Below, piece after piece: positions 1-64,000 of a stretch of DNA of 64,000 nt. The notes under the pieces are model-generated. The model made no database searches. It had not been told where the DNA came from and saw only the letters and a program-made list of their open reading frames with translations. The position numbers were made by a program, and so were the translations under genes. Where the stretch lies: the NCBI GenBank assembly GCA_032250835.1, contig JAVVEA010000004.1, forward strand, positions 32,001-96,000, read 5' to 3'. The stretch's first letter is position 1, and the number at the start of each line of letters is the position of its first letter. This stretch comes from a bacterium. GTDB taxonomy: Bacteria > SAR324 > XYD2-FULL-50-16.

Positions 1-531
1 ATATCTACCGGCGCGCCCTTGCGGCTTGCTGGTATTTCGCTTGAGAGTTCTGCTGCTTTATCCCCCCCCTCAAGGCTTCGGTTGGTTTTTTTAGGCGAAG
101 AGCTTTGCTTGTTAGGGACGGCCTTAGCGTTTTATGCGCCTCCATTAACGTCCAGGGCTCCCGGACGTGGCGGTTAGGCTGATGGTACCGGTGGACTGGA
201 TGTTCGGTCGGGCCTGGAGGAATTCGCGAAGATACCCCGACGGGGGATATTCTTACCATCCAGTCGTTAGCGATGCCGATGCTTAGGGGCCCAAAGGTCA
301 GGCCGAAAAGTTGGCTAAGGCGCGGTGGATGCCTGTATTTTTATGATTTTGCTATCCTGCCCTTTAGTTTCAATGGGTACTGCGTCCATTTAGCCTTTGT
401 TGGGGGCTTCCATCTCGGGTAGGGGCCAAAAAGCCTCCTGATTTATCCCTCAGCGAGTAGGTTATCCACCCCAATGCCTCACCGGTTAAGCCCCAGAAAG
501 GCTTCGGGGGTTTGTGGATTACCTTTGGCAA

Positions 532-549
532 TTGTAAGATAGTTTACAA
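532..549. promoter_or_regulatory. Palindromic operator-like site TTGTAA-N6-TTACAA upstream of small ORF
   Basis: Perfect 6-bp inverted repeat with 6-bp spacer, ~80 nt upstream of ATG 627. Confidence 0.4.
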
Positions 550-626
550 ATAAACCGAGGAACCCCTTTCCTATACCCCCCACCTAACCTGTATGATGGA
601 GTCAAAGTCGAATAAAGGAGGCACTC

Positions 627-722
627 ATGGAGTGGATCTTACTAAAAACCAGCCTCGGGCTGGGCTTTCTGGCTACGGTTATTACTTTAGTGGCTGCACT
701 GGACTTGGTTCCAGTCTATTAA
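627..722 (+). CDS. 31-aa hydrophobic small protein MEWILLKTSLGLGFLATVITLVAALDLVPVY (not in ORF track)
   Basis: Strong RBS AAGGAGG 5 nt before ATG 627, TAA 720-722, single TM-like stretch, followed by hairpins. Confidence 0.7.
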   Translation: MEWILLKTSLGLGFLATVITLVAALDLVPVY

Positions 723-759
723 AATTTTTAACGTCTCGTTCCTGTGAGGGGGGCGTGTT

Positions 760-797
760 TGACCGGGAGTCAGGCGACTGCTCTCGGTCAGCCTTTT
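760..797 (+). terminator. Hairpin after small ORF, possible intrinsic terminator
   Basis: TGACCGGGAG...CTCTCGGTCA stem followed by GCCTTTT. Confidence 0.45.
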
Positions 798-820
798 GGT
801 AGAGCGAAAGGCGAACGAAG

Positions 821-865
821 AAAGGCCCCGGAGCGAAGGATCGTGACGGGGCCTTTTGCTTTTGT
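821..865. repeat. Hairpin copy 1 (AAAGGCCCCG...CGGGGCCTTTTGCTTT)
   Basis: Inverted repeat with T-tail, near-duplicate of 1001-1046. Confidence 0.65.
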
Positions 866-1000
866 GGCATCCGCTTTGGGTCAGCAAGCCCCCGAACAGC
901 CCCCAAGCAGCAGCAGAAGAAAACCCCTGCCTTTACGGTGCCCTGGCTATTCCCCCGAGGGGGTAGAGCCGCTCAGGGGGACCTAAAATAGAACCAACAA

Positions 1001-1046
1001 AAAAGGCCCCAGAGCGTTAACACGCGCTGGGGCCTTTTGCTTTGTT
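1001..1046. terminator. Hairpin copy 2, bidirectional terminator-like
   Basis: AAAAGGCCCCAG...CTGGGGCCTTTT, A-run and T-run flanks, just downstream of rhodanese stop. Confidence 0.7.
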
Positions 1047-1069
1047 CGCTAAAGAAAGGTAGGGGTGTT

Positions 1070-1378
1070 TTAAGAAACCCCTTCAATCACCGCCAACCAA
1101 TCTTTGATCCCGCCGCGGATCACCGTGGCGGAGTATCCGCAAGCTTCTAATAATTGCAGCGCCTGATGGCTTTTGGTGCCGTCTTCGCAGAGCAACAGGG
1201 TCTTCTTGCGGTTGTCGAAGCCGCCTAGTTCGTTGCTAAGGTCCGCAAAGGGGACGTTGCTGAAGCCGTTGATGGACTTCTTAGCGAAGGCTTCCTTGCT
1301 CCTTAAATCAACCAAGCGTAGGTTGTCGGCCGAGTGGATCAATTCGAAGGCTTCGATGACGGTGATCTCGTGGTCCAT
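1070..1378 (-). CDS. Rhodanese-like domain protein
   Basis: VDLRS..F...I.G..NVP, active-loop LLCEDGTKS, GGIKDW. Confidence 0.85.
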   Translation of the reverse strand: MDHEITVIEAFELIHSADNLRLVDLRSKEAFAKKSINGFSNVPFADLSNELGGFDNRKKTLLLCEDGTKSHQALQLLEACGYSATVIRGGIKDWLAVIEGVS

Positions 1379-1392
1379 AAACGGATGGGTTT

Positions 1393-3543
1393 TTATAGGT
1401 TGATAGGGAGAGTGATGGTGAAGCAGGTGCCCTTTTCGAGCTCCGAAGTGACCTTTAGGTCACCTCCCAACTCCTTGACCCTCAAATAAACGGACTCAAG
1501 GCCCACGCCACGCGCATTGCTTTGGTCTTCGTCTGTGGAAAACAACAAGGCCAGCGATTGCTCGTCGTTCAGCGATTCGGCCTCTTCTGCGCTTATCTGG
1601 CCCCGTTCCACTGCTTCTTGCCGGATTTTTTGCGCGTTCAGGCCGCGCCCGTCGTCTTCGAAAGTCAGCACTAACTGGTCCCCTTCGAGGGCGGCGGCAA
1701 TCTTCATATGCCCTTCTAGGTCTTTACCTAAAAAGACCCGTTCTTCCATTTTTTCCAAGCCGTGCTGCACCGAGTTGCGCACTAGGTGGATCAAGGCGCT
1801 GAAAAGATCCTGCATCCGGTGCAGCGGGACGTCGAGGTCGTGGCCGGTGACCTCGATGACCAGTTGCTTGTTGAGGCGCTTGGCAAAGTTTTCGGCGATG
1901 ATGCCGTATTTCTTCAAAACCAGCCCAATGGGTTGGCGCATCATGGAGTCGAAGCCCTGGTTGATGCGTTCTAAACCCTTGGGGGCGATCTCGTTCCAGA
2001 GGTGGTTCTTGATGCTGCTCAAGCGGTGGCTGGTGATCTCTTGAAGGCCCGGTAGCTTGGTGAAGGGGCGGTAGTTTTTGTCGAAAATCTGGTCTAGTTG
2101 GTTTAAGGCACCTTTGAAGACTTCTTCTTCCATCATGGCACGGACTTCGGCGAAGCGGGCCTCGGGGACCTTAAAGATCGTTCGATCCATCAATTCATTG
2201 TCGGCGATCAGGCTGTCTAGATAGTCGATCTGCAACCGGTCAAAGCCATCTTTGACTTCGCTGGCCATCATCATCAACTGAGCGATGGCGTCGGCCCCAA
2301 AGCCTTCGGGGTTTTCTAAGATTTCCAGTAAAGCATGTTCAAAGTCCTCGGTCAGTTGGGACATCTCGGTGATTTCAAAAATCTCCGCGCCAGACTGTAG
2401 GGTATTGATGGACCCCAAAATGGAATCGGCCCGGATCTCGTCAGCCGGTTTTTCTAATTCCACGATGATCCCGCGCAAAATTTCCTCGGAAGTTTTGCGG
2501 TATTGATCATAGCCCTCTAAATCCATGGCGATTTTGAGGATCATTTCGTTGCGGTTCGCCTCTTCTTGGATGCGTCTTTCCAAGGCCACCTGGGCGGAGA
2601 TATCGGTGATCATCACCAAAATCATGTCCTGGTCCATGTCTTGGGCGTCTTGCAGATAGCGGTAGCTGATCTTTAAAACCGAATCACCTTGGCGCAGTTC
2701 GTTGGGTAACATTTCCTGCAACACGTCTAGGTCCGTGATCCGTAAGAACACCGTCTCCATCAGGTCGCGCAACATGGCGATGTCCGGCTCGGACTTAGCG
2801 AAGCTGGCCGAGTCGCGGTTGTAGGGGGTCCAATGGTGCAGCAGGATTTCTAAGGCGTCGGTTTCGGCGTCTAACTGGCCGAAATAGGGGTGGAACCCGT
2901 TGGTGTACAGGGGAACCACCGTGCCTTTGTTGGTGAAGGCCAAAAAGGCGGCGTCAGGGTGTTCTAAGAAGGCCTTGCCATGCTGGGCCAACACTTGGTT
3001 TTCGCGGTACTGCGGTTCGGCTAGCTCGGCAGCGGCAGTGGGCGTGCTGTGGCCGATTCCTTCGATGGCTTCTTCTAGTTCGCTGGTGTCGGTCAGGTCC
3101 GCCCCGGCTGAAGCCGTGGGGCTGCCGTCGGAGATCGCTAACTGGACTGCGTTGGCCGGTGCCCAGTCTTCGAAGAGGCCCGAAGCCAGCAGCCCTAAAA
3201 CGCTAACGGTGCTTTGCACTTCACTAGCCGCTTGGGCCCAAAGGGCCAAGACCACCTCATTATTGATCGCCACTGCCGCCAAGGCTAAGCCCTCGTGGCC
3301 GGGAATTTGGAGCTCGCGCACCAACAGGCCGTTGTCCAAGGTTTCTTGGTAGGCGCTGGCGCTTAAATTCAAAGAGAGGTCTTCGGCTTCTTCGCGGGTT
3401 TCTTCAGCTAAACAGCGGATGTCTTCGCCCTCGCGCAGGTAGATGGCACCATAGACCAAGCCGTGGGCACCTTCAAAGGCACGGCAGACTAGGGTCAGCA
3501 GTTCGTGGACAAAGGACGGGTCCGATACTGGGTTGGGGGCCAT
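1393..3543 (-). CDS. CheA-like histidine kinase/ATPase (HATPase_c; degenerate Hpt; no CheW domain)
   Basis: HLVRNSVQHG, EDDGRGL, RGVGL, GTCFTITLP motifs. Confidence 0.8.
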   Translation of the reverse strand: MAPNPVSDPSFVHELLTLVCRAFEGAHGLVYGAIYLREGEDIRCLAEETREEAEDLSLNLSASAYQETLDNGLLVRELQIPGHEGLALAAVAINNEVVLALWAQAASEVQSTVSVLGLLASGLFEDWAPANAVQLAISDGSPTASAGADLTDTSELEEAIEGIGHSTPTAAAELAEPQYRENQVLAQHGKAFLEHPDAAFLAFTNKGTVVPLYTNGFHPYFGQLDAETDALEILLHHWTPYNRDSASFAKSEPDIAMLRDLMETVFLRITDLDVLQEMLPNELRQGDSVLKISYRYLQDAQDMDQDMILVMITDISAQVALERRIQEEANRNEMILKIAMDLEGYDQYRKTSEEILRGIIVELEKPADEIRADSILGSINTLQSGAEIFEITEMSQLTEDFEHALLEILENPEGFGADAIAQLMMMASEVKDGFDRLQIDYLDSLIADNELMDRTIFKVPEARFAEVRAMMEEEVFKGALNQLDQIFDKNYRPFTKLPGLQEITSHRLSSIKNHLWNEIAPKGLERINQGFDSMMRQPIGLVLKKYGIIAENFAKRLNKQLVIEVTGHDLDVPLHRMQDLFSALIHLVRNSVQHGLEKMEERVFLGKDLEGHMKIAAALEGDQLVLTFEDDGRGLNAQKIRQEAVERGQISAEEAESLNDEQSLALLFSTDEDQSNARGVGLESVYLRVKELGGDLKVTSELEKGTCFTITLPINL

Positions 3544-3641
3544 TCTTTCCTCATGGAGGTTTACAACCGAGTTTTGGGCAATGCTTTCTTATACGCCGAT
3601 AGGCTCAAAGCGTCAAACCAAGGTTAACCCATGCTTTCAGC

Positions 3642-4589
3642 TTACTTGGGCAGTGCTTTGGCTAGGGAGGTCAGGTCCCTCTGGGCCTTTTGGATCACTC
3701 CTTTGGGGCCCTTGCTTTGTCCTAAATGGCGCAGTTCTTCGAAATCTGGGCCCACTGAGGCCTCGGGCCAACGCAAGAGCTTGCGGGCCACCTCGGCGTA
3801 GCCCAACCGCTCGGCGGTGCTGTGGCTTAAATAATGAACCCAGGCACGGGCAAAGGAGTAAAAAGGGCCCCGCTCGCCCAACTGGCTCAGCCCAAATCGG
3901 TGGCAAAGCTCCTGGGCCGCCAGTTGCCCGGCCACTATCGGAACAAACCATTCGGGGGCCATGGCGGGCAGGGCGTAAAGCTTACCGCCCAAGTGATAGA
4001 CCGGATAAGCCCAGTGGATATATTCGTCAAAAAACTCCACCGGAAAGTGGGGGGGCTCTTCGCGCTGCATCCCCAAAATAATCCGCCAATCGAGCCGGAC
4101 CAAGCTGGGCGGGATTTGGACCCGGTGCCCATGAGCCGCCAGAAAGGGACCCAGCGGGGCTAAGAGTTGGGCCAGTTGGGTCGAAGCGGTGACCAAGCGG
4201 GGCGCGCAAAATTCGCAGACCCCGCCGATGCCCGCAATGCGCTGCTTGATGGCAGGGAAGCGGCAGGTAAAACACCGCTGGCGGGCCTGATTAAAACAAT
4301 CGATACAAACCTTAACGCCCTGTTCGGCGTAGAGCCGCTCGCCTTCTTTGATCTTGCGGCTACAGAGATGGCAAACGCCCTGATCGACTACCGGTCTTTC
4401 TTCCAGGCAAAAGTGGCAGACCTTTCCCAAGGCGGGGTGGTGGTGCAGTCTCTTTTCGGGAAAACCGCATTGCACGCAAGCTTGGCACTGGCGGAAGCAA
4501 TTAAGGCAGACCTTGTGCCCGCGGCCTTCAAAGAACGACTGGGCCGCCGGTATCGGCTGATGGCAATGGTAACAGGAAGACTCGGGCAT
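3642..4589 (-). CDS. Multi-zinc-finger (LIM-like) protein with DA1-like C-terminal domain
   Basis: About eight CxxC pairs in the N-terminal half; C-terminal region resembles DA1 peptidase domain but lacks HExxH. Confidence 0.6.
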   Translation of the reverse strand: MPESSCYHCHQPIPAAQSFFEGRGHKVCLNCFRQCQACVQCGFPEKRLHHHPALGKVCHFCLEERPVVDQGVCHLCSRKIKEGERLYAEQGVKVCIDCFNQARQRCFTCRFPAIKQRIAGIGGVCEFCAPRLVTASTQLAQLLAPLGPFLAAHGHRVQIPPSLVRLDWRIILGMQREEPPHFPVEFFDEYIHWAYPVYHLGGKLYALPAMAPEWFVPIVAGQLAAQELCHRFGLSQLGERGPFYSFARAWVHYLSHSTAERLGYAEVARKLLRWPEASVGPDFEELRHLGQSKGPKGVIQKAQRDLTSLAKALPK

Positions 4590-4685
4590 CGACTAACGGG
4601 GCGGTAGTTGCCAAAGATCGGGGCTTGTTTTAAACTAGCCCCTAGAACTTGGCATTGCAATGATTAACCCCATGGAAGGAGCGTC

Positions 4686-5030
4686 TTGCCTACCGATCTG
4701 ATCAAAGTCATCCAAAGCCGCGAAGTTGAGGTCGCCAAAGATCCCGAACGTCTCCGGCGCGAAGCAGTGTCCTATCTGGGCCAAATCAAACAACACAAGA
4801 GCGACCCGGCCAAGATATATCTCTTGATCGATCCCTTGAGCAGTTCTTCGGTTTTAGTGGAGTTTAAAACCGCCGACATCCTCTACGCCGAAAACTACAA
4901 TACGCTCAGCGATGCCCAAGGCGGCTCGGTTCAGTTGATCCAACTGTGGGTCAAGAAAGGGGCCGTGGGCTTGCGCTTGGTCCCCTTTGTGGTCGAAGAC
5001 TTCAGCCGCTACTACGACCATCTGGACTAA
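4686..5030 (+). CDS. Hypothetical protein
   Basis: RBS GAAGGAG before TTG start, normal codon usage, overlaps rsmA 3' end. Confidence 0.7.
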   Translation: MPTDLIKVIQSREVEVAKDPERLRREAVSYLGQIKQHKSDPAKIYLLIDPLSSSSVLVEFKTADILYAENYNTLSDAQGGSVQLIQLWVKKGAVGLRLVPFVVEDFSRYYDHLD

Positions 5031-5808
5031 ACTGCTTAAAAAGCTCCAACCATTCGCTGGGCAGTAGGTTCTCGGGGCGGATGCCCTCAAGCCGCTCGAC
5101 CCAGTCGGGGCTTAACTGCGCGACCAGGGCGGGCTCCTCTTTTTTGAGCCGACTCAAAAGCAACTTGCGCCGTTGGTTGAAGGCATTTTTAACGAACCGA
5201 AAGAAGGCGGTTTCATCGACGCCCAACGGGCCCTTGGGCGTCAATTGCAACACCACAGAGTCCACCTTCGGCGGCGGGCGGAAGGCCCCCGGCGGCACCT
5301 GAGCGACCACCGATACCTCAAAGCCCAACTGCGCGGCGACGGACAAAATACCGTACTCTTTCAGCGGCTTTTCGCGCCCCGAATGCAGCATCCTGACGCC
5401 CACCTCTTTTTGCAGCATCACCACCAGCGTCGAAAACCGCTGGCGTTCTTCTAAAAATTTAAAGAACAGCGGGGTGCTGATATTATAAGGCAAGTTGGCC
5501 ACCAGTTTGTAGCTCCCGGGGCCCAACAGCTCCGCCCAGTCGCGCTTTAAGGCGTCGCCTTCGACCAAGGTGAAATTGTCATGGGCCACAAAACGCTGCT
5601 TCAAGAAAGCCACTAGGTCCCAGTCGATCTCAATGACGGTAACTTGGGCTTTGGTGCCCAGTAACTTTTCGGTTAAGACCCCTTGGCCCGGCCCGATCTC
5701 TAAGACCGCATCTTGAGGGGTCACTTCGGCAGCGGTGATGATGCGGCTCAAAACCGAAGGGTCTGCCAAGAAGTGTTGGCCAAAACGTTTTTTGGTCTGT
5801 GGTTTCAT
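5002..5808 (-). CDS. rsmA: 16S rRNA adenine dimethyltransferase
   Basis: KKRFGQHFL, LEIGPGQG, ANLPYNIS, FRPPPKVDS, QRRK. Confidence 0.97.
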   Translation of the reverse strand: MKPQTKKRFGQHFLADPSVLSRIITAAEVTPQDAVLEIGPGQGVLTEKLLGTKAQVTVIEIDWDLVAFLKQRFVAHDNFTLVEGDALKRDWAELLGPGSYKLVANLPYNISTPLFFKFLEERQRFSTLVVMLQKEVGVRMLHSGREKPLKEYGILSVAAQLGFEVSVVAQVPPGAFRPPPKVDSVVLQLTPKGPLGVDETAFFRFVKNAFNQRRKLLLSRLKKEEPALVAQLSPDWVERLEGIRPENLLPSEWLELFKQFSPDGRSSG

Positions 5809-6461
5809 GATTTTTTTTGTTTTTGCAGGGCCCTAGCGCGGGCTTTGGCGAAGAGCCGCCGGAGTCGTTCGTCGTGGATGCCCTGGGCCGAAGCTTCGCC
5901 CGCCTTTTTGGAGGCCTCGTCTAAAGGCACGAAGCGGCGCGGCTTGGCCTTGAGGTCCGCCTTGTGTCGTTTGACCACCTGTCCGTCGGCGCGGATTTCT
6001 TCGACAAAATCTTCGGGGCCTGAGGCAAACAGCTGGGCGATCCGTTCGGGGGTGAGCCGCAGGCCGCCACCCTGGCGCAACCGTTCCAGTTCTTCTTTTT
6101 GTGCTGCTTGGCGCTCAACACTGCTGCCCAAGAGTCGCTCCACCTCACCGATTTTAAAGTCCACATCCCGTAGTTGGATCGGCTCGTCTAGCTGGCCTAG
6201 TTGTTCGATCAAGACCCGTTTGAATTTAAGCCGCAAGATCTGGGCATAAGCCCCATCGGGCACCAGAATGGTTAAAACCCCTTTGCGCAGCGAATAGGGC
6301 CGGGTCTTTAGGGCAAAGTTATGGTCCACCACCAAGAGCCAATATTTGTGGATTAGCGCCAGTTGCCAGATTTCCTCTAGGCCTTGGTCGAGCAGATAAC
6401 CCTTTAAGACCAACTCCAGGCCGTCGAATCCGGCACCGAGTCCCTTAGAGGGGCGGCGCAT
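5805..6461 (-). CDS. DUF721 / DciA-like protein
   Basis: W..VVD......TRP..LRKGVLTILV....YAQIL pattern of DUF721; overlaps dnaB. Confidence 0.7.
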   Translation of the reverse strand: MRRPSKGLGAGFDGLELVLKGYLLDQGLEEIWQLALIHKYWLLVVDHNFALKTRPYSLRKGVLTILVPDGAYAQILRLKFKRVLIEQLGQLDEPIQLRDVDFKIGEVERLLGSSVERQAAQKEELERLRQGGGLRLTPERIAQLFASGPEDFVEEIRADGQVVKRHKADLKAKPRRFVPLDEASKKAGEASAQGIHDERLRRLFAKARARALQKQKKS

Positions 6462-7809
6462 CGGGCTCGCGGGTCGTCAGGTTGCTGAAGGTAGTGTACT
6501 TGCCGGTAAAGACCAGCTTGATGGTGCCGGTGGAGCCGTTGCGGTGTTTGCCAATGATGATTTCGGCGATGCCCTTGTCTTTGCTGTTCTCGTCGTAGAC
6601 TTCGTCGCGGTAGATAAACATGATCAAGTCGGCGTCTTGCTCGATGGCGCCCGATTCGCGCAAGTCCGAGAGCTGGGGCCGTTTGTTGGTGCGGCTCTCT
6701 AAAGAACGGTTGAGCTGAGACAGGGCGATCACCGGCACATGTAATTCCTTGGCCAGACCCTTAAGCCCCCGGCTGATTTCGGCGATTTCTTGTTCCCGCG
6801 GTTGGTTGGGCCTGGAACCGCGCATCAATTGGAGGTAGTCGATGACCACCAAAGAGACGCCCTGGGGGAATTCTTTGTGTAGCTGTTTGGAGATGGTGGC
6901 TACGTCGTAACTAGAAAGCGCTGGGGTGTCGTTAATATAGATGTTACGGCCACTGAGCACGTCGGTGGCCATGGCCAACTTGTCCCAGTCTTCGGCTTCA
7001 AGATTGCCGGAACGTAACTTTTCGCTGTCTACCTTGGCTTCCGAAGAGAGCAGACGGGTCGCCAATTGTTCTTTGCTCATCTCCAAGCTGAAGATCAGCG
7101 TCGCGCCCGGCGTGTCTGAGCGGGTGGCCACATAGCGGGCGATGTTCAACACAAAGGCGGTCTTGCCCATGGCGGGCCTTGCCGCCAGGATGATCAAATC
7201 CGAAGGCTGAAGCCCGCTGGTCTTTTTGTCTAGGTCAATAAAGCCCGAAGGCAGACCCGTGACGTCTTTGTCATGCGCCGAGTTGCGCTCTAAGGTTTCG
7301 AAGGTTGCCGGAAGGATGTCGCGGATATGGCGGTAAGACTTGTCTGAAGAGCGCGAAGCAATCTCGGCGATCTTGGATTCCGCCTCGGCCAAGAGGTCGC
7401 CGATCTTTTGGTCTGGGTTGCGCGACTTGCGGGCGATTTCGGTGGTGGTGGTGATCAACTCCCGCAACAGAGCATGTTCTTGGACGATCTTGGCGTAGGC
7501 GACGACATTGTCCGAACTGGGCGTCTCCAAGAGCAATTCGGCCAGATAAACATAGCCGCCGGCTGTCTCCAACTGGCCTTGGGCCTTGAGTTGGTCGCCT
7601 AAGGTGATCTCGTCAATGGGCTGGTCCGCTTCGCCTAACTCAAGCATCGCCGCAAATATTTGCTGGTGGGCTATGCTAAAGAAAGACAGCGGGGTGAGCA
7701 GCGAAGCCACCTCAACCATCAAGCTGTTGTCCTCTAAGATAGAACCCAAGACGGCCTGTTCGGCTTCTTGGTCTTGAGGGATGGTGGTTTGGGTCAGTTG
7801 CGGGTTCAT
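6445..7809 (-). CDS. dnaB: Replicative DNA helicase
   Basis: AARPAMGKT, DYLQLM, LSQLNR, SDLRESGAIEQDAD; no intein. Confidence 0.98.
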   Translation of the reverse strand: MNPQLTQTTIPQDQEAEQAVLGSILEDNSLMVEVASLLTPLSFFSIAHQQIFAAMLELGEADQPIDEITLGDQLKAQGQLETAGGYVYLAELLLETPSSDNVVAYAKIVQEHALLRELITTTTEIARKSRNPDQKIGDLLAEAESKIAEIASRSSDKSYRHIRDILPATFETLERNSAHDKDVTGLPSGFIDLDKKTSGLQPSDLIILAARPAMGKTAFVLNIARYVATRSDTPGATLIFSLEMSKEQLATRLLSSEAKVDSEKLRSGNLEAEDWDKLAMATDVLSGRNIYINDTPALSSYDVATISKQLHKEFPQGVSLVVIDYLQLMRGSRPNQPREQEIAEISRGLKGLAKELHVPVIALSQLNRSLESRTNKRPQLSDLRESGAIEQDADLIMFIYRDEVYDENSKDKGIAEIIIGKHRNGSTGTIKLVFTGKYTTFSNLTTREPDAPPL

Positions 7810-8074
7810 GGCCTCTTGGAGTTTGAAGGACTATGGAGCCTACCAATCTTCCCTACCGGCGGCAAGAGCCATGAGCTATCTAACCGAATCCAAAGGTTTT
7901 GACCACTTTTTTCCAAGCCCTATAAAGGGTTTGCCCTAAGCTCTTTAGGGGCTTTCCCTCACCCTGGGGGCCTGTTCGGCGAATTTACTGCTAGAAATAG
8001 AAAAAAAAGCGCGGTAGTATTCAAAAATACAGATACAGAAATCTCAGGGTTCTGTTTGCAGAAGCCAGAGGAGC

Positions 8075-9697
8075 ATGACTTTAGCGTCCACACTTTCTTC
8101 TCTTGAAATGAAAAATCTAAAGATTAAGTTCAAAATCCTGCTCGGATTTTTGGCCGTCATCATCCTGTTCATCGCCGGGGTTAGTATCGGCATGAAAGCC
8201 GTCAACGGGGTTACCGAAGCGGCCAGTATGCTCGAAGAACGGTTGCAGCAAATACGCAGCCTTGAGGAATTAGAGAAAAAGAGCATCCAAATGACGCTCC
8301 TGTTTATGGACATCATCATCGACCGAGATGCGGGGGTGAGTGCTGAACGCAAGGCCCAGCTGGTCGAATTGACGGACTACATGAAGGGCCATGAAGCAGA
8401 GATGCGAGCCGCCGCCGACACACCCTTCGAGCAAGAAACGACCGAAAAGATCATCAAGAACTATTACAGCCTAGCTAAGGTCGGCTCTGATGAGTTGATC
8501 CGCGGCATCGAAGGCGGTAAGGCCAACGATGCTTTTTTCGATGAGATGGACGACAAGATCGACCGGTTTGGTGAAGGCAACGTAGAACTGATCGTCCAGG
8601 TGATCCAGAGCATCGAAGGCGAACTGGAAGAGGCCGAGGCCGAGCGGGTTTCCGCTGTTACCACTAGCCATAGCCTACAGATCGGCAGCTTGGTGGTGGG
8701 GTTGTTGATGGCTGGATTGGCCGCCTGGGTGATTATCGGGTCGATCTCCAAGCCCCTGGACAAGACCTTAGAACTGCTCCAAAACGTTGCCGAAGGAGAA
8801 GGGGACCTGACCCTGCGGCTAGACGAGGCCCGCAAGGATGAATTAGGCCAAGTGGCCCATTGGTTCAACCGCTTTTTGGACAACATGGCGGGGATCATTG
8901 GCGGGGTGCAGCAGGGCGTGGCCGAAATTTCGGCCGCTGGCGAAGAACTTTCCTCGGCCGCCGCCCAGATCAGCACCACCGCCGAAACCATTGCGACCGA
9001 CGCCGAACGAGAGTCGGCGGCGCTGACCGAAGCGGCCAGCTCGATCACCGAGATCGCCGCCGCTTTTGAATCTACGGCAAGGCAGATGAACGAATTGAAG
9101 GGCTACGCCGATGATGCTCGCATGGCCGCCGACCAAGCGAACCAAGCGGTCAGCGAAACCCAGCACAGCATGGAAGAAATAGGCAACTCCAGCAAAAAGA
9201 TCGTCACCATCATCAACGTGATCACCGAGATCGCCAACCAGACCAACTTGCTTTCCTTAAACGCCGCCATTGAGGCCGCCAAGGCCGGGGAATCAGGCAA
9301 GGGCTTTGCGGTAGTCGCCGACGAGGTGCGGCTGCTGGCCGACCGCTCCAATGCCCAGGTGACGCAAATCAAAGACTTAATCGAGATCAGTAGCGCCAAT
9401 GTCGAGAAAGGCCGGGCCATCACCGACAACACGGTCCAGGTGTTGGGCAATATCACCCAACTGGTTGAAGGTATGGCCGAGCCGATCAACAACACCGCCC
9501 TGGCCATCGAGGAACAGCGTTCGGGCGTACAAGAGATGGGCAAGACCACCGACGAGATCAGCAAGGTCAGCGAAAACAACTCCGACGCCGCCAAGCAACT
9601 CTCGGCAGCGACCCAGCAGATTGCCCAGACTTCAGGTAGCCTAGCCGAAATGGTCGATGCGCTCAAACAAAAAACCGACCGCTTCAAGACCGCCTAA
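8075..9697 (+). CDS. Methyl-accepting chemotaxis protein (4HB sensor, HAMP)
   Basis: Two TM segments, [34 protein letters not shown]. Confidence 0.96.
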
Positions 9698-9839
9698 CCC
9701 CCCCCGCTCATACTTAAGGTCAGCCCCTCTTGGGGCAGGCCTTGGTGCGCCTAGATTGCCGGTACAATAGTCCAACGGCAGGTCCCGCCAGGACCGCCAA
9801 ACTTGAGGCAGACTCAGGAGGCTGTCCTTTTGGACCACG

Positions 9840-10025
9840 CTAACCTAGTAAACGGCTGATCCAATTAACCGCCGGTTGGATTGTTTCGACCCAGCTTGGG
9901 TTGAGCCAATCTGCCAGATTACGGAGCATTTCAGACAGGTCTTGTTTCCCTAGGTCCTCAGCGAACCACCAGAGGATCTTACGGGAAACCCGCAGCGTCA
10001 GTTTCCATTTGCTTGGATGTTTCAT
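9840..10025 (-). CDS. Small hypothetical protein (61 aa, MKHPSKWK...)
   Basis: RBS AAGAAAGGAA before ATG 10025; AT-rich context. Confidence 0.45.
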   Translation of the reverse strand: MKHPSKWKLTLRVSRKILWWFAEDLGKQDLSEMLRNLADWLNPSWVETIQPAVNWISRLLG

Positions 10026-10264
10026 GTTTCCTTTCTTAAGGAGGTAAAAAAGGACAAAAAATGTTTTCGTCCTAATAGCAAGGTTTATGCGAGTCCAATT
10101 TGTCGTTTTGAGGTCATATTTTTTTAGTCGGCTGTAAAAACTTTTCTCGTGGAGCATAAAAGACTTTATCCAAATCTACTAAGATGAACATGTTCACAGC
10201 AGTTGGAATGGCTCTTTCCAACTAGAAGCATCCACTGGGAGCATCGCTTTATTTTCCAGCCTAG

Positions 10265-10291
10265 TGGTTGCCCCAAGGGGATTCGAACCCC
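10265..10291 (-). other. Orphan tRNA 3' fragment (T-arm, acceptor 3' strand, CCA); possible att-site scar
   Basis: Minus strand GGGGTTCGAATCCCCTTGGGGCAACCA; flanking sequence does not continue as a cloverleaf. Confidence 0.75.
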
Positions 10292-10723
10292 AAGAGGGCG
10301 ATTTTTTTTCTGATTTGAAGATAACCGGTAGGTTGGAGCTTGGTAACCGGGGACGATTACCCTAGCAAGCGGAGTCCTGATTTTTTCTGGTGCTAGGCTA
10401 TCTGGACCTTAGTCCGTGGGCGCGTGGGCTATAATCGGAGAGCTTTTAGCGCCCTTCTGAGCCGAAAATTGAGCGTCTTGAGAGTGTCGTTAAACCGAGT
10501 TAGGACTTGAGCTTTGTGGCTCTGCGCCAAAAAGTGGGGGCTGCGGGGTCTTCAACGAAGGCGCCCCAAGGAAAGTCTACGATTGGGAAGGATCGATCCT
10601 TTTACTGCACGCCAATAGTGGGTGAGTCAGGGGGTACTCTGGGGAGGGCCACTTAGCTAGGCAGGCAAGAGCCCAAGCCAGTTGGGCTGCTTGGCGGATC
10701 AAGCGGAAAGTGCCCCAAGGGGG

Positions 10724-12283
10724 CTATTTCCAGTAGTAGCGGATTAGGTAGCGGAAGTTCTTGAAGCCGCCGGTTTCGCCTTGGATGAAGCCGACCCGGT
10801 CGGCGACGCGCAAGTATACGGGGCCCTGGGGGCTTTCGCGGAAGTTGTAGCGGATTTCGGTGCGGCGGGTGCCGATCAGGTTATATTGGTTTAGGTACTC
10901 GACCTCTTGGTCGTACAACTTGATCTGCGGCGAAAGGTCGGTCTTGCCGACCCGTCCCCATTCGATCACCAGCATCTTGGCCCCAACCTTGGGCTGGATT
11001 AGGAATAGGTCCTCGTCGGCTCGACTGGTCACCATGCCGTAAACCAGATGTTTAGGCCCTAGGTTGTTTAATTCATAGGCGTTGTTGTTGGGCTCCGTCT
11101 CGGACCATTTGGGTAATTGCTCTAGGGTAGGCAACTGCCCTTCAGGTAGCTCCAACATTTCGGCAATTTCTTTGATCAGGTCCGGTTGGGGCTCGAAGGG
11201 CTTAAGCTCCAGCAAGCTCCGTTTGGGCTTAAAGGCCGCTTTGATCCGCAAGCGGTTGATGCCCGGCTCTTCTAATTCAAAACTAAAGTAGGGACTCGGC
11301 TGGGCTAGGGCCGCCACCAGCCGCTTCATGCCGCGTTTGGCTTGGACCATGTACTCACTTTTGTCGCGCCCTAAGCCCGTCAGCCAGTATCCGCCGACGG
11401 CGGAACTGGGGCGCAAGATGCGGTTTTCGAATTGGCTGCGGTGGTAAGGGGAGTCTAGGCCTTCTACTTCTAAGTAGACCATCGACTTTTGCCCTTCTTC
11501 AAAGCTGCCCACCTTCAGCGAGCTGACCGAAAAGAGGGCCAGAAAGCTTTTTTGCCGGTCCTCCAAGGCGTCGTCCAGGTCGTCAGCGGCGACGGGGTCG
11601 ATACCCATCGAAAAGCTGCCTAACTGGGCGTAGCCCGCTTGGCGATAAATCCGCAGCCCCACTTGGTCAAACAACTCCCCTTCCTTGGCGCGCCGGGCCT
11701 CGATCAAGAAGATCACCGGGGCTCCGTTGTAGGCCTCAAAAAGGGGTTGGACAAAATCCGGCTGGTCGTGGGGGCCTTCGGGTAGCTGGGCTTGATGGGG
11801 GCCAAGCAGTTCCAGGTGGAATATTTTTAGGCGCTCACGTAGCGCTTCCAAGGGAACCTGCAAGGGTGTTTCGACTACCAGACTGACCTTCTGCCAGGGG
11901 TCGCTGGCCAAGACCAAATGCATTTTGCGCAGTTGGTCGGCAAGGGGTTCCATCTCCACCTTGCCTTCGATTTTCATAAAAAACGCATCGCCCTGGCGCT
12001 TTTCTTCTAAGACCTTAACAGCGTTGATATAGCGGTCGGGCCGGATGCGGCGGCCAGCCAAACGAGAGTCGATGAACTCCTTGTACATCGGCTCGCCGAG
12101 CAAAGAAAAAATTGCCTGATGGACCACTTGTTCGCGCAGCGCCGAGAAGGCCCGGTTACGGGCGTAGACCACGTCGCGGTCCAAAACCTCGACCTGGGTT
12201 TCTACTTGATAACTTTTGATGGCTTGGGCTTGCGACAGCAGGGGGAACCAAAGAGCCAAGCACAGCAGGGCAACTAGCCTCAT
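10724..12283 (-). CDS. Exported hypothetical protein with C-terminal ETEPNN (PPC-like) domain
   Basis: Signal peptide, 519 aa, SETEPNN...DEDLF motif. Confidence 0.75.
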   Translation of the reverse strand: MRLVALLCLALWFPLLSQAQAIKSYQVETQVEVLDRDVVYARNRAFSALREQVVHQAIFSLLGEPMYKEFIDSRLAGRRIRPDRYINAVKVLEEKRQGDAFFMKIEGKVEMEPLADQLRKMHLVLASDPWQKVSLVVETPLQVPLEALRERLKIFHLELLGPHQAQLPEGPHDQPDFVQPLFEAYNGAPVIFLIEARRAKEGELFDQVGLRIYRQAGYAQLGSFSMGIDPVAADDLDDALEDRQKSFLALFSVSSLKVGSFEEGQKSMVYLEVEGLDSPYHRSQFENRILRPSSAVGGYWLTGLGRDKSEYMVQAKRGMKRLVAALAQPSPYFSFELEEPGINRLRIKAAFKPKRSLLELKPFEPQPDLIKEIAEMLELPEGQLPTLEQLPKWSETEPNNNAYELNNLGPKHLVYGMVTSRADEDLFLIQPKVGAKMLVIEWGRVGKTDLSPQIKLYDQEVEYLNQYNLIGTRRTEIRYNFRESPQGPVYLRVADRVGFIQGETGGFKNFRYLIRYYWK

Positions 12284-14181
12284 GCCTGTGACTCCAAGGC
12301 CCGCGCGAATTGTGCGAGCAATTGTTCCTGGTACGCCGGCAGGTTGGCTTCAAAGCCCTTGGGGTAAAAGCGTTCCAACCAAGCGTCGACATCCACCGGG
12401 CCCAGTTGGGTTTCCAACAAGTTGCGCTGGGCCCAATCGAGGCAGAGGCCGGATTTTAAAAAGATGCGGATCACCTCGGGGTCTAGATGTCCGTCTTTGA
12501 CCATAAAACCAAGGATTTCTAGGGCCTTTGAGAGCGGCATAGGCTGTTTGTAGGGCCGGTCGCTGGCCGTAAGGGCCTCAAAGATGTCCACCACCGCGAT
12601 GATGCGCGACTGAAGGGGCAGTTGGTTGGCCTTTAGCTTGTGGGGATAACCAGTGCCGTTGAGCGTCTCGTGGTGCGCCGCAGCGTAGAGCGGGAGCTTG
12701 AGCATTTTACGCGGAAAAGGCAGCTTGAACAGCCAGCGCCAAGAGCGGTCCGCGTGGTCGTTGATGATCTTGCGTTCGGCGTCTGAGAGCGTCCCTTTGC
12801 GGATCGAAAGCAACTCTTTTTCCTTTTCGTCCACCAACGCTTCGGGGCTGGGCTGGGCCAACAGCTCGACCTGGGCAATGTAGTCGACGTTGATGCCCTG
12901 CGCGGTGGTGGATTTAAGGAATTGCCGGTGGCTACGCGTGGCGGCGGCTTCGATCTGGGCAATCTTTTCGTCGGCCATAAACTCGCCGCCAAAGTTAAAC
13001 TGCAAAAGCTGTTGCAGCTCGCCCACCAGTTCTTTGACCTGTTCGTTTTTGGTCCCTTCTAGTTCCTTGAGTTCGTCGGGATTGGTGCCCGTTTCTAAGG
13101 CTTTGACCTTGGCTTGCAGGAAGTCAATCTCTAGGTCTTTGATCTTCGAGTTGTAGCGCTGGACTAACATATCAAACCGGTCGACCAGCACCTCCATCTT
13201 CAACTGTTTGCTGACCACACTTTCAGGGGTGGTCAGCTTGCCGATGTCGTGCATCCAGCCGGAAAGCCGGATTTCTTCCATCTGGTCTTCGGTGAACATC
13301 ATGGGGCCGTACATCCCCTCGGGGTGCTTGCTGACCATTTCGGCAATCTCGTAGGTCAAGCTGGCTACCCGGTTGATGTGACCAAAGTTGTAAGGACTTT
13401 TTTCGCCCAAACCTTCGGCCAAAACCTGCACAAATGCGGCAAAGAGGCGTTCTTGCTCAGATACAAGCCGGTCAGTGGTGAGGGAGACGGCCGCTTGGTA
13501 GCTGATCGCCTGGACCACCGCCTGATCGCTGGCGGCGAAGGGGATCACCTCACCATCTTTGTCTTTGCGGTTGATCAACTGCAAAACGCCGATGATCTCG
13601 TTTTCGTGGTCGCGCAGGGGGATCACCAGCATGGACTTGCTGCGGTAGCCGGTCTGCTCGTCGTATTTTTTGGTGCCTGAAAAGTCAAAACCCTGGGCGT
13701 TGTATACGTCAGGGATGTTGATTACTTGGCCAGTGTTGGCGCAGTAGGCCGAAACGTTATTGACGTTTTGGACGCCCTGAACCTCCAAGGGAACAGGGGG
13801 CAAGAAGAATTCGCCGGCTTCGGTGCGCTGGCGGTAGACGTTCATGCTGTCGTTTTGTAGCACCTCAAAGTTGAGGTATTTGGCCTTGAGCTCGCCGGGG
13901 TTGAGGGGCTCGTCGTAATATTCCAGGTCCACCATGTATAAGGTGCCCCCATCGGCATTGGTCAGTTTGCGCGCGGTGGATAAGATGATCTCCATCCCCT
14001 GGCGGCGGTCCTTCATGGTTTTGTTGAGGTCCCCGCCCGCTTCGATTAAGATGTCTACTTGCCGCTCTAATTCACCGATCTCTTTGTGGATCGACGAGAA
14101 GGCGCGCAGGACACGCTCATTGAGCCCCTCGTGCTTTTGCAGTAGCGTCTCAAACTGGATCAGACGGGTGGATAGACGCAT
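12280..14181 (-). CDS. GAF + HD-GYP cyclic di-GMP phosphodiesterase
   Basis: GAF (TGYRSKSMLVIPL), HDIGK, HHETLNGTGYP, DIFEALTASDRPYK. Confidence 0.93.
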   Translation of the reverse strand: MRLSTRLIQFETLLQKHEGLNERVLRAFSSIHKEIGELERQVDILIEAGGDLNKTMKDRRQGMEIILSTARKLTNADGGTLYMVDLEYYDEPLNPGELKAKYLNFEVLQNDSMNVYRQRTEAGEFFLPPVPLEVQGVQNVNNVSAYCANTGQVINIPDVYNAQGFDFSGTKKYDEQTGYRSKSMLVIPLRDHENEIIGVLQLINRKDKDGEVIPFAASDQAVVQAISYQAAVSLTTDRLVSEQERLFAAFVQVLAEGLGEKSPYNFGHINRVASLTYEIAEMVSKHPEGMYGPMMFTEDQMEEIRLSGWMHDIGKLTTPESVVSKQLKMEVLVDRFDMLVQRYNSKIKDLEIDFLQAKVKALETGTNPDELKELEGTKNEQVKELVGELQQLLQFNFGGEFMADEKIAQIEAAATRSHRQFLKSTTAQGINVDYIAQVELLAQPSPEALVDEKEKELLSIRKGTLSDAERKIINDHADRSWRWLFKLPFPRKMLKLPLYAAAHHETLNGTGYPHKLKANQLPLQSRIIAVVDIFEALTASDRPYKQPMPLSKALEILGFMVKDGHLDPEVIRIFLKSGLCLDWAQRNLLETQLGPVDVDAWLERFYPKGFEANLPAYQEQLLAQFARALESQA

Positions 14182-14187
14182 GGGGTC

Positions 14188-14577
14188 TTAATTGTGGCGG
14201 ATGTGCTCTTGCTGCTCTTGAACTTCCTTGCACTGTATGCACAGGGTGGTTACTGGCCGGGCCTCTAAACGCTGTTTGCCAATCGGCTCCCCGCATTCTT
14301 CACACTCATTATAAGCACCCTCTTCGAGCCGCGCGATAGCTTGGCGTACCTTTTTGATCAATTTACGCTCACGGTCGCGGATGCGCAGGGTGGTGTTGCG
14401 CTCGAATTCGTAAGTCGCCCGGTCGCCGGGGTCAGGGAATTCAAGGTCTGCGTCCTGCATCTCTTGCATCGTGCCGCCTGACTCTTCAATCAAGTCGCGG
14501 ATCTGCTGCTCTAAAAGCGCCTTAAAGTGTTCAAACTCTTCGGGGCTAATATCCGGGTTGCTTTCGTCAAATCTCAT
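14188..14577 (-). CDS. dksA: RNA polymerase-binding factor DksA
   Basis: DPGDRA, RDRERKLI, CEECG...RLEARP..LCIQCK. Confidence 0.96.
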   Translation of the reverse strand: MRFDESNPDISPEEFEHFKALLEQQIRDLIEESGGTMQEMQDADLEFPDPGDRATYEFERNTTLRIRDRERKLIKKVRQAIARLEEGAYNECEECGEPIGKQRLEARPVTTLCIQCKEVQEQQEHIRHN

Positions 14578-14590
14578 AATGCCTCCTGGG

Positions 14591-15277
14591 TCAACGAACG
14601 GTTATACGTTCAACTTGTCCGTTCCCGTCAGTATATTGAAGCTGGTTCTCACGAATCCAGCGGAGGTTAAGGTCGGCGCTGTAGTTGACCACCGTGGGTG
14701 CGAGGTGGGTCACCTCGTTTTTGCCCTGCTCGACTACATGCAGTTTGAAGCTGTACTGATAGCGGGTTCGGCCATCAGAGGTTTCAACCTGCTTTCCACC
14801 GACAATGTGGGTGAAGGCACCCTTGTCCTTGCCGTTAAAGACAAAGTTCCCCGCCGTGTTCGAGCGGGGCAGCAGGTCTTGGATTTCACCATCTTCCAAG
14901 ATACGGAACAGTCGAGACAAACCGCCTTTGACCTTGAGGCGGTAAAACCCGTCTTCCAAAGCTTCCAGGCTAACGTCCATTTCCTCACCGGGAATCAACT
15001 CCAGCTTCTTCTGGTTGTCTTCGTCAGTGGCGTAAACCAGCAGACCTTGCTTAATGACGAGCATACCACGTACAGCAAGGCCCTGTCTCGAAAAAATGCG
15101 CTCCCCATTTCGGTAGAGGCTGTTGGCCAACCGCTCGGCTGGGAATACCTGGTATCCCTCTTCCAAGGCCAATATAGGGCTGGCCGGTTCTTCTTGGGGC
15201 TCCGGCGTGGCGTCTTGGGCCCACAAAGGATTGCTGGCCAAAAGGAAAAGAGCGGAAAGAACTAGTACAAGGCGCAT
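14591..15277 (-). CDS. Exported hypothetical protein
   Basis: Signal peptide ending LWA, co-oriented in gene string. Confidence 0.75.
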   Translation of the reverse strand: MRLVLVLSALFLLASNPLWAQDATPEPQEEPASPILALEEGYQVFPAERLANSLYRNGERIFSRQGLAVRGMLVIKQGLLVYATDEDNQKKLELIPGEEMDVSLEALEDGFYRLKVKGGLSRLFRILEDGEIQDLLPRSNTAGNFVFNGKDKGAFTHIVGGKQVETSDGRTRYQYSFKLHVVEQGKNEVTHLAPTVVNYSADLNLRWIRENQLQYTDGNGQVERITVR

Positions 15278-15338
15278 TACATTGCATCCATGCTGGGTTT
15301 AGACGCCTCCTCAGAGGGTAAAAGTCAGTTCGTACAAT

Positions 15339-16013
15339 TTAGTGTCCTACAGAGAGCTTGTCAATCACTTCCATTCCTTCGGGAATCTCGAAGTAGAAGT
15401 CTTGAGGCTTTAAAGCGGGCTGAGTCTGGGGATTTTTGAGGTCAAAACGCCTCCAATTTCCCTGCTCATCAAACAAAATGAATGATTCGACCAATCCGCC
15501 ACCGGGCTTTAGGTGCAGCTCCGCGAGGCCCGGCACCGGCTTTTTAGGGCTAAGGTAAAGCCAGCCAGGACCCTTGTCTTCAGTACCGAAGCGGGGCTTG
15601 TTTGAGCTTAAATAAGCCTCCGACAAAGGCGCCGAAGAAAACAAAAAAGCCAAACCTTCTAAGCGGTCCACTTCCGATTTGTCGGCGAGGGTGACGTTTT
15701 CTAAGAGCGGATCGAAGATCCAAACCCGGTCGGTGCCCACGATGATCAACAAAGGCTCCGGCTCGAGGTATTCAAAACGGATCAAGCCGGGGCGCATCCA
15801 AGCCAACTTGCCGCCTGAGGTGATCTTGCGGTCTTTGAGGCGGTTGTAGCTGCTTTGGATGAATTGGGCCGAAAACTTTTGGCTTTGGCGCAAGCGCTGG
15901 CTTAGCCGGTCCATCTCGTCGGCCCACAGGGGGGGGCTGATTAGGGCCAGCAGCAACCAACCGCAGGCGAAGCGGGCCAGCCTGTTGAGGGCTTTGGGGG
16001 TAGACAACTTCAA
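15339..16013 (-). CDS. lolA: Outer membrane lipoprotein carrier LolA
   Basis: FSAQFIQ, RPGLIRFEY..PEP, VWIFDP.LENVT, FEIPEG. Confidence 0.85.
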   Translation of the reverse strand: MKLSTPKALNRLARFACGWLLLALISPPLWADEMDRLSQRLRQSQKFSAQFIQSSYNRLKDRKITSGGKLAWMRPGLIRFEYLEPEPLLIIVGTDRVWIFDPLLENVTLADKSEVDRLEGLAFLFSSAPLSEAYLSSNKPRFGTEDKGPGWLYLSPKKPVPGLAELHLKPGGGLVESFILFDEQGNWRRFDLKNPQTQPALKPQDFYFEIPEGMEVIDKLSVGH

Positions 16014-16480
16014 GCTAGGTTTGAGAGATGGCGGTTGAGGTTTTCCATGAACAAATACCAGCCTTCGCGCTCGCCCTGTTCCAAGACCGCTTTTTTGTGT
16101 TCTTCGGACTGGAAGACCGAAAAGAGCGAGAGCCTGGATTTGCCCGCCTCCAGGTCGTCAAAGACCACCACGTTGACCAAGGGGATTTGGTCGCGGTCGT
16201 CATCCCAGGTGTCGATGTATACTAAGCGCTGGTTTGGGGTTACTTCCTGGTACTGCCCTTGGGTGGGGTACAGGTCGCCCATTTCAGAGCGCAGGTGCAG
16301 TTTAAACTGCCCGCCTACTTTCGCGTCTACTTCGCAAAGCTCAACGCTAAAGCCCGGCGGTTTGAACCACTGGCTCAACTGTTCCGCTTCGGTCCAGGCA
16401 AGGTAAACCTGCTCTTTGGGGAATTCTAATTGCAGGGTGAAGATCAATTCGGCATCGGTACTGTCGGTCATGTCCGTCAT
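16010..16480 (-). CDS. SRPBCC/AHSA1 domain protein
   Basis: VYLAWT....QWF.P, GGQF, EVTPNQRLVY, EGW. Confidence 0.9.
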   Translation of the reverse strand: MTDMTDSTDAELIFTLQLEFPKEQVYLAWTEAEQLSQWFKPPGFSVELCEVDAKVGGQFKLHLRSEMGDLYPTQGQYQEVTPNQRLVYIDTWDDDRDQIPLVNVVVFDDLEAGKSRLSLFSVFQSEEHKKAVLEQGEREGWYLFMENLNRHLSNLA

Positions 16481-16633
16481 ATTCGCTCATAGGAGTCGCG
16501 GGTAAAGTACCCTGGGGTGCTCAAAGCGTCGGTCCGGGGGGGGCTGAGTCCCTGGACTTAGGTGTTGGGTTGGGCATGGGGCTAAAGCTTAGATCTCATT
16601 TTTTTTTCGGCCGCTTCTTTGAGCTAGCCGCTT

Positions 16634-16825
16634 TCATTCGTTTCCGCCCGAGACTTCGGTGATGGTGATCTGCTCCCCATCGACCTGATAAACAATCTGG
16701 TTGGGGTTGCAGCAGACCTCACAGTCGTAAATTTCGGTGACCGGCCCGTTGAACTGGTCGCCGGATTCTAAGTACACCTTAAAGGATTCGAAGCAGAAAT
16801 AACAGGTCACCGTCTTTTCAACCAT
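16634..16825 (-). CDS. CPXCG-type small cysteine-rich protein
   Basis: CYFC and YDCEVCCNP motifs. Confidence 0.8.
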   Translation of the reverse strand: MVEKTVTCYFCFESFKVYLESGDQFNGPVTEIYDCEVCCNPNQIVYQVDGEQITITEVSGGNE

Positions 16826-16836
16826 AAAGGGGCCTT

Positions 16837-17073
16837 TTATCGGATCGGCTTTTCGATTTCGAGGATAGCGTTTTCTACCTCTTCCATCTTTTTCGAGAGC
16901 ACCGCTTGGGCATCAAAAAGTCCCCGGTTGTAAAAGTAGGGCCCCAGTTTTTCGGCAATAAAATCCAACAAAAACCCGGCATCAAAGGGCCCCAATTCGG
17001 TCTCCAACTCTTTGGCGAAGTAGGCCTGTAATTTCTCGATGATTTCGTCTCGGTTATGCTTGGTTAAGTTCAT
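16837..17073 (-). CDS. DUF2164 family protein
   Basis: LQAYF..EL..ELG.FDA.FLLDFI...GPYFYN.G..DA; start moved to ATG 17073. Confidence 0.85.
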   Translation of the reverse strand: MNLTKHNRDEIIEKLQAYFAKELETELGPFDAGFLLDFIAEKLGPYFYNRGLFDAQAVLSKKMEEVENAILEIEKPIR

Positions 17074-17459
17074 GGGCCTAGGTTTACTGGGTGGGGCCTT
17101 GATTCCTTTGGAAGGCCCCTTTTTGCTTAAATCTTCGTGGAGGCCAGGGGGCCTTGGCTTCGTCCTTTTGGCGCTGTTGCTTGGCCAGCTCTGTCTTGGT
17201 GTGGTGAGTTGGCACAATCTGTTGCGCCCGGGAGCGCCGCTATCTATTCCAAAGCTTTACCTTGGGACCGGCAAAGCGGTCAAACGGTTTAGTGTCGGGG
17301 TGAAACTTGAGCAGGCGGCAAAGCTTTTTTGAGGTGCCTTTAGCCAGTTTGCCTTTAATCCCCGGACAGACCAACGGTTATGGTTGAGTTTCTAGGGCTT
17401 GTGGCGGGGGCGGCTGTGAAAGACCCGTGCATAGTTGGGAGACCTTTTAGGGGCTACAA

Positions 17460-18791
17460 TCAGCTAGCCAACGGAATGGTTAAGGTGAAGATGCTTCCCT
17501 TGGGGAGGTTGGGCTCAAAGGTCAATTGGCAGTCCATTTTGTCTGCAAACCGTTTGGAAACATAAAGGCCAACGCCGGTGCTGCTTTCCAAAGATTGGGG
17601 TTTGTTGCCTACCTGAGCAAACTTTTTAAAGAGCAAGGGCTGTTTTTCGCTGGGTATGCCCATTCCTTGGTCCATCACCTGGATTTTGTAGGAATGATCC
17701 TTGATGCGGCCGAGGACGCGAATTTTTCCCCCCGATGCGCTGTACTTAAAGGCATTTGAAATCAGGTTGGAGATAATGATTTCAGTACTTCGTCGGTTTA
17801 ACCTACAGTTGCTTTCTTCAAAGGCGGAGGTTAATTCAATCCCCCGGATGATGGAGTCGGCTGGTTTTTTGTCGGTGATATATTCGAAGATCTGGTCGAT
17901 TCCTATGGTTTCCATGGCAAACAATTGGCTGATGTCTTCGGCATCGGCTAGCTGTAAAATCTCGTCTATTTGGCCCAGCATATTTGAAGAGGCTTGGGCA
18001 ATCATGCTTAAGTATCGCGCGCCTTCTTGCAGATCCGCTTCCCCGTTTAACAACTGAGACAATCCCGAAATGCCAATCAGAGGGGTTTTCAGGTCATGCA
18101 CAATCGTTTTCAGGTCTTCTCTTTTTTCGGTCAGCGCCTTCGCACTGGATATGGCGGTGCTTAATTTCTGGTCGTAACTAATTAGTTTTTCTTTGGTTTC
18201 GCTCAGCTGTTTGAGTAGCGTTCTTTGGTAAATTAGTTGGGTACCCGAAAGCGTGATGGTCTCAATGAGTGATTTATTGAACCGCAAAATGGCCGATACC
18301 TTTTCTTTGGAATATCTGGGGATTAGGCTAATGGACGCTAAATATTCCTTTTTATCGTACCCGAAGCGCTCGGCTTGTGCCTCAAAAGAGGCCCAATCAA
18401 TGGTTTCGTCTTCGTAGAAAAACTGGCCAAAATAGTAATTCGCCAGATGATAACCCCCAATATCGATGGGGATGGCCGCATCCCAGAGCCCATTTTGACA
18501 TTTGTAGGCAGGATATTGGAGATCAAGGTCCTGGCTCTGCTTTTCGGCCAGTTCTTGGGTGTTCTGGGTCAAAAAAAGATCGCTCGCAAGGCAGCCTGTG
18601 CAGCTTTCGGCGTTCTTGCGGTGGAACTCGGTACAGGCCCTTTGCCCGCCAGCCTGGGCAATGAAGGTCCCCTCAAGATCCAGGACCGCAACGGGGATGT
18701 TAAAGGCCTCAGATAGGTCCGTCAGTAATCGTTGCAGGTGGGATTGATCGATTAGGTCGGTGAATTTAAAGGGCAGGTTGGGTCTAGACAC
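17460..18791 (-). CDS. PocR sensor histidine kinase
   Basis: PocR cysteines (CTEFHR, CLASD, YKCQNGLWD), HDLKTPL, NAFKYS, DQGMGI; probable GTG start 18791 after AAGGAA. Confidence 0.88.
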   Translation of the reverse strand: MSRPNLPFKFTDLIDQSHLQRLLTDLSEAFNIPVAVLDLEGTFIAQAGGQRACTEFHRKNAESCTGCLASDLFLTQNTQELAEKQSQDLDLQYPAYKCQNGLWDAAIPIDIGGYHLANYYFGQFFYEDETIDWASFEAQAERFGYDKKEYLASISLIPRYSKEKVSAILRFNKSLIETITLSGTQLIYQRTLLKQLSETKEKLISYDQKLSTAISSAKALTEKREDLKTIVHDLKTPLIGISGLSQLLNGEADLQEGARYLSMIAQASSNMLGQIDEILQLADAEDISQLFAMETIGIDQIFEYITDKKPADSIIRGIELTSAFEESNCRLNRRSTEIIISNLISNAFKYSASGGKIRVLGRIKDHSYKIQVMDQGMGIPSEKQPLLFKKFAQVGNKPQSLESSTGVGLYVSKRFADKMDCQLTFEPNLPKGSIFTLTIPLAS

Positions 18792-19237
18792 AGGGGTTCC
18801 TTTGAATACCTGAATTTTCGCCTCATAGGGAACCAAGTGACTTAGGGTGTTACCTAGACGAGGCCTTGGTTTCAGTCTACCACACCTTGAACCAGGAATT
18901 TTAATCTTTATTATCAAAGGAACTAAAATATTGCCGCAAATGCCGTCAAACCGCTTGGGGCCACAGGAGGATTTTCTGAAACAACACAAAAAATGAGGTG
19001 AGTGCTGTTGAAATGAAAATTTGGAGGGTGATATTTGCGGTCCCGGTCAATGAAACGACTGAAACTAGCTGCCTGATTCCTAAATCAAGAGGACTTTGGT
19101 GGGAAATACAGGGGGCGTTGAATACAAAACTCAAGGCCCCGTTGCTCTGTGCGGGAGTTGAGGCAGAAGTAACATCAACCGTAGAGTAAGCTTGAAAGTT
19201 TCTTGGTGGCCCTTAGGTGTCTGCGGGAGGCGTGAAT

Positions 19238-19819
19238 TTATGCCTTGGCCACCGCCATTAACACCGGTTTTTCTTCGCCGAAGAAAGGCATGGAAAAGGC
19301 GCGGGTTACTTGGGGTGATTCAAACCCTGCTTGGCGCAAAGCGGCCTCAACTTGGCCTTGGGTGAAGCCCGGCCCGGGCACCTGCTCAATGGTTTCCCAG
19401 TCCCATTGAACCAAGAGTCCCCCAGGCTTAAGCAAGGCCCTTAATTGAGCTAAAGTCGCTGCATAATCGGGCACAAAGGCGCAAACCGAAGAGGCCACCA
19501 CCAGATCAAAGTGGGCTGGGTAGGGAGTTCCCGAAGGGTCTTTTAGGTCCTCCAGGGCGCCGCAAAAGGCCGTAACCTGGGGCAGGTTTTTTTCCTTTAA
19601 GACCCGGATCATCTGTGGAGATGTATCTAAAGACACCGCGCTTTTCACCAAGGGTGATAGTTTTTCGGTCAGTAGCCCTGTACCGCAGCCAAAGTCAAAA
19701 ACGCTCAGACCGGTTAAGTCAATCAGCCCAGTCAGTTGCTCAAAGGCCTTACCGGCGTATTCCCTGACTACAGGGTTGCTGTCCCACTCTAAGGCGCTGT
19801 CATCCCAACTATCGCTCAT
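19238..19819 (-). CDS. Class I SAM-dependent methyltransferase
   Basis: VFDFGCGTG, FDLVVASS, LKPGG. Confidence 0.9.
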   Translation of the reverse strand: MSDSWDDSALEWDSNPVVREYAGKAFEQLTGLIDLTGLSVFDFGCGTGLLTEKLSPLVKSAVSLDTSPQMIRVLKEKNLPQVTAFCGALEDLKDPSGTPYPAHFDLVVASSVCAFVPDYAATLAQLRALLKPGGLLVQWDWETIEQVPGPGFTQGQVEAALRQAGFESPQVTRAFSMPFFGEEKPVLMAVAKA

Positions 19820-20000
19820 CTGACCTCTATTTGAAGACTTGGCCTAAAACTGCGTACTTCATTGTGAAAATTGCCTAATATACTATTGCATAGGGGTCCA
19901 AAATCTAGCTGGCCAGCTCACCATATTCCGCGCAATCACAAAGGGGCTATTCTATTGCCCGCTTTAATCTCCACCCAAACACCCGATACGAGTGGGCGCT

Positions 20001-20564
20001 TTATGGTTTTTTAGCCAAAACGAAGAGCGAGTCATCAGGTTCAAACTCTTCGTATATGGTCTGTTCGAGAAGCGTAAATCTTTCTTCAATTAAAGCGATT
20101 AACTGATCCTTAGGGTGATAAATTGCCCGCATGTCACCTTCTTCAAATAGGCTATCGCCAATCCAAAAACAATGTATGATGAGCCCTCCCCTATGGAGGA
20201 TTTCAGATTGCCGGTTAAGGGACTTTTTTATCAGGTCTAGTTCAAAATGCTGGAAGACCTTGCAGGAGTATAGGGCATCAAACTTTTGGTTGGTTTCAAG
20301 GGAAATCGCATCAAGATTCTCAAAGTGACCCCTTGGAAAACGAGCTTTTGCTCGAGCAATAAATTCTTCCGAATAGTCACTACCTGTAACTAGGTAGTGT
20401 TCGGACAACCATTTATAATCATTGCCCGGCCCCATACCGATTTCAAGCAGCGAACTACCCTTTTTCAGAAACTTGAGGATTGATTTTTCAAAGGCTGAGT
20501 TATCATAACCCTCACAGAGCTTGATGTATTCATCTACTCCTTGCGCAGTGGTATAGGTTTTCAC
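20001..20564 (-). CDS. Class I SAM-dependent methyltransferase (AT-rich)
   Basis: LLEIGMGPG, GSDYS, FDALYS. Confidence 0.88.
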   Translation of the reverse strand: MKTYTTAQGVDEYIKLCEGYDNSAFEKSILKFLKKGSSLLEIGMGPGNDYKWLSEHYLVTGSDYSEEFIARAKARFPRGHFENLDAISLETNQKFDALYSCKVFQHFELDLIKKSLNRQSEILHRGGLIIHCFWIGDSLFEEGDMRAIYHPKDQLIALIEERFTLLEQTIYEEFEPDDSLFVLAKKP

Positions 20565-20743
20565 TCAGCCCCCCGTTTCAGCGTCCTCGACTTTCCTGTT
20601 CCTTTTATTCCCGCTCGATCGTTTTGTTCCTTTACCTATCTATTTTTGCAGAAAAACCAGCTAGAGGTTCGTTGGCGGTAAGGGCCAAGCGAGTCTTAAC
20701 TTCAGTCCAGATGCAAGCCATTAAGCTGATTGTTCGGTCGCCT

Positions 20744-21112
20744 TCAAGCCACCTCCTGCATTCTCCTGTTAACAATCAAACCGACCAATGCTTCGGGCAA
20801 CGGTTGTTCGGGCAGAAAATGGATGGTTGCTCCTTGGTGCTTGATTCCTTTGAGTTGCGCTTTGAGTTCCATCACAAGAGTTGGGCTCATGGTATGCAAT
20901 GAGCAGTGACTCTTGGATGCACTAATCCCAACCAAGTCCTTTCCCCGGCGAAATAGCGGAATTTTGTAACTCACCCGTTCTGAGCAATCAGGCGCAAATT
21001 TTAAAATCAAGGCGCGTAATTGCTCCAGGGCTTGACGTTTACTGGGCTCCTGCTCTGCCAGATAAACATCAATCTCTTCAGGAGAGTGCCTGTCTGCGTT
21101 GGGTTTGGCCAA
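20744..21112 (-). CDS. DUF1801 / YdhG-like protein
   Basis: IDVYL, ERVSYKIP.F, KSHCSLH, TIHF...QPLP; probable TTG start right after guaA stop. Confidence 0.85.
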   Translation of the reverse strand: MAKPNADRHSPEEIDVYLAEQEPSKRQALEQLRALILKFAPDCSERVSYKIPLFRRGKDLVGISASKSHCSLHTMSPTLVMELKAQLKGIKHQGATIHFLPEQPLPEALVGLIVNRRMQEVA

Positions 21113-21113
21113 T

Positions 21114-22643
21114 TCACTCCCACTCAATGGTGCCCGGAGGTTTGCTGGTGATGTCGTAGACCACCCGGTTGATCTTCTTGACCTCGTTGACGATGCGGGT
21201 GCTGATGCGGCCCAGCAGCTCGTAGGGCAGGTGGGTCCAGTCGGCGGTCATGGCGTCGGTGCTGTTGACGCTGCGGACCGCCAAGGTCCATTCGTAGGTG
21301 CGCTCGTCGCCCATCACGCCCACGGTCTTGACCGGCAGGAGCACGGCAAAACACTGCCAGACTTTGTCGTACCAGCCCGCCTTTTTGAGCTCTTCTAACA
21401 CAATGGCGTCCGCCTCTTGCAACACCGCTACCCGCTCGGGGGTGATGTCGCCTAAGATGCGTACCGCGAGGCCCGGACCGGGGAAGGGATGGCGGTTGAT
21501 GAAGCTATCGGGCAGGCCCAATTTGCGGCCCAATTCGCGCACCTCGTCTTTAAATAATTCCCGCATGGGCTCGATCAGCGCCAGATTCATTTTCTCGGGC
21601 AGGCCGCCGACGTTGTGGTGGCTTTTGATCACCGCGCTGGGGCCCTTGAAGCTGACCGACTCGATCACGTCTGGGTACAGCGTCCCTTGGGCTAAGAACT
21701 TAACGCCCTTGAGCTTGTTGGCTTCGCGGTCGAAGATTTCGATGAACTCATGGCCGATGATCTTGCGCTTTTGCTCCGGGTCGCTCACGCCCGCCAATTT
21801 GCCCAAGAAGTGGTCGCGGGCGTCTACGTGGATTAGGTTGATGTGGTAGTGCTCCTTGAACATAGCCACCACTTTTTCGGCCTCGTCTTTGCGCAGCAGG
21901 CCGTTATCCACAAAGACGCAGACCAACTGGTCGCCGATCGCTTCGTGCAGCAAGATGGCGGTGACGCTCGAATCCACGCCGCCCGAAAGCGCACAAAGCA
22001 CCATGTCGCCGCCCACCTGGGCCTTGATCTCCGCAGTCTTGGTTTCAATGAAGCTGGCCATATCCCAGCCCGCTTCGACCTGGGCGATTTCAAAGAGGAA
22101 GTTTTGTAACATCTGTTTGCCGAAGACCGAGTGGGTCACTTCGGGGTGGAACTGGATGCCGTAAAGCTTGCGGCTGCGGTCGGCAATAGCGGCGAAGGGG
22201 GCATGCTGGCTGACCGCCAAGATTTCAAAGCCTTCGGGGATGCGGACCACCCGGTCGCCGTGGCTCATCCAAACGACGCTTTGTTCGTCGATGCTGAAGA
22301 AAAAGCCCTGTTGGTCCCCGGTCACGCTCAGGTCCGTACGGCCATATTCGCTTTCCTTGGCCTTTTCCACCTGACCGCCCAAGAGGCTGACCATCAACTG
22401 CTGGCCGTAGCAGATGCCCAAGACCGGCTTGCCCCATTCAAACAGCTCTTTGTCCACCTTCGGGCTCGCTTCGCCCAAGACGGAGCTGGGCCCGCCTGAG
22501 AGGATGATGGCCTCGGGGTCCATCGCCTTGATTTGATCGGTGGGCAGGGTGCAGGGGTGGATCTCGCAGTATACCTGCATCTCGCGGATGCGGCGGGCGA
22601 TCAATTGGGTGTACTGAGAACCAAAATCAAGGATCAAGACCAT
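21114..22643 (-). CDS. guaA: GMP synthase (glutamine-hydrolysing)
   Basis: [29 protein letters not shown]. Confidence 0.99.
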
Positions 22644-22647
22644 GGGA

Positions 22648-23019
22648 TTATTCCTCGTCGTCAGATTGGGCGGTGATCTCGATCACCTGTGAATCGGTTA
22701 GTTCTTCTTTTGCACTAGGGATCATCATGGCCAGGGCCCCGCCGGCGATCATCACCGCGCCGATCCATTTGAGGGGCCAAAAGAGACCCCGCAAGGGGCC
22801 CAACAATAACACGGTCATCAAGACCGCCCCGGCGATGATGAAGAGGCCCTGGTTGTAGCTTCCGCTTTTTATCCAGCGGTAGACGCCGTACAGCGCCACC
22901 AAGGCCGGAGCGATGACCGGCGCGAACCATGCTAGGCCCGCTACCGCGCCGCCCAAGACAATCCATTCGGCACCCCGCACCCGCCAGCTTTTGCGTGTTT
23001 TGATGGCTTTTTCACTCAT
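22648..23019 (-). CDS. Hypothetical membrane protein
   Basis: Several TM segments; translationally coupled to trpS. Confidence 0.75.
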
Positions 23020-24014
23020 CGGTCGATCCCCACGGCTTTACGGGCGGCTTCTAAGGTGGGGCGTGCAAAGGCACGGGCCTTTTCGGCCCCCAGGGCTAGA
23101 ATCCGGTCCAGTTCTTTTGGTTCGTTGATGTAACGCTCGTAGGCCTCACGGCCCGGCGCTACATAGGCGTCGATCAGTTCAAAGAGGGCCTGTTTGGCGT
23201 CGCCATAGCCTAAGCCGCCCTTTTGGTAGGCGGCGGCCATTGCGGCGGTTTGGGCCTCATTAGCGAAGAGCTTGTAGAGTTGGAAAACGTTGCAAGACTC
23301 GGGGTCCTTGGGCTCTTCGACGGACTTGGAGTCGGTGACGATGCCCATCACCTTTTTGCGCAGTTGCTTCGGCGGCACGTAAAGGGGCAGGACGTTGTCG
23401 TAAGACTTGCTCATCTTGCGTCCGTCGGTGCCGGGGATGGTCTTGACCGATTCGGCGATGATCGGCTCGGGTAGCGTCAAGATCGGGCCGTATTGGTGGT
23501 TGAAGGCCTCGGCGATGTCTCGGGCGATTTCTAAGTGCTGCTTTTGGTCTTGGCCCACCGGGACTTTGTGGGCACCGTACAAAATGATGTCGGCGGCCAT
23601 CAAAACCGGGTAGTTGAAGACCCCCATGTTGATGCCTAGATCCGGGTCCTTTCCGGCGGCCTCGTTTTTGGCCACCGAGTCTTTATAGCTATGGGCACGG
23701 TTGAGCAGGCCCTTGGCGGCGAAGCAGGACAAAATCCAGGTGAACTCAAAGACTTCGTGGATGTCTGATTGCCGGTAAAAAACCACCTTCTCCGGGTCCA
23801 GCCCAGTGGCCAGCCAAGTGGCGGCGACTTGGTGGACCTGGCTCTGCATGGCCGCAGCGTCGCGGACCGTAGTCAGGGCGTGGTAGTCGGCAATGAAGTA
23901 GAGTGCCTGATAGGTTTCGGCCAATTGGAGCGCCGGTTTGATCGCGCCCATCAGGTTGCCGATGTGCGGGACGCCGGTCGGCTTGATCCCGGTCAGGGAA
24001 ATGCTTTGAGTCAT
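23016..24014 (-). CDS. trpS: Tryptophan--tRNA ligase
   Basis: GIKPTG.PHIGN, VPVGQDQKQH, KMSKS; start moved to ATG 24014. Confidence 0.97.
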   Translation of the reverse strand: MTQSISLTGIKPTGVPHIGNLMGAIKPALQLAETYQALYFIADYHALTTVRDAAAMQSQVHQVAATWLATGLDPEKVVFYRQSDIHEVFEFTWILSCFAAKGLLNRAHSYKDSVAKNEAAGKDPDLGINMGVFNYPVLMAADIILYGAHKVPVGQDQKQHLEIARDIAEAFNHQYGPILTLPEPIIAESVKTIPGTDGRKMSKSYDNVLPLYVPPKQLRKKVMGIVTDSKSVEEPKDPESCNVFQLYKLFANEAQTAAMAAAYQKGGLGYGDAKQALFELIDAYVAPGREAYERYINEPKELDRILALGAEKARAFARPTLEAARKAVGIDR

Positions 24015-24144
24015 GTTCAATCGTTGGTTGTTGTGGTCTTCGTTTCTTCTATCGGATTTGGCGGGGATTGAAAATAGACAAATCCCAAATGTCCCTTTAC
24101 AAAGGAGTTGAGGATTTAAGGTCTGCACTCCAATCGACGTACCC

Positions 24145-26130
24145 ATGAGTTTACCCAGCCGCTTGCAAGGAACCGACGGAATCCGGGGGCGCATCCGCCC
24201 TGAAGAAGGTCCCCGTGGACCTTTGGAGACCTACCTGGGGGAAGGTTTTCTGACGCCCCATTTCTTTGAACTGTACGCCCATGCCTTTGCCTTGCTTTTG
24301 ATCGAGCGGGGCTTAGCCAAGCCCGGTGACGCTTTGGCGGTAGGTTGGGACGGGCGAGACGCCGACGGGGTCTTTGACTCGGCTTTTATGGGCGGCCTGC
24401 GTAAAGCCGGTTTAAACGTTTGGGCCTTAGGCATCCTGCCGACCCCGGCGGCGCCGCTTTTTATGTTGGCTCAGGGCGCACGCGGTGCGGCGGTGTTGAC
24501 GGCCAGCCACAACCCGGCGGATCAAAACGGAATCAAGCTGTTTTTACCTAGCCTGGGCCTCAAATTCTTACCGGCCGACGACGAAGCGCTGACCCAAAAG
24601 ATTTACGCCCTGCGCGAGCGCGACCTGAGCCAGTTGTCGATGCGCGGCGACTTGGTGGGGCGGCATGAGGAAGCCTGGAAGTTTTTTGTGGACCAAAGCT
24701 TAAAGCCCGAGAACTCTTGGATCGAAGGCCTGGACTTGAGCCAGACGGTCCTGGTGGTCGACGCCAGCAACGGGGCCACCGCCGCTTTGGTGGAGCCTAT
24801 CTTCGGCAATCTGGGGCTTAAAGACCTGATCTTGACCAATCTTCAAGGGTCCATCAACGCCAATTGCGGTGTGGCGGACATCGAAGGGCAAGAAGAGATC
24901 GGGCGCGACCAATTGGAGCAGCGTTTTAAGGGCTATCCTATGCTGAACGCCTTCTTTGAAGCTGCCCAGCGCCCCGAAATCCGTAGCGGTGCCGCCCGGT
25001 TGGTGGGATTGGTGTTTGATGGCGACGGCGACCGCTGTTACCGCCTAGACTACGACCCGACCAGCGACGCCGCCCTGGTTAGCTCCGGTGACCTGTTAGG
25101 CTTTCATCTGGCCCGGCATCTAGCCAAAAAGTCCGGACCGGGCCGGTACTTTGCCTTTACCGTCGAAAGCGATTTGCTCTTGGGCCAAGCCGCCGAAGCC
25201 TTGGGCTACAAAGCGCTCTTGACCGGAGTGGGCGACAAGTGGCTGCTGCGCCAGGGGGCCGCTTCGATCTTACGTTCTCAATTGGGTAGCGACCAAGCCG
25301 CCCTGGAACTGGGCAAGATGCTGGAAACTTGGCTGCAAGACCCCGCCGCTTCGGCGCTGGTCATGACCCAAGCCGCCGAATTGTATTTTGCTCAGCGCGG
25401 CTGGCACGAAAAGGGCGCTTTGGACTTTGCGTTGGGCCTCGAAGAATCGGGCCATGCCTTAAGTGCTTTTTGGCTGGAAAAAGAGGGCATCTTGTTGCCC
25501 GCCTTTGCGGGTAACGGGATCAAAGCGGGGCTTAACAGCTTGGCGGCCATGTCTGGGATCATCGAGACCCAGGCCCTTTCGGCCCCCTTTGAGGCGGGCT
25601 TGAAGGCGACCCATTATGTCTATTATGTCGATAAGTCCAAGTTAGAGCCCAACCGTAGCTTCCGCTTAGAGTTCACCAAATTTTTGCTCGAAGCCCTACC
25701 TCAGGTGTTAGGCCCAGGCTTTACGGGCCGCATAGAATCCTTTGCCGAAGAGCCCAGTCTGCTTTTCTGCCACCTACTCAAAGACGGGCATGCCTGGGGG
25801 GCCGTATTCCTGCGCAATTCGGGCACCGAAGATAAGTCGGCGTTGTACCTGCGGGGCCCCCATGCGGGCGCTGCCATCCTGGGGCAGTTGGCGGAACTGC
25901 TGCACGTTAAGCTGTTGGCGGAGCTCAAAGACCCCAACAAAGATTTGGCCCAATTAGAACAGGCCCTGTTAAAGGCCATTGCCCAGGGCCAAGACCCCGA
26001 AGCCGCCGCCGAGGCCTTTGCGGGGCTTCCCTTTGGGCGGGTGTTAAAAGAAATGGAGCTAAAGCAAGGCCTGATTCGGCGGACCCCGGCGGGATTGGAG
26101 ATTGATCAAAAAGGGCGAGCCCTGTTATAA
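24145..26130 (+). CDS. Phosphohexomutase (GlmM-like), extended
   Basis: GTDGIRG, TASHNP, DGDGDR, EESGH, RNSGTE. Confidence 0.88.
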   Translation: MSLPSRLQGTDGIRGRIRPEEGPRGPLETYLGEGFLTPHFFELYAHAFALLLIERGLAKPGDALAVGWDGRDADGVFDSAFMGGLRKAGLNVWALGILPTPAAPLFMLAQGARGAAVLTASHNPADQNGIKLFLPSLGLKFLPADDEALTQKIYALRERDLSQLSMRGDLVGRHEEAWKFFVDQSLKPENSWIEGLDLSQTVLVVDASNGATAALVEPIFGNLGLKDLILTNLQGSINANCGVADIEGQEEIGRDQLEQRFKGYPMLNAFFEAAQRPEIRSGAARLVGLVFDGDGDRCYRLDYDPTSDAALVSSGDLLGFHLARHLAKKSGPGRYFAFTVESDLLLGQAAEALGYKALLTGVGDKWLLRQGAASILRSQLGSDQAALELGKMLETWLQDPAASALVMTQAAELYFAQRGWHEKGALDFALGLEESGHALSAFWLEKEGILLPAFAGNGIKAGLNSLAAMSGIIETQALSAPFEAGLKATHYVYYVDKSKLEPNRSFRLEFTKFLLEALPQVLGPGFTGRIESFAEEPSLLFCHLLKDGHAWGAVFLRNSGTEDKSALYLRGPHAGAAILGQLAELLHVKLLAELKDPNKDLAQLEQALLKAIAQGQDPEAAAEAFAGLPFGRVLKEMELKQGLIRRTPAGLEIDQKGRALL

Positions 26131-26162
26131 CCAAGTCATTGTAACTTCTAGAGGAGACTTTC

Positions 26163-26864
26163 ATGATGCGTCGGTTGCCCCTTTTCTTAGGCTTGTTTCT
26201 TCTTTTGGCTGGCCCTGTCTGGGCGGAAAGCAAAGTGGCCGAAGTGGCCGCAGACCACGAACCGGCCAAGCTGACCGGCAAAAATAAGCCCATCTTGGTG
26301 GGGCCAAAAAAGGTCTTGTTGGTGCCTCAGTCCTTTAAACAGGTCACCAGCGGCAAAGACACCCTGACCATCGAATACGAAAAGCTGCACCCCACGGACA
26401 AATACCCGATCGTCCGCATCCAGGGGATTCAGTTTAACGTCCGCACCCAAGGGGAAACCATCGAATGGACCTGGCAGGGTGCTGGGTACATGATGGTCTG
26501 GCCCAAAAACGAGGCCGAGAAGGTGACGCTGATGTCCAGCGAGCCCTTTGACAAGCAGGCCTTTACGCCTGAGAAAAAAGACGCCAAACATGCTTTGATT
26601 AAAGAAGGCCTCAAGGTCCAAACGAAGCGCCAAGACGGAACGGTGGCTATGTTGGAGATCACCGCCGTTGAGGAACAGGGCGGCAAGATGACCAAGTTTT
26701 CGGCCCGCACCTTTAGCGACGAAAAGCAGGCCGACCAGTTCCAAAACGAAAACAACATCCCCGCCCCGCCGGTCCATAAACAATACGAGAAGGGCGTCAA
26801 CGGTGAGGTCTTATTCATCTTCACCAGCAATGACAAAGGCCAGATCTTTGTCTACTGGCGCTAG
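26163..26864 (+). CDS. Exported hypothetical protein
   Basis: RBS GAGGAG, signal peptide ending VWA. Confidence 0.8.
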   Translation: MMRRLPLFLGLFLLLAGPVWAESKVAEVAADHEPAKLTGKNKPILVGPKKVLLVPQSFKQVTSGKDTLTIEYEKLHPTDKYPIVRIQGIQFNVRTQGETIEWTWQGAGYMMVWPKNEAEKVTLMSSEPFDKQAFTPEKKDAKHALIKEGLKVQTKRQDGTVAMLEITAVEEQGGKMTKFSARTFSDEKQADQFQNENNIPAPPVHKQYEKGVNGEVLFIFTSNDKGQIFVYWR

Positions 26865-27036
26865 TTCTTTCGCGGTTGCGGGCGCTCGCCGCAACCGGGA
26901 CCCCGCTCGATTCCCTTCTTGGTTATTCTGCGCCCTGCCTGGCCAAGTCTTGGCCGGTAAAACTCCCCTGCAACAGTCCCCTTGTTGCGCTGCTGCGGTC
27001 ATGGTACAATAGCCAAAGTGCCATAGGGAGGCCCGA

Positions 27037-28833
27037 ATGATTTCCATTTCTAAGGTAATTAAAGAGTTCCGCATCCCCAGCCTGCCTTCAGACCGGGTTC
27101 AGTTAGAGGTCTTGCTGGGTAAGGGGAGGGAATTGGCCTTGGGTGGCCATGATTCAACGGCGTTGTACCACTGGACTAGGGCCGCAGGGATTTCGAGCAG
27201 CGAAACGCTCGCTTTTGTCAAAAAGCTCTTTAGCCAATGGCGGATCGAAGGGCCCGAAGAAGCCCTACTGACCGCTGGCTTGATGCTGCTAAAATTAGAA
27301 AAGGCCGCGCCGCCGTTGACCAACTTCTTAGGCAATCTGGCGCGCCGCCAAGACAACCTGGGGCTGGCCAAAAAGCTTTATGCCGTAGGTGTCAAGGCCG
27401 CGCCGCTGCACAAACTCAGCCTCTTTAATCTAGCGGCAACGACCGCCAAACTGCCGCTCTACGATGCGGCAATCCCCCAACTCATAAAGAAGTGGCTGCC
27501 CACCGAAGAGGTGGTTTTGCCCGCATACCAGAGTGACCGGGAGGTGATACAAAAGATCACTGCAGCGCTGCATGAGGAAAAAAAGCTGGCCAAAGAAAAG
27601 CGCTTGGTCGAGTTGGCGGACCTGCAAGAAGAGGCGGAGCGCAACATGGACGCCCTCAAGATGCACGGCTACACCACCGAGGTCAAAACCCTGAGCCAGT
27701 CAGACTGTATGCCTAGTAGCGACGAGGTTTTGGCGGTGTTAGAGAAAGAGGTAGAACTGGACCAGCAGGACCCCGACCGGGTGGCCCCGTTGTTTGCCCA
27801 AAAGCGGCTCTACGACCTGGGGCTTTACGCCTTGAGCTTAGAACGCGCCGCCTTGGCGCGGACCTGCTTTGATCGGTTGGTTGCACTTGAGACCCCCTTG
27901 CCCCATATCCCCCTGCTCTTAGGCATGACCGACTACTTGGAAAAGGGGGTCGATGCCGGGTTAGAGGCACTCAATGATTGCCTGCACAAAGACCCCAAGG
28001 ACCGCTACGTCACGGCCAACATTGGTTTGATGCACCTCAGGGAGGGGCACCGTTATTCAGGTGCGCTGTACCGCCTGTTGGCGGCGAACCTGCTTGAGTG
28101 CAGCAACGGCCACTTCCATTACCCCGACTTTCTGGCCGAGGCCCAGGCGGCCTACGAAGACCCAGACCGCCAACGCTTGGCCCTAAAGCTCTACAACCAA
28201 ATTGCGTTAGAACGAGAAGACCCCACCGTCTGGGCCCGGATTGCCAAATTAAACTTCGACGCCAACCGCCTCAAAGAAGCGGCCCAAGCCTTAAAGGAGT
28301 GGCTGGTGTTGGAGCCAAACAATGCCTACGCTAAGGAAAAGCTGGTCGAGTTGAGTGAAGCCTTTTTGGCCAAAGGGCAGCAGCTAGAAACCGAAAAAAA
28401 ATACAAGGCGAGCATGAAGGTCTACCTACAAGCCGCCGAAATCGCCAAGACGCCGGAATTGCTCAAGCGGATTGAAGAAGGCTTTTACCGCTTCAAGCAG
28501 CCTTTAAAGGCCAAACAGGCCGAGATGGAACGGCATGTGATGGTGATGATGGAGCAACGCAAACGGGCGGCAAAGCAACAAGAGGAGTTGCTCAAGGTAG
28601 GCATGGCCTACCTACGCAACGGGGTCACCAAAAAAGCGGCGACCACCCTGGAAAAGGCCCTGGAGCTTAAGGCAAACCTGCCGATTTACCAGACCCTATG
28701 CCTGCTGTATAAAGACGAGGGCAACGAAAAGGACCTATATGAGTTGGAATCCCGCTGGGCCGACATGCTGGCCGAAGAAGAAGAAATGGCTAAGCGGGAA
28801 AAGGAATTCCATTGGTATTATGCGGGGCTTTAG
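27037..28833 (+). CDS. TPR-repeat protein (paralogue of 53549-55279)
   Basis: RBS GGAGG, helical TPR-like repeats. Confidence 0.8.
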   Translation: MISISKVIKEFRIPSLPSDRVQLEVLLGKGRELALGGHDSTALYHWTRAAGISSSETLAFVKKLFSQWRIEGPEEALLTAGLMLLKLEKAAPPLTNFLGNLARRQDNLGLAKKLYAVGVKAAPLHKLSLFNLAATTAKLPLYDAAIPQLIKKWLPTEEVVLPAYQSDREVIQKITAALHEEKKLAKEKRLVELADLQEEAERNMDALKMHGYTTEVKTLSQSDCMPSSDEVLAVLEKEVELDQQDPDRVAPLFAQKRLYDLGLYALSLERAALARTCFDRLVALETPLPHIPLLLGMTDYLEKGVDAGLEALNDCLHKDPKDRYVTANIGLMHLREGHRYSGALYRLLAANLLECSNGHFHYPDFLAEAQAAYEDPDRQRLALKLYNQIALEREDPTVWARIAKLNFDANRLKEAAQALKEWLVLEPNNAYAKEKLVELSEAFLAKGQQLETEKKYKASMKVYLQAAEIAKTPELLKRIEEGFYRFKQPLKAKQAEMERHVMVMMEQRKRAAKQQEELLKVGMAYLRNGVTKKAATTLEKALELKANLPIYQTLCLLYKDEGNEKDLYELESRWADMLAEEEEMAKREKEFHWYYAGL

Positions 28834-28937
28834 GCAGGGGACCGTAAGAACGGGCCCTTCGCGGAGGGGCCCCGCCTCTTTAGGTTGGCCCCTGTGCGTC
28901 ATCTGTGCTCCTAACCGCTGAGGCCGAACGATCCCTT

Positions 28938-28974
28938 GAAAATCAGGTGGTAAACTAGTTTGCGGTCGGCTTGA
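28938..28974 (+). repeat. Cassette-boundary site copy 1 (degenerate right half)
   Basis: GAAAATCAGGTGGTAAACTAGTTTGCGGTCGGCTTGA. Confidence 0.7.
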
Positions 28975-28980
28975 TAAAAT

Positions 28981-29358
28981 CTAAGCGAAAATCCCGCTAT
29001 GCAGGCCGAACTTCACATCAAAGTCGGTGTATTCAACGATGGGGCGGCTTTTGTTGTCATGTTTTTCAAAAGACACGATCCCATAATGAGACAATTTCTT
29101 TAGCGTCCGGCTTAAATTGGATTGAGCCCGCCCGGTTTGCTGGGCCAACTCGACTATGGAATTGGGATGCGTCTCTAGGATCATTTGCAACAGCTTTTGG
29201 TTCTCCTCGCTTAACAGCTGGGAAAGGGCCTTGACGGAGGGGAAAAAAACCTTCGGTTCCCCCTTGGCAGGTTTGTATTCCCCTTTCGCAATCCGAATGC
29301 TGCGCGCCTGATATTCGGCCAACGGCATGATCCCAATGGTAAGGGTTTTCGCTTTCAT
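28981..29358 (-). CDS. HTH putative antitoxin (HVO_A0114-like)
   Basis: FPSVKALSQLLS.EN, SIVELAQQTGRAQSNLSRTLKKL; ATGA-coupled to upstream gene. Confidence 0.85.
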   Translation of the reverse strand: MKAKTLTIGIMPLAEYQARSIRIAKGEYKPAKGEPKVFFPSVKALSQLLSEENQKLLQMILETHPNSIVELAQQTGRAQSNLSRTLKKLSHYGIVSFEKHDNKSRPIVEYTDFDVKFGLHSGIFA

Positions 29359-29690
29359 GGCTGTTTCTCCAAAAACTGGTTCACCTCGGCCCAAAAGTCT
29401 TCCAATAGCTGCCCGGCCGTTTTAAATCTGTAGGGGTACACTTTTTCTTGTTTGTGCAGATGATCCCATTCAACCCGGCGGTGTTCTTTAAAGCCATGGG
29501 CGTTGTCAAAGCCGATAACCCGGTGCTTGGTTTCGTCAAATAGGTTCAGGGCATATTTGATTCCATGGGGAACCTCCTTACGCACGGCAACCTTTTGGGC
29601 TTTAAAGCTCACAAAGTGGCTTGGCGATAAGGCAAAGGCCTCCCCGTCGAGGTCCAGCAGGTATTGCAACCCAGTTTGATCATCTTCCAT
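29355..29690 (-). CDS. DUF6516 (TumE-like) putative toxin
   Basis: PHGIKYAL.L......VIGFDNAH...WDHLH...Y.F.TA.QLLEDFW. Confidence 0.8.
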   Translation of the reverse strand: MEDDQTGLQYLLDLDGEAFALSPSHFVSFKAQKVAVRKEVPHGIKYALNLFDETKHRVIGFDNAHGFKEHRRVEWDHLHKQEKVYPYRFKTAGQLLEDFWAEVNQFLEKQP

Positions 29691-29698
29691 AGCGTGAT

Positions 29699-29717
29699 TA
29701 TATCAGCAGGTGATATA
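29699..29717. promoter_or_regulatory. Operator-like palindrome TATATCA-N5-TGATATA
   Basis: Perfect 7-bp inverted repeat immediately upstream of DUF6516 start. Confidence 0.6.
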
Positions 29718-29750
29718 TATTTGGAAGCGAATTCTTGAAGCCCCTGCGAG

Positions 29751-29789
29751 AAAAATCAGGTGGTAAATTTGTATGCTGTCAGCTGATTT
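29751..29789 (+). repeat. Cassette-boundary site copy 2
   Basis: AAAAATCAGGTGGTAAATTTGTATGCTGTCAGCTGATTT; contains the antitoxin stop codon. Confidence 0.85.
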
Positions 29790-30057
29790 CAAGCTGGTTG
29801 GTGGCGTACTTGTGCAGGATCGACTGGATCAACGTCTGGTAGGGAAGCCCCGCCTTGGCGGCTTTGAGTTGGATGGCCTCTAGGTCGGAATCGGGGATGC
29901 GGATGCTCAAAGGATGGGATTTCTTCAACGTCTGGTCGACGATCATCTTACCTTCGAGACGTTTCAGGGCTTCTGGCGAAGACTGGGTTTTCCCCTTCTT
30001 CAGGTCGTCCATCCAAGCGGCTTCCAGTTCATCCAGCGGTTTTGGGCGGTCTTTCAT
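29779..30057 (-). CDS. CopG/BrnA-like RHH antitoxin
   Basis: LSIRIPDSDLEAIQLKAAKAGLPYQTLIQSILHKY. Confidence 0.88.
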   Translation of the reverse strand: MKDRPKPLDELEAAWMDDLKKGKTQSSPEALKRLEGKMIVDQTLKKSHPLSIRIPDSDLEAIQLKAAKAGLPYQTLIQSILHKYATNQLEIS

Positions 30058-30317
30058 AAATACGTCCACTTTAGCTTGCGCTCAGGCCAAGCAGTGATCA
30101 AAAAGATTTCATCCTCCGATTCCCGAAAGGGCACGCCGCAAACCTCTTCCCCTACAGCAACGGTGAATGCTTGCTGGTCCGGGTAGGCCGGGCGTATTTT
30201 AATGCCCAATACAGCCCCGGCTTGAATTAAATCCGCTATCAACTCCAGTGAATGCCCACGATCCGGGTTCTCTTGCAGGATGCTGCTCTTCTCTGGATTC
30301 CAGCGTATCTTTTTCAT
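30054..30317 (-). CDS. BrnT-like toxin
   Basis: IRWNPEK...L....RG.S, YPDQ, VPF.E....IFLITAWPERK; ATGA overlap with antitoxin. Confidence 0.8.
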   Translation of the reverse strand: MKKIRWNPEKSSILQENPDRGHSLELIADLIQAGAVLGIKIRPAYPDQQAFTVAVGEEVCGVPFRESEDEIFLITAWPERKLKWTYL

Positions 30318-30365
30318 GAAGAAATTGTAGAACAACGTAGCTATAAGGACACCTAAAACCGCTAC

Positions 30366-30432
30366 AAATCCGGTGACCCTATGCCTATTCCCTGAAAATC
30401 AGGTAATAAATGGGTATGCTGTCACCGGGTTT
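30366..30432 (+). repeat. Cassette-boundary site copy 3 within a ~67-nt imperfect palindrome
   Basis: AAATCCGGTGAC...CCTGAAAATCAGGTAATAAATGGGTATGCTGTCACCGGGTTT. Confidence 0.85.
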
Positions 30433-30437
30433 AGTTG

Positions 30438-30767
30438 CTACCCAAGCAGCCGTTTCCCAAGGAGTTCCTCCATGTTTCGCCGACCGTCCAAAACAGCAAC
30501 GATGTAAACCGTCTTCGCTTGGATTTGATACAAGATGCGGTAGGGGCCTTCGTGGATTTCGAGGTGGCCCTGGTGGCCGACTGCTTCAAGTTCGGGCAAC
30601 ACATGCCCCCGTGCAGGGAGTGTAGATAGGCTATTGCAGGTTGCTTGGAGCTTTTGAAGGAGTTGGGTCGCTTTACCTATGGAGTCATTGGCTCCAACCC
30701 AACGAAAGACATCTTTTAAATCTTTAATGGCCGGTTCAGTGAATTCCACCCGGTAGCTAGGATTCAC
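30438..30767 (-). CDS. RelE/ParE family toxin
   Basis: YRVEFTEPAIKDL, LSTLPARG..LPEL, PYRILY, VLDGRR; probable GTG start 30767. Confidence 0.9.
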   Translation of the reverse strand: MNPSYRVEFTEPAIKDLKDVFRWVGANDSIGKATQLLQKLQATCNSLSTLPARGHVLPELEAVGHQGHLEIHEGPYRILYQIQAKTVYIVAVLDGRRNMEELLGKRLLG

Positions 30768-31038
30768 CGAGCCCGAACTCCTCACGAATTTCAGCAAACA
30801 CCTCATCGGCAGGTCGTGTTCGCCCCTCTGCAATGGCTTTTTGGCTTTGTGCCAGCATCTTCAGCAAGGCCAAAGTTTCTTGGGTCTGCTCATAGCTGTG
30901 GATGTCTTGCAAGACGGCCTTGGCTTCGCCGTTTTGGGTGATCAGCAAGGTGCGGGGCTCCTGGCCCATATGGCGGATCAGTTCCGCCGCGTGGGCCTTG
31001 ACGTAGCTAATGGGCTTGATGTCTTCGCTGGGTTTCAT
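30757..31038 (-). CDS. Phd/YefM family antitoxin
   Basis: DIKPISYVKAHAAE, ITQNGEAKAVLQDI..YE. Confidence 0.93.
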   Translation of the reverse strand: MKPSEDIKPISYVKAHAAELIRHMGQEPRTLLITQNGEAKAVLQDIHSYEQTQETLALLKMLAQSQKAIAEGRTRPADEVFAEIREEFGLGES

Positions 31039-31060
31039 ATTCGGCTCCTGATGATGACTG

Positions 31061-31090
31061 ATTTTAGACTAGATTTAGTCCGAAGGTCAA
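31061..31090 (-). promoter_or_regulatory. Sigma70-type promoter of phd-parE with operator palindrome
   Basis: Minus strand TTGACC-18nt-TAAAAT; GACTA-GATT-TAGTC (31067-31080) in spacer. Confidence 0.65.
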
Positions 31091-31154
31091 GACCACATCA
31101 GGCAGAGCAAACGGGATGGGGACGTTAAGGAGAAGGATCATGCTCATATTCCGT

Positions 31155-31187
31155 AATCAGGTGACAGCATACCAATTTACCGTCTGA
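31155..31187 (-). repeat. Cassette-boundary site copy 4, inverted
   Basis: Reverse complement reads TCAGACGGTAAATTGGTATGCTGTCACCTGATT; extra arm CACCTGATT at 31207-31215. Confidence 0.85.
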
Positions 31188-31231
31188 GTAAAAAGTGAAA
31201 TATCTCCACCTGATTGGCAGGTGCTAAGGGC

Positions 31232-31384
31232 CTAAGGAACCGCCGCCGGAGCGACCCAAATGGCCCAGGCCAGCCCGCCGATCATCACGGCCAGCGCGGT
31301 GAAGGCTAAAAAGGCGGCGATTCGGTTGATCCGGTGGGCCCAGCGGCAGTAGAGCTGGGAAAGCCAGTCTGGGGGCCAGCTCAT
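31232..31384 (-). CDS. 50-aa membrane peptide (not in ORF track)
   Basis: ATGA overlap with pirin stop; MSWPPDWLSQLYCRWAHRINRIAAFLAFTALAVMIGGLAWAIWVAPAAVP. Confidence 0.6.
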   Translation of the reverse strand: MSWPPDWLSQLYCRWAHRINRIAAFLAFTALAVMIGGLAWAIWVAPAAVP

Positions 31385-32241
31385 GGTTCGATCCGGCCCA
31401 TCTTGCCGGACTCGTAGTCCTCGATGGCTTGCATGATTTCGCTCTTGCTGTTCATCACAAAAGGTCCGTAGCGGGCCACCGGCTCGTTCAAGGGCACCGC
31501 GCCGAGCATCAGCAATTCACAGGGTTCCTCGGCGGTCAGCGCCACCTCGTCGCCGGGGCCCATCACCAACCAATCCCCGGCCTCACCGTTCCAAAGTTCC
31601 GCCCCGAAGCGGCCCTGGCCGTGTAATATATAGAGGTATCCCGTCAACTCCGCATCCAGCGGCAAGCTCAGGTCTGCCCCGGCCTCTAACTTGACATGGG
31701 CATAAAAGATCGGGGTGGTGGTTTGTATTGGCGACTGCTGGCCCTCTAAGCTGCCGGCGATCAGCCGGGCCCAAGCATGGGGCCAAGTCAACTCGGGCAG
31801 TTGCTCTTTGGGGAATTCCTGGTAAGAAGGCTCAGACATCTTGGCGCTGGCCGGTAGGTTGACCCAGAGCTGGATGCCCTCTAAAACCCCGCCCTGCCGT
31901 TTAAATTCGGCTTCAGGCAATTCGGAATGCACCGCGCCGCTGCCCGCGTTCATCCACTGCACGTCGCCGGGGCCCAGTTTGCCGCTATGGCCTGCGCTGT
32001 CTTTATGTTCGAACTTGCCTTGCAGGAGATAGGTCACCGTCTGAAACCCCCGGTGCGGGTGCGGCGGCGCACCGAGGGCCTCACCGGGCGGCCAGTCTTT
32101 GGGCCCCATGTGGTCGAGCAACATGAAGGGATCGGCAAAGGCCAAGTCCGCCGTCGGGAAGGGGCGGCGCACCGGAAAGCCGCCACCTTCTAGGGTGGAG
32201 ACGGAACCGAAACGCTGGGCGATGTTGCGTGGGGTGGTCAT
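31381..32241 (-). CDS. Pirin family protein
   Basis: DPFMLLDH, HPHRGFQTVTY, GAVHSE, YGPFVMN. Confidence 0.96.
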   Translation of the reverse strand: MTTPRNIAQRFGSVSTLEGGGFPVRRPFPTADLAFADPFMLLDHMGPKDWPPGEALGAPPHPHRGFQTVTYLLQGKFEHKDSAGHSGKLGPGDVQWMNAGSGAVHSELPEAEFKRQGGVLEGIQLWVNLPASAKMSEPSYQEFPKEQLPELTWPHAWARLIAGSLEGQQSPIQTTTPIFYAHVKLEAGADLSLPLDAELTGYLYILHGQGRFGAELWNGEAGDWLVMGPGDEVALTAEEPCELLMLGAVPLNEPVARYGPFVMNSKSEIMQAIEDYESGKMGRIEP

Positions 32242-32394
32242 GGGGACTCTCCGGTAAGGTGATTTAGGTCAGGATACTGCAAAGCGATAAGAAACAAAAG
32301 CCAAAGAACCCAACCGATCAGGACGCGCATAGGTTGACTTGTGGTGGGCAATTCGGGCAGAATCGGGGGAAACTTGGTTTAGCCTACTTCAGGA

Positions 32395-33147
32395 GTGACG
32401 TTGCGACGTTTTGCCATCCTCATTACATTGTGCCTCTTGCCTGCCGCCGCTTGGGCGCAGCAGCAAGTCCCCATCCCCTCCTTTAACTTAGAGGTGGGAC
32501 GGGGCGGCAACCCTGATCAGGTGGCCAGCACGCTTCAGGTGATCGCCTTACTGACGGTGCTTTCGTTGGCTCCGGCTTTTTTGATCATGACCACCAGCTT
32601 CACCCGCATCATCATCGTCCTGTCCTTCCTGCGTAACGCGCTGGGTACCCAGCAAAGCCCTTCGAACCAAATCCTGCTGGGCTTGGCGCTGTTCCTGACC
32701 TTTTTTATCATGGCGCCGATCTGGAAGGATGTAAACGATCAGGCCCTACAGCCCTATTTTGCCAAGAAGATCAGCCAAGAGACGGCCATCGACTTAGGCA
32801 TACGCCCGGTCAAGCGGTTCATGGTTAAATTCACCCGAGAGAAGGATTTGGCGTTGTTCGTACGTATCGCCAAGATCCCCCGGCCCAAAAATATCAGTGA
32901 GGTCCCCATTTGGGTGGTGATCCCCGCCTTTGTGATCAGCGAACTGAAGACCGCGTTCCAGATGGGGTTTATTATCTACATCCCCTTCTTAGTGATCGAC
33001 ATGGTGGTTTCTGCGGTGTTGATGGCTATGGGTATGATGATGCTGCCGCCGATCATGATCTCTTTGCCCTTTAAGCTCATGCTCTTTGTGTTGGTGGACG
33101 GGTGGTATCTGATCACGGCCTCGCTGGTCCAAAGTTTTACCGGATAA
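32395..33147 (+). CDS. fliP: Flagellar export gate protein FliP
   Basis: LTVLSLAP, TSFTRI, PAFVISELKTAF, MGMMMLPP. Confidence 0.97.
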   Translation: MTLRRFAILITLCLLPAAAWAQQQVPIPSFNLEVGRGGNPDQVASTLQVIALLTVLSLAPAFLIMTTSFTRIIIVLSFLRNALGTQQSPSNQILLGLALFLTFFIMAPIWKDVNDQALQPYFAKKISQETAIDLGIRPVKRFMVKFTREKDLALFVRIAKIPRPKNISEVPIWVVIPAFVISELKTAFQMGFIIYIPFLVIDMVVSAVLMAMGMMMLPPIMISLPFKLMLFVLVDGWYLITASLVQSFTG

Positions 33148-33153
33148 AACGCC

Positions 33154-33429
33154 ATGACCCCAGAATTCGTTACCTCTTTCGCTGCCGAGGCGATCATGGT
33201 TACCGTCAAACTGTCGGCCCCTTTGTTGTTGGTGGCCTTGGTTCTGGGTTTGCTGGTTTCGATCTTCCAGGCGGTCACCCAGATCCAGGAGATGACCCTG
33301 GCGATCATCCCCAAAATGGTGGGCGTGGCGCTGGTGTTGATGCTTTTCTTGCCCTGGTTTTTGTCTACCGCCGCCAATTACATGACTAAAGTACTGACCG
33401 GCTTGCCCTTCTATTTGGGCCTAGGTTGA
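33154..33429 (+). CDS. fliQ: Flagellar export gate protein FliQ
   Basis: GLLVSIFQAVTQIQEMTL..IPK. Confidence 0.96.
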   Translation: MTPEFVTSFAAEAIMVTVKLSAPLLLVALVLGLLVSIFQAVTQIQEMTLAIIPKMVGVALVLMLFLPWFLSTAANYMTKVLTGLPFYLGLG

Positions 33430-33437
33430 GAGGCCTC

Positions 33438-33980
33438 ATGAAAACCCTGCTTTTGATCGGCGGATTGTTGCTCTTAGGGCTCCCCAGCGCTTGGGCTGAC
33501 GATTGGGAACTAGGCGTTACCTCGCCTATGCGGGGCATTTACCGGGACTCGAACCTGGATGCGGCGCAGATGAGCGGCGGCGGGGTTTACCTGAAGTTCC
33601 CCACCCCCTTCTTGCTGGGCGTCGATCAATTCACCGCCCGCAACGAGCCCTCGGAGGCGGTTATTGACCCGCCCCGTCTGACCCAAACCATGGTCAACCT
33701 AGGGTTCCAGATCCCCCGCAAAGAAGGCTTTGATTTGAGCTTGGGATTTGGCCTGGGCAGTGCGGCGGTTAGCTGCGACACCTGCGCCGACCAATGGGAG
33801 TCCGGCACCACCAGCCAGCTTTTTTTTAAGGCCACCGGCGGGCTCTTCGGCCTGCAATGGGGCTTTGGGGCTCACCGGTTGATGGGCCTGTTGCGGGGCA
33901 AGGATTCAGCAGGCGTCAAGGTCGCCGATTTCAGGACCGACGCCACCGTTTTCAGCCTAGGGATTGGTTACGCCTTTTAG
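33438..33980 (+). CDS. Small outer-membrane beta-barrel-like protein with CxxC
   Basis: Signal peptide, alternating strands, C-terminal GIGYAF, CDTC. Confidence 0.7.
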   Translation: MKTLLLIGGLLLLGLPSAWADDWELGVTSPMRGIYRDSNLDAAQMSGGGVYLKFPTPFLLGVDQFTARNEPSEAVIDPPRLTQTMVNLGFQIPRKEGFDLSLGFGLGSAAVSCDTCADQWESGTTSQLFFKATGGLFGLQWGFGAHRLMGLLRGKDSAGVKVADFRTDATVFSLGIGYAF

Positions 33981-34204
33981 CGGCACTGAACGCCCTTTCC
34001 CTGGCCGTCAAAGATTTGCACCATGGTGATGCCGCAGCCCGAGGTCCCGCAGAAGGCTGCGGAAGTGAACTTGTAGCCAGAAACGCAAAAGACACTGACA
34101 TGCGTGGCCGGAACGGCTCCCTTGACCAACTCTTTGACCTCTTCGGCGGCCCAAAGCGGGGTGGCAAGACTGATCAGTAACAAGGCGCTAAGTAGGTGCT
34201 TCAT
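33977..34204 (-). CDS. Small secreted Cys-containing protein (75 aa)
   Basis: RBS AGGAG, signal peptide MKHLL...LWA, four Cys. Confidence 0.7.
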   Translation of the reverse strand: MKHLLSALLLISLATPLWAAEEVKELVKGAVPATHVSVFCVSGYKFTSAAFCGTSGCGITMVQIFDGQGKGVQCR

Positions 34205-34329
34205 CTGGTGGACTCCTAATAGAAGGTTGAGGTTTTTGGTAACTTCCAACGCTTGAACCTAGTTTGGCAATCCGCAAAAACTCCTGGTCCACTCTCCCTA
34301 CCCCTTAAGATTAGGTTGGTGAACGCGTT

Positions 34330-34899
34330 ATGATCCTCTTGATCGACAACCAAGATAGCTTTACCTTCAACCTATTCCAGGCGGTCGAGGCTTTAGGGCG
34401 GGTCTGTGTGGTGTTGTCTGCCGAAGCGGTGAGTCTTAGCGCAGTGCGGCAGTTGGTGCCCTCTGGGGTGATTCTCTCGCCCGGTCCGGGCCGCCCCGAA
34501 GCGGCCTTGGGTTCCTTGTTGTTGGCCCAGGCGCTTTGGCGCGAAGTCCCCTTGTTGGGTGTTTGTTTGGGACATCAGGTCTTAGGCCAAGTCTTTGGCT
34601 GTCCTTCGGTCGCCGCCAAGCGGCTAGTATACGGCAAGGCCGAGGCCATGTTACACCAAGGCCAACGCATCTTAGCCGGCCTGCCCCAGCCTTTTTTTGC
34701 GGCCCGCTACCATAGCTTGGCTCTATCCGGCCTGCCCGAAAACTTTGATGCCTTGGCCCGGACCGAGGACGGCGAACTGATGGCTATGGCCCACCGAGAG
34801 CTACCGGTCTATGGCCTGCAATTCCACCCCGAATCTTTTATGACCCCCCAGGGGGCCAATATTTTAGGGAATTTCCTTGCTCAGTGCCCAGCCCCTTGA
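34330..34899 (+). CDS. pabA: Aminodeoxychorismate synthase glutaminase subunit
   Basis: IDNQDSFTFNL, SPGPG, GVCLGHQ, RYHSL, QFHPES; context with pabB/pabC. Confidence 0.88.
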   Translation: MILLIDNQDSFTFNLFQAVEALGRVCVVLSAEAVSLSAVRQLVPSGVILSPGPGRPEAALGSLLLAQALWREVPLLGVCLGHQVLGQVFGCPSVAAKRLVYGKAEAMLHQGQRILAGLPQPFFAARYHSLALSGLPENFDALARTEDGELMAMAHRELPVYGLQFHPESFMTPQGANILGNFLAQCPAP

Positions 34900-36121
34900 G
34901 GGTTTAACCTATGCGGCGGCCTATGCCCGTTTGGCCGAGCGGCCCGAGGCGCTCTACGCTACTGCGGGAGAGGGCTTTGGGGCACTGCTGGCCCAGGCCC
35001 CCCTGGCGGCTGCGGTGGTGGGCAATCGGAGGCAGTTGCTGGAATTTGATTGGGCCCATAGCGAATTTTTGGTTTGGGCCTGCTTGAGCTATGATTTCGG
35101 CCACGCTTTGCTGGGCTTGCCCCGCGTTGGTCGCCTTGAGGGGCCCTGGCCTTTGGGCCGGGTGGTGGCCTTTGGCGCTTGGCTGAGCTTTGATGAAGCC
35201 GGATTGGCTTGGTTAGAGGGGCCCGACGCCCCGGCCCGTGCCCAGTTGTTGCAATCCCTTGGCGGACCCCTGCCCGAACCGCGCCAACCAGCTCCCTTAG
35301 ACCTAAGTCCCCAATTGGACGCCCCGGCCCATCAAGCGGCGCTGGCTCAAATTTTTGACTGGATCCGCGCCGGGGAGTTTTATCAGGTCAACTACACCCA
35401 GACGCTCCAGGGCCAAAGCGCTGAGCGGGCCCGGCATTGGTTTTTGCCGGCTTTAGGGGAAGACCCCCCGGCCTACGCGGCGCTTTTCGAAGCACCCGAA
35501 GGGGATTTGCTCAGTCTTTCGCCCGAATTGTTGCTGGCCACCCAAGGGGCCCAGGCCCGGACCGAACCGATCAAGGGCACCAGGCCCAGGGGGAACAATG
35601 CCGCCGAAGACGCCGCCCTGCAAGCCGAGTTAGACGGCTCTGCTAAAGAAGAGGCCGAACTCTTCATGATCACCGACCTATTGCGCAACGACCTGGGCCG
35701 CATGGCCGAGATCGGCAGCGTTGAGGTAGCCCAGCGCAAGGTTTTGCGGCTCTTGCCGGGCGTGATCCACAGCCATTCGGTGGTCACCGCCCAACTCAAA
35801 CCTGCCTACCGAAGCTTAGGCGCGTTGGTGGAGCTTTTGCCCGGGGGCTCCATCTCCGGTTGCCCCAAGCGGCGGGCTTTGGAATTGATCGACCGCCTAG
35901 AGCCGCAAAACCGAGGGCTATACACCGGCAGTCTCGCCTTGCGGTGGCCCGGCGGTGACTTAAAGGCCAATTTATTGATCCGTAGCCTGCAATTTACCGC
36001 CGGTCAGGTGAGCCTAGGGGTCGGCGGCGGGATCACCATCGAGTCCAATCCCCCAGCCGAATTAGAAGAGGCCCAAAAGAAGGCCCGTTCGGTGTTGATG
36101 CGTTTCCAAAGGAATCTATGA
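34877..36121 (+). CDS. pabB: Aminodeoxychorismate synthase component I
   Basis: YQVN, SPEL, PIKGTRPR, DLLRNDLG, PGGSISGCPK. Confidence 0.85.
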   Translation: MLSAQPLEGLTYAAAYARLAERPEALYATAGEGFGALLAQAPLAAAVVGNRRQLLEFDWAHSEFLVWACLSYDFGHALLGLPRVGRLEGPWPLGRVVAFGAWLSFDEAGLAWLEGPDAPARAQLLQSLGGPLPEPRQPAPLDLSPQLDAPAHQAALAQIFDWIRAGEFYQVNYTQTLQGQSAERARHWFLPALGEDPPAYAALFEAPEGDLLSLSPELLLATQGAQARTEPIKGTRPRGNNAAEDAALQAELDGSAKEEAELFMITDLLRNDLGRMAEIGSVEVAQRKVLRLLPGVIHSHSVVTAQLKPAYRSLGALVELLPGGSISGCPKRRALELIDRLEPQNRGLYTGSLALRWPGGDLKANLLIRSLQFTAGQVSLGVGGGITIESNPPAELEEAQKKARSVLMRFQRNL

Positions 36122-36888
36122 GCGTTTTGTTTAATGGCCAATGGCTGGAAAACCCGCAAATCTCTTTGCACAGCGAGGCGGTTCTGTTTGGGCGCGGCCT
36201 TTTTGAAAGCTTTGTGAGCCTCGAAGGCGGGCGTGTCTTTAATCTAGAGGGCCATCTGGCCCGTTTTCTGCCGGGGATGGAGGCCTTGGGCGTGGGCCGG
36301 GGGGCTACCGAAACCCAAATCCGCGCTTGGCTGCGCGAGTTGTTGCAGTCTGAGGCGGGGGCGGCGCGTAGAGTCAAGTTGCTGGCGCTGCCCGAAGGGT
36401 TGTTTTTGTTTGCTGGCCCGGTGCCGGAATATAAGGCCGGGCCCTTGAAACTGGTAACCTATAAAGGCAACCGGGGCCTTTGGCGCTATAAGTCCACCGC
36501 CTACTTAGAAGCGCTGCTTGCCTTTGAGGCCGCCCAACAGGCCGGAGGTGACGAGGCCCTACTGACCAACCACCACGGGACGATTTATGAGGGCAGCCGC
36601 TCTAGCTTTTTGTGGATCAAGGACGGCAAGTTACGCTCCAAACGGCGCGGCGTCTTGCCCGGCACCACCTGTTCCTTTTTGTCCGAGGCGGCCCCCCTGC
36701 CCTTTCACTGGGAAACCTTAGAGCTAGACCAGCTACCAGAGGTCGAGGGAGCGCTGGTCGCCAGCGCTGGGCGTGGCTTGGCCGAGGTGGGGGAGGTTGA
36801 CGGGGTGGCCTTGGCCTGCAGCCCCCAAACGGCCGAGCTGATCCACTGGTTTGCTCAGCAGCGTGAAGAGCGGGCGAAAACGCCTTAG
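36118..36888 (+). CDS. pabC: Class IV aminotransferase, probable aminodeoxychorismate lyase
   Basis: GRGLFES, YKSTAYL, EGSRSS, VLPGTT; coupled to pabB. Confidence 0.75.
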   Translation: MSVLFNGQWLENPQISLHSEAVLFGRGLFESFVSLEGGRVFNLEGHLARFLPGMEALGVGRGATETQIRAWLRELLQSEAGAARRVKLLALPEGLFLFAGPVPEYKAGPLKLVTYKGNRGLWRYKSTAYLEALLAFEAAQQAGGDEALLTNHHGTIYEGSRSSFLWIKDGKLRSKRRGVLPGTTCSFLSEAAPLPFHWETLELDQLPEVEGALVASAGRGLAEVGEVDGVALACSPQTAELIHWFAQQREERAKTP

Positions 36889-36954
36889 GGGTTTCCTTGT
36901 TTTGGGGGCTCTGTTAGGCTGGGCTCATTCCTGCAAACCAACCGACCCTGTTCC

Positions 36955-38148
36955 ATGAAATACCGACGATTTGGCCAAACGGAACTGCAAATGCCGCTCT
37001 TAACCTGCGGTACCATGCGATTCCAGCACAAATGGCAAGACGTGGACCCTGCGGAGGTACCCGCTAAGGGCCAAGCGAATCTGGAGGCGGTGATGCGCCG
37101 CGCCTTGGAGCAGGGCATCAACCACTTCGAGACCGCCCGAGGCTACGGCAGTTCGGAGATGCAAATGGGGTGGGTTCTGCGCCAGCTCAACCGCCAGGAT
37201 TATATCCTGCAAACCAAGACGCCGCCCACCAAAGACCCTGACGACTTCTTGCGCCGCTTTGACCAGAGCATGGACTACCTAGGCGTGGACCAAGTGGACC
37301 TGCTGGCGATCCACGGCGTTAACGATCAGGGCGGTATCGACGACACGCTCAAAAAGGGCGGGGCGCTAGAAAAGGCCTTGTGGCTTAAAGAACAAGGCCG
37401 GGTGGCGCATATTGGCTTTTCCAGCCACGCCCCCATGCCCCAGTTGATGCCGTTGATCGAGACCAACGCCTTTAGCTTCGTCAATCTACATTGGTACTAT
37501 ATCTACCCCAGCAATTGGCCCGCCGTTGCGGCCGCCGCCGAGCGAGACATGGGGGTGTTGATCATCAGCCCCAACGACAAGGGCGGCCAGCTCTTTAAGC
37601 CCAGCGACAAGATGCGCCAGCTCTGCGCGCCCTTAAGCCCGATGGCCTTTAATGACCTCTATTGCTGGGCCCGGCCTGAGGTCGGCACCCTCTCGATTGG
37701 TGCCGCCCGACCCAGTGATTTTGACGAGCATCTGGCGGCGCTGGAGCGCCTTGAAGAAACAAACAGCCTATTGCCACCGATTTTGGCCCGCTTAGAAGCG
37801 GCGCTACTCGAAACCCACGGCCCCGATTGGGCAGTCGATTGGTGGGAAGGGATCAAACCCTACTACCAGCAGCCCGGCGAAGTGAATGTGTTAGAAATTC
37901 TGCGGATTTGGCTCTACGCCAAGGCCTTTGGGCTAGATGGATTCGGCAAGAGCCGCTATAACATGTTGGGTAAAGGCGGGCATTGGTTTCCCGGAAAAAA
38001 GGCGGAACCTAAGGCTTTGGGCCCTGTTCTGGCCCAGCTCAAGGGACACAAACTGGCCCCGGCGATTGCCCAAGCCTTGGCTGAAGCTCATGAATTATAT
38101 GACGACCACGCGGTGGCGGCCCAATCGGGGCCGCGCAACTCTAACTGA
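36955..38148 (+). CDS. Aldo/keto reductase family protein
   Basis: YRRFGQT, INHFETARGYG.SE, QTK, HIGFSSH. Confidence 0.93.
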   Translation: MKYRRFGQTELQMPLLTCGTMRFQHKWQDVDPAEVPAKGQANLEAVMRRALEQGINHFETARGYGSSEMQMGWVLRQLNRQDYILQTKTPPTKDPDDFLRRFDQSMDYLGVDQVDLLAIHGVNDQGGIDDTLKKGGALEKALWLKEQGRVAHIGFSSHAPMPQLMPLIETNAFSFVNLHWYYIYPSNWPAVAAAAERDMGVLIISPNDKGGQLFKPSDKMRQLCAPLSPMAFNDLYCWARPEVGTLSIGAARPSDFDEHLAALERLEETNSLLPPILARLEAALLETHGPDWAVDWWEGIKPYYQQPGEVNVLEILRIWLYAKAFGLDGFGKSRYNMLGKGGHWFPGKKAEPKALGPVLAQLKGHKLAPAIAQALAEAHELYDDHAVAAQSGPRNSN

Positions 38149-38154
38149 GGCACA

Positions 38155-38931
38155 ATGAAAGCTATTGCCAGTTGGCTGGCGTTGTTTGGCCTGTTGGCCT
38201 GGCCCGCTCTGGGCTATGATCTACAGACCCAAGGGCTCTTTAAATCCAACTATGCCCTGCCCATGGCCTATGAAGCCGATAGCCCCGAAGGCCGCACCGA
38301 CCAAGAAGCCAAGTACCGGATCAGTTTGTACCAACGGGTTTACGCCTGGGGCCCTAACGCCATTTACTTTGCCTATACCCAGACCAGTTGGTGGCAACTC
38401 TACGACCAAGAGAATTCGCGGCCCTTTAGAGAAACCAACTACAACCCAGAGTTTTTCTTGGCCTTGCCGCCACTGGACGTCTGGGGCGAGCCTTGGCTGC
38501 ATCTGGGCTACGAACACGAATCCAACGGCGGGCGGGAGCCCTGGTCGCGTAGTTGGGACCGGATTTATGCTCGCTACGGCCTGGACTGGGAAGGCTTGCG
38601 GCTGCGGCACAAGGTTTTTTTCCGGCTGCCCGAAAAAGCCAAGGAATATCCCTCAGACCCTAAGGGGGACGAAAATCCCGACATCGTTGAATATTATGGG
38701 ATCAACGAGGTGGAAGTGATCTTGCCCTTGGGGGATTTGGAAATCTATAACAAGATCCGCTACAACGCCGCCGAGGGCCGCGGCAGCAACGAAAGCAACT
38801 TAACCTACCCTTCGGGATTACCCGGAATATTCCTAATGTTGCAATACTTTCAAGGCTATGGTGAAAGTCTGATCGACTACAACCGACAGGTTACCAAATG
38901 GTCGGTCGGATTTTCTTTAAATCGTTCTTGA
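38155..38931 (+). CDS. pldA: Outer membrane phospholipase A
   Basis: YTQTSWWQ, PFRETNYNPE, HESNG, SRSWDR, GYGESLIDYN. Confidence 0.93.
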   Translation: MKAIASWLALFGLLAWPALGYDLQTQGLFKSNYALPMAYEADSPEGRTDQEAKYRISLYQRVYAWGPNAIYFAYTQTSWWQLYDQENSRPFRETNYNPEFFLALPPLDVWGEPWLHLGYEHESNGGREPWSRSWDRIYARYGLDWEGLRLRHKVFFRLPEKAKEYPSDPKGDENPDIVEYYGINEVEVILPLGDLEIYNKIRYNAAEGRGSNESNLTYPSGLPGIFLMLQYFQGYGESLIDYNRQVTKWSVGFSLNRS

Positions 38932-38951
38932 ATATTCAAATAAACTAATCT

Positions 38952-39881
38952 ATGGATAGTAACCAAAAGCACCTGCTCCATTGGAAGGACTGGGACGCAG
39001 GCGAGATTCGCGAGGTTCTTGAACTGGCCGTAGATGCCAAGCTAAACCCCGAGAAATACGCCGAGGCGCTCAAGGCAAAGACCCTGGTCATGCTTTTCCA
39101 AAAAACCTCGACCCGCACTCGGGTCTCCTTTGAAGCAGGTATGACCGAATTAGGGGGACACGCCATCTATCTGGATTGGCGCAGTTCCAACTTTGGCTTG
39201 ACCCGTACTTGGTATGAGGCGGCTTATCTTTCGACCAACGCCCATATTTTGATGGCGCGGGTTAAGGAACACAGCGAGTTACAAGAAATCGCCAAAGGCT
39301 CTCGGGTGCCGGTGATCAACGGCTGCGACGACAAATACCACCCCTGTCAGGCCTTGGCCGACATGCTGACCATCCGGTTGGACCGGGGTTCCTTAGAAGG
39401 AGCCAAGCTCACCTACGTGGGCGTGATGAACAACGTGAGCAATAGCCTAGTCAGTCTGGCCCCGGTTTTTGGGGTACAGCTGACGCTGGTTTGTCCGGTG
39501 GCCCCTAAGGAAGACCGGGACCATGAAGTGCTCGAACAGGCGCGCCAAGCGGGGGTTTTAGTGGAAACGCTAGACGCTAAGGCGGCGGTGAAGGATGCGG
39601 ACTATGTCTACACCGACACCTGGGTCAATATGGAATATTTTAACGACCCCAGCGCGAAAGAACTCAAGGAAGAACGAATCCGTACCATGCTCCCTTATCA
39701 GGTCAATGCGGACCTCCTAAAAGGGAGTGCAGCCAAGGTGATGCACGATATGCCCATCCATCCGGGCTATGAGATCGCCGAAGAATTGGTCGAGGAGGAT
39801 CGTTCGATCATCTTCGAGCAAGCGTCAAACCGACTGCCTGCCCAAAAAGCGATTATGCTTCGGCTTTTGGGAAAGGCCTAA
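38952..39881 (+). CDS. argF: Ornithine carbamoyltransferase
   Basis: STRTRVSF, HPCQALAD, YTDTW, MHDMP. Confidence 0.9.
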   Translation: MDSNQKHLLHWKDWDAGEIREVLELAVDAKLNPEKYAEALKAKTLVMLFQKTSTRTRVSFEAGMTELGGHAIYLDWRSSNFGLTRTWYEAAYLSTNAHILMARVKEHSELQEIAKGSRVPVINGCDDKYHPCQALADMLTIRLDRGSLEGAKLTYVGVMNNVSNSLVSLAPVFGVQLTLVCPVAPKEDRDHEVLEQARQAGVLVETLDAKAAVKDADYVYTDTWVNMEYFNDPSAKELKEERIRTMLPYQVNADLLKGSAAKVMHDMPIHPGYEIAEELVEEDRSIIFEQASNRLPAQKAIMLRLLGKA

Positions 39882-39904
39882 CCGCTCCAAACCACGGGAG
39901 TGCC

Positions 39905-40561
39905 ATGAGACGACTTTTTCTCGCGCTGTTCGCGCTGAGCTTCGGGGCTATTGGGGTCTTTGCCCTCGATAGTTCGGAGATCCGCTCGGACCACGATTCC
40001 AAACCGGCGGCCAAACAGTACGACGACCCTCGTGAGGCTATCGCTAAGGTTCCCGCCTTTGTCACCGACCCCAGCACCGACCGACTGATCTACTACCCCT
40101 GTAGTAACTGCCACGGCGAGATGGTCAAGTCCAACCCCAAGGTGCGCTCCTTAGCGGACATGCATGTAGAGGTCAAGCTCAACCACGGCCAGGGTCGCTA
40201 TTGGTGTCTGACCTGCCACAACGAGAACGACCGCGACCATCTCTGGAGCCTTAAAAAGCAGCCGATCAGCTTCAATGAGTCTTATCTGCTTTGCGGCCAG
40301 TGCCACTTTGCCCGCCAGAAGGACTTCTTTTATGGCGGCCACGGCAAACGCAAGGCCAACTGGAATGGCCCCAAAAAGCTGACCAACTGTACCGAGTGCC
40401 ACAACCCGCACAATCCGGCCATCAGGCCCCGGGTGCCGCGTGTTAAGCCCGTCGCCCGGATGGGTTTAGAGGTGGTGCCCAGTGAGATGCATGGTGTCCA
40501 TAACCTTTGGGAAAAGCACCCCGGTAGCGAACCGACCGGCAAAGAGGAGCCTAAGGAATGA
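39905..40561 (+). CDS. Periplasmic tetraheme cytochrome c
   Basis: Signal peptide; CSNCH, CLTCH, CGQCH, CTECH. Confidence 0.92.
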   Translation: MRRLFLALFALSFGAIGVFALDSSEIRSDHDSKPAAKQYDDPREAIAKVPAFVTDPSTDRLIYYPCSNCHGEMVKSNPKVRSLADMHVEVKLNHGQGRYWCLTCHNENDRDHLWSLKKQPISFNESYLLCGQCHFARQKDFFYGGHGKRKANWNGPKKLTNCTECHNPHNPAIRPRVPRVKPVARMGLEVVPSEMHGVHNLWEKHPGSEPTGKEEPKE

Positions 40562-41520
40562 AGTTTCAAAACAACAATCAGCCGGACCCTAAACGCCGAG
40601 CTGCCTTAAAGGCCCTGGGCCTGGGGGCGGCCGTAGGGGCCGGAGCGCTCGCGTCTTCGGGCGGTACGCTCACCGCCGAGCAACGCCAAAAACATCATGG
40701 CGAAGAAACTTTCGAAGACCATTGGCATTCCTTCTTCCAACAGCACTACCAGCGCATGAGCGAAGAAGAAATTGAAGTGGTCTTGGAGCGCTTAGAACGC
40801 AAGTATAAAGCGATCTATGGCGTGGAGGTGAAGGTGGAGAATGAACAGCCTCTTGAAGGCGTGGTGTTCGGCTACGCGCTGAATATTTCCAAGTGCAAGG
40901 GCTACCGCGAATGCGTTAAAGGCTGCACCACCGAAAACAACCAGTCCAAGGACCCGGACCTGGAATACATCCGGGTGCTTGAGCTGGAAAAGGGCACCAT
41001 GAATTTGGAGACCGCCGACCATTATTATGGCGACGGGGAAACCAAAGTGCCCCAGCCGGGTAAGTTTTATCTGCCCGTACAGTGCCATCACTGCGAAAAC
41101 CCGCCCTGCGTTAAGGCCTGCCCTGTTAAGGCTACCTGGAAAGAGCCCGACGGGATTGTGGTGGTTGACTATAACTGGTGTATCGGCTGCCGTATGTGCG
41201 CCAACGCTTGCCCCTATTGGGCGCGCAAGTTTAACTGGCACGAGCCTAAGCTTCCGGTTGAGCAGGTCAACCCCGAGACCCACTACTTAGGCAACCGCCC
41301 CCGCTTTCAGGGCGTGATGGAGAAATGCACCTTCTGCATCCAGCGCACCCGTAACGGGCAGATGCCCGCTTGCCAAGAGGCCTGCCCCACCGGGGCCCGA
41401 GTCTTCGGCAACCTATTGGACCCCGATTCGGAGATCCGGTATGTGCTCGAAAACAAAAACGTTTTCCGCCTCAAAGAAGAATTGAACACGGAACCCAAGT
41501 TTTGGTACTACAGCGACTAG
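40558..41520 (+). CDS. NrfC/DsrO-like iron-sulfur protein with Tat-type signal
   Basis: KRRAALK; CHHCENPPCVKACP, CIGCRMCANACP, CTFC...CQEACP. Confidence 0.92.
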   Translation: MKFQNNNQPDPKRRAALKALGLGAAVGAGALASSGGTLTAEQRQKHHGEETFEDHWHSFFQQHYQRMSEEEIEVVLERLERKYKAIYGVEVKVENEQPLEGVVFGYALNISKCKGYRECVKGCTTENNQSKDPDLEYIRVLELEKGTMNLETADHYYGDGETKVPQPGKFYLPVQCHHCENPPCVKACPVKATWKEPDGIVVVDYNWCIGCRMCANACPYWARKFNWHEPKLPVEQVNPETHYLGNRPRFQGVMEKCTFCIQRTRNGQMPACQEACPTGARVFGNLLDPDSEIRYVLENKNVFRLKEELNTEPKFWYYSD

Positions 41521-41527
41521 AGGTCTC

Positions 41528-42826
41528 ATGAACTTATTGCGCTTCCTTTACGACTGCGGAAAAACCTCCCTTTCGGGCGGTCGCCTGTACTGGACTTGGA
41601 TCGGGGTACTCCTGTTCTTCATTTCTATGGGCGCTTTTACCTATATGGGCCAAGCCCAGGACGGCTTGGTGGTGACCGGCATGTCCGATCAGGTCAGTTG
41701 GGGCTTTTATGTCTCTAACTTTACCTTTTTGGTCGGCGTCGCCGCTGCGGCGGTGATGTTGGTGATCCCCGCCTATATCTTCCACAACGACGACGCCAAA
41801 CGGGTGGTCTTGTTGGGTGAGGGTTTGGCGGTCGCCGCTAGCTTGATGTGTATGCTCTTTGTGGCCGTGGACCTCGGTCGGCCGGACCGGATCTGGCACC
41901 TAAGCCCCTATCCGGGCATGTTTAACTGGCCCAGCAGCTTGCTGACCTGGGACGTAGTGGTGCTCAATGGGTATTTTGTGCTCAACCTGTTGATCCCCGG
42001 CTACATCCTTTACCACCAGTACCACAATCGGCCTTACAACAAGAAGTTGGTCTTTGCCGGGGCGGTGCTCTCGATGTTTTGGGCGATCTCGATCCATACG
42101 GTGACCGCCTTCTTGTTCGCTTCAAACACCGCAAGGCCCTTCTGGTCGAGCGCTTTGGTGGCTCCGCGCTTTTTGGCGACTGCCTTTTGCGCCGGTCCGG
42201 CCTTTATCATCATCACCTTCTTCATCATGGACAAGATCGCCAAGTACCAGATTGGCAATAAGGTGATCGACATGTTGGCGGTGATTGTGGCGGTGTCGAT
42301 GCAGATCAACATCATCATGCTGATCGCCGAGTTGTTCGTGGAGTTTTACGCCGAGGGGCAACACTCGGCCAGCGCCCACTACCTGTTTTTAGGGCTCGGC
42401 GGGAAGAGCGGTCTGACCGGTTGGATCTGGACGGCCCAGGCCTTTAACTTGACCGCCGTGGTGCTCTTGATGATCGAAAAAACCCGCAAAAACCGCAAGA
42501 CCTTGATCTTGGCTTGTGCTTTGGCGGTGGCCGGGATTTGGATCGAAAAGGGGATGGGTTTTGTGATCCCCGGTTTTATCCCCACCCCGCTGGGTGAAAT
42601 CTTCGAATACAAGCCCACCATCAACGAAGTGAAAATTTCGGGCATGGTCTTTGGCATTGGTTTCTTGGTCTTTACTTTCATGATGAAACCCCTGCGCGCC
42701 ATCCAGTTGGGCATCTTAAGCAACCCCGAACTAGACCGGATCGAGGCCGTCCGCATGCAGGACGAACAAGAAAAAGCTCACATGGAAGCCCAACTCAAGA
42801 GCTACGAAGAGAGCAGCAAGAGCTAA
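41528..42826 (+). CDS. NrfD/DsrP-like membrane anchor
   Basis: TGMSDQVSWG, DLGRPDR, SLLTWD, HTVTAFL; many TM helices. Confidence 0.92.
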   Translation: MNLLRFLYDCGKTSLSGGRLYWTWIGVLLFFISMGAFTYMGQAQDGLVVTGMSDQVSWGFYVSNFTFLVGVAAAAVMLVIPAYIFHNDDAKRVVLLGEGLAVAASLMCMLFVAVDLGRPDRIWHLSPYPGMFNWPSSLLTWDVVVLNGYFVLNLLIPGYILYHQYHNRPYNKKLVFAGAVLSMFWAISIHTVTAFLFASNTARPFWSSALVAPRFLATAFCAGPAFIIITFFIMDKIAKYQIGNKVIDMLAVIVAVSMQINIIMLIAELFVEFYAEGQHSASAHYLFLGLGGKSGLTGWIWTAQAFNLTAVVLLMIEKTRKNRKTLILACALAVAGIWIEKGMGFVIPGFIPTPLGEIFEYKPTINEVKISGMVFGIGFLVFTFMMKPLRAIQLGILSNPELDRIEAVRMQDEQEKAHMEAQLKSYEESSKS

Positions 42827-42855
42827 AGCTTCGTTAGTTTTTGTTCTAGCCTTCT

Positions 42856-42900
42856 CCCCAACAGCCCGCCCCGGATTCGCTCCGGGGCGGGCTGTTGGGG
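42856..42900. terminator. Perfect 20-bp hairpin between converging operons
   Basis: CCCCAACAGCCCGCCCCGGA-TTCGC-TCCGGGGCGGGCTGTTGGGG. Confidence 0.8.
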
Positions 42901-42974
42901 TTTGGAGTTTCGACAGATTAAACCGAATCACAGCTTACACCCGAATATCTCAATAAAAAACATTTTAAAGGGAT

Positions 42975-43913
42975 CTAATCCTTTGACGTCTTTAAGTGGA
43001 TGCCGACATAGCCGATTAAAACTTTGCCTTCCTCTTGCAAGGGTAGGAAGTGGATGCGTTGGTTTGCACTCATCATCTTTGTGTGCCGCTCGCATATCCT
43101 TTGACTCCCATCGGGGCACCTAAAAGTCCTCATTGCTTTTAGATCAGAATTAGTCATTGTGGGTTGCGATTCGAAGGACCAAGTCAGACCTTCTGGACTG
43201 AAGGGCCCGGCTTCCCAAGATTGCATTGTGTCGTTGAGTATCTGCAAATGTCGTTGGATTTCGCTAAAATATAGCTCGCTACCATTCAGTGCCATCAATT
43301 GTTTTTTTGCTGAATCGCAGAGTGCAATAAAGGGATAGCGTGATACTGCCTGTTGCACCAAATCAGCTCCTGATTTGACTTTTCCTTGCAGGTTTAGGAT
43401 TTCCTGCTGTCTTTTTTGAGCCTGCGCTGCACAGCTCAAGTTGGGGACCAATACTAGGCTGGATTCAATCTGCTCATTACAGAATTGTATCATTTCCAGC
43501 TGCAACTGATCGGCTTCAAACCGCTGGTCACCCTGAAAAGACAACACGAAGTTGTTGGTCTGATGGGCTAGTGCTAATCCAAGCGCAGGTGCGTCATGGT
43601 ATTTGTACTCTACCAAATTGTAATTCGCCCGATTTTCCAGTAGGTCCTCGATAAATGGCGCTTTAGAAACCATTGTGAGAAATAGTTGAAAGGTAGGGTC
43701 TCCTCGATTTTCGCGGTCATATATGCAATCGTAGACGCTTCGATCAGGGGTTAAGGGTCGTGTGGAAAAATCACGAGTAGTCCTGATACCAGTCGAAAAA
43801 CCAAATTTCTTCAACAGCAAAGACAGCTCTACAAATTGCTTAATACCTTGTCGTGCCTTGCTTCGATTTTGATAAGGCTGCTCAAGAGAACGTTCATTTA
43901 GAATTTGGTCCAT
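42975..43913 (-). CDS. Putative defence effector (Menshen NsnC-like) with RelE-like C-terminus
   Basis: Third gene of DUF262-DUF3696 operon; C-terminal HTK....RIHF......VLIGYVG.HL. Confidence 0.65.
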   Translation of the reverse strand: MDQILNERSLEQPYQNRSKARQGIKQFVELSLLLKKFGFSTGIRTTRDFSTRPLTPDRSVYDCIYDRENRGDPTFQLFLTMVSKAPFIEDLLENRANYNLVEYKYHDAPALGLALAHQTNNFVLSFQGDQRFEADQLQLEMIQFCNEQIESSLVLVPNLSCAAQAQKRQQEILNLQGKVKSGADLVQQAVSRYPFIALCDSAKKQLMALNGSELYFSEIQRHLQILNDTMQSWEAGPFSPEGLTWSFESQPTMTNSDLKAMRTFRCPDGSQRICERHTKMMSANQRIHFLPLQEEGKVLIGYVGIHLKTSKD

Positions 43914-43925
43914 ATAGCAAGCTGT

Positions 43926-45023
43926 TTACAAGAGGTCTGATAAGCTTTTTTCCCATTCGTCAAAGAAACCTTCCGGCCACTGGTCTAGCCTTCCGTCTCG
44001 GTCCAGTTTAGGGGTAATTCTGCAGGTGCTGTTGCGCTCTTTGTCGTGGTCAAAGAAATGAATTTTTACATCCTCGGGGCGGATTAGTTCTGTCTTGGCA
44101 GCAATCCGCACTCCGTTGAGGATGTGGTCACTGTGCGTTTCAACAATCACCTGAACGCCGTTGGCCGCCACCAAGGACAAAAAGCGTCCCAAGGCGGCTT
44201 GTCCCTTCGGGTGTAGGTGGGCCTCTGGGTTTTCGATCAGGATCAGGTCCCCTGGTTCAGCGCTCAAGCAGGCAACGAAGACGGGTAGGCTGTAGCTTAG
44301 ACCGAAGCCGACATTGGTCGCTCGGTAGGGGTTGCTTTCCAGGCCTCCCCGGACGAATGAGAACTTCATGCTCACCAAGTCTTGGTCGTCTTGGGTGTTC
44401 AACCGAATCCTAGGTTCCTGTCCGATTTCGGACAGCCATGCCTCGACTTGAAAGCGTAGACCTGCCTCAGGCTGTTTCGGGTGCATTAATTCTTTTATCG
44501 CCAAAGGCTTGCGCTCGTTGGTCGCGAGCAGATGCGGCGCAAACTCGCCCGATTTTCCCACCCGACTATATTTGACCGCTTCCTCGGCGACCAGTGCAGC
44601 AGCGATTCGTGGCCCCAACCGTTCAGCCTGCAGGTAATAGAAACCGGGCTTGTTTATAAGCCCTAGGCTCTCGGGGGTGGGCGCATTTTTTAGGCTCAGG
44701 TGTCGTTTTTTCTTGTCGATTGCGTTCATGTCGAAGACCAACGAGCATCCGTCCGAACCGGTAATTTTCAGCCGAATCCGATCATCTTCGGCAAAATCAA
44801 AAAGCAGGTCGTCGGCTTGCCCTAGATTCACTAAAGGGCCGTTCAAACAGGCTCCCAATTCCCCTAGCCGGTCTACCACCGCCGATTGGCGAAGCAAGAG
44901 CAGTGATTGCAGCACAGTGCTTTTACCCATGCCGTTGATACCTGAGAGCAGAGTTAAGGGGCCCAAGGGGATATGCTCGTCTTGGTAACATTTGAAGTTC
45001 ACCAACTGAATCGACTGGATCAT
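43926..45023 (-). CDS. ABC-type ATPase AAA_21 + DUF3696 (Menshen NsnB-like)
   Basis: GINGMGKS, NVGFG, IENPEAHLHP, ETHSDH, WPEGFFD. Confidence 0.9.
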   Translation of the reverse strand: MIQSIQLVNFKCYQDEHIPLGPLTLLSGINGMGKSTVLQSLLLLRQSAVVDRLGELGACLNGPLVNLGQADDLLFDFAEDDRIRLKITGSDGCSLVFDMNAIDKKKRHLSLKNAPTPESLGLINKPGFYYLQAERLGPRIAAALVAEEAVKYSRVGKSGEFAPHLLATNERKPLAIKELMHPKQPEAGLRFQVEAWLSEIGQEPRIRLNTQDDQDLVSMKFSFVRGGLESNPYRATNVGFGLSYSLPVFVACLSAEPGDLILIENPEAHLHPKGQAALGRFLSLVAANGVQVIVETHSDHILNGVRIAAKTELIRPEDVKIHFFDHDKERNSTCRITPKLDRDGRLDQWPEGFFDEWEKSLSDLL

Positions 45024-46153
45024 TGCAAGGTCTCCTGAATGATGAGACCAATCTGCTCAAATCTCATTCGCACCCGTTTGACCGACCCGGTCCCCTGGGT
45101 GATGGCGCTTTCGAAGGGTTTGTTGTGCATCAAATTGATGAAGCGTCTCTTAAGGTCGTTCTGTCGTTCGATCAGTCGTTTCACCTCGTCTGAGTTCAAG
45201 GCACCGAGGTTGACGCTCCACGATTCAAAGAGAGCCTTGTTGATCTGTGAACGGCCTGCCTCCCAATCAAATCGTTTTCGGAACGCATCGTTTTCGAACA
45301 ATTTATAGGCAGTCTCCATCGCTAATTGAAACCGAGTCTTCAACTGCGCCAAATCCTCGTCGCTACTTTCATTCAGACGGCTCATCGCTTGGTGTAGGAA
45401 TAGGTCGAAGTTATCCTCGTCATACTGCTCTGGAGATGTCATCGAAAAGGCTAGAAAGCGCAGTGCGCATTCTCTGTCGTCCATTCGCTTGGAAGGAATG
45501 CTTCCCGCTGTAGCCTGTTTGAAACAGTCCATCTCAACTAATTCCTTCAGGAAAACGGTTGCTTTCCCTTGGTTAAGTGCATGCCGGATTTCCTGGGCTG
45601 AGAGGGGCTGACCGCCAGTGTTGATCCGTTTGAAAATGTCAAACTTCACCCGATGGGGGGTGCCTGGCTGAATGAGATAGACTACCAGGCTGGTCTCCTC
45701 AATCCGACGTTGCAGCGCTCGAGATAGATCATCAAAGCACTTGCCTTCATAATCATGCAGGAACTCTAGCCCCTTGAGCTGTAGGCTCTTGTCGATCACG
45801 AACTTCTTGATCGTGGTCAAGCGTTGCAAGCCATCAACCACCAACCAACGTTCATCGTCGCTGGCATCGAAGTAAAAAGCTGGTAGGGGTATCTTGATCA
45901 GCAAGGATTCGATCAATCGGCTTTCCGCCTCGATCCTCCAAACGCCGCCGTAACGTTGGAAATCTGGGGCCATATCGATCTCTTCATTCTTCATTCTGCG
46001 GATCAACACGTCCAAAGTGGGTGTTTTGGTGTCCACCCGAATTTGGCTAGGATCAAAGGGGGAGCGAATATCCACCTCGTCGTTGCTTGTATCGTCGCCT
46101 TCTAGCGGTGCTTGCTCTTCAGGAATGGTGACAAAACTTCTTTCTTCTGGCAT
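45020..46153 (-). CDS. DUF262 (ParB/GmrS-like) protein (Menshen NsnA-like)
   Basis: PDFQR, IESLL..IPLP, VDGLQRLTT, IFKRINTGG..LS.QEIR. Confidence 0.92.
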   Translation of the reverse strand: MPEERSFVTIPEEQAPLEGDDTSNDEVDIRSPFDPSQIRVDTKTPTLDVLIRRMKNEEIDMAPDFQRYGGVWRIEAESRLIESLLIKIPLPAFYFDASDDERWLVVDGLQRLTTIKKFVIDKSLQLKGLEFLHDYEGKCFDDLSRALQRRIEETSLVVYLIQPGTPHRVKFDIFKRINTGGQPLSAQEIRHALNQGKATVFLKELVEMDCFKQATAGSIPSKRMDDRECALRFLAFSMTSPEQYDEDNFDLFLHQAMSRLNESSDEDLAQLKTRFQLAMETAYKLFENDAFRKRFDWEAGRSQINKALFESWSVNLGALNSDEVKRLIERQNDLKRRFINLMHNKPFESAITQGTGSVKRVRMRFEQIGLIIQETLQ

Positions 46154-46506
46154 TTGATTCGATTGAAAAGGTTCCGTTGGGATTTGCCCCCAGGTGGAAG
46201 CCGATCCCGAGCAAAGTCCGCGATCCCCTTTGATATGTATCTAATTTTTTCGTTACTTCAAAGCGAAAGTTCTTTGTATTGCTATTTGGGGATGTCAGAT
46301 GTCACTGTTTTGATCTTTTCCCTTTTTGTACTTTTCCATCCGCTCTCAAACATCGCTGAACTCGCTTATTGGAGTAGGAGCACCAAGGGTCGATGCCCCC
46401 TGGACCCCTCTTGTTTTCGTCTCTTTCAGATTCTTGGGCACTCCCCTGGCTAGCTAGGCCTTTGTTTCCCTCCCCACCAACTCCCCTCAAGTTTAGCGCA
46501 AACTCG

Positions 46507-46535
46507 TTGCAATAAGGTGAACAAATGTATACTAT
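46507..46535 (+). promoter_or_regulatory. imuA promoter with LexA-like operator
   Basis: TTGCAA-17nt-TACTAT; overlapping GTGAAC-AAAT-GTATAC (46517-46532). Confidence 0.65.
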
Positions 46536-46578
46536 ATGGGTGAGATCAACGGACCTTTAACGAGGGAGCCAAACCGCC

Positions 46579-47259
46579 ATGAACGCAGAACAGATCAGCT
46601 TTGAGTCACAACCAAAGGCCCAAGTGCTGCGCCAGCAGTTGTTGGGTCAGGGGCTGCGTCTGGGTCCGGCGGGGCGGCCCCGGCGGTTGCTTTCGGGGCG
46701 GCCTGGGTTAGACCAGTTTTTAGAGGGCGGGTTGCCCTTAGGCGGCCTGACCGAATGGGGCCTGCCGCTGGGTTCTGAGGGGCGGGCGCTGTTGATGCCT
46801 TACTTAGCGGCGGCGACCGGCACGGCCCAAGGGGGCCCCCATTGGTGTCTGTGGATTTCTTGCCATGACGACTGGAAGCCCTTCCCGCCTGCTTTTTTGG
46901 CCGCCGGGGTGGCCGCCGAACGGTTGGTTTTCGCCGAAAGCCGCGACCCGCTCAAGGACCTGCAACCAGCGCTGGTCCATCCCTTGTTCCGCCTGTTGGT
47001 CTTAGATAGTCCGCCCCGGCTGGGCCGGGGGGCCCTTTCCTTCTTAGAGGCCCGTGCCCGCACCCAGGGGCAGGCGGTTTTGGTGCTGCGGCCCTTTTTT
47101 CTGTCCAACAAACTGGGCAACGTCTGGGCTCGCTTTCGGGTTAACGGTTGGCGGCGTCCCGATGGGAACTGGCAACTCAAGGCGTTGCGCGGCCTAAGGG
47201 CCCAAGAAATGAGCCTGAGCGCCGAGGACCTGACCGGGCCGCTGGCCCCCACAAGGTAG
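46579..47259 (+). CDS. imuA: ImuA-like (RecA/SulA-fold) protein
   Basis: LDQFL.GGLP.GGLTE, FPPAF...GV...RL, LLVLD; first gene of dnaE2 cassette. Confidence 0.78.
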   Translation: MNAEQISFESQPKAQVLRQQLLGQGLRLGPAGRPRRLLSGRPGLDQFLEGGLPLGGLTEWGLPLGSEGRALLMPYLAAATGTAQGGPHWCLWISCHDDWKPFPPAFLAAGVAAERLVFAESRDPLKDLQPALVHPLFRLLVLDSPPRLGRGALSFLEARARTQGQAVLVLRPFFLSNKLGNVWARFRVNGWRRPDGNWQLKALRGLRAQEMSLSAEDLTGPLAPTR

Positions 47260-47266
47260 AGGGCCT

Positions 47267-48850
47267 ATGCTGCTGCGCCACCGGGGGGCCTTGGGCCCCT
47301 ATTTAGCTTTAAAGTGCCACGACCTGCCCCCGGCCTTGGCCTTGAAGCCTCTGGCCCAAAATCCGGAACCCCAGGGGGCCGCCGAGGGTTTGGAGCTGTT
47401 GCCCTTTGCGAAGCAGGGATCAGAGGCCCCTCAGGCAGTTGTTTTGGGGCCTGAGTTGGGGGCTGAGCCGCCGCCTGAGGCGCTGTGGTGCTTGAGTCCT
47501 GAGGTGATGGATTTTGGGGATGGTTTGTGGTTGATGGCCTTGGGGCCGACCTTAAGTTATTGGAAGGGCCGGGCCGCCCAGTTGGATACCGGCTTGGCGG
47601 CACTCTGGCGGCGGGTGTTGGACCGGCTTTTTGGCAGCGCCCCGCCGGGCGTTTTGGCCCCAGACCCCGGCTACCGAGCGGCGATTGCCGGGCATCCTTG
47701 GGCGGCGGTGTTGTTGTTAGAGGCCCAGGCGGAGCGGAATTTGGGCGGCTTGGTGACCGCCGAGGGGCGGCGCGGGGGCGAGTTGTGGCAGCGTTGTTCT
47801 TGGGGGGCCTGGGACCGGGCCTTGGCCCGGCTCACGCCACACTTAGAGGAGCGCAAAGGCTTTAAGGCCGCCGGATTCCGCCGCCAGCGGACCCGGCTGT
47901 TGCAGGCAGTCCACCGGTTGGGTTTGGACCGGCCCCAGGAGGCGCGGATTTTACCGGCCCAGGGGATCGGCCAGCGTTACGGCGGCCTGTTAGCCGACCT
48001 TTGGGCCTTGAGCTTTGGCCAGTCGCAGCCCGAGGCGGACCCCTTTCCTTGGAAGCCGCTGGCCCCCAAGCCCCCCGCCCAGGTGCGGCGGGTCTTGGAG
48101 TACAATATTTTTGAATGGGAGGCGGCGGTTCCTTTTTTGATCGAAGACCTGGACCGCTTGGCGGACTTGGCCCCAGAGCGGCAGGTCTTGGCTTTAGGCT
48201 GGCGGGTGTGGCTTGAAGACGGGGACCCTTTGGAATTGGAGTTGGATTTCCGCCACCCCCATGCCTTAGAGGTCGAGCGGGGCCAGCAGAAAACGGCGCT
48301 GACCCGTGCGCAGTTGGTTTTTGAGGCCGCGCGGCTTCAGTCCTTTCGGGTTGAGGAAGGGCGCGAAGAGGTGTTTTTTGAAGCCCCCCCGATGATCGGT
48401 TGGGAGCTGTCTTTGTTGCGTTCCGTAGAAGAGCCCAACTTGATGTTGGATCTCTTTGGCGGTTTGGCGGCCGAGCGGAGTGAGTTGGAGGCTTTGGCTT
48501 CTTTGGAGAACCTTTTGGAGGTGCCGTTGCAGCGTTATGCACCGGTCTGGGACTGGCTGCCTGAGGATTCTTATGAACCCTGGGGCAGCGCGGGGGATAG
48601 CGAGGCGGTTTTATTTGAGCCCTCTTTGCTGGACGCCGCGCGGCAGCGTCCGTTATTTCTGCGGCGTGAGGCGGTTGCTTTGGAGGGGCCGCCTTGGGGG
48701 GCGGTTTTTTGTGAGAGTGTTTCGGCGAAGTGGTGGGGGCTTCCGGGGACGGTGGCGCGGGAGTATTTTCGGTTTCGGCGGGGGCCGAAGTGGTTTTGGG
48801 GGTACCGCGATGAGCGGGGGGATTGGTTTGAGCAGGGGGTGTTTGGATAA
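47267..48850 (+). CDS. imuB: Divergent ImuB-like protein (inactive Y-family polymerase)
   Basis: C-terminal RPLFL, KWW...REYF, W.YRD...WF..GVF; position between imuA and dnaE2. Confidence 0.7.
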   Translation: MLLRHRGALGPYLALKCHDLPPALALKPLAQNPEPQGAAEGLELLPFAKQGSEAPQAVVLGPELGAEPPPEALWCLSPEVMDFGDGLWLMALGPTLSYWKGRAAQLDTGLAALWRRVLDRLFGSAPPGVLAPDPGYRAAIAGHPWAAVLLLEAQAERNLGGLVTAEGRRGGELWQRCSWGAWDRALARLTPHLEERKGFKAAGFRRQRTRLLQAVHRLGLDRPQEARILPAQGIGQRYGGLLADLWALSFGQSQPEADPFPWKPLAPKPPAQVRRVLEYNIFEWEAAVPFLIEDLDRLADLAPERQVLALGWRVWLEDGDPLELELDFRHPHALEVERGQQKTALTRAQLVFEAARLQSFRVEEGREEVFFEAPPMIGWELSLLRSVEEPNLMLDLFGGLAAERSELEALASLENLLEVPLQRYAPVWDWLPEDSYEPWGSAGDSEAVLFEPSLLDAARQRPLFLRREAVALEGPPWGAVFCESVSAKWWGLPGTVAREYFRFRRGPKWFWGYRDERGDWFEQGVFG

Positions 48851-48872
48851 ATTTTTAGGCGGTGCCACCGCC

Positions 48873-48910
48873 GCGAGCGTTGCTCACATAAAACCATCGG
48901 CGCAGCCGAT
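48873..48910 (+). repeat. Small repeat family 2, partial copy
   Basis: GCGAGCGTTGCTCACATAAAACCATCGGCGCAGCCGAT matches 3' parts of inserts at 49163-49258 and 49417-49516. Confidence 0.7.
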
Positions 48911-48960
48911 ACTATATAGGGACTTTAAGACGAAACTCAATCCAGCAAGAGTGATCACAG

Positions 48961-49023
48961 TTCTAGGTTCTAGGTTCTAGGTTCTAGGTTCTAGGTTCTA
49001 GGTTCTAGGTTCTAGGTTCTAGG
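48961..49023 (+). repeat. Tandem heptamer (TTCTAGG)x9
   Basis: Nine perfect copies counted directly. Confidence 0.98.
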
Positions 49024-49052
49024 GAGCATAAAGCTTTGGTTGGTTAATAGCT

Positions 49053-49336
49053 ATGGGATTACTTTCTTTGGCTGGCAAAGAAAGTAACAAAGAAACCAGC
49101 CCCCAAATGGCTCGCCGCTAAGAGCCCCTACGCCTCACTCCGCTAAAATGCCAAACTCGCCCCGCCAAGCAGCACCGAACGAAGTGAGGGCTGCGGGCGT
49201 AGCGACGCGAGCTGGCGAGTGTTGCTCATGTAAGCCGTCGGCGAAGCCGACTCCCTAACGCTCGAAGCTCGAACAGGTGGCATTTTGGCCGCTACGCTTC
49301 GGCTAGGGGCTCTAAGCGGCTCACCAACGGGGGAAC
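49053..49336 (+). repeat. Repeat family 1 unit A, carrying a ~96-nt family-2 insert (49163-49258)
   Basis: Aligns end to end with reverse complement of 49661-49851 apart from the insert. Confidence 0.85.
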
Positions 49337-49396
49337 TTTAAAGCCCCTTGCTACGAGGGTTTTGGGGAGCACTAAGCCCTTGTTAGGTTAAAAGTG

Positions 49397-49583
49397 ATGG
49401 GACTACTTTTTTGGCTCACTAAGGAGCTTCGAGGCCGTAGGCCGAGGGCGACGTGTGTGACGACGCGAGCCAGCGGCGGTTGCGCATCCTAAACCGTTGG
49501 CGAAGCCAACCCCCAACGAAAAAGTAGCAAAAAAACCAGCCCCCAAGTGGCTCACCGTTAAGAGCCAGTACGCCAACGGGGAG
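49397..49583 (+). repeat. Repeat family 1 unit B (internally deleted), carrying a ~100-nt family-2 insert (49417-49516)
   Basis: ATGGGACTACTTTTTTGGCT...GAAAAAGTAGCAAAAAAACCAGCCCCCAAGTGGCTC. Confidence 0.8.
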
Positions 49584-49660
49584 ATCATAAAAGCCCTAAA
49601 AATCAGGGGACCGTTAGTTTTTTGCAGCGGGAAACCCAAAGCTTGCGGTGTAGGGCATTT

Positions 49661-49851
49661 GGGTTCCCTTTGGCGAGCGGCCTAGAGCCCCTAGCCGAAG
49701 CGAGCGTTAAAAAAGCCAAACTGTTCGAGCTTCGAGCGCAGCGAGGGCGAGTTTTTGGCTTTTAGCGAGTGAGGCGTAGGGGGTCTTGGTCGCGAAGGTG
49801 AGGGCTGGTTTCTTTGCTTCTTTCTTTGCCAGCCAAAGAAAGAAGTCCCAT
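49661..49851 (-). repeat. Repeat family 1 unit C, uninterrupted ~190 nt, inverted
   Basis: Reverse complement starts ATGGGACTTCTTTCTTTGGCTGGCAAAGAAAGAAGCAAAGAAACCAGCCC. Confidence 0.85.
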
Positions 49852-49994
49852 CCCTCTATTCTGCCCGGCAGCCTTGTGCCCCCCCTTGGCCCCGAAAAGA
49901 GGGAGTGCTGCTTCGCTTTTGTGTATGTAACGTTCAAAGGCTCGCATTGCTACCCACGCAGCCCTCGGCTTGACGGCCTCAAAGCTGCTTAGCG

Positions 49995-50032
49995 CGGCTA
50001 GGGGCTCTAAGTCGCTTGGCTCAGAGGGAACC
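49995..50032 (+). repeat. Repeat family 1 3'-end fragment
   Basis: CGGCTAGGGGCTCTAAG...GGGAACC. Confidence 0.65.
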
Positions 50033-50199
50033 TAAGACCCATACCCCGCAGGTCTGAGGACTTGGCTAGCTAGAGCGTGGAACGCAAAGATTGTTGGGGA
50101 AGAAAATAAGTGGGGCCGAAGGCCCCATGGCCACCATAACCAGCTATTTTTTGTTTTTCAGGCGAACTTGAGAAAACCCAGAAAGCCCCTAAAGGCAAC

Positions 50200-53100
50200 A
50201 TGAAGACACCCAACCAGCCCTGGGTTGAATGGCTCGGGCACAGCAATTTTAGTTTTTTGCAAGGCGCGGCCCACCCCGAAGAACTGCTGGACCGCGCTCT
50301 CGGCTTTGGTTACCGAGGCTTGGCGCTGACCGACTTCGACGGGCTTTACGGCACCGCCCGGCTTTGGCGTAAATGGCAGGAACGGCGGATGGACCGGCCC
50401 GAATTGGGGGCTTTCCAACTCTTTACGGGTGCCGAGGTCCATCTGAAGGCCGACCAAGACCGGCCCCTGTTGTTGCAAGAAACCCTGGCGCTGGTTGCGC
50501 TGGATGCCGAAGGCTACCACCAACTCTGCCGCCTGATCAGCCGGAGCCATTTGCAGGGCGGTAAACACCGGGCCCAAGTGGACTTGGCCGACCTATTGGC
50601 CACCCCGCCCCAAGGCTTAGCGGTGATCCAGCCGATGCGCGGGGCGCTCCGCCAAGGCAACGGAGAACCCAGCGCCGAGTTGATTGCCCGGCTGGGGGCG
50701 CTACGCGAACACTTTGGCGAGCGGTTTTTTCTGGCCCTAAGCCGCCACCTGCACGCCGCCGAAGACCGCTGGATAACGCCTACCCTGGCCCTAAGCCGCC
50801 ACCTGGGGGCTCGTCGGCTCTGTGCCCAAGACCCCTTTTTCGCCTCACCGGACCAAAAGGACCTCTCGGACTTGGTTTTGGCCATGGGGGCGAACCGTCC
50901 GATTGCCCAAATTCCGGGGCGTCTCTTCCCCAATGCCCGCCGTTGTTTGCACTCCCCCGAAGCACTGGCCAAGCTCTATAGCGGCCTGCCCGATTATGAG
51001 CAGATGCGGGAACACTCCGCCGAATTAGCCGACCAACTCAACTTCGATTTAGGCCAACTGCGATACCGTTACCCCAAGGAGATGATCCCCCAAGGCCACA
51101 GCCCCCAAAGTTACCTAGAAGAGCAGGCCCGCCAAGCCGCCGCCCGCTTGCCTAGCTCCGTAGGGGAGCAGATCGAACGGGAATTGGGGCTGATCGCCCA
51201 TTTGGGCTTTGCTGACTACTTCTTGACCGTCTGGGATATTGTCTCCTGGGCGCGGTCCCAGGGGATTGTTTGCCAAGGGCGCGGCAGTGCGGCGAACAGC
51301 GCGGTTTGTTATGCCTTGGGCATCACGGCGGTGAACCCCGCCAAGTTTGACCTGCTCTTTGAGCGGTTTATCTCCATCGAGCGCGGCGACCCGCCGGATA
51401 TTGATGTGGATTTTGAAAACGCCCGGCGTGAGGAGGTGATCCAGTACGTATACCGGCGTTATGGTCGCCAGCGGGCGGCGATGGTCTGCAATGTGGTCAC
51501 CTTCCGGGGGAGGGGCGCGCTGCGGTTTTCGGGCAAGGCCTTGGGCGTACCCGAGCCGATTTTAGACCGCGCCGCCAAGCGTAGTAAGACCTTAGAATTC
51601 CGCTCCCAGCCCAGAGGCTACCTGTTAGGGAGACTCAAAGAAGAGCTGGCTGCCGAAGGGGTGGGCATGCCCGAGCACCTCTGGGGCCTTTGGGAGCGCA
51701 TGTCCAACCGGCTCAAGGGAGCGCCCCGGCACCTTTCGATCCACTCAGGGGGCTTTATGCTCAGCGACCAAGCCATCGACCGCTTGGTGCCCCAAGAACC
51801 GGCCAGCATGCCGGGGCGCAGCGTGATCCAGTGGTGCAAGGACGACCTAGAGGCGCTGGGCTTTTTTAAGATCGACCTCTTGGCGCTGGGCATGTTGACC
51901 GCTGCCCGTAAGTCCTTTGACCTGATCGAGCGGCACTACGGGCGGGCCATGGAGCTTAAGGACATCCCCCAGGACGACCCCGCCACCTACGAGATGATCC
52001 GCCGGGCCGACACCATCGGCGTCTTCCAGATCGAGTCGGCCGCCCAGCGCGCCAGCCTGCCTTCGCTGGCGCCCCAGCATTTTTACGATCTGGTGGTGCA
52101 GGTGGCGATCATCCGGCCCGGCCCGATTTTGGCGGGGGTGAAGCACCCTTATATGCGCCGCCGCAACGGCTTAGAACCGGTTGCCTACCCACACCCGAAG
52201 CTGGAGCCCATCTTAAAGCGCACCTTCGGCACCATCATCTTCCAAGAGCAACTGATGCGTGTGGCTATGGCGGTGGGTAATTTTACGCCCGGCGAAGCGG
52301 ATCTGATCCGCAAGTCCATCGGCGGTTTTTCCTCGACCGGCAACCTCTCGCGCTGGCTACATAAGTTGATTGAAGGGATGGTACAAAATGGGATCGAGCC
52401 GCGCTTCATCAACGAGGTGATGTTGCAGATTCAAGGCTTTGCTAGTTATGGCTTCCCCGAAAGCCATGCGGCGAGCTTTGCGCTGCTGGCCTACGCCACC
52501 TCTTGGCTGAAGTGTCATTATCCGGCGGCCTTTTTTGCAGGGCTGCTCAATTCCCAGCCTATGGGTTTTTATGCGCCAGATACGCTGATCAAGACCGCCG
52601 CCAAGGCGGGGGTGGAGATCCGGCCTATTTCGGTCCGGTATTCGGGCTGGGAGGCGGATTTGGAGCGGAGCGAGAGCGGGCCTTTGGCGCTGCGTTTGGG
52701 GATGAACGGGGTCAAGGGGTTGAGCGAGTCGGTGGCCCGGCGGATTGTGGCCGCGCGGAGCCCGGCAGCTCCTTGGCGGCGGCTGGAAGACTTTTTGGCC
52801 CAGGTGCCGCTGGAGCGCGACCAACTCAGCGCCTTGGCGGCGGCCAACGCCCTGGCCGATCTGGGGGCCCAGCGGCGTCCCGCGCTCTGGCGGGCCGAGG
52901 CCCCGCTTTATGACCATAGGCTCAGCTACCTACCCCACCCGGCCGAAGTAGAGGCCCCGGTGCCCTTTGGCCTTGAGGGGGAAATGGAGGCAGTGGAGCT
53001 GGACTACCGCGCCACCGGAACCAGCCTGGGTCGGCATATGGCCGAGCTGATCAAGGAACAGGCCTGGGTCTATCCGGTACCCACCGAGCAACTGGCCGGT

Positions 53101-53460
53101 TTTGGCCAGTTGGACCGCTTCCGCCCCGGTGCCTTGGTGCCGGTCTTTGGGATGGTGCTGGTCAAGCAGTCGCCCGGTACGGCCAAGGGGATGTTGTTCA
53201 TCACCTTAGAAGACGAGGCGGGCACCCTGCAATTAGCGGTAACGCCTCAGGTTTACGCCCTATTTGCTTCGGTTATCGACCGGCAATCCTTTCTTTGTGC
53301 CTATGGGAAACTGCAAGTCCGCGACGGGAGTTACGCCCTGTTGGCCACCCGGTTCTTTGATCCAGACCACCAGTTGGCCAGGGTATTACCGCTGAAGGAC
53401 CAGCGACGCTTGGCCTCGGCCCAGGAAAACCCCTTCAAGGGGATAAGAAGCTATATGTAA
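50200..53460 (+). CDS. dnaE2: Error-prone DNA polymerase DnaE2 (ImuC)
   Basis: SNFSFL.GA.HPEEL, QGRGSAANSAVCY, PPDIDVDFE, GFPESHAASFA, NSQPMGFY. Confidence 0.96.
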   Translation: MKTPNQPWVEWLGHSNFSFLQGAAHPEELLDRALGFGYRGLALTDFDGLYGTARLWRKWQERRMDRPELGAFQLFTGAEVHLKADQDRPLLLQETLALVALDAEGYHQLCRLISRSHLQGGKHRAQVDLADLLATPPQGLAVIQPMRGALRQGNGEPSAELIARLGALREHFGERFFLALSRHLHAAEDRWITPTLALSRHLGARRLCAQDPFFASPDQKDLSDLVLAMGANRPIAQIPGRLFPNARRCLHSPEALAKLYSGLPDYEQMREHSAELADQLNFDLGQLRYRYPKEMIPQGHSPQSYLEEQARQAAARLPSSVGEQIERELGLIAHLGFADYFLTVWDIVSWARSQGIVCQGRGSAANSAVCYALGITAVNPAKFDLLFERFISIERGDPPDIDVDFENARREEVIQYVYRRYGRQRAAMVCNVVTFRGRGALRFSGKALGVPEPILDRAAKRSKTLEFRSQPRGYLLGRLKEELAAEGVGMPEHLWGLWERMSNRLKGAPRHLSIHSGGFMLSDQAIDRLVPQEPASMPGRSVIQWCKDDLEALGFFKIDLLALGMLTAARKSFDLIERHYGRAMELKDIPQDDPATYEMIRRADTIGVFQIESAAQRASLPSLAPQHFYDLVVQVAIIRPGPILAGVKHPYMRRRNGLEPVAYPHPKLEPILKRTFGTIIFQEQLMRVAMAVGNFTPGEADLIRKSIGGFSSTGNLSRWLHKLIEGMVQNGIEPRFINEVMLQIQGFASYGFPESHAASFALLAYATSWLKCHYPAAFFAGLLNSQPMGFYAPDTLIKTAAKAGVEIRPISVRYSGWEADLERSESGPLALRLGMNGVKGLSESVARRIVAARSPAAPWRRLEDFLAQVPLERDQLSALAAANALADLGAQRRPALWRAEAPLYDHRLSYLPHPAEVEAPVPFGLEGEMEAVELDYRATGTSLGRHMAELIKEQAWVYPVPTEQLAGFGQLDRFRPGALVPVFGMVLVKQSPGTAKGMLFITLEDEAGTLQLAVTPQVYALFASVIDRQSFLCAYGKLQVRDGSYALLATRFFDPDHQLARVLPLKDQRRLASAQENPFKGIRSYM

Positions 53461-53548
53461 TATTTAGTACAATAAGCTAAGGAAAAGTCCCGAAGGAAAA
53501 TAGCGTCAGGGACTTACCGGATTGCCTAGTTGCGTTTAAGGTGGCAAA

Positions 53549-55279
53549 GTGAAAGCGAAAGGAATGTCCCAGGAGGAGGGGGCCCCCATGTTAGCAGCGG
53601 CGATCTTACCAGCCAGCAAGAAAAAGAAGGCGGAGCAGTTGGTGATCGAAGGTCTGGTTAAGTTAGACAACCAGAACAACGATCAAGCCAGGCAAAGCTT
53701 CCGTCAGGCCATTTTATTGGGCCGTGAAAAGATTGCGCCTTATATGCTCAACCTCTTCAACGGCTTCATGCAAAACCAGCGCTGGCCCGACGCACTGGCC
53801 ATCGGCAAGCCTCTATCCACCTTCTTCGAACAGGACCCTAAGCTCTATAACCAGCTAGGCAACCTGTACCGCCGCCTGGGTGAGTTCGAAGAGGCCCAAA
53901 AACACTACAAAAAATCGATCCAGATCAACAAAAAATTTGATCTGCCCTACCTCAATCTGGCGGCCTTGGGGGCCAAGGTGGACGCCTTTGATGAGGACAT
54001 CAAGCCGCTGATCGAGCGGTTTAAGAAGATCAAAGAATTTGTTTTGCCCCAGTATGAAGGCGGGCGCAACATGTTGGGCCTGTTGGCGCGCGAGGTCTTG
54101 GTCGAGATGGGCGACCCCCACGCGCTAGAAGCTAATGAGCCCGCCCAACTGGTTGAGTTGGCCGATATTGAAGAGATGGTCGAGGCGTTACAAAACCGTG
54201 CCTTAGAGGCGTTGGACATGGCCACCGATAGCATCGGCATTGAGGCGGCGAACAAACATTTGGCCAACTTGGTGATCTATTCGCTGCACCATAAAAAGCT
54301 AGAGCACGCCCAGGATGGGCTCAAGCATATGGAGCGCATCGGCATCACCTACCATTACGCCCAACTGCTGCGGGCCATCTATCTAGCCTACCGCGACGAG
54401 CTTGAAGAGGCCGCCCTGATTTTACGGGCCGAACAGGCGGCCAAGCCGATGGACCGATACTATGCGACCAATCTAGGCCTCGTCTACCGCCTGATGAAGC
54501 GCCACCACCAAGCCAGCGTCTTCTTGATCCGGGCTGGGCATTTGCTTAAAATGTCCCATGGTTTTTATTCCGGCGAAGAGATCGAGCGGTTGGCTCGGGA
54601 ATTTTACCAGGAACGTAAATTCCAAGAGGCCTTGGGCCTGTTCCAGATCATCGCCCAAACCGAACCAGAACCGCGTATTTGGCGGGCCATGGCGCGTTGT
54701 TCTTACTTCCAGCAGCGCTTCGGTCAGTCTTATAAGCTGATGAAAGACGGTCTAGAGCAGACCCCAGCAGAGCAAAGGCCTGAATATGAAGCCAAGGCCC
54801 AGGCTTTTTATCTCGAAGAGGCCACCAAAGCGGCCCAGTCAAAGCGCGGTGATAAGGTATTGACGCTGATCGAATATGCCCTGCACTTCAAACGCGACCC
54901 CGAAGGGCTGCTGCAAGCCAGCAAGCTGGCCTACCAAGTCAGCGACAGCTTTAAGTCGGCGGCTTATTTAGAGGAATACCACGAACTGCTGGGCAACGAC
55001 AAAGTGGACCAGCGAGAACAAAAGCGGTTGCGTTACATCCAATTGGCCAAAGAATATTTGGCTAAAAAGGAATACCAATCGGCGATCCACCACTTTGAGT
55101 TGGCCTTTGACATGAAGTTGGACAAAGACGTCTTTGTCTTCCTCGCTTCCATCTACAAACGATTTAAACACCAACGGGCCTTGACTAGCTTAATGCAACG
55201 TTGGAAGTGGATGCTTGAACAAGAAAAAGAGCGCCAAATGGCCGCCGAAATGCGCGCCACCAACGAGGCCAGCGAATAG
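53549..55279 (+). CDS. TPR-repeat protein (paralogue of 27037-28833); alternative start ATG 53588
   Basis: LYNQLGNLYRRLGEFEEAQKHYKKSI and further TPRs. Confidence 0.85.
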   Translation: MKAKGMSQEEGAPMLAAAILPASKKKKAEQLVIEGLVKLDNQNNDQARQSFRQAILLGREKIAPYMLNLFNGFMQNQRWPDALAIGKPLSTFFEQDPKLYNQLGNLYRRLGEFEEAQKHYKKSIQINKKFDLPYLNLAALGAKVDAFDEDIKPLIERFKKIKEFVLPQYEGGRNMLGLLAREVLVEMGDPHALEANEPAQLVELADIEEMVEALQNRALEALDMATDSIGIEAANKHLANLVIYSLHHKKLEHAQDGLKHMERIGITYHYAQLLRAIYLAYRDELEEAALILRAEQAAKPMDRYYATNLGLVYRLMKRHHQASVFLIRAGHLLKMSHGFYSGEEIERLAREFYQERKFQEALGLFQIIAQTEPEPRIWRAMARCSYFQQRFGQSYKLMKDGLEQTPAEQRPEYEAKAQAFYLEEATKAAQSKRGDKVLTLIEYALHFKRDPEGLLQASKLAYQVSDSFKSAAYLEEYHELLGNDKVDQREQKRLRYIQLAKEYLAKKEYQSAIHHFELAFDMKLDKDVFVFLASIYKRFKHQRALTSLMQRWKWMLEQEKERQMAAEMRATNEASE

Positions 55280-55398
55280 GCCATCGGCTTAGGCCTCAAG
55301 AACCTAGACAAGGGACTATAAACCTTTTACCTTCAATTTGACCTGCCCAATGCGCCTAACCGCATGTTGGCAACCTGTTGAATTGATATATTAAGTCC

Positions 55399-55896
55399 AT
55401 GTCTCAACCGACCGATATCCCTGCCGAACGCTACGATCTGCGCATTCTCCAATCGCTGCGCCGCATCATCCACGCGGTGGACCAACATTCCAAAAAACTA
55501 AAATCCCAGACGGACCTGACCGCGCCCCAGTTGGTTTGCTTGGGCCAAATTGCCGCCCAAGGGCCTGTGAGTGTTGCTCATTTGGCCAAGGCGGTCTTTT
55601 TGAGCGCCAGTACCGTAGTGGGCATATTGGACCGCTTGGAGCTTAAAGGGTTGGTGCAACGTGCACGCGACCTTAAAGACCGCCGGGTGGTTTGGGTCAG
55701 TTTGACTGAGGCTGGCCAAAGCTTCGCTAAGACCGCGCCTTCCCCCCTGCAAGACAAACTTTCAGACCGCTTAGGGGATTTGCAGCGGGACCAGCAATTG
55801 GCTATTTGCCAGTCCTTAGAGCGGATCGTTGAATTGATGGAAGCCACCGGCATCGACGCTTCGCCTCTGCTGATCACCGAAAAAAAACCCAGCTGA
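55399..55896 (+). CDS. MarR family regulator
   Basis: LTAPQL, STVVGILDRLE.KGLV.R....DRR...V.LT..G. Confidence 0.93.
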   Translation: MSQPTDIPAERYDLRILQSLRRIIHAVDQHSKKLKSQTDLTAPQLVCLGQIAAQGPVSVAHLAKAVFLSASTVVGILDRLELKGLVQRARDLKDRRVVWVSLTEAGQSFAKTAPSPLQDKLSDRLGDLQRDQQLAICQSLERIVELMEATGIDASPLLITEKKPS

Positions 55897-56044
55897 AAGG
55901 GGGCGATAACATGGCCGGATTTCAAGGAGCGGGCGGCTTCAAACCCTGTAGCCGCTAAATAGCGCCAGGCCAATAAGTCATTAGAAGCTAATAATACCAA
56001 ACAGATGAGTGATTTGTATTAAACCCAATGGATCTAAGGCCCTG

Positions 56045-57175
56045 ATGCAAGACGGAATTTTCCTAATCCAAAAAGGTGGGGAACTGCTTAAGCTCCAAGC
56101 AGCGGACTACGACACCGAAGATGTTTTGCAGGCCCTGCTTGCCAAGTATCCCGAGTTGATCCCAGGTGAGCAGATCAACGGAACCGACCCGCGTAGGTGG
56201 CTTTTGATTGACCGCGAAGTGGGCGTTCCTGGCGAGGAAAAAGGAGGTAATCGCTGGGCCTTGGATCATCTTTTTGTGGACCAAGACGCTATCCCTACCC
56301 TTATTGAGATCAAGCGTAGTAGTGACACCCGCATCCGCCGCGAGGTGGTGGGGCAAATGCTCGACTATGCGGCCAACGCCGTGGTTTACTGGCCCATCGA
56401 GAAAATCCGTTCTACCTTCGAGACCCGTTGCGCAGCTGAGGGCGCTGAGCCGGAAGAGGTTTTGAGCGGTTTTCTTGGTAGCGAAGAAACCGAAACCTTC
56501 TGGGAGCAGCTAGCCACCAACCTAGGGGCGGGAAAAGTCCGACTGCTGTTTGTTGCGGACCAAATCCCTGATGAGCTCAAGCGCATCGTTGAGTTCCTCA
56601 ACGAGCAAATGAGCCCCGCCGAAGTGCTGGCCGTAGCGATCCCTCAATATGTGGGCGAAGGGCTGCAAACCTTGGTGCCCCAGGTGATCGGCAAGACCGC
56701 CAAGGGCACGGACCGGAAGGCCCGCCGCCGGACCGGTGGGAACAAGTGGGATGAAGACAGCTTTTTCGATGCTATCACGGCCACTAGAGGCCCCGAAGAA
56801 GCAGGTATTGCCCGAGAGCTATTGAACTGGATTGGAACCTTGGTATCCCGCATTTGGTGGGGCGAAGGCAGCCAAACGGGCTCTTTCGTGCCCGTATTGG
56901 AGCATGGAGGAAAGAAGCACTACCCCTTTAGCGCCTGGACCTCGGGCAAGCTCGAAATCCCCTTTAGCTCCCATAAGGCCAAACCACCTTTTGAAAATGA
57001 GACTTTACGCCAAGAGCTCAAGGAACGTTTTGACCGCATCCCTAGCGTTGAAATCCCCCCGGACAAGATTGGCGCAAACCCCGGCATTCCTATGGAAAAG
57101 CTATTAACACCCGATGGATTGGCCGCCTTTAAGCAAGCCGTTGTCTGGTATATTGAGCAAGTTAAGCGGAGCTAA
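56045..57175 (+). CDS. NucS-like PD-(D/E)XK nuclease domain protein
   Basis: E..LQ.LL, LDHLFVD....PTLIEIKR, REVVGQMLDYA. Confidence 0.75.
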   Translation: MQDGIFLIQKGGELLKLQAADYDTEDVLQALLAKYPELIPGEQINGTDPRRWLLIDREVGVPGEEKGGNRWALDHLFVDQDAIPTLIEIKRSSDTRIRREVVGQMLDYAANAVVYWPIEKIRSTFETRCAAEGAEPEEVLSGFLGSEETETFWEQLATNLGAGKVRLLFVADQIPDELKRIVEFLNEQMSPAEVLAVAIPQYVGEGLQTLVPQVIGKTAKGTDRKARRRTGGNKWDEDSFFDAITATRGPEEAGIARELLNWIGTLVSRIWWGEGSQTGSFVPVLEHGGKKHYPFSAWTSGKLEIPFSSHKAKPPFENETLRQELKERFDRIPSVEIPPDKIGANPGIPMEKLLTPDGLAAFKQAVVWYIEQVKRS

Positions 57176-57320
57176 ACAAACCCTTTTCCTGGCAGGCCCC
57201 AAGGCGGAGCCTACATGTCTGCGGGATGCCTCGAATCTTAAGGCTTAGCGGTCAAAAAGCTTGAGTCAGGCTGGTCTATTAGGTAAGATGAGTTTGCACC
57301 CATCTTGCCCGTAAGAGAAT

Positions 57321-58226
57321 ATGCGCCCGATCTTGATCATCGACGACAGCCCGTCGGTCCAAAATATTCTAAAACGCCTGTTGTCCCCCTTGGAGCGGCC
57401 CATTCAGCTGGCCAGCAACGGGGTCGAGGGGTTGCGTGCCGCGGCTAGTGATTTTCCGGGCTTGATTACCTTGGACCTAAACATGCCCCAGCTCAATGGG
57501 GCTTCGGTACTCAAGGCGATGGACCTGCTCAACTTACGCATTCCGGTGTTGTTGATCACGGGCTCGGCGGTATCGGCCGGAAAGTTCCAGCGCTTTTCGA
57601 ATCTCGCCGGGTTTTGCCTTAAGTCCGAGTTGCGCGAACGGCTCTTACCGATGGCTCAAGAGGCGCTTAAAGACGACCGCAGCCGCATCTATGCGGATCT
57701 AGATTTCCCTTTAGACCAAGACGAATTGTTTTCTTTGCTGGCCCCGCGCGAGCGCAAGCGGATTTTGTTGGTCGATGATTCCCAGACCATGCTCAACCTA
57801 TTCACCCGCGAACTTTCGCGCACCGGCTTATACGATCTCTTTACGGCCCACAACGGGCAAGAGGGCTTGATGAAAGCGGCGATGCTGCGCCCCGACCTGA
57901 TCCTCTGCGATGTGGACATGCCCCAATTGGACGGTCCTTCGATGGCCCAGATGCTGTATATCATGGGCCACCCCTTCCCCATTTTGTTTATCAGCGCCAT
58001 CCAGGACCGCGAAGTGGTCGAGCGGGCCCGTAGCCTCAAGGCGGTGCAGGGTTATTTGGATAAAGAGCGGTTGTTGTCAGAACCCGAAGAATTACACCGC
58101 CAGCTAGAAAGTTTCTTAAAGATCGGGGAAGCCGAGCGGGTCGCCTGGAATCAGGCCTACCAAAAAGTGGATTTGGACCGCTTGGTACGGGCCGTTCAAG
58201 GTGGCTTGATTGAGGAGATGCCATGA
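57321..58226 (+). CDS. Tandem receiver (REC-REC) protein
   Basis: IIDDS/LDLNMP and LVDDS/CDVDMP; no output domain. Confidence 0.88.
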   Translation: MRPILIIDDSPSVQNILKRLLSPLERPIQLASNGVEGLRAAASDFPGLITLDLNMPQLNGASVLKAMDLLNLRIPVLLITGSAVSAGKFQRFSNLAGFCLKSELRERLLPMAQEALKDDRSRIYADLDFPLDQDELFSLLAPRERKRILLVDDSQTMLNLFTRELSRTGLYDLFTAHNGQEGLMKAAMLRPDLILCDVDMPQLDGPSMAQMLYIMGHPFPILFISAIQDREVVERARSLKAVQGYLDKERLLSEPEELHRQLESFLKIGEAERVAWNQAYQKVDLDRLVRAVQGGLIEEMP

Positions 58227-59194
58227 TGCGGACCGAACCGAACCAGCGGGCCTTATTGGTGCGCCAGCCGCCGGTGGCCGAACTGGTGATGCTAGAACAG
58301 GGGTTTCAAGTCGCCACCGCCAAGGATGCGGTCGAAGCCTTACGCCTAGCGATTGGGCACCGGCCCCATTTGATGGTCGCGCCGATGGAGTCGCCTATGC
58401 TTGGCGGGTTGGGGCTCTTGAGTCTGTTGGAATTGATCGGCTCGCCCATTCCGGTGGTCTTGACCACCCGCAACGCAGACACGGAGCACCTCCTGGGTCG
58501 CTTCGCCAACTTGCTGGCCCTGGTGCCCGAAGATCAGTTGGATCAGGGCTTAGAACAGGTAGTGCTCCACCAGCTACCCCAATACCAACAACCTAAAGCG
58601 GGTTACCATTACCGGCTCAAAGAGCATGAATGGTGCTCGCTGCTGGCCCCGAGCTCAAGGCCAAGGATTTTAGTGGCCGAGCCCTCTGAGTGGTTCCGGC
58701 GGTTGAAGCTAATGCAGTTAGACGAGTCGCGGCAGTTCCACCTTTTTTCGGCGACTGACGGGCGCGCCGCGTTGCTTAAGGCGTTATTGATCAAGCCCGA
58801 CTTGATCTTAGCGGACCTACAATTGCCCGAACTCTCGGGTCCCGAGTTGAGCCAAATTTTATATGTTTTTAACCGCCCCCACCCGATCCTCTTTTTGACG
58901 GCTGCCGAAGACCTAGAGGCCGAACGTAAGGCCCGCAATATTGAGGGCGTCTTAGGGGTGGTGAGCAAAAACCTGCTGCGTGATTCGGCGGCCTTTGTGG
59001 CCGAAATCCAGCGCAACCTCAAGTTGGCGGCAACGCTACATGACAGCCTAGAAGCGAGCTACCAACGCGGCGGGCTGGCCGGACTGCTCAAATCCGGGCC
59101 CGAGCGGGGGATTCTGAATTCCGCCACCGGCTTAACCCAACCCGGAGCGCCCTACCGCCGCAAGCGGGGGCCTACCTCCGGGACTTGGAGCTGA
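58223..59194 (+). CDS. Tandem receiver paralogue with degenerate first REC
   Basis: APMESP in place of D..MP; second REC LADLQLP. Confidence 0.82.
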   Translation: MMRTEPNQRALLVRQPPVAELVMLEQGFQVATAKDAVEALRLAIGHRPHLMVAPMESPMLGGLGLLSLLELIGSPIPVVLTTRNADTEHLLGRFANLLALVPEDQLDQGLEQVVLHQLPQYQQPKAGYHYRLKEHEWCSLLAPSSRPRILVAEPSEWFRRLKLMQLDESRQFHLFSATDGRAALLKALLIKPDLILADLQLPELSGPELSQILYVFNRPHPILFLTAAEDLEAERKARNIEGVLGVVSKNLLRDSAAFVAEIQRNLKLAATLHDSLEASYQRGGLAGLLKSGPERGILNSATGLTQPGAPYRRKRGPTSGTWS

Positions 59195-59205
59195 GGCTTG
59201 CTGGG

Positions 59206-60954
59206 TTAATAGCTATAACTCTCTTTAAGGTAACAAGTGACCCCGGCACTACAGGCGGTGGTGCAGGACCCGGTGTTGGCGTTAGCCACTAGGCATTGGG
59301 TGCCCCCGTTGCTGACCGGAACCGAGTGGGTCTCGAAGAGGTTGGAGTCGTAGTTATATCGGGTTTGATAGGTCGCCGTGGCCGTGCCGGCGGCGACGTT
59401 ATAATACTGGACGGTGCTAAGCTGGTGGGCGCTGCCATATTGGTAGTCGGTGCGCCCCGAAAGCACAAAGACGCCGCCGCTATAGGTATAGCTCAATTCA
59501 GAGGTCAGCTGGCCCAAGCTGTTGTAGACTTTGTCCACCTTTGAAGCGGGCGTGCCTTCATAGGCGCTGCCTCCGGCGGCGCAGGCATAGGTTTCGGTGC
59601 TCTCGCTTAGGTTGAGGCTGCTGTCCTGGGTATAGCTATAAACCAACTTGCTGCGGCCGGTGCAACTGCGGGTGGCACCGGAAATATCCCAGATTTCCTT
59701 AGAGGCAATCCGTCCTTCGCTATCTTGGGTGTAGAGGTCTTGGCGGTCTTTGGTGTTGCGGCTCGGGTCCGACCAATGGTCCACCTGATCTAAAACCCCT
59801 TGGGCGCTGTAGCTATAAGTTTCCACAAAGCCCGTCCCGTCGGCGGCTTGGTAGGTATCGCTGACCAGCTGTCCCATTGAGTCATAAAGATAAGTGCGGT
59901 CCCAGTCGCTGGTGCTGCTGCCTGCTGAATACTGACTAACCGTTTTTTGGCTCAGTCGGCGCTGGGTATAGTTGGCGTAGGTCTCGAGGGTTTCTTGTCG
60001 CAGCTGTAAGCTCTCGGCGTTGTCGTAGTCCATCAGGCTGGTGGTCACCGTTGAGGCCCCCTGGTCGATCACTACCTGCTCTACTTGCTTAGCATAAGAT
60101 CCGCTCAAAGCACAGGTAACGGTCTTGGCCGCTTGGGTGATGGTGGCGCTGTAGTGGTTTAAGTTGCCAAGGCCGTCTTCGCAGCGGGTGGTGCGGGTCC
60201 GGGTTTCTACCTGTCCGCTGGTGCTGGTGCTGCGGCTGGTGCTGGTGCGCCCTACTAAGCTAAGCGTCCCGGCGGTGCTGCCATCGTAATAATCCAGCTG
60301 GCTGCGGTACCAGCCCCCGGTGCCGAAGGGGTCGGCGGTGTAGTTGTGGATTTCTTGGTATAGCTTTTGGCCAGCCGGTAGGCTGGTCCCCGCTTTGGTG
60401 ACCAGATAGGTGAGCGTCTTTGAGCTAGGCAGTCCGTTCGCGAGCGCAACAGATTCACTGCGGCTATATTCGGAGCCATCCACGGCGTTGTAGGCGACTT
60501 CAGCCCCGCTGCCGTCGATCTGCTGGGTTACGCGGCTCGAATATAGCACCGTGGAGACACCCTGGTAGCGGGTCACTTGTTCGGCCAGCTGGCCGCTTTG
60601 AAAGCGCCAAAGCTGCTCTCCCGAAAGGCTGGCATCAACGCTGGGCGAGGCGGTGCGGTCGATTTTATAGGCCTGAGCGCCTAGAGCGCGGTAACCTAAA
60701 CTCCAGGCGTAGCCGGTGTTAAAGGCTTCGGTGCCGTTCACTTCGGTCTTGTAAATGCCTTTGACCCGGTTGGTGGAACCGCCGAAGTTACCATTACTGT
60801 CTGGGTTGGTGAAGATTTGGTCAACATAGTTGGCCGCCGAACGAACCAAGTCGCCCGACTGCAACCCCGCGCTGGCCCCATTGTCCCGCTGGCAACTGCC
60901 CGCTAGCAGGGCGAGCCCGCCTAAAATCCCGATGATCTGCTGTCCTTTGTTCAT
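59206..60954 (-). CDS. Lipoprotein with YD/RHS-like beta-hairpin repeats
   Basis: Lipobox LAGSC; repeats such as YLYDSMGQLVS, YSYSAQG, YNSLGQLTSE. Confidence 0.75.
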   Translation of the reverse strand: MNKGQQIIGILGGLALLAGSCQRDNGASAGLQSGDLVRSAANYVDQIFTNPDSNGNFGGSTNRVKGIYKTEVNGTEAFNTGYAWSLGYRALGAQAYKIDRTASPSVDASLSGEQLWRFQSGQLAEQVTRYQGVSTVLYSSRVTQQIDGSGAEVAYNAVDGSEYSRSESVALANGLPSSKTLTYLVTKAGTSLPAGQKLYQEIHNYTADPFGTGGWYRSQLDYYDGSTAGTLSLVGRTSTSRSTSTSGQVETRTRTTRCEDGLGNLNHYSATITQAAKTVTCALSGSYAKQVEQVVIDQGASTVTTSLMDYDNAESLQLRQETLETYANYTQRRLSQKTVSQYSAGSSTSDWDRTYLYDSMGQLVSDTYQAADGTGFVETYSYSAQGVLDQVDHWSDPSRNTKDRQDLYTQDSEGRIASKEIWDISGATRSCTGRSKLVYSYTQDSSLNLSESTETYACAAGGSAYEGTPASKVDKVYNSLGQLTSELSYTYSGGVFVLSGRTDYQYGSAHQLSTVQYYNVAAGTATATYQTRYNYDSNLFETHSVPVSNGGTQCLVANANTGSCTTACSAGVTCYLKESYSY

Positions 60955-60956
60955 GC

Positions 60957-61541
60957 TCAGAAATGGTAGGCTGCGCCGAAGAGCAGTTGGTTGGTGCCTA
61001 AGGAGATTTTAGTGCCCCCTAATTCTGCGCTGGCCGAAGTGATCAGGAGATCTACGCCCATATCCAAATCTTCGATCAGCCCCACTTGGTAATGCAGGCC
61101 GCAGCCGAACAACCACCCGGCTGCGTTGGCCGAGGCATCGGCGGCACCCTGGTTGGTGGTCATTTTAGCACTCACCTGGGTCAGTCCCCATTGGCTGCGC
61201 AGGTCGAAACGGTCCGAGAGGGGGTAGAGGTGCAGGTAGGCTAGGTACCACTCGGTGACCTTGAAGCGGTGCGACCAGTCTTTGTTGTAGGCGGTATATT
61301 CTAGCTTGGCGCTATGTTGCAGGTAGCCTGCGGAAAAACGCAGCCAGTCGGCCAACCCTAAATCTCCCCAAAGGGCTTGGGGCAGGCTGGTCGCCTTGAG
61401 TTCCGACTCTTCGGGAATTTGGTTTAAGCCCACCGCCGCTCCGAGCGAAAGCTCCAGGCCGCCTGAGTGGGTTTTAGCCCATTGGGCCTGTGCGCTTTGA
61501 GCAAACAGCAGGGCTAGGCACAGGACGAAAATTCCTTTCAT
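60957..61541 (-). CDS. Small outer-membrane beta-barrel protein
   Basis: RBS AAGGAG, signal peptide MKGIFVL...AQA, C-terminal GAAYHF. Confidence 0.78.
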   Translation of the reverse strand: MKGIFVLCLALLFAQSAQAQWAKTHSGGLELSLGAAVGLNQIPEESELKATSLPQALWGDLGLADWLRFSAGYLQHSAKLEYTAYNKDWSHRFKVTEWYLAYLHLYPLSDRFDLRSQWGLTQVSAKMTTNQGAADASANAAGWLFGCGLHYQVGLIEDLDMGVDLLITSASAELGGTKISLGTNQLLFGAAYHF

Positions 61542-61596
61542 GTTCCATCTCCTTGGAAGGCTAGGTTCCAAGGTAGCCTTGAGATAAGCAAATCGT

Positions 61597-63051
61597 CTAG
61601 TGCTCTGATTGGGTGAATTGGTCGCCATATTGTTGCGCTATCGCCTTGATCTGCTCTTCAATCTGGAAGAACAACGTCACCAAGAGCGGGTCGAAGTGGC
61701 TGCCTTTGCCCTCGGCGATAATGTCCACCGCTTTCTGGTGGGAAAAGGCGGGCTTGTAGACTCGTTTGGAAATCAACGCATCATAGACATCGGCGATCGC
61801 CATCAGCCGGCCCGCCAGGGGGATTTCTTCACCCTTGAGCCCTCTCGGGTAGCCGCTTCCGTCCCATTTCTCGTGGTGTGTCCAGGCGATTTCTTTGGCT
61901 ATCTTTAAGAAGCTGCTTCCGCCCAGGTGCTTTTCAGCCACTTCTAGCGCCTTGGCCCCCAACAGGGCATGTTGTTTCATTTGGGCAAATTCTTCGTCTG
62001 TATGCTTGCCCGGCTTGAGCAAGATCGCATCGGCTATGCCCACCTTGCCGATGTCGTGCAGCGGTGCGGATTTGTAGAGCAGTTCCACCACCGGGGGGCT
62101 CAAAGACCCGGCAAACTCAGGGCGCTGGGCCAGCGTCTCGGCTAAGGCCCGAACATACCTTTGGGTCCGCAAAACATGGGCCCCGGTCTCGTTGTCGCGG
62201 GTTTCGGCCAAGCTGGCGAGGGCCAAGATGGTTGCTTCTTGGGTGCGGCCTAGCTCTTGGTTAACCTGCTTGAGGCCAGTGATCATCTGGTTAGTGTAGT
62301 GGGCGATGCGGCCAAATTCGTCGTTGCTGGCCACCGGCACGTTGCGCTCTAAAGAGCCTCCGGCCACTTGGGCCAAAACGTTGGACTGACTCTCGAAGAA
62401 GAGCCCGAGGTTTTTTGCAAAGGACAGGATCAGATTAAATAGATGACCCAGCGCCACCAACACCACAAAGCCAAATTCCAGCAAGATCGCTCGTTGGGCC
62501 TCCTTTAGGGTCTCTTTATTGGCCCCCAGCATCCAGTCTAGGTCTTTGTTGACCACCAAAAAAAAGATGCTGCCCAAGAGCAATCCTAAGACCAAGGCCA
62601 AGGCAGAGAGCTTGCGGGGGATCGGCCAAAAACGGTCGGGCCCGCCCGCTTCGCCCGGTTGTTTGGAGAGTAGCTCAAAGGCTCGCCTGCCTTGAGATAA
62701 AGACAGATCCATGGCCGCAAAGAGGCCCAAGAAGGCCATGCCGCTGATGATTTTGGCCCCGCTGCCCCAGGGAAAGTGGTGCACTACCCGATTAAAAGCA
62801 GCCAGCAGGACCGCGGCAGTCAGGTACAGGCCCAAGTGCATCCAAAAGGAGCGGCGGCCCCAATGGCGCGGTGGGGCCGATTGCACCCAGCGCCGTTTTA
62901 GGGGATGTTGGGCTAACTACAAAACCCCAAAGGCCACCGCTAAGGGGAGCCCTAATTGTAAGGCCGTCAGGCTTTCTAAAAAGGGACAGACCTGAATCCC
63001 GTAAAGGGACATCAAGAGCCATCCGCTCAGGTAGTGGATCGAAGCGCGCAT
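61597..63051 (-). pseudogene. Membrane HAMP + HD-GYP phosphodiesterase interrupted by in-frame TAG at codon 45 (62917-62919); downstream ORF 61597-62886 intact
   Basis: ATG 63051 opens MRASIHYLSGWLLMSLYGIQVCPFLESL...FGVL*LAQHPLKRRWVQ in frame; HDIGK, HHEKWDGSGYP. Confidence 0.75.
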
Positions 63052-63112
63052 AGGTACCGACAGAGTTTAATTATCAAGCTAATCCCTTTTGACGTCCCCT
63101 TCAAGTTAGGCT

Positions 63113-63949
63113 TTAGTTTGGATGGTCGCAATGGATTATGGAGGACAAGCTGAGCGCCCTTTGGGCCGACTCAAAGGCCTCACCGCCGCGAGAACTGCCC
63201 AGTCCGGTTCGTAGGCCTGCTAAGGCTTGGTCGGGCAGGTGGTTGCAAAGATACTCTTGCAGACGCAAAGCCGCAACTTTAGAGCCCCCTCGGCGGGTCG
63301 CGGGCATCAAAAGGGCAAAGAGATCGTCATCAATGCGCGCCACTAGATCGGTCTTGCGGCTTTGGCGTAGTAACATTTGGGCGATCAATACCCGGGCTTG
63401 GTCGATTTCTGTCTCAGTTTTCAGTTGGGGCTTATAGACCGCCTCAATCAGCAGGATGCTATAATCGGAGCGGTAGCGGCTTTGGCGGATGCGCTCCTCG
63501 CCTATGCGCTGCATAAAATAATGCCGGTTAAACAGCCCGGTTAGGGGTTCTCGGGTCGCTTGGCGGGTTTGGTTGGCAATCTGTAATCCTGCGGCGATCT
63601 GTTCAACCAGTTCTTCGGGGACAAAGGGTTTGACTAGGTAATCGTTGGCCCCTTCGCGCAGCCCCGTGGCCCGGTCCACCACCCGGTCCCTGGCGCTTAA
63701 GAAAATAATATAACATTGAGACAGTTCGCTCTGGGCACGCAACCGACGGCAGACCTCAAATCCGTCCATGCCGGGCATCATGACGTCTAACAAGATCAAG
63801 TCGGGCAAGTGCTCGGTGGCTAGTTTCAGGGCTTCGGCCCCGTCGCCTGCTTCGATCACGTCGACCTCTAGCTTATGTAGCTGGCGTTTGATGGAGCGGC
63901 GAAGGGGGGCTTCGTCGTCGGCGATTAAGATCAGGTTCCGTTTGCTCAT
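63113..63949 (-). CDS. Response regulator with degenerate GGDEF domain
   Basis: IADDE, LLDVMMP, YLVKPF; LTGLFNR, RKTD, ARIDDDLF instead of RxGGEEF. Confidence 0.88.
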   Translation of the reverse strand: MSKRNLILIADDEAPLRRSIKRQLHKLEVDVIEAGDGAEALKLATEHLPDLILLDVMMPGMDGFEVCRRLRAQSELSQCYIIFLSARDRVVDRATGLREGANDYLVKPFVPEELVEQIAAGLQIANQTRQATREPLTGLFNRHYFMQRIGEERIRQSRYRSDYSILLIEAVYKPQLKTETEIDQARVLIAQMLLRQSRKTDLVARIDDDLFALLMPATRRGGSKVAALRLQEYLCNHLPDQALAGLRTGLGSSRGGEAFESAQRALSLSSIIHCDHPN

Positions 63950-64000
63950 GGGTTTTCTTCCCTCGTGGATCGGTCGGCCTGAGAAATCGGTAGCTGTAAG

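Follow-up and report, generated by a model that had tools for sequence, protein, structure and literature searches.

Repetitive extragenic palindromic (REP) elements together with their transposases form REPtrons, which are described for Escherichia coli (REP/BIME with TnpA-REP/RayT, PDB 4ER8), Pseudomonas fluorescens, Stenotrophomonas and Marinomonas. In these systems a Y1 HUH gene, present once per genome, has a short repeat on either side in inverted orientation. The repeat occurs in dozens of extragenic copies; inverted doublets folding into hairpins and tandem extra copies occur as well. Effects of REP elements on the stability of mRNA and on termination have also been reported. Further systems combine mobile genes with small sites. 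Integron arrays and CALINs are composed of small, mostly co-oriented accessory genes, toxin-antitoxin (TA) pairs included, which are split by a hairpin-forming site, and their enzyme works in trans on folded single strands. On Acinetobacter plasmids, the Xer-dependent pdif modules carry TA or other small genes flanked by inverted sites of about 28 bp, each consisting of a dyad plus spacer. IS200/IS605 elements and their non-autonomous derivatives have hairpin ends, and their enzyme has the same fold as the REPtron transposase.

The locus investigated here lies in a window of 64,000 nucleotides (the whole stretch of DNA that was analysed) from a SAR324-type genome of 3.66 Mb and 97% completeness (G000). 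From the sequence and its open reading frames, three TA operons were identified which are co-oriented on the minus strand and each followed by one copy of a common site:

28938-28974, plus strand: copy 1 of the site, a long REP variant with intact 5' arm (28940-28954 at 0 mismatches) and decayed 3' half
28981-29690, minus strand: TA-type operon 1 with a TumE-family toxin (29355-29690) and an HVO_A0114/MarR-type HTH protein (28981-29358)
29751-29795, plus strand: copy 2, REP core at 29765-29790 (40.4 bits)
29779-30335, minus strand: TA-type operon 2 with a protein of 88-93 aa (30054-30335), its gene overlapping a CopG/RHH antitoxin-like gene (29779-30069)
30365-30390, minus strand: fifth, weak inverted REP copy (13.5 bits)
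30394-30438, plus strand: copy 3, REP core at 30408-30433 (38.0 bits), 5 nt past the ParE stop codon
30438-31038, minus strand: TA operon 3 with a Phd/YefM antitoxin (30757-31038) and a ParE toxin (30438-30770)
31061-31090, minus strand: sigma-70-like promoter of the Phd-ParE operon (TTGACC, 18 nt, TAAAAT)
31148-31216, minus strand: copy 4, inverted, REP core at 31153-31178 (46.0 bits, the best score in the genome)

The punctuating site is very probably a REP, present as singlets and as inverted doublets of the REPIN/BIME type, and the family is very probably maintained by a REP-associated tyrosine transposase (RAYT) encoded on contig C43 (2516-3175). The site is thus most likely an element of known kind, and the capture of genes by a new system, as proposed in the original prediction, is not supported by the present data.

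The TA operons themselves are with high probability ordinary, independent type II-like modules. In a profile search the TumE-family toxin matched PF20126 (formerly DUF6516; E 9.7e-10) and its HTH partner PF25212 (E 2.6e-20). Phd/YefM and ParE were assigned to PF02604 (E 1e-15) and PF05016 (E 2.8e-18), and both predicted pairs were confirmed by these matches. Small adjacent or overlapping genes with recognised domains, as used to define type II TA systems, were found for ParE-Phd and TumE-HTH. The middle pair shows these features only in part: the CopG_antitoxin match of the RHH gene reached 26.3 bits, just below the cut-off of 28 bits, and no Pfam or NCBIfam match was obtained for the partner of 88-93 aa. 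The label BrnT-like given to the partner is not supported; in BLASTP against a true BrnT of the same genome an E value of 0.10 was obtained.

The arrangement of the site in the window was as predicted, with one copy after each of the three TA pairs, a fourth copy in inverted orientation and spacings of 813 and 643 bp. Copy 1 is placed 6 nt past the end of the HTH (TumA-like) reading frame, copy 2 includes the RHH stop codon, and the distance of 5 nt for copy 3 was likewise found. A conserved site of about 35 bp had been described; the site is real, but the conserved unit continues through CCTGATT. All four described copies are real, too, but the weak inverted copy had been overlooked. Together with copy 3 it makes up a REPIN-type doublet, in which it is the left half and copy 3 the right. 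Positions 30350-30445 fold into one long hairpin (-16 kcal/mol, z -4.0), which was equally stable in none of 200 shuffles, and both arms of this doublet are changed to CCGG with pairing kept. In copy 2, base pairing joins the 5' arm AAATCAGGTG to the 3' end of the copy (DNA fold -5.8 kcal/mol, z -1.6). Copy 4 is located upstream of the Phd-ParE promoter and has a detached 5' arm at 31206-31215, beyond an insertion of 25 nt.

The two halves of the site were searched for separately. For the 3' half GTATGCTGTCAC with at most one mismatch, three matches were found in the window (29771 and 30414 on the plus strand, 31161 on the minus strand), whereas 0.09 are expected by chance and none of 100 shuffles reached three. 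The 5' half AAATCAGGTGGTAAA was detected at 28940 and 29753 with 0 mismatches and at 30396 with 2 mismatches; a match at 17759 looks like chance. By itself this half is weak, with at least four matches in 8 of 100 shuffles. Copies 1-3 have the 5' extension in common; in a genome-wide search, exact matches to its 14-mer were confined to copies 1 and 2. This looks like a local duplication and not like an independent arrival.

A repeat family with an extragenic and clustered distribution was established for the genome. Its conserved unit is a core of 26-28 bp, GAAAATAGGTATRCTGTCACCTGATT. A PWM was built from 17 seed copies, which match by construction, and yielded 78 sites above 12 bits, compared to 3 in the shuffled genome; copy 1 of the window scores below this threshold. 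Above 20 bits, 55 strong copies were counted on 14 contigs. Outside long ORFs lie 47 of them and inside 8, though 88.3% of the genome is taken up by ORFs of at least 100 aa, as called with a crude greedy procedure. Close pairs were found in the orientations (-,+) 11 times, (+,+) 5 times and (-,-) 4 times, and never as (+,-). As a single unit the repeat is a poor palindrome, its DNA fold (-2.2 kcal/mol, z -0.09) being no better than that of shuffles. The doublets form hairpins; for one doublet of the related genome G015 a fold of -21.1 kcal/mol (z -10.9) was calculated. No conserved tetranucleotide (GTAG/CGTC) was present 5' of the doublets in 13 examples of G015. A conserved GTAT sits within the repeat unit.

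The strong copies are clustered. A neighbour at a distance of 150-2500 bp was found for 31 of the 55; in 500 random placements the mean was 3.75, and no placement gave more than 14. Some of the clusters mark the limits of TA or defence modules, and one on contig C14 is an array of four modules, namely a CopG-type pair, a TIR protein, two unknown genes and HigB-HTH. Besides TA genes, the neighbours of the copies include genes for GDP-mannose dehydratase, HypD, QueA and sigma-54 activators. Copies scattered through the genome without a link to cargo boundaries had been named as an outcome against the capture of genes. This applies by half: the copies are dispersed over the contigs and lie beside housekeeping genes, but they cluster strongly at the junctions of accessory modules. 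Since the repeats cluster there, a role in the gain or loss of modules may exist.

A gene for a HUH (Y1/RAYT) enzyme flanked by the same site, suggested as a check, was found on contig C43:

C43:2440-2465, minus strand: repeat copy upstream of the RAYT gene (35.8 bits), about 50 bp from the gene
C43:2516-3175: RAYT gene, product of 219 aa, the sole Y1/HUH transposase gene of the genome
C43:3169-3194, plus strand: repeat copy at the 3' end of the RAYT gene (41.1 bits), overlapping its stop codon

In the profile search of the genome exactly one match to PF01797 (Y1_Tnp) was obtained (C43:2594-2884, 44 bits). The only NCBIfam match of the protein was NF047646, 'REP-associated tyrosine transposase' (E 2.6e-17), with 63 bits compared to a cut-off of 80 bits. 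H60, H62 and Y119 are invariant across 10 homologues. Searching the PDB by sequence revealed nothing significant (best E 0.13). With the AlphaFold model (pLDDT 81.6), the fold search gave 4er8_A as top PDB match (E 1e-7, TM 0.68 on target), followed by the TnpA proteins of IS608 and ISDra2. 4ER8 is the E. coli RAYT bound to a REP hairpin. The single RAYT gene stands against the 55 strong repeat copies in the genome.

The linkage of RAYT and flanking copies was observed in several genera. Inverted copies also bracket the RAYT orthologues in three other genera (G015:C33, G017:C173 and G008:C97); for the orthologues in G004 and G012 the repeat is present on one side only. In G008 the flanking copies are a diverged variant, of which just two copies were found, both beside RAYT, so that this genome (79% complete) has no independent repeat population. 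As inverted copies flank the sole Y1/HUH gene and its orthologues, and 4ER8 is the best match of the model, the site is assigned to REP/REPIN elements with a RAYT. The lack of any integrase or transposase in the window, noted in the original prediction, was confirmed for tyrosine recombinases and Y1 transposases, the two families searched.

By analogy to E. coli TnpA-REP and the transposases of IS200/IS605, the RAYT would bind and cut the folded single-stranded repeat. Copies could spread by this cutting into tolerated intergenic DNA, and they may have settled in the short spacers at the ends of TA operons. The supposed cassette array would then be a row of accessory operons with REP/REPIN junctions. 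We infer that the RAYT of C43 moves the repeats, and the arrival of the copies at the TA junctions was presumably not tied to that of the TA genes. Several properties do not fit well to the assignment as REP with RAYT, namely the poor palindrome of the singlet, the missing GTAG/CGTC tag, the RAYT score under the NCBIfam cut-off, the lack of a PDB match by sequence, a number of about 55-78 copies, which is low for a REP family, and a clustering far above random.

For the question if the site travels with its cargo, related genomes were compared. An 18-mer of the repeat (at most one mismatch) was detected in 9 of 41 related genomes, a set with no other member of the same genus, with 23 matches in G000, 68 in G015, 11 each in G004 and G017, 10 in G016, 5 in G014, 3 in G012 and one each in G007 and G009. 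The reversed 18-mer, used as control, gave no match in all 41. Among 185,579 species genomes every stretch with multiple copies of the 18-mer was in a MAG titled SAR324, Deltaproteobacteria or 'bacterium'; single matches in 13 unrelated taxa correspond to chance level for an 18-mer. Two metagenome scans, with the TPR protein and with the long repeat pattern (0 stretches) as queries, revealed no related DNA.

The repeat is absent beside homologous TA operons elsewhere. Homologues of all three operons exist in the sister genus (G007), and no repeat copy was found within the fetched loci. Its ParE-Phd operon has 76% nucleotide identity over 30439-31091 of the window; the homology ends at the Phd-ParE promoter and reaches neither REP. 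Within the analysed genome, the RHH operon and Phd have partial paralogues (C38:230120, C8:64126), and these have no copy nearby, either. In total, no repeat match above 10 bits was found in four loci with TA homologues or paralogues, and none above 12 bits in seven loci with shared cassettes of other genomes. Where G015 and its congeners have cassettes in common, the repeat is present only in G015. Thus, the site does not travel with the cargo. The TPR-pirin locus, proposed for a comparison of strains, was not informative: TPR orthologues with 63% (G007) and 61% (G003) identity were found, but in two 11-kb loci only TPR was matched among 14 proteins of the window. Hence synteny is lost and gain or loss of cassettes is not readable. 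One DNA sequencing run (8% of words) yielded 42 short contigs, mostly 85-95% alike, with parts of TPR, the HTH gene, Phd and pirin. They gave no cover over 29461-30819 and no joints, and are too fragmentary for a statement on the presence or excision of modules.

Alternatively, the REPs could be sites where TA and defence modules were gained, lost or duplicated, by strand transfer through RAYT or by REP-REP recombination of a circular module with one repeat. Such a capture would lead to arrays resembling those of cassettes, in which each module has one direct repeat; this is what the original prediction assumed. Apart from the clustering at module junctions, the second four-module array on C14 is in agreement with it, as are the arrays of G015, whose integron-type cargo is divided by the repeat, and copies 1-3, direct repeats which share a locus-specific 5' extension. 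In genus g5 the homology of shared cassettes ends near repeats; in L066 the homologous segment 5503-6250 begins at the repeat edge. We consider this reading unlikely in view of the repeat-free TA and cassette loci. Moreover, RAYT lies inside a (-,+) pair and all TA and accessory modules are in the opposite configuration, between pairs (+ ... -), and many copies lie between housekeeping genes. The genome comparison without a member of the same genus, both metagenome scans and the 42 contigs, in which no circle or deletion junction was found, added nothing in its favour. Sequential addition of cassettes by a new system was not sustained, with copies on 14 contigs, beside housekeeping genes and absent at TA homologues. 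A general function of SAR324-type REP/REPIN elements as junctions for inserting, excising and shuffling TA, defence and integron-type modules is improbable, whether by RAYT strand transfer or by REP-REP recombination of circular modules. If true, it would constitute a REP-based cassette system parallel to, and inside, true integron arrays. The positions of copies 1-3 within 0-6 nt of stop codons, each ending in a U run on the mRNA strand, would also fit a site serving mainly gene expression, as shared terminator, mRNA-stabilising hairpin at operon ends or operator. This is very improbable, since the RNA folds of the four copies were no better than shuffles (z +0.46 to -1.14), a terminator consensus scan did not call the copies and Rfam gave no match at E up to 1. 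Furthermore, copy 4 is upstream of a promoter, one operator common to three unrelated TA families is not expected, and the linkage to RAYT would be left unexplained.

A site for a tyrosine recombinase, either an unusual integron attC (CALIN array) or a pdif/Xer-type module site, is extremely improbable. In its favour, the core forms an imperfect dyad of the 10-8-10 type whose arms agree at 8 of 10 positions, the doublets fold like attC sites, and the G015 arrays hold genes of the kind usual in integron cassettes. The relatives G015, G004, G016 and G012 encode integron integrases that score above the curated cut-off; the integrase gene of G012 and one of two in G015 contain an internal stop. 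However, an integron integrase is absent from the analysed genome, where the best TIGR02249 match reached 67 bits compared to a cut-off of 265 bits. None of its six PF00589 genes is located in the window or, by comparison of coordinates, within about 5 kb of a repeat; for a Xer-like gene on C9 the distance to the closest repeat is about 44 kb. In attC sites, R'' (RYYYAAC) and R' (GTTRRRY) boxes bound an imperfect palindrome of 55-140 bp. With a crude regular expression, no RYYYAAC...GTTRRRY pair was detected in 28700-31400, and 13 pairs in the whole window, none with fully complementary boxes. The repeat orientations are mixed, and the four intI loci of the relatives contain no repeat copy. 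What separates the cassette arrays of the relatives is an unrelated set of attC-like repeats, about 118 bp long and absent from the analysed genome. The integron reading was rejected for want of IntI, attC boxes and attC-like repeats of the G015 type. The statement that the site is neither attC nor obviously dif and depends on a system acting in trans agrees with the missing boxes and the linkage to a HUH enzyme (RAYT), but the proposal of a new gene capture derived from it was not supported.

The assignment to REP/REPIN and RAYT was tested and takes the place of a new gene-capture system that is attractive but has no support. It would extend these elements to an uncultured lineage, SAR324, whose repeat does not have the customary GTAG tag. 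The repeats accumulate at the borders of TA and defence genes and of integron-cassette genes, so that they mimic cassette arrays, and not every pattern of gene plus site should be taken as an integron analogue. REP junctions may help accessory modules to move.

In comparison with the known systems, the locus shares with IS200/IS605 the enzyme fold and hairpin ends, but here a single RAYT gene faces a far larger number of repeats, none of which carries a transposase, and the TA modules do not lie as cargo between left and right ends. The layout is like that of pdif modules; here the site is linked to RAYT instead of Xer, chromosomal and dispersed. With integron arrays and CALINs it has in common the small, mostly co-oriented accessory genes divided by a hairpin-forming site and, for RAYT by analogy, an enzyme probably acting in trans on folded single strands. 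It differs by the lack of IntI and of R''/R' boxes, by mixed orientations and housekeeping neighbours, by a site that is not found with the cargo in other genomes, and by the repeats of about 118 bp used in the relatives with IntI. From other REPtrons it is distinguished by the barely palindromic singlet without GTAG/CGTC 5' of the palindrome, by an AT-rich family of modest size, by a RAYT too diverged for the NCBIfam cut-off, by the unusual concentration of copies at junctions of TA, defence and cassette-type genes and by its host, an uncultured SAR324-type lineage. In a literature search, no paper naming both SAR324 and repetitive extragenic palindromic sequences turned up. PMC8266576 gives the tag as 'most often GTAG', so that it need not be present in every case. 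According to the same paper, repeats are concentrated near RAYT in Marinomonas, as in the SAR324 case. The single-copy Y1 HUH gene between inverted repeats, the dozens of extragenic copies, the hairpin-folding inverted doublets and the tandem extra copies agree with REPtrons, and, as in these, the repeat variant changes together with the RAYT orthologue.

The site that punctuates the three toxin-antitoxin (TA) operons of the window belongs to a REP/REPIN family with its own REP-associated tyrosine transposase (RAYT), a so-called REPtron. According to the sequence read and the ORF listing, the operons comprise six small genes, all on the minus strand. The features are:

Operon 1, minus strand: TumE-family toxin (PF20126, formerly DUF6516; E 9.7e-10) and HVO_A0114/MarR-type HTH protein (E 2.6e-20)
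Operon 2, minus strand: protein of 88-93 aa without family, overlapping a CopG/RHH antitoxin-like gene (26.3 bits; cut-off 28 bits)
Operon 3, minus strand: Phd/YefM (E 1e-15) and ParE (E 2.8e-18)
28938-28974, plus strand: copy 1 of the site
29751-29795, plus strand: copy 2
30365-30390, inverted: weak copy, newly found
30394-30438, plus strand: copy 3
31148-31216, minus strand: copy 4
31232-31384, minus strand: hydrophobic ORF of 50 aa without family match, sharing 4 nt with the beginning of the pirin gene

The last ORF may share a transcript with pirin and encode a small membrane protein. The four sites lie where the original prediction had placed them, and its copy spacings (813 and 643 bp) and stop-codon distances were correct. 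The label 'BrnT-like' for the 88-93 aa protein was not confirmed.

The 3' half of the site occurs three times in the window (0.09 expected; three were reached in none of 100 shuffles), and the 5' half was located at 28940, 29753 and 30396. An alignment of all genomic 3'-half matches showed that conservation extends downstream of this half; the common unit is a core of 26-28 bp, GAAAATAGGTATRCTGTCACCTGATT. The 5' extension described earlier (AAAATCAGGTGGTAAA) is local, and its exact 14-mer was found genome-wide only at copies 1 and 2. With the weak inverted copy, copy 3 becomes the right half of a doublet. This doublet forms a single long hairpin (-16 kcal/mol, z -4.0; as stable in 0 of 200 shuffles), in which a CCGG change is present in both arms and pairing is preserved. 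The singlet barely folds.

A weight matrix was built from 17 seed copies, which match by construction. Above 12 bits, 78 sites were detected in the 3.66-Mb genome and 3 in a shuffled genome. Fifty-five copies exceeded 20 bits, spread over 14 contigs; eight of them lie inside ORFs of at least 100 aa, though such ORFs make up 88.3% of the genome. Close pairs were oriented (-,+) in 11 cases, (+,+) in five and (-,-) in four, never (+,-), which is the REPIN/BIME pattern of a doublet with tandem extras. Clustering was strong: a neighbour at a distance of 150-2500 bp was present for 31 of the 55 copies (500 random placements: mean 3.75, maximum 14). Among the 68 ORFs that adjoin strong copies are housekeeping genes (GDP-mannose dehydratase, HypD, QueA, a sigma-54 activator, response regulators, a UvrD-type helicase) as well as TA and defence genes (three CopG antitoxins, two HTH_3, ParE, Fic, DUF433, TIR). 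A second array (C14:5312-9527, L045) consists of four modules, each bounded by repeat copies:

83-aa gene without known family and CopG/BrnA-like gene
455-aa TIR-domain protein
two genes without known family
HigB and HTH partner

Exactly one Y1/HUH transposase match was found in this genome (C43:2594-2884), within an ORF of 219 aa (C43:2516-3175). Its sole NCBIfam match was NF047646 'REP-associated tyrosine transposase' (E 2.6e-17; 63 bits, cut-off 80 bits), and a PDB sequence search gave no significant match. H60, H62 and Y119 are conserved in all ten aligned homologues. The AlphaFold model (pLDDT 81.6) had as its best match 4er8_A, the E. coli RAYT bound to a REP hairpin (E 1e-7, TM 0.68 on target), followed by IS608 and ISDra2 TnpA. 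About 50 bp separate the gene from an inverted copy on its upstream side (35.8 bits), and its stop codon is overlapped by a direct copy (41.1 bits). RAYT lies inside a (-,+) pair; every TA or accessory module lies instead between pairs. Its locus outside the window (C43:903-3723, L044) is a dense array with nine copies in 2.8 kb, separating a cold-shock-domain gene (2102-2362), RAYT (2516-3175) and a GFA-family gene (3193-3621). We infer that this enzyme acts on the repeats of the genome. No integron integrase was detected in the genome (top TIGR02249 score 67 bits, cut-off 265 bits). None of its six tyrosine recombinase genes is in the window, and when their coordinates were compared with the repeat map, no repeat was closer than about 5 kb to any of them.

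The 18-mer core (at most one mismatch) was present in 9 of 41 related genomes: 23 matches in the genome under study (G000), 68 in G015, 11 each in G004 and G017, 10 in G016, five in G014, three in G012 and one each in G007 and G009. A reversed control pattern gave no match in all 41. Among 185,579 species genomes, 43 matching stretches were obtained. The multi-copy stretches were all from MAGs titled SAR324 (25), 'Deltaproteobacteria bacterium' (2) or 'bacterium' (3); the remaining 13 were single matches in unrelated taxa, about the chance level for an 18-mer. RAYT orthologues (45-63% identity) occur in G015, G008, G012, G026, G004 (interrupted by stops) and G017 (partial). Inverted copies stand on both sides of the gene in G015, G017 and G008, and on one side only in G004 and G012; no repeat was found beside that of G026. 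In G008 (C97:605-1422, L051; 59% identity; genome 79% complete) the copies are a diverged variant restricted to the two flanking places; this locus is a REPtron without dispersed repeat population.

The original prediction interpreted the array as the product of a gene-capture system. This model is unsupported, since TA homologues in G007 are without the repeat, and cassettes shared between G015 and its congeners carry it in G015 only. Homologues of all three operons are located at other places in G007, with no repeat nearby. The ParE-Phd operon is 76% identical across 30439-31091, the span between the ParE stop and the -35 box, which contains neither repeat. At 31061-31091 (minus strand) the -35 box of a sigma-70-like promoter marks the exact end of the nucleotide homology. 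Thus, the conserved mobile unit consists of the promoter and two genes, without the repeats. Two paralogues in G000, C38:230120 (part of the RHH operon) and C8:64126 (part of Phd), also have no repeat. REP-mediated insertion or duplication of modules would fit the clustering of copies and the local variant common to copies 1-3; we consider it improbable. In the most economical mechanism, RAYT would disperse the hairpin repeat into spacers that tolerate it, such as those next to non-essential TA operons.

Synteny does not extend to the nearest genera, and two metagenome scans yielded no related DNA. One sequencing run covering part of the locus gave short contigs only, mostly 85-95% alike, and no joints. 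In run X1, one 327-nt contig of low depth matches 28954-29169 on the minus strand with about 107 letters unplaced; this single contig weakly hints that a relative may diverge on the left-hand side of position 28954, which is within copy 1.

In G015, an 8-Mb genome of a related genus, tight 56-bp doublets of the repeat divide arrays with integron-type cargo at C84:130000-138000 (L065) and 163000-180500 (L066). The cargo includes glyoxalase/bleomycin-resistance-like proteins, GNAT, GFA, GrpB, a methyltransferase, VapBC and HEPN-nucleotidyltransferase, and attC-like repeats of about 118 bp are also present. The same cassettes were found on other contigs of the congeners G017, G012 and G004, with no repeat copies in seven cassette loci; in G017 the separators are attC-like repeats of about 118 bp, unrelated to the REP. 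Integron integrases above the curated cut-off occur in G015, G004, G016 and G012, with an internal stop in the G012 gene and in one of two G015 genes; the four intI loci examined contained no repeat. The L065 and L066 arrays look like real integron cassette arrays invaded by REPINs. In 2 of 13 inspected G015 repeat clusters (L066:5400-5550, L065:2920-3100) the doublet abuts an attC-like left half (GGATTTGCC(A/G)GGAATTT), the right half being unrecognisable, which may mean that the doublet inserted into attC sites or took their place.

REPtron-type systems are described in the consulted part of PMC8266576 and in the abstracts of other papers; in the consulted part of PMC5581495, 'toxin-antitoxin' is mentioned as general background only. 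No literature joining 'SAR324' with 'repetitive extragenic palindromic' was found. In contrast to textbook REPs, the repeat of G000 has no GTAG tag preceding a palindrome and hardly folds as a singlet. Furthermore, the family is small and its copies are unusually concentrated at accessory-gene junctions.
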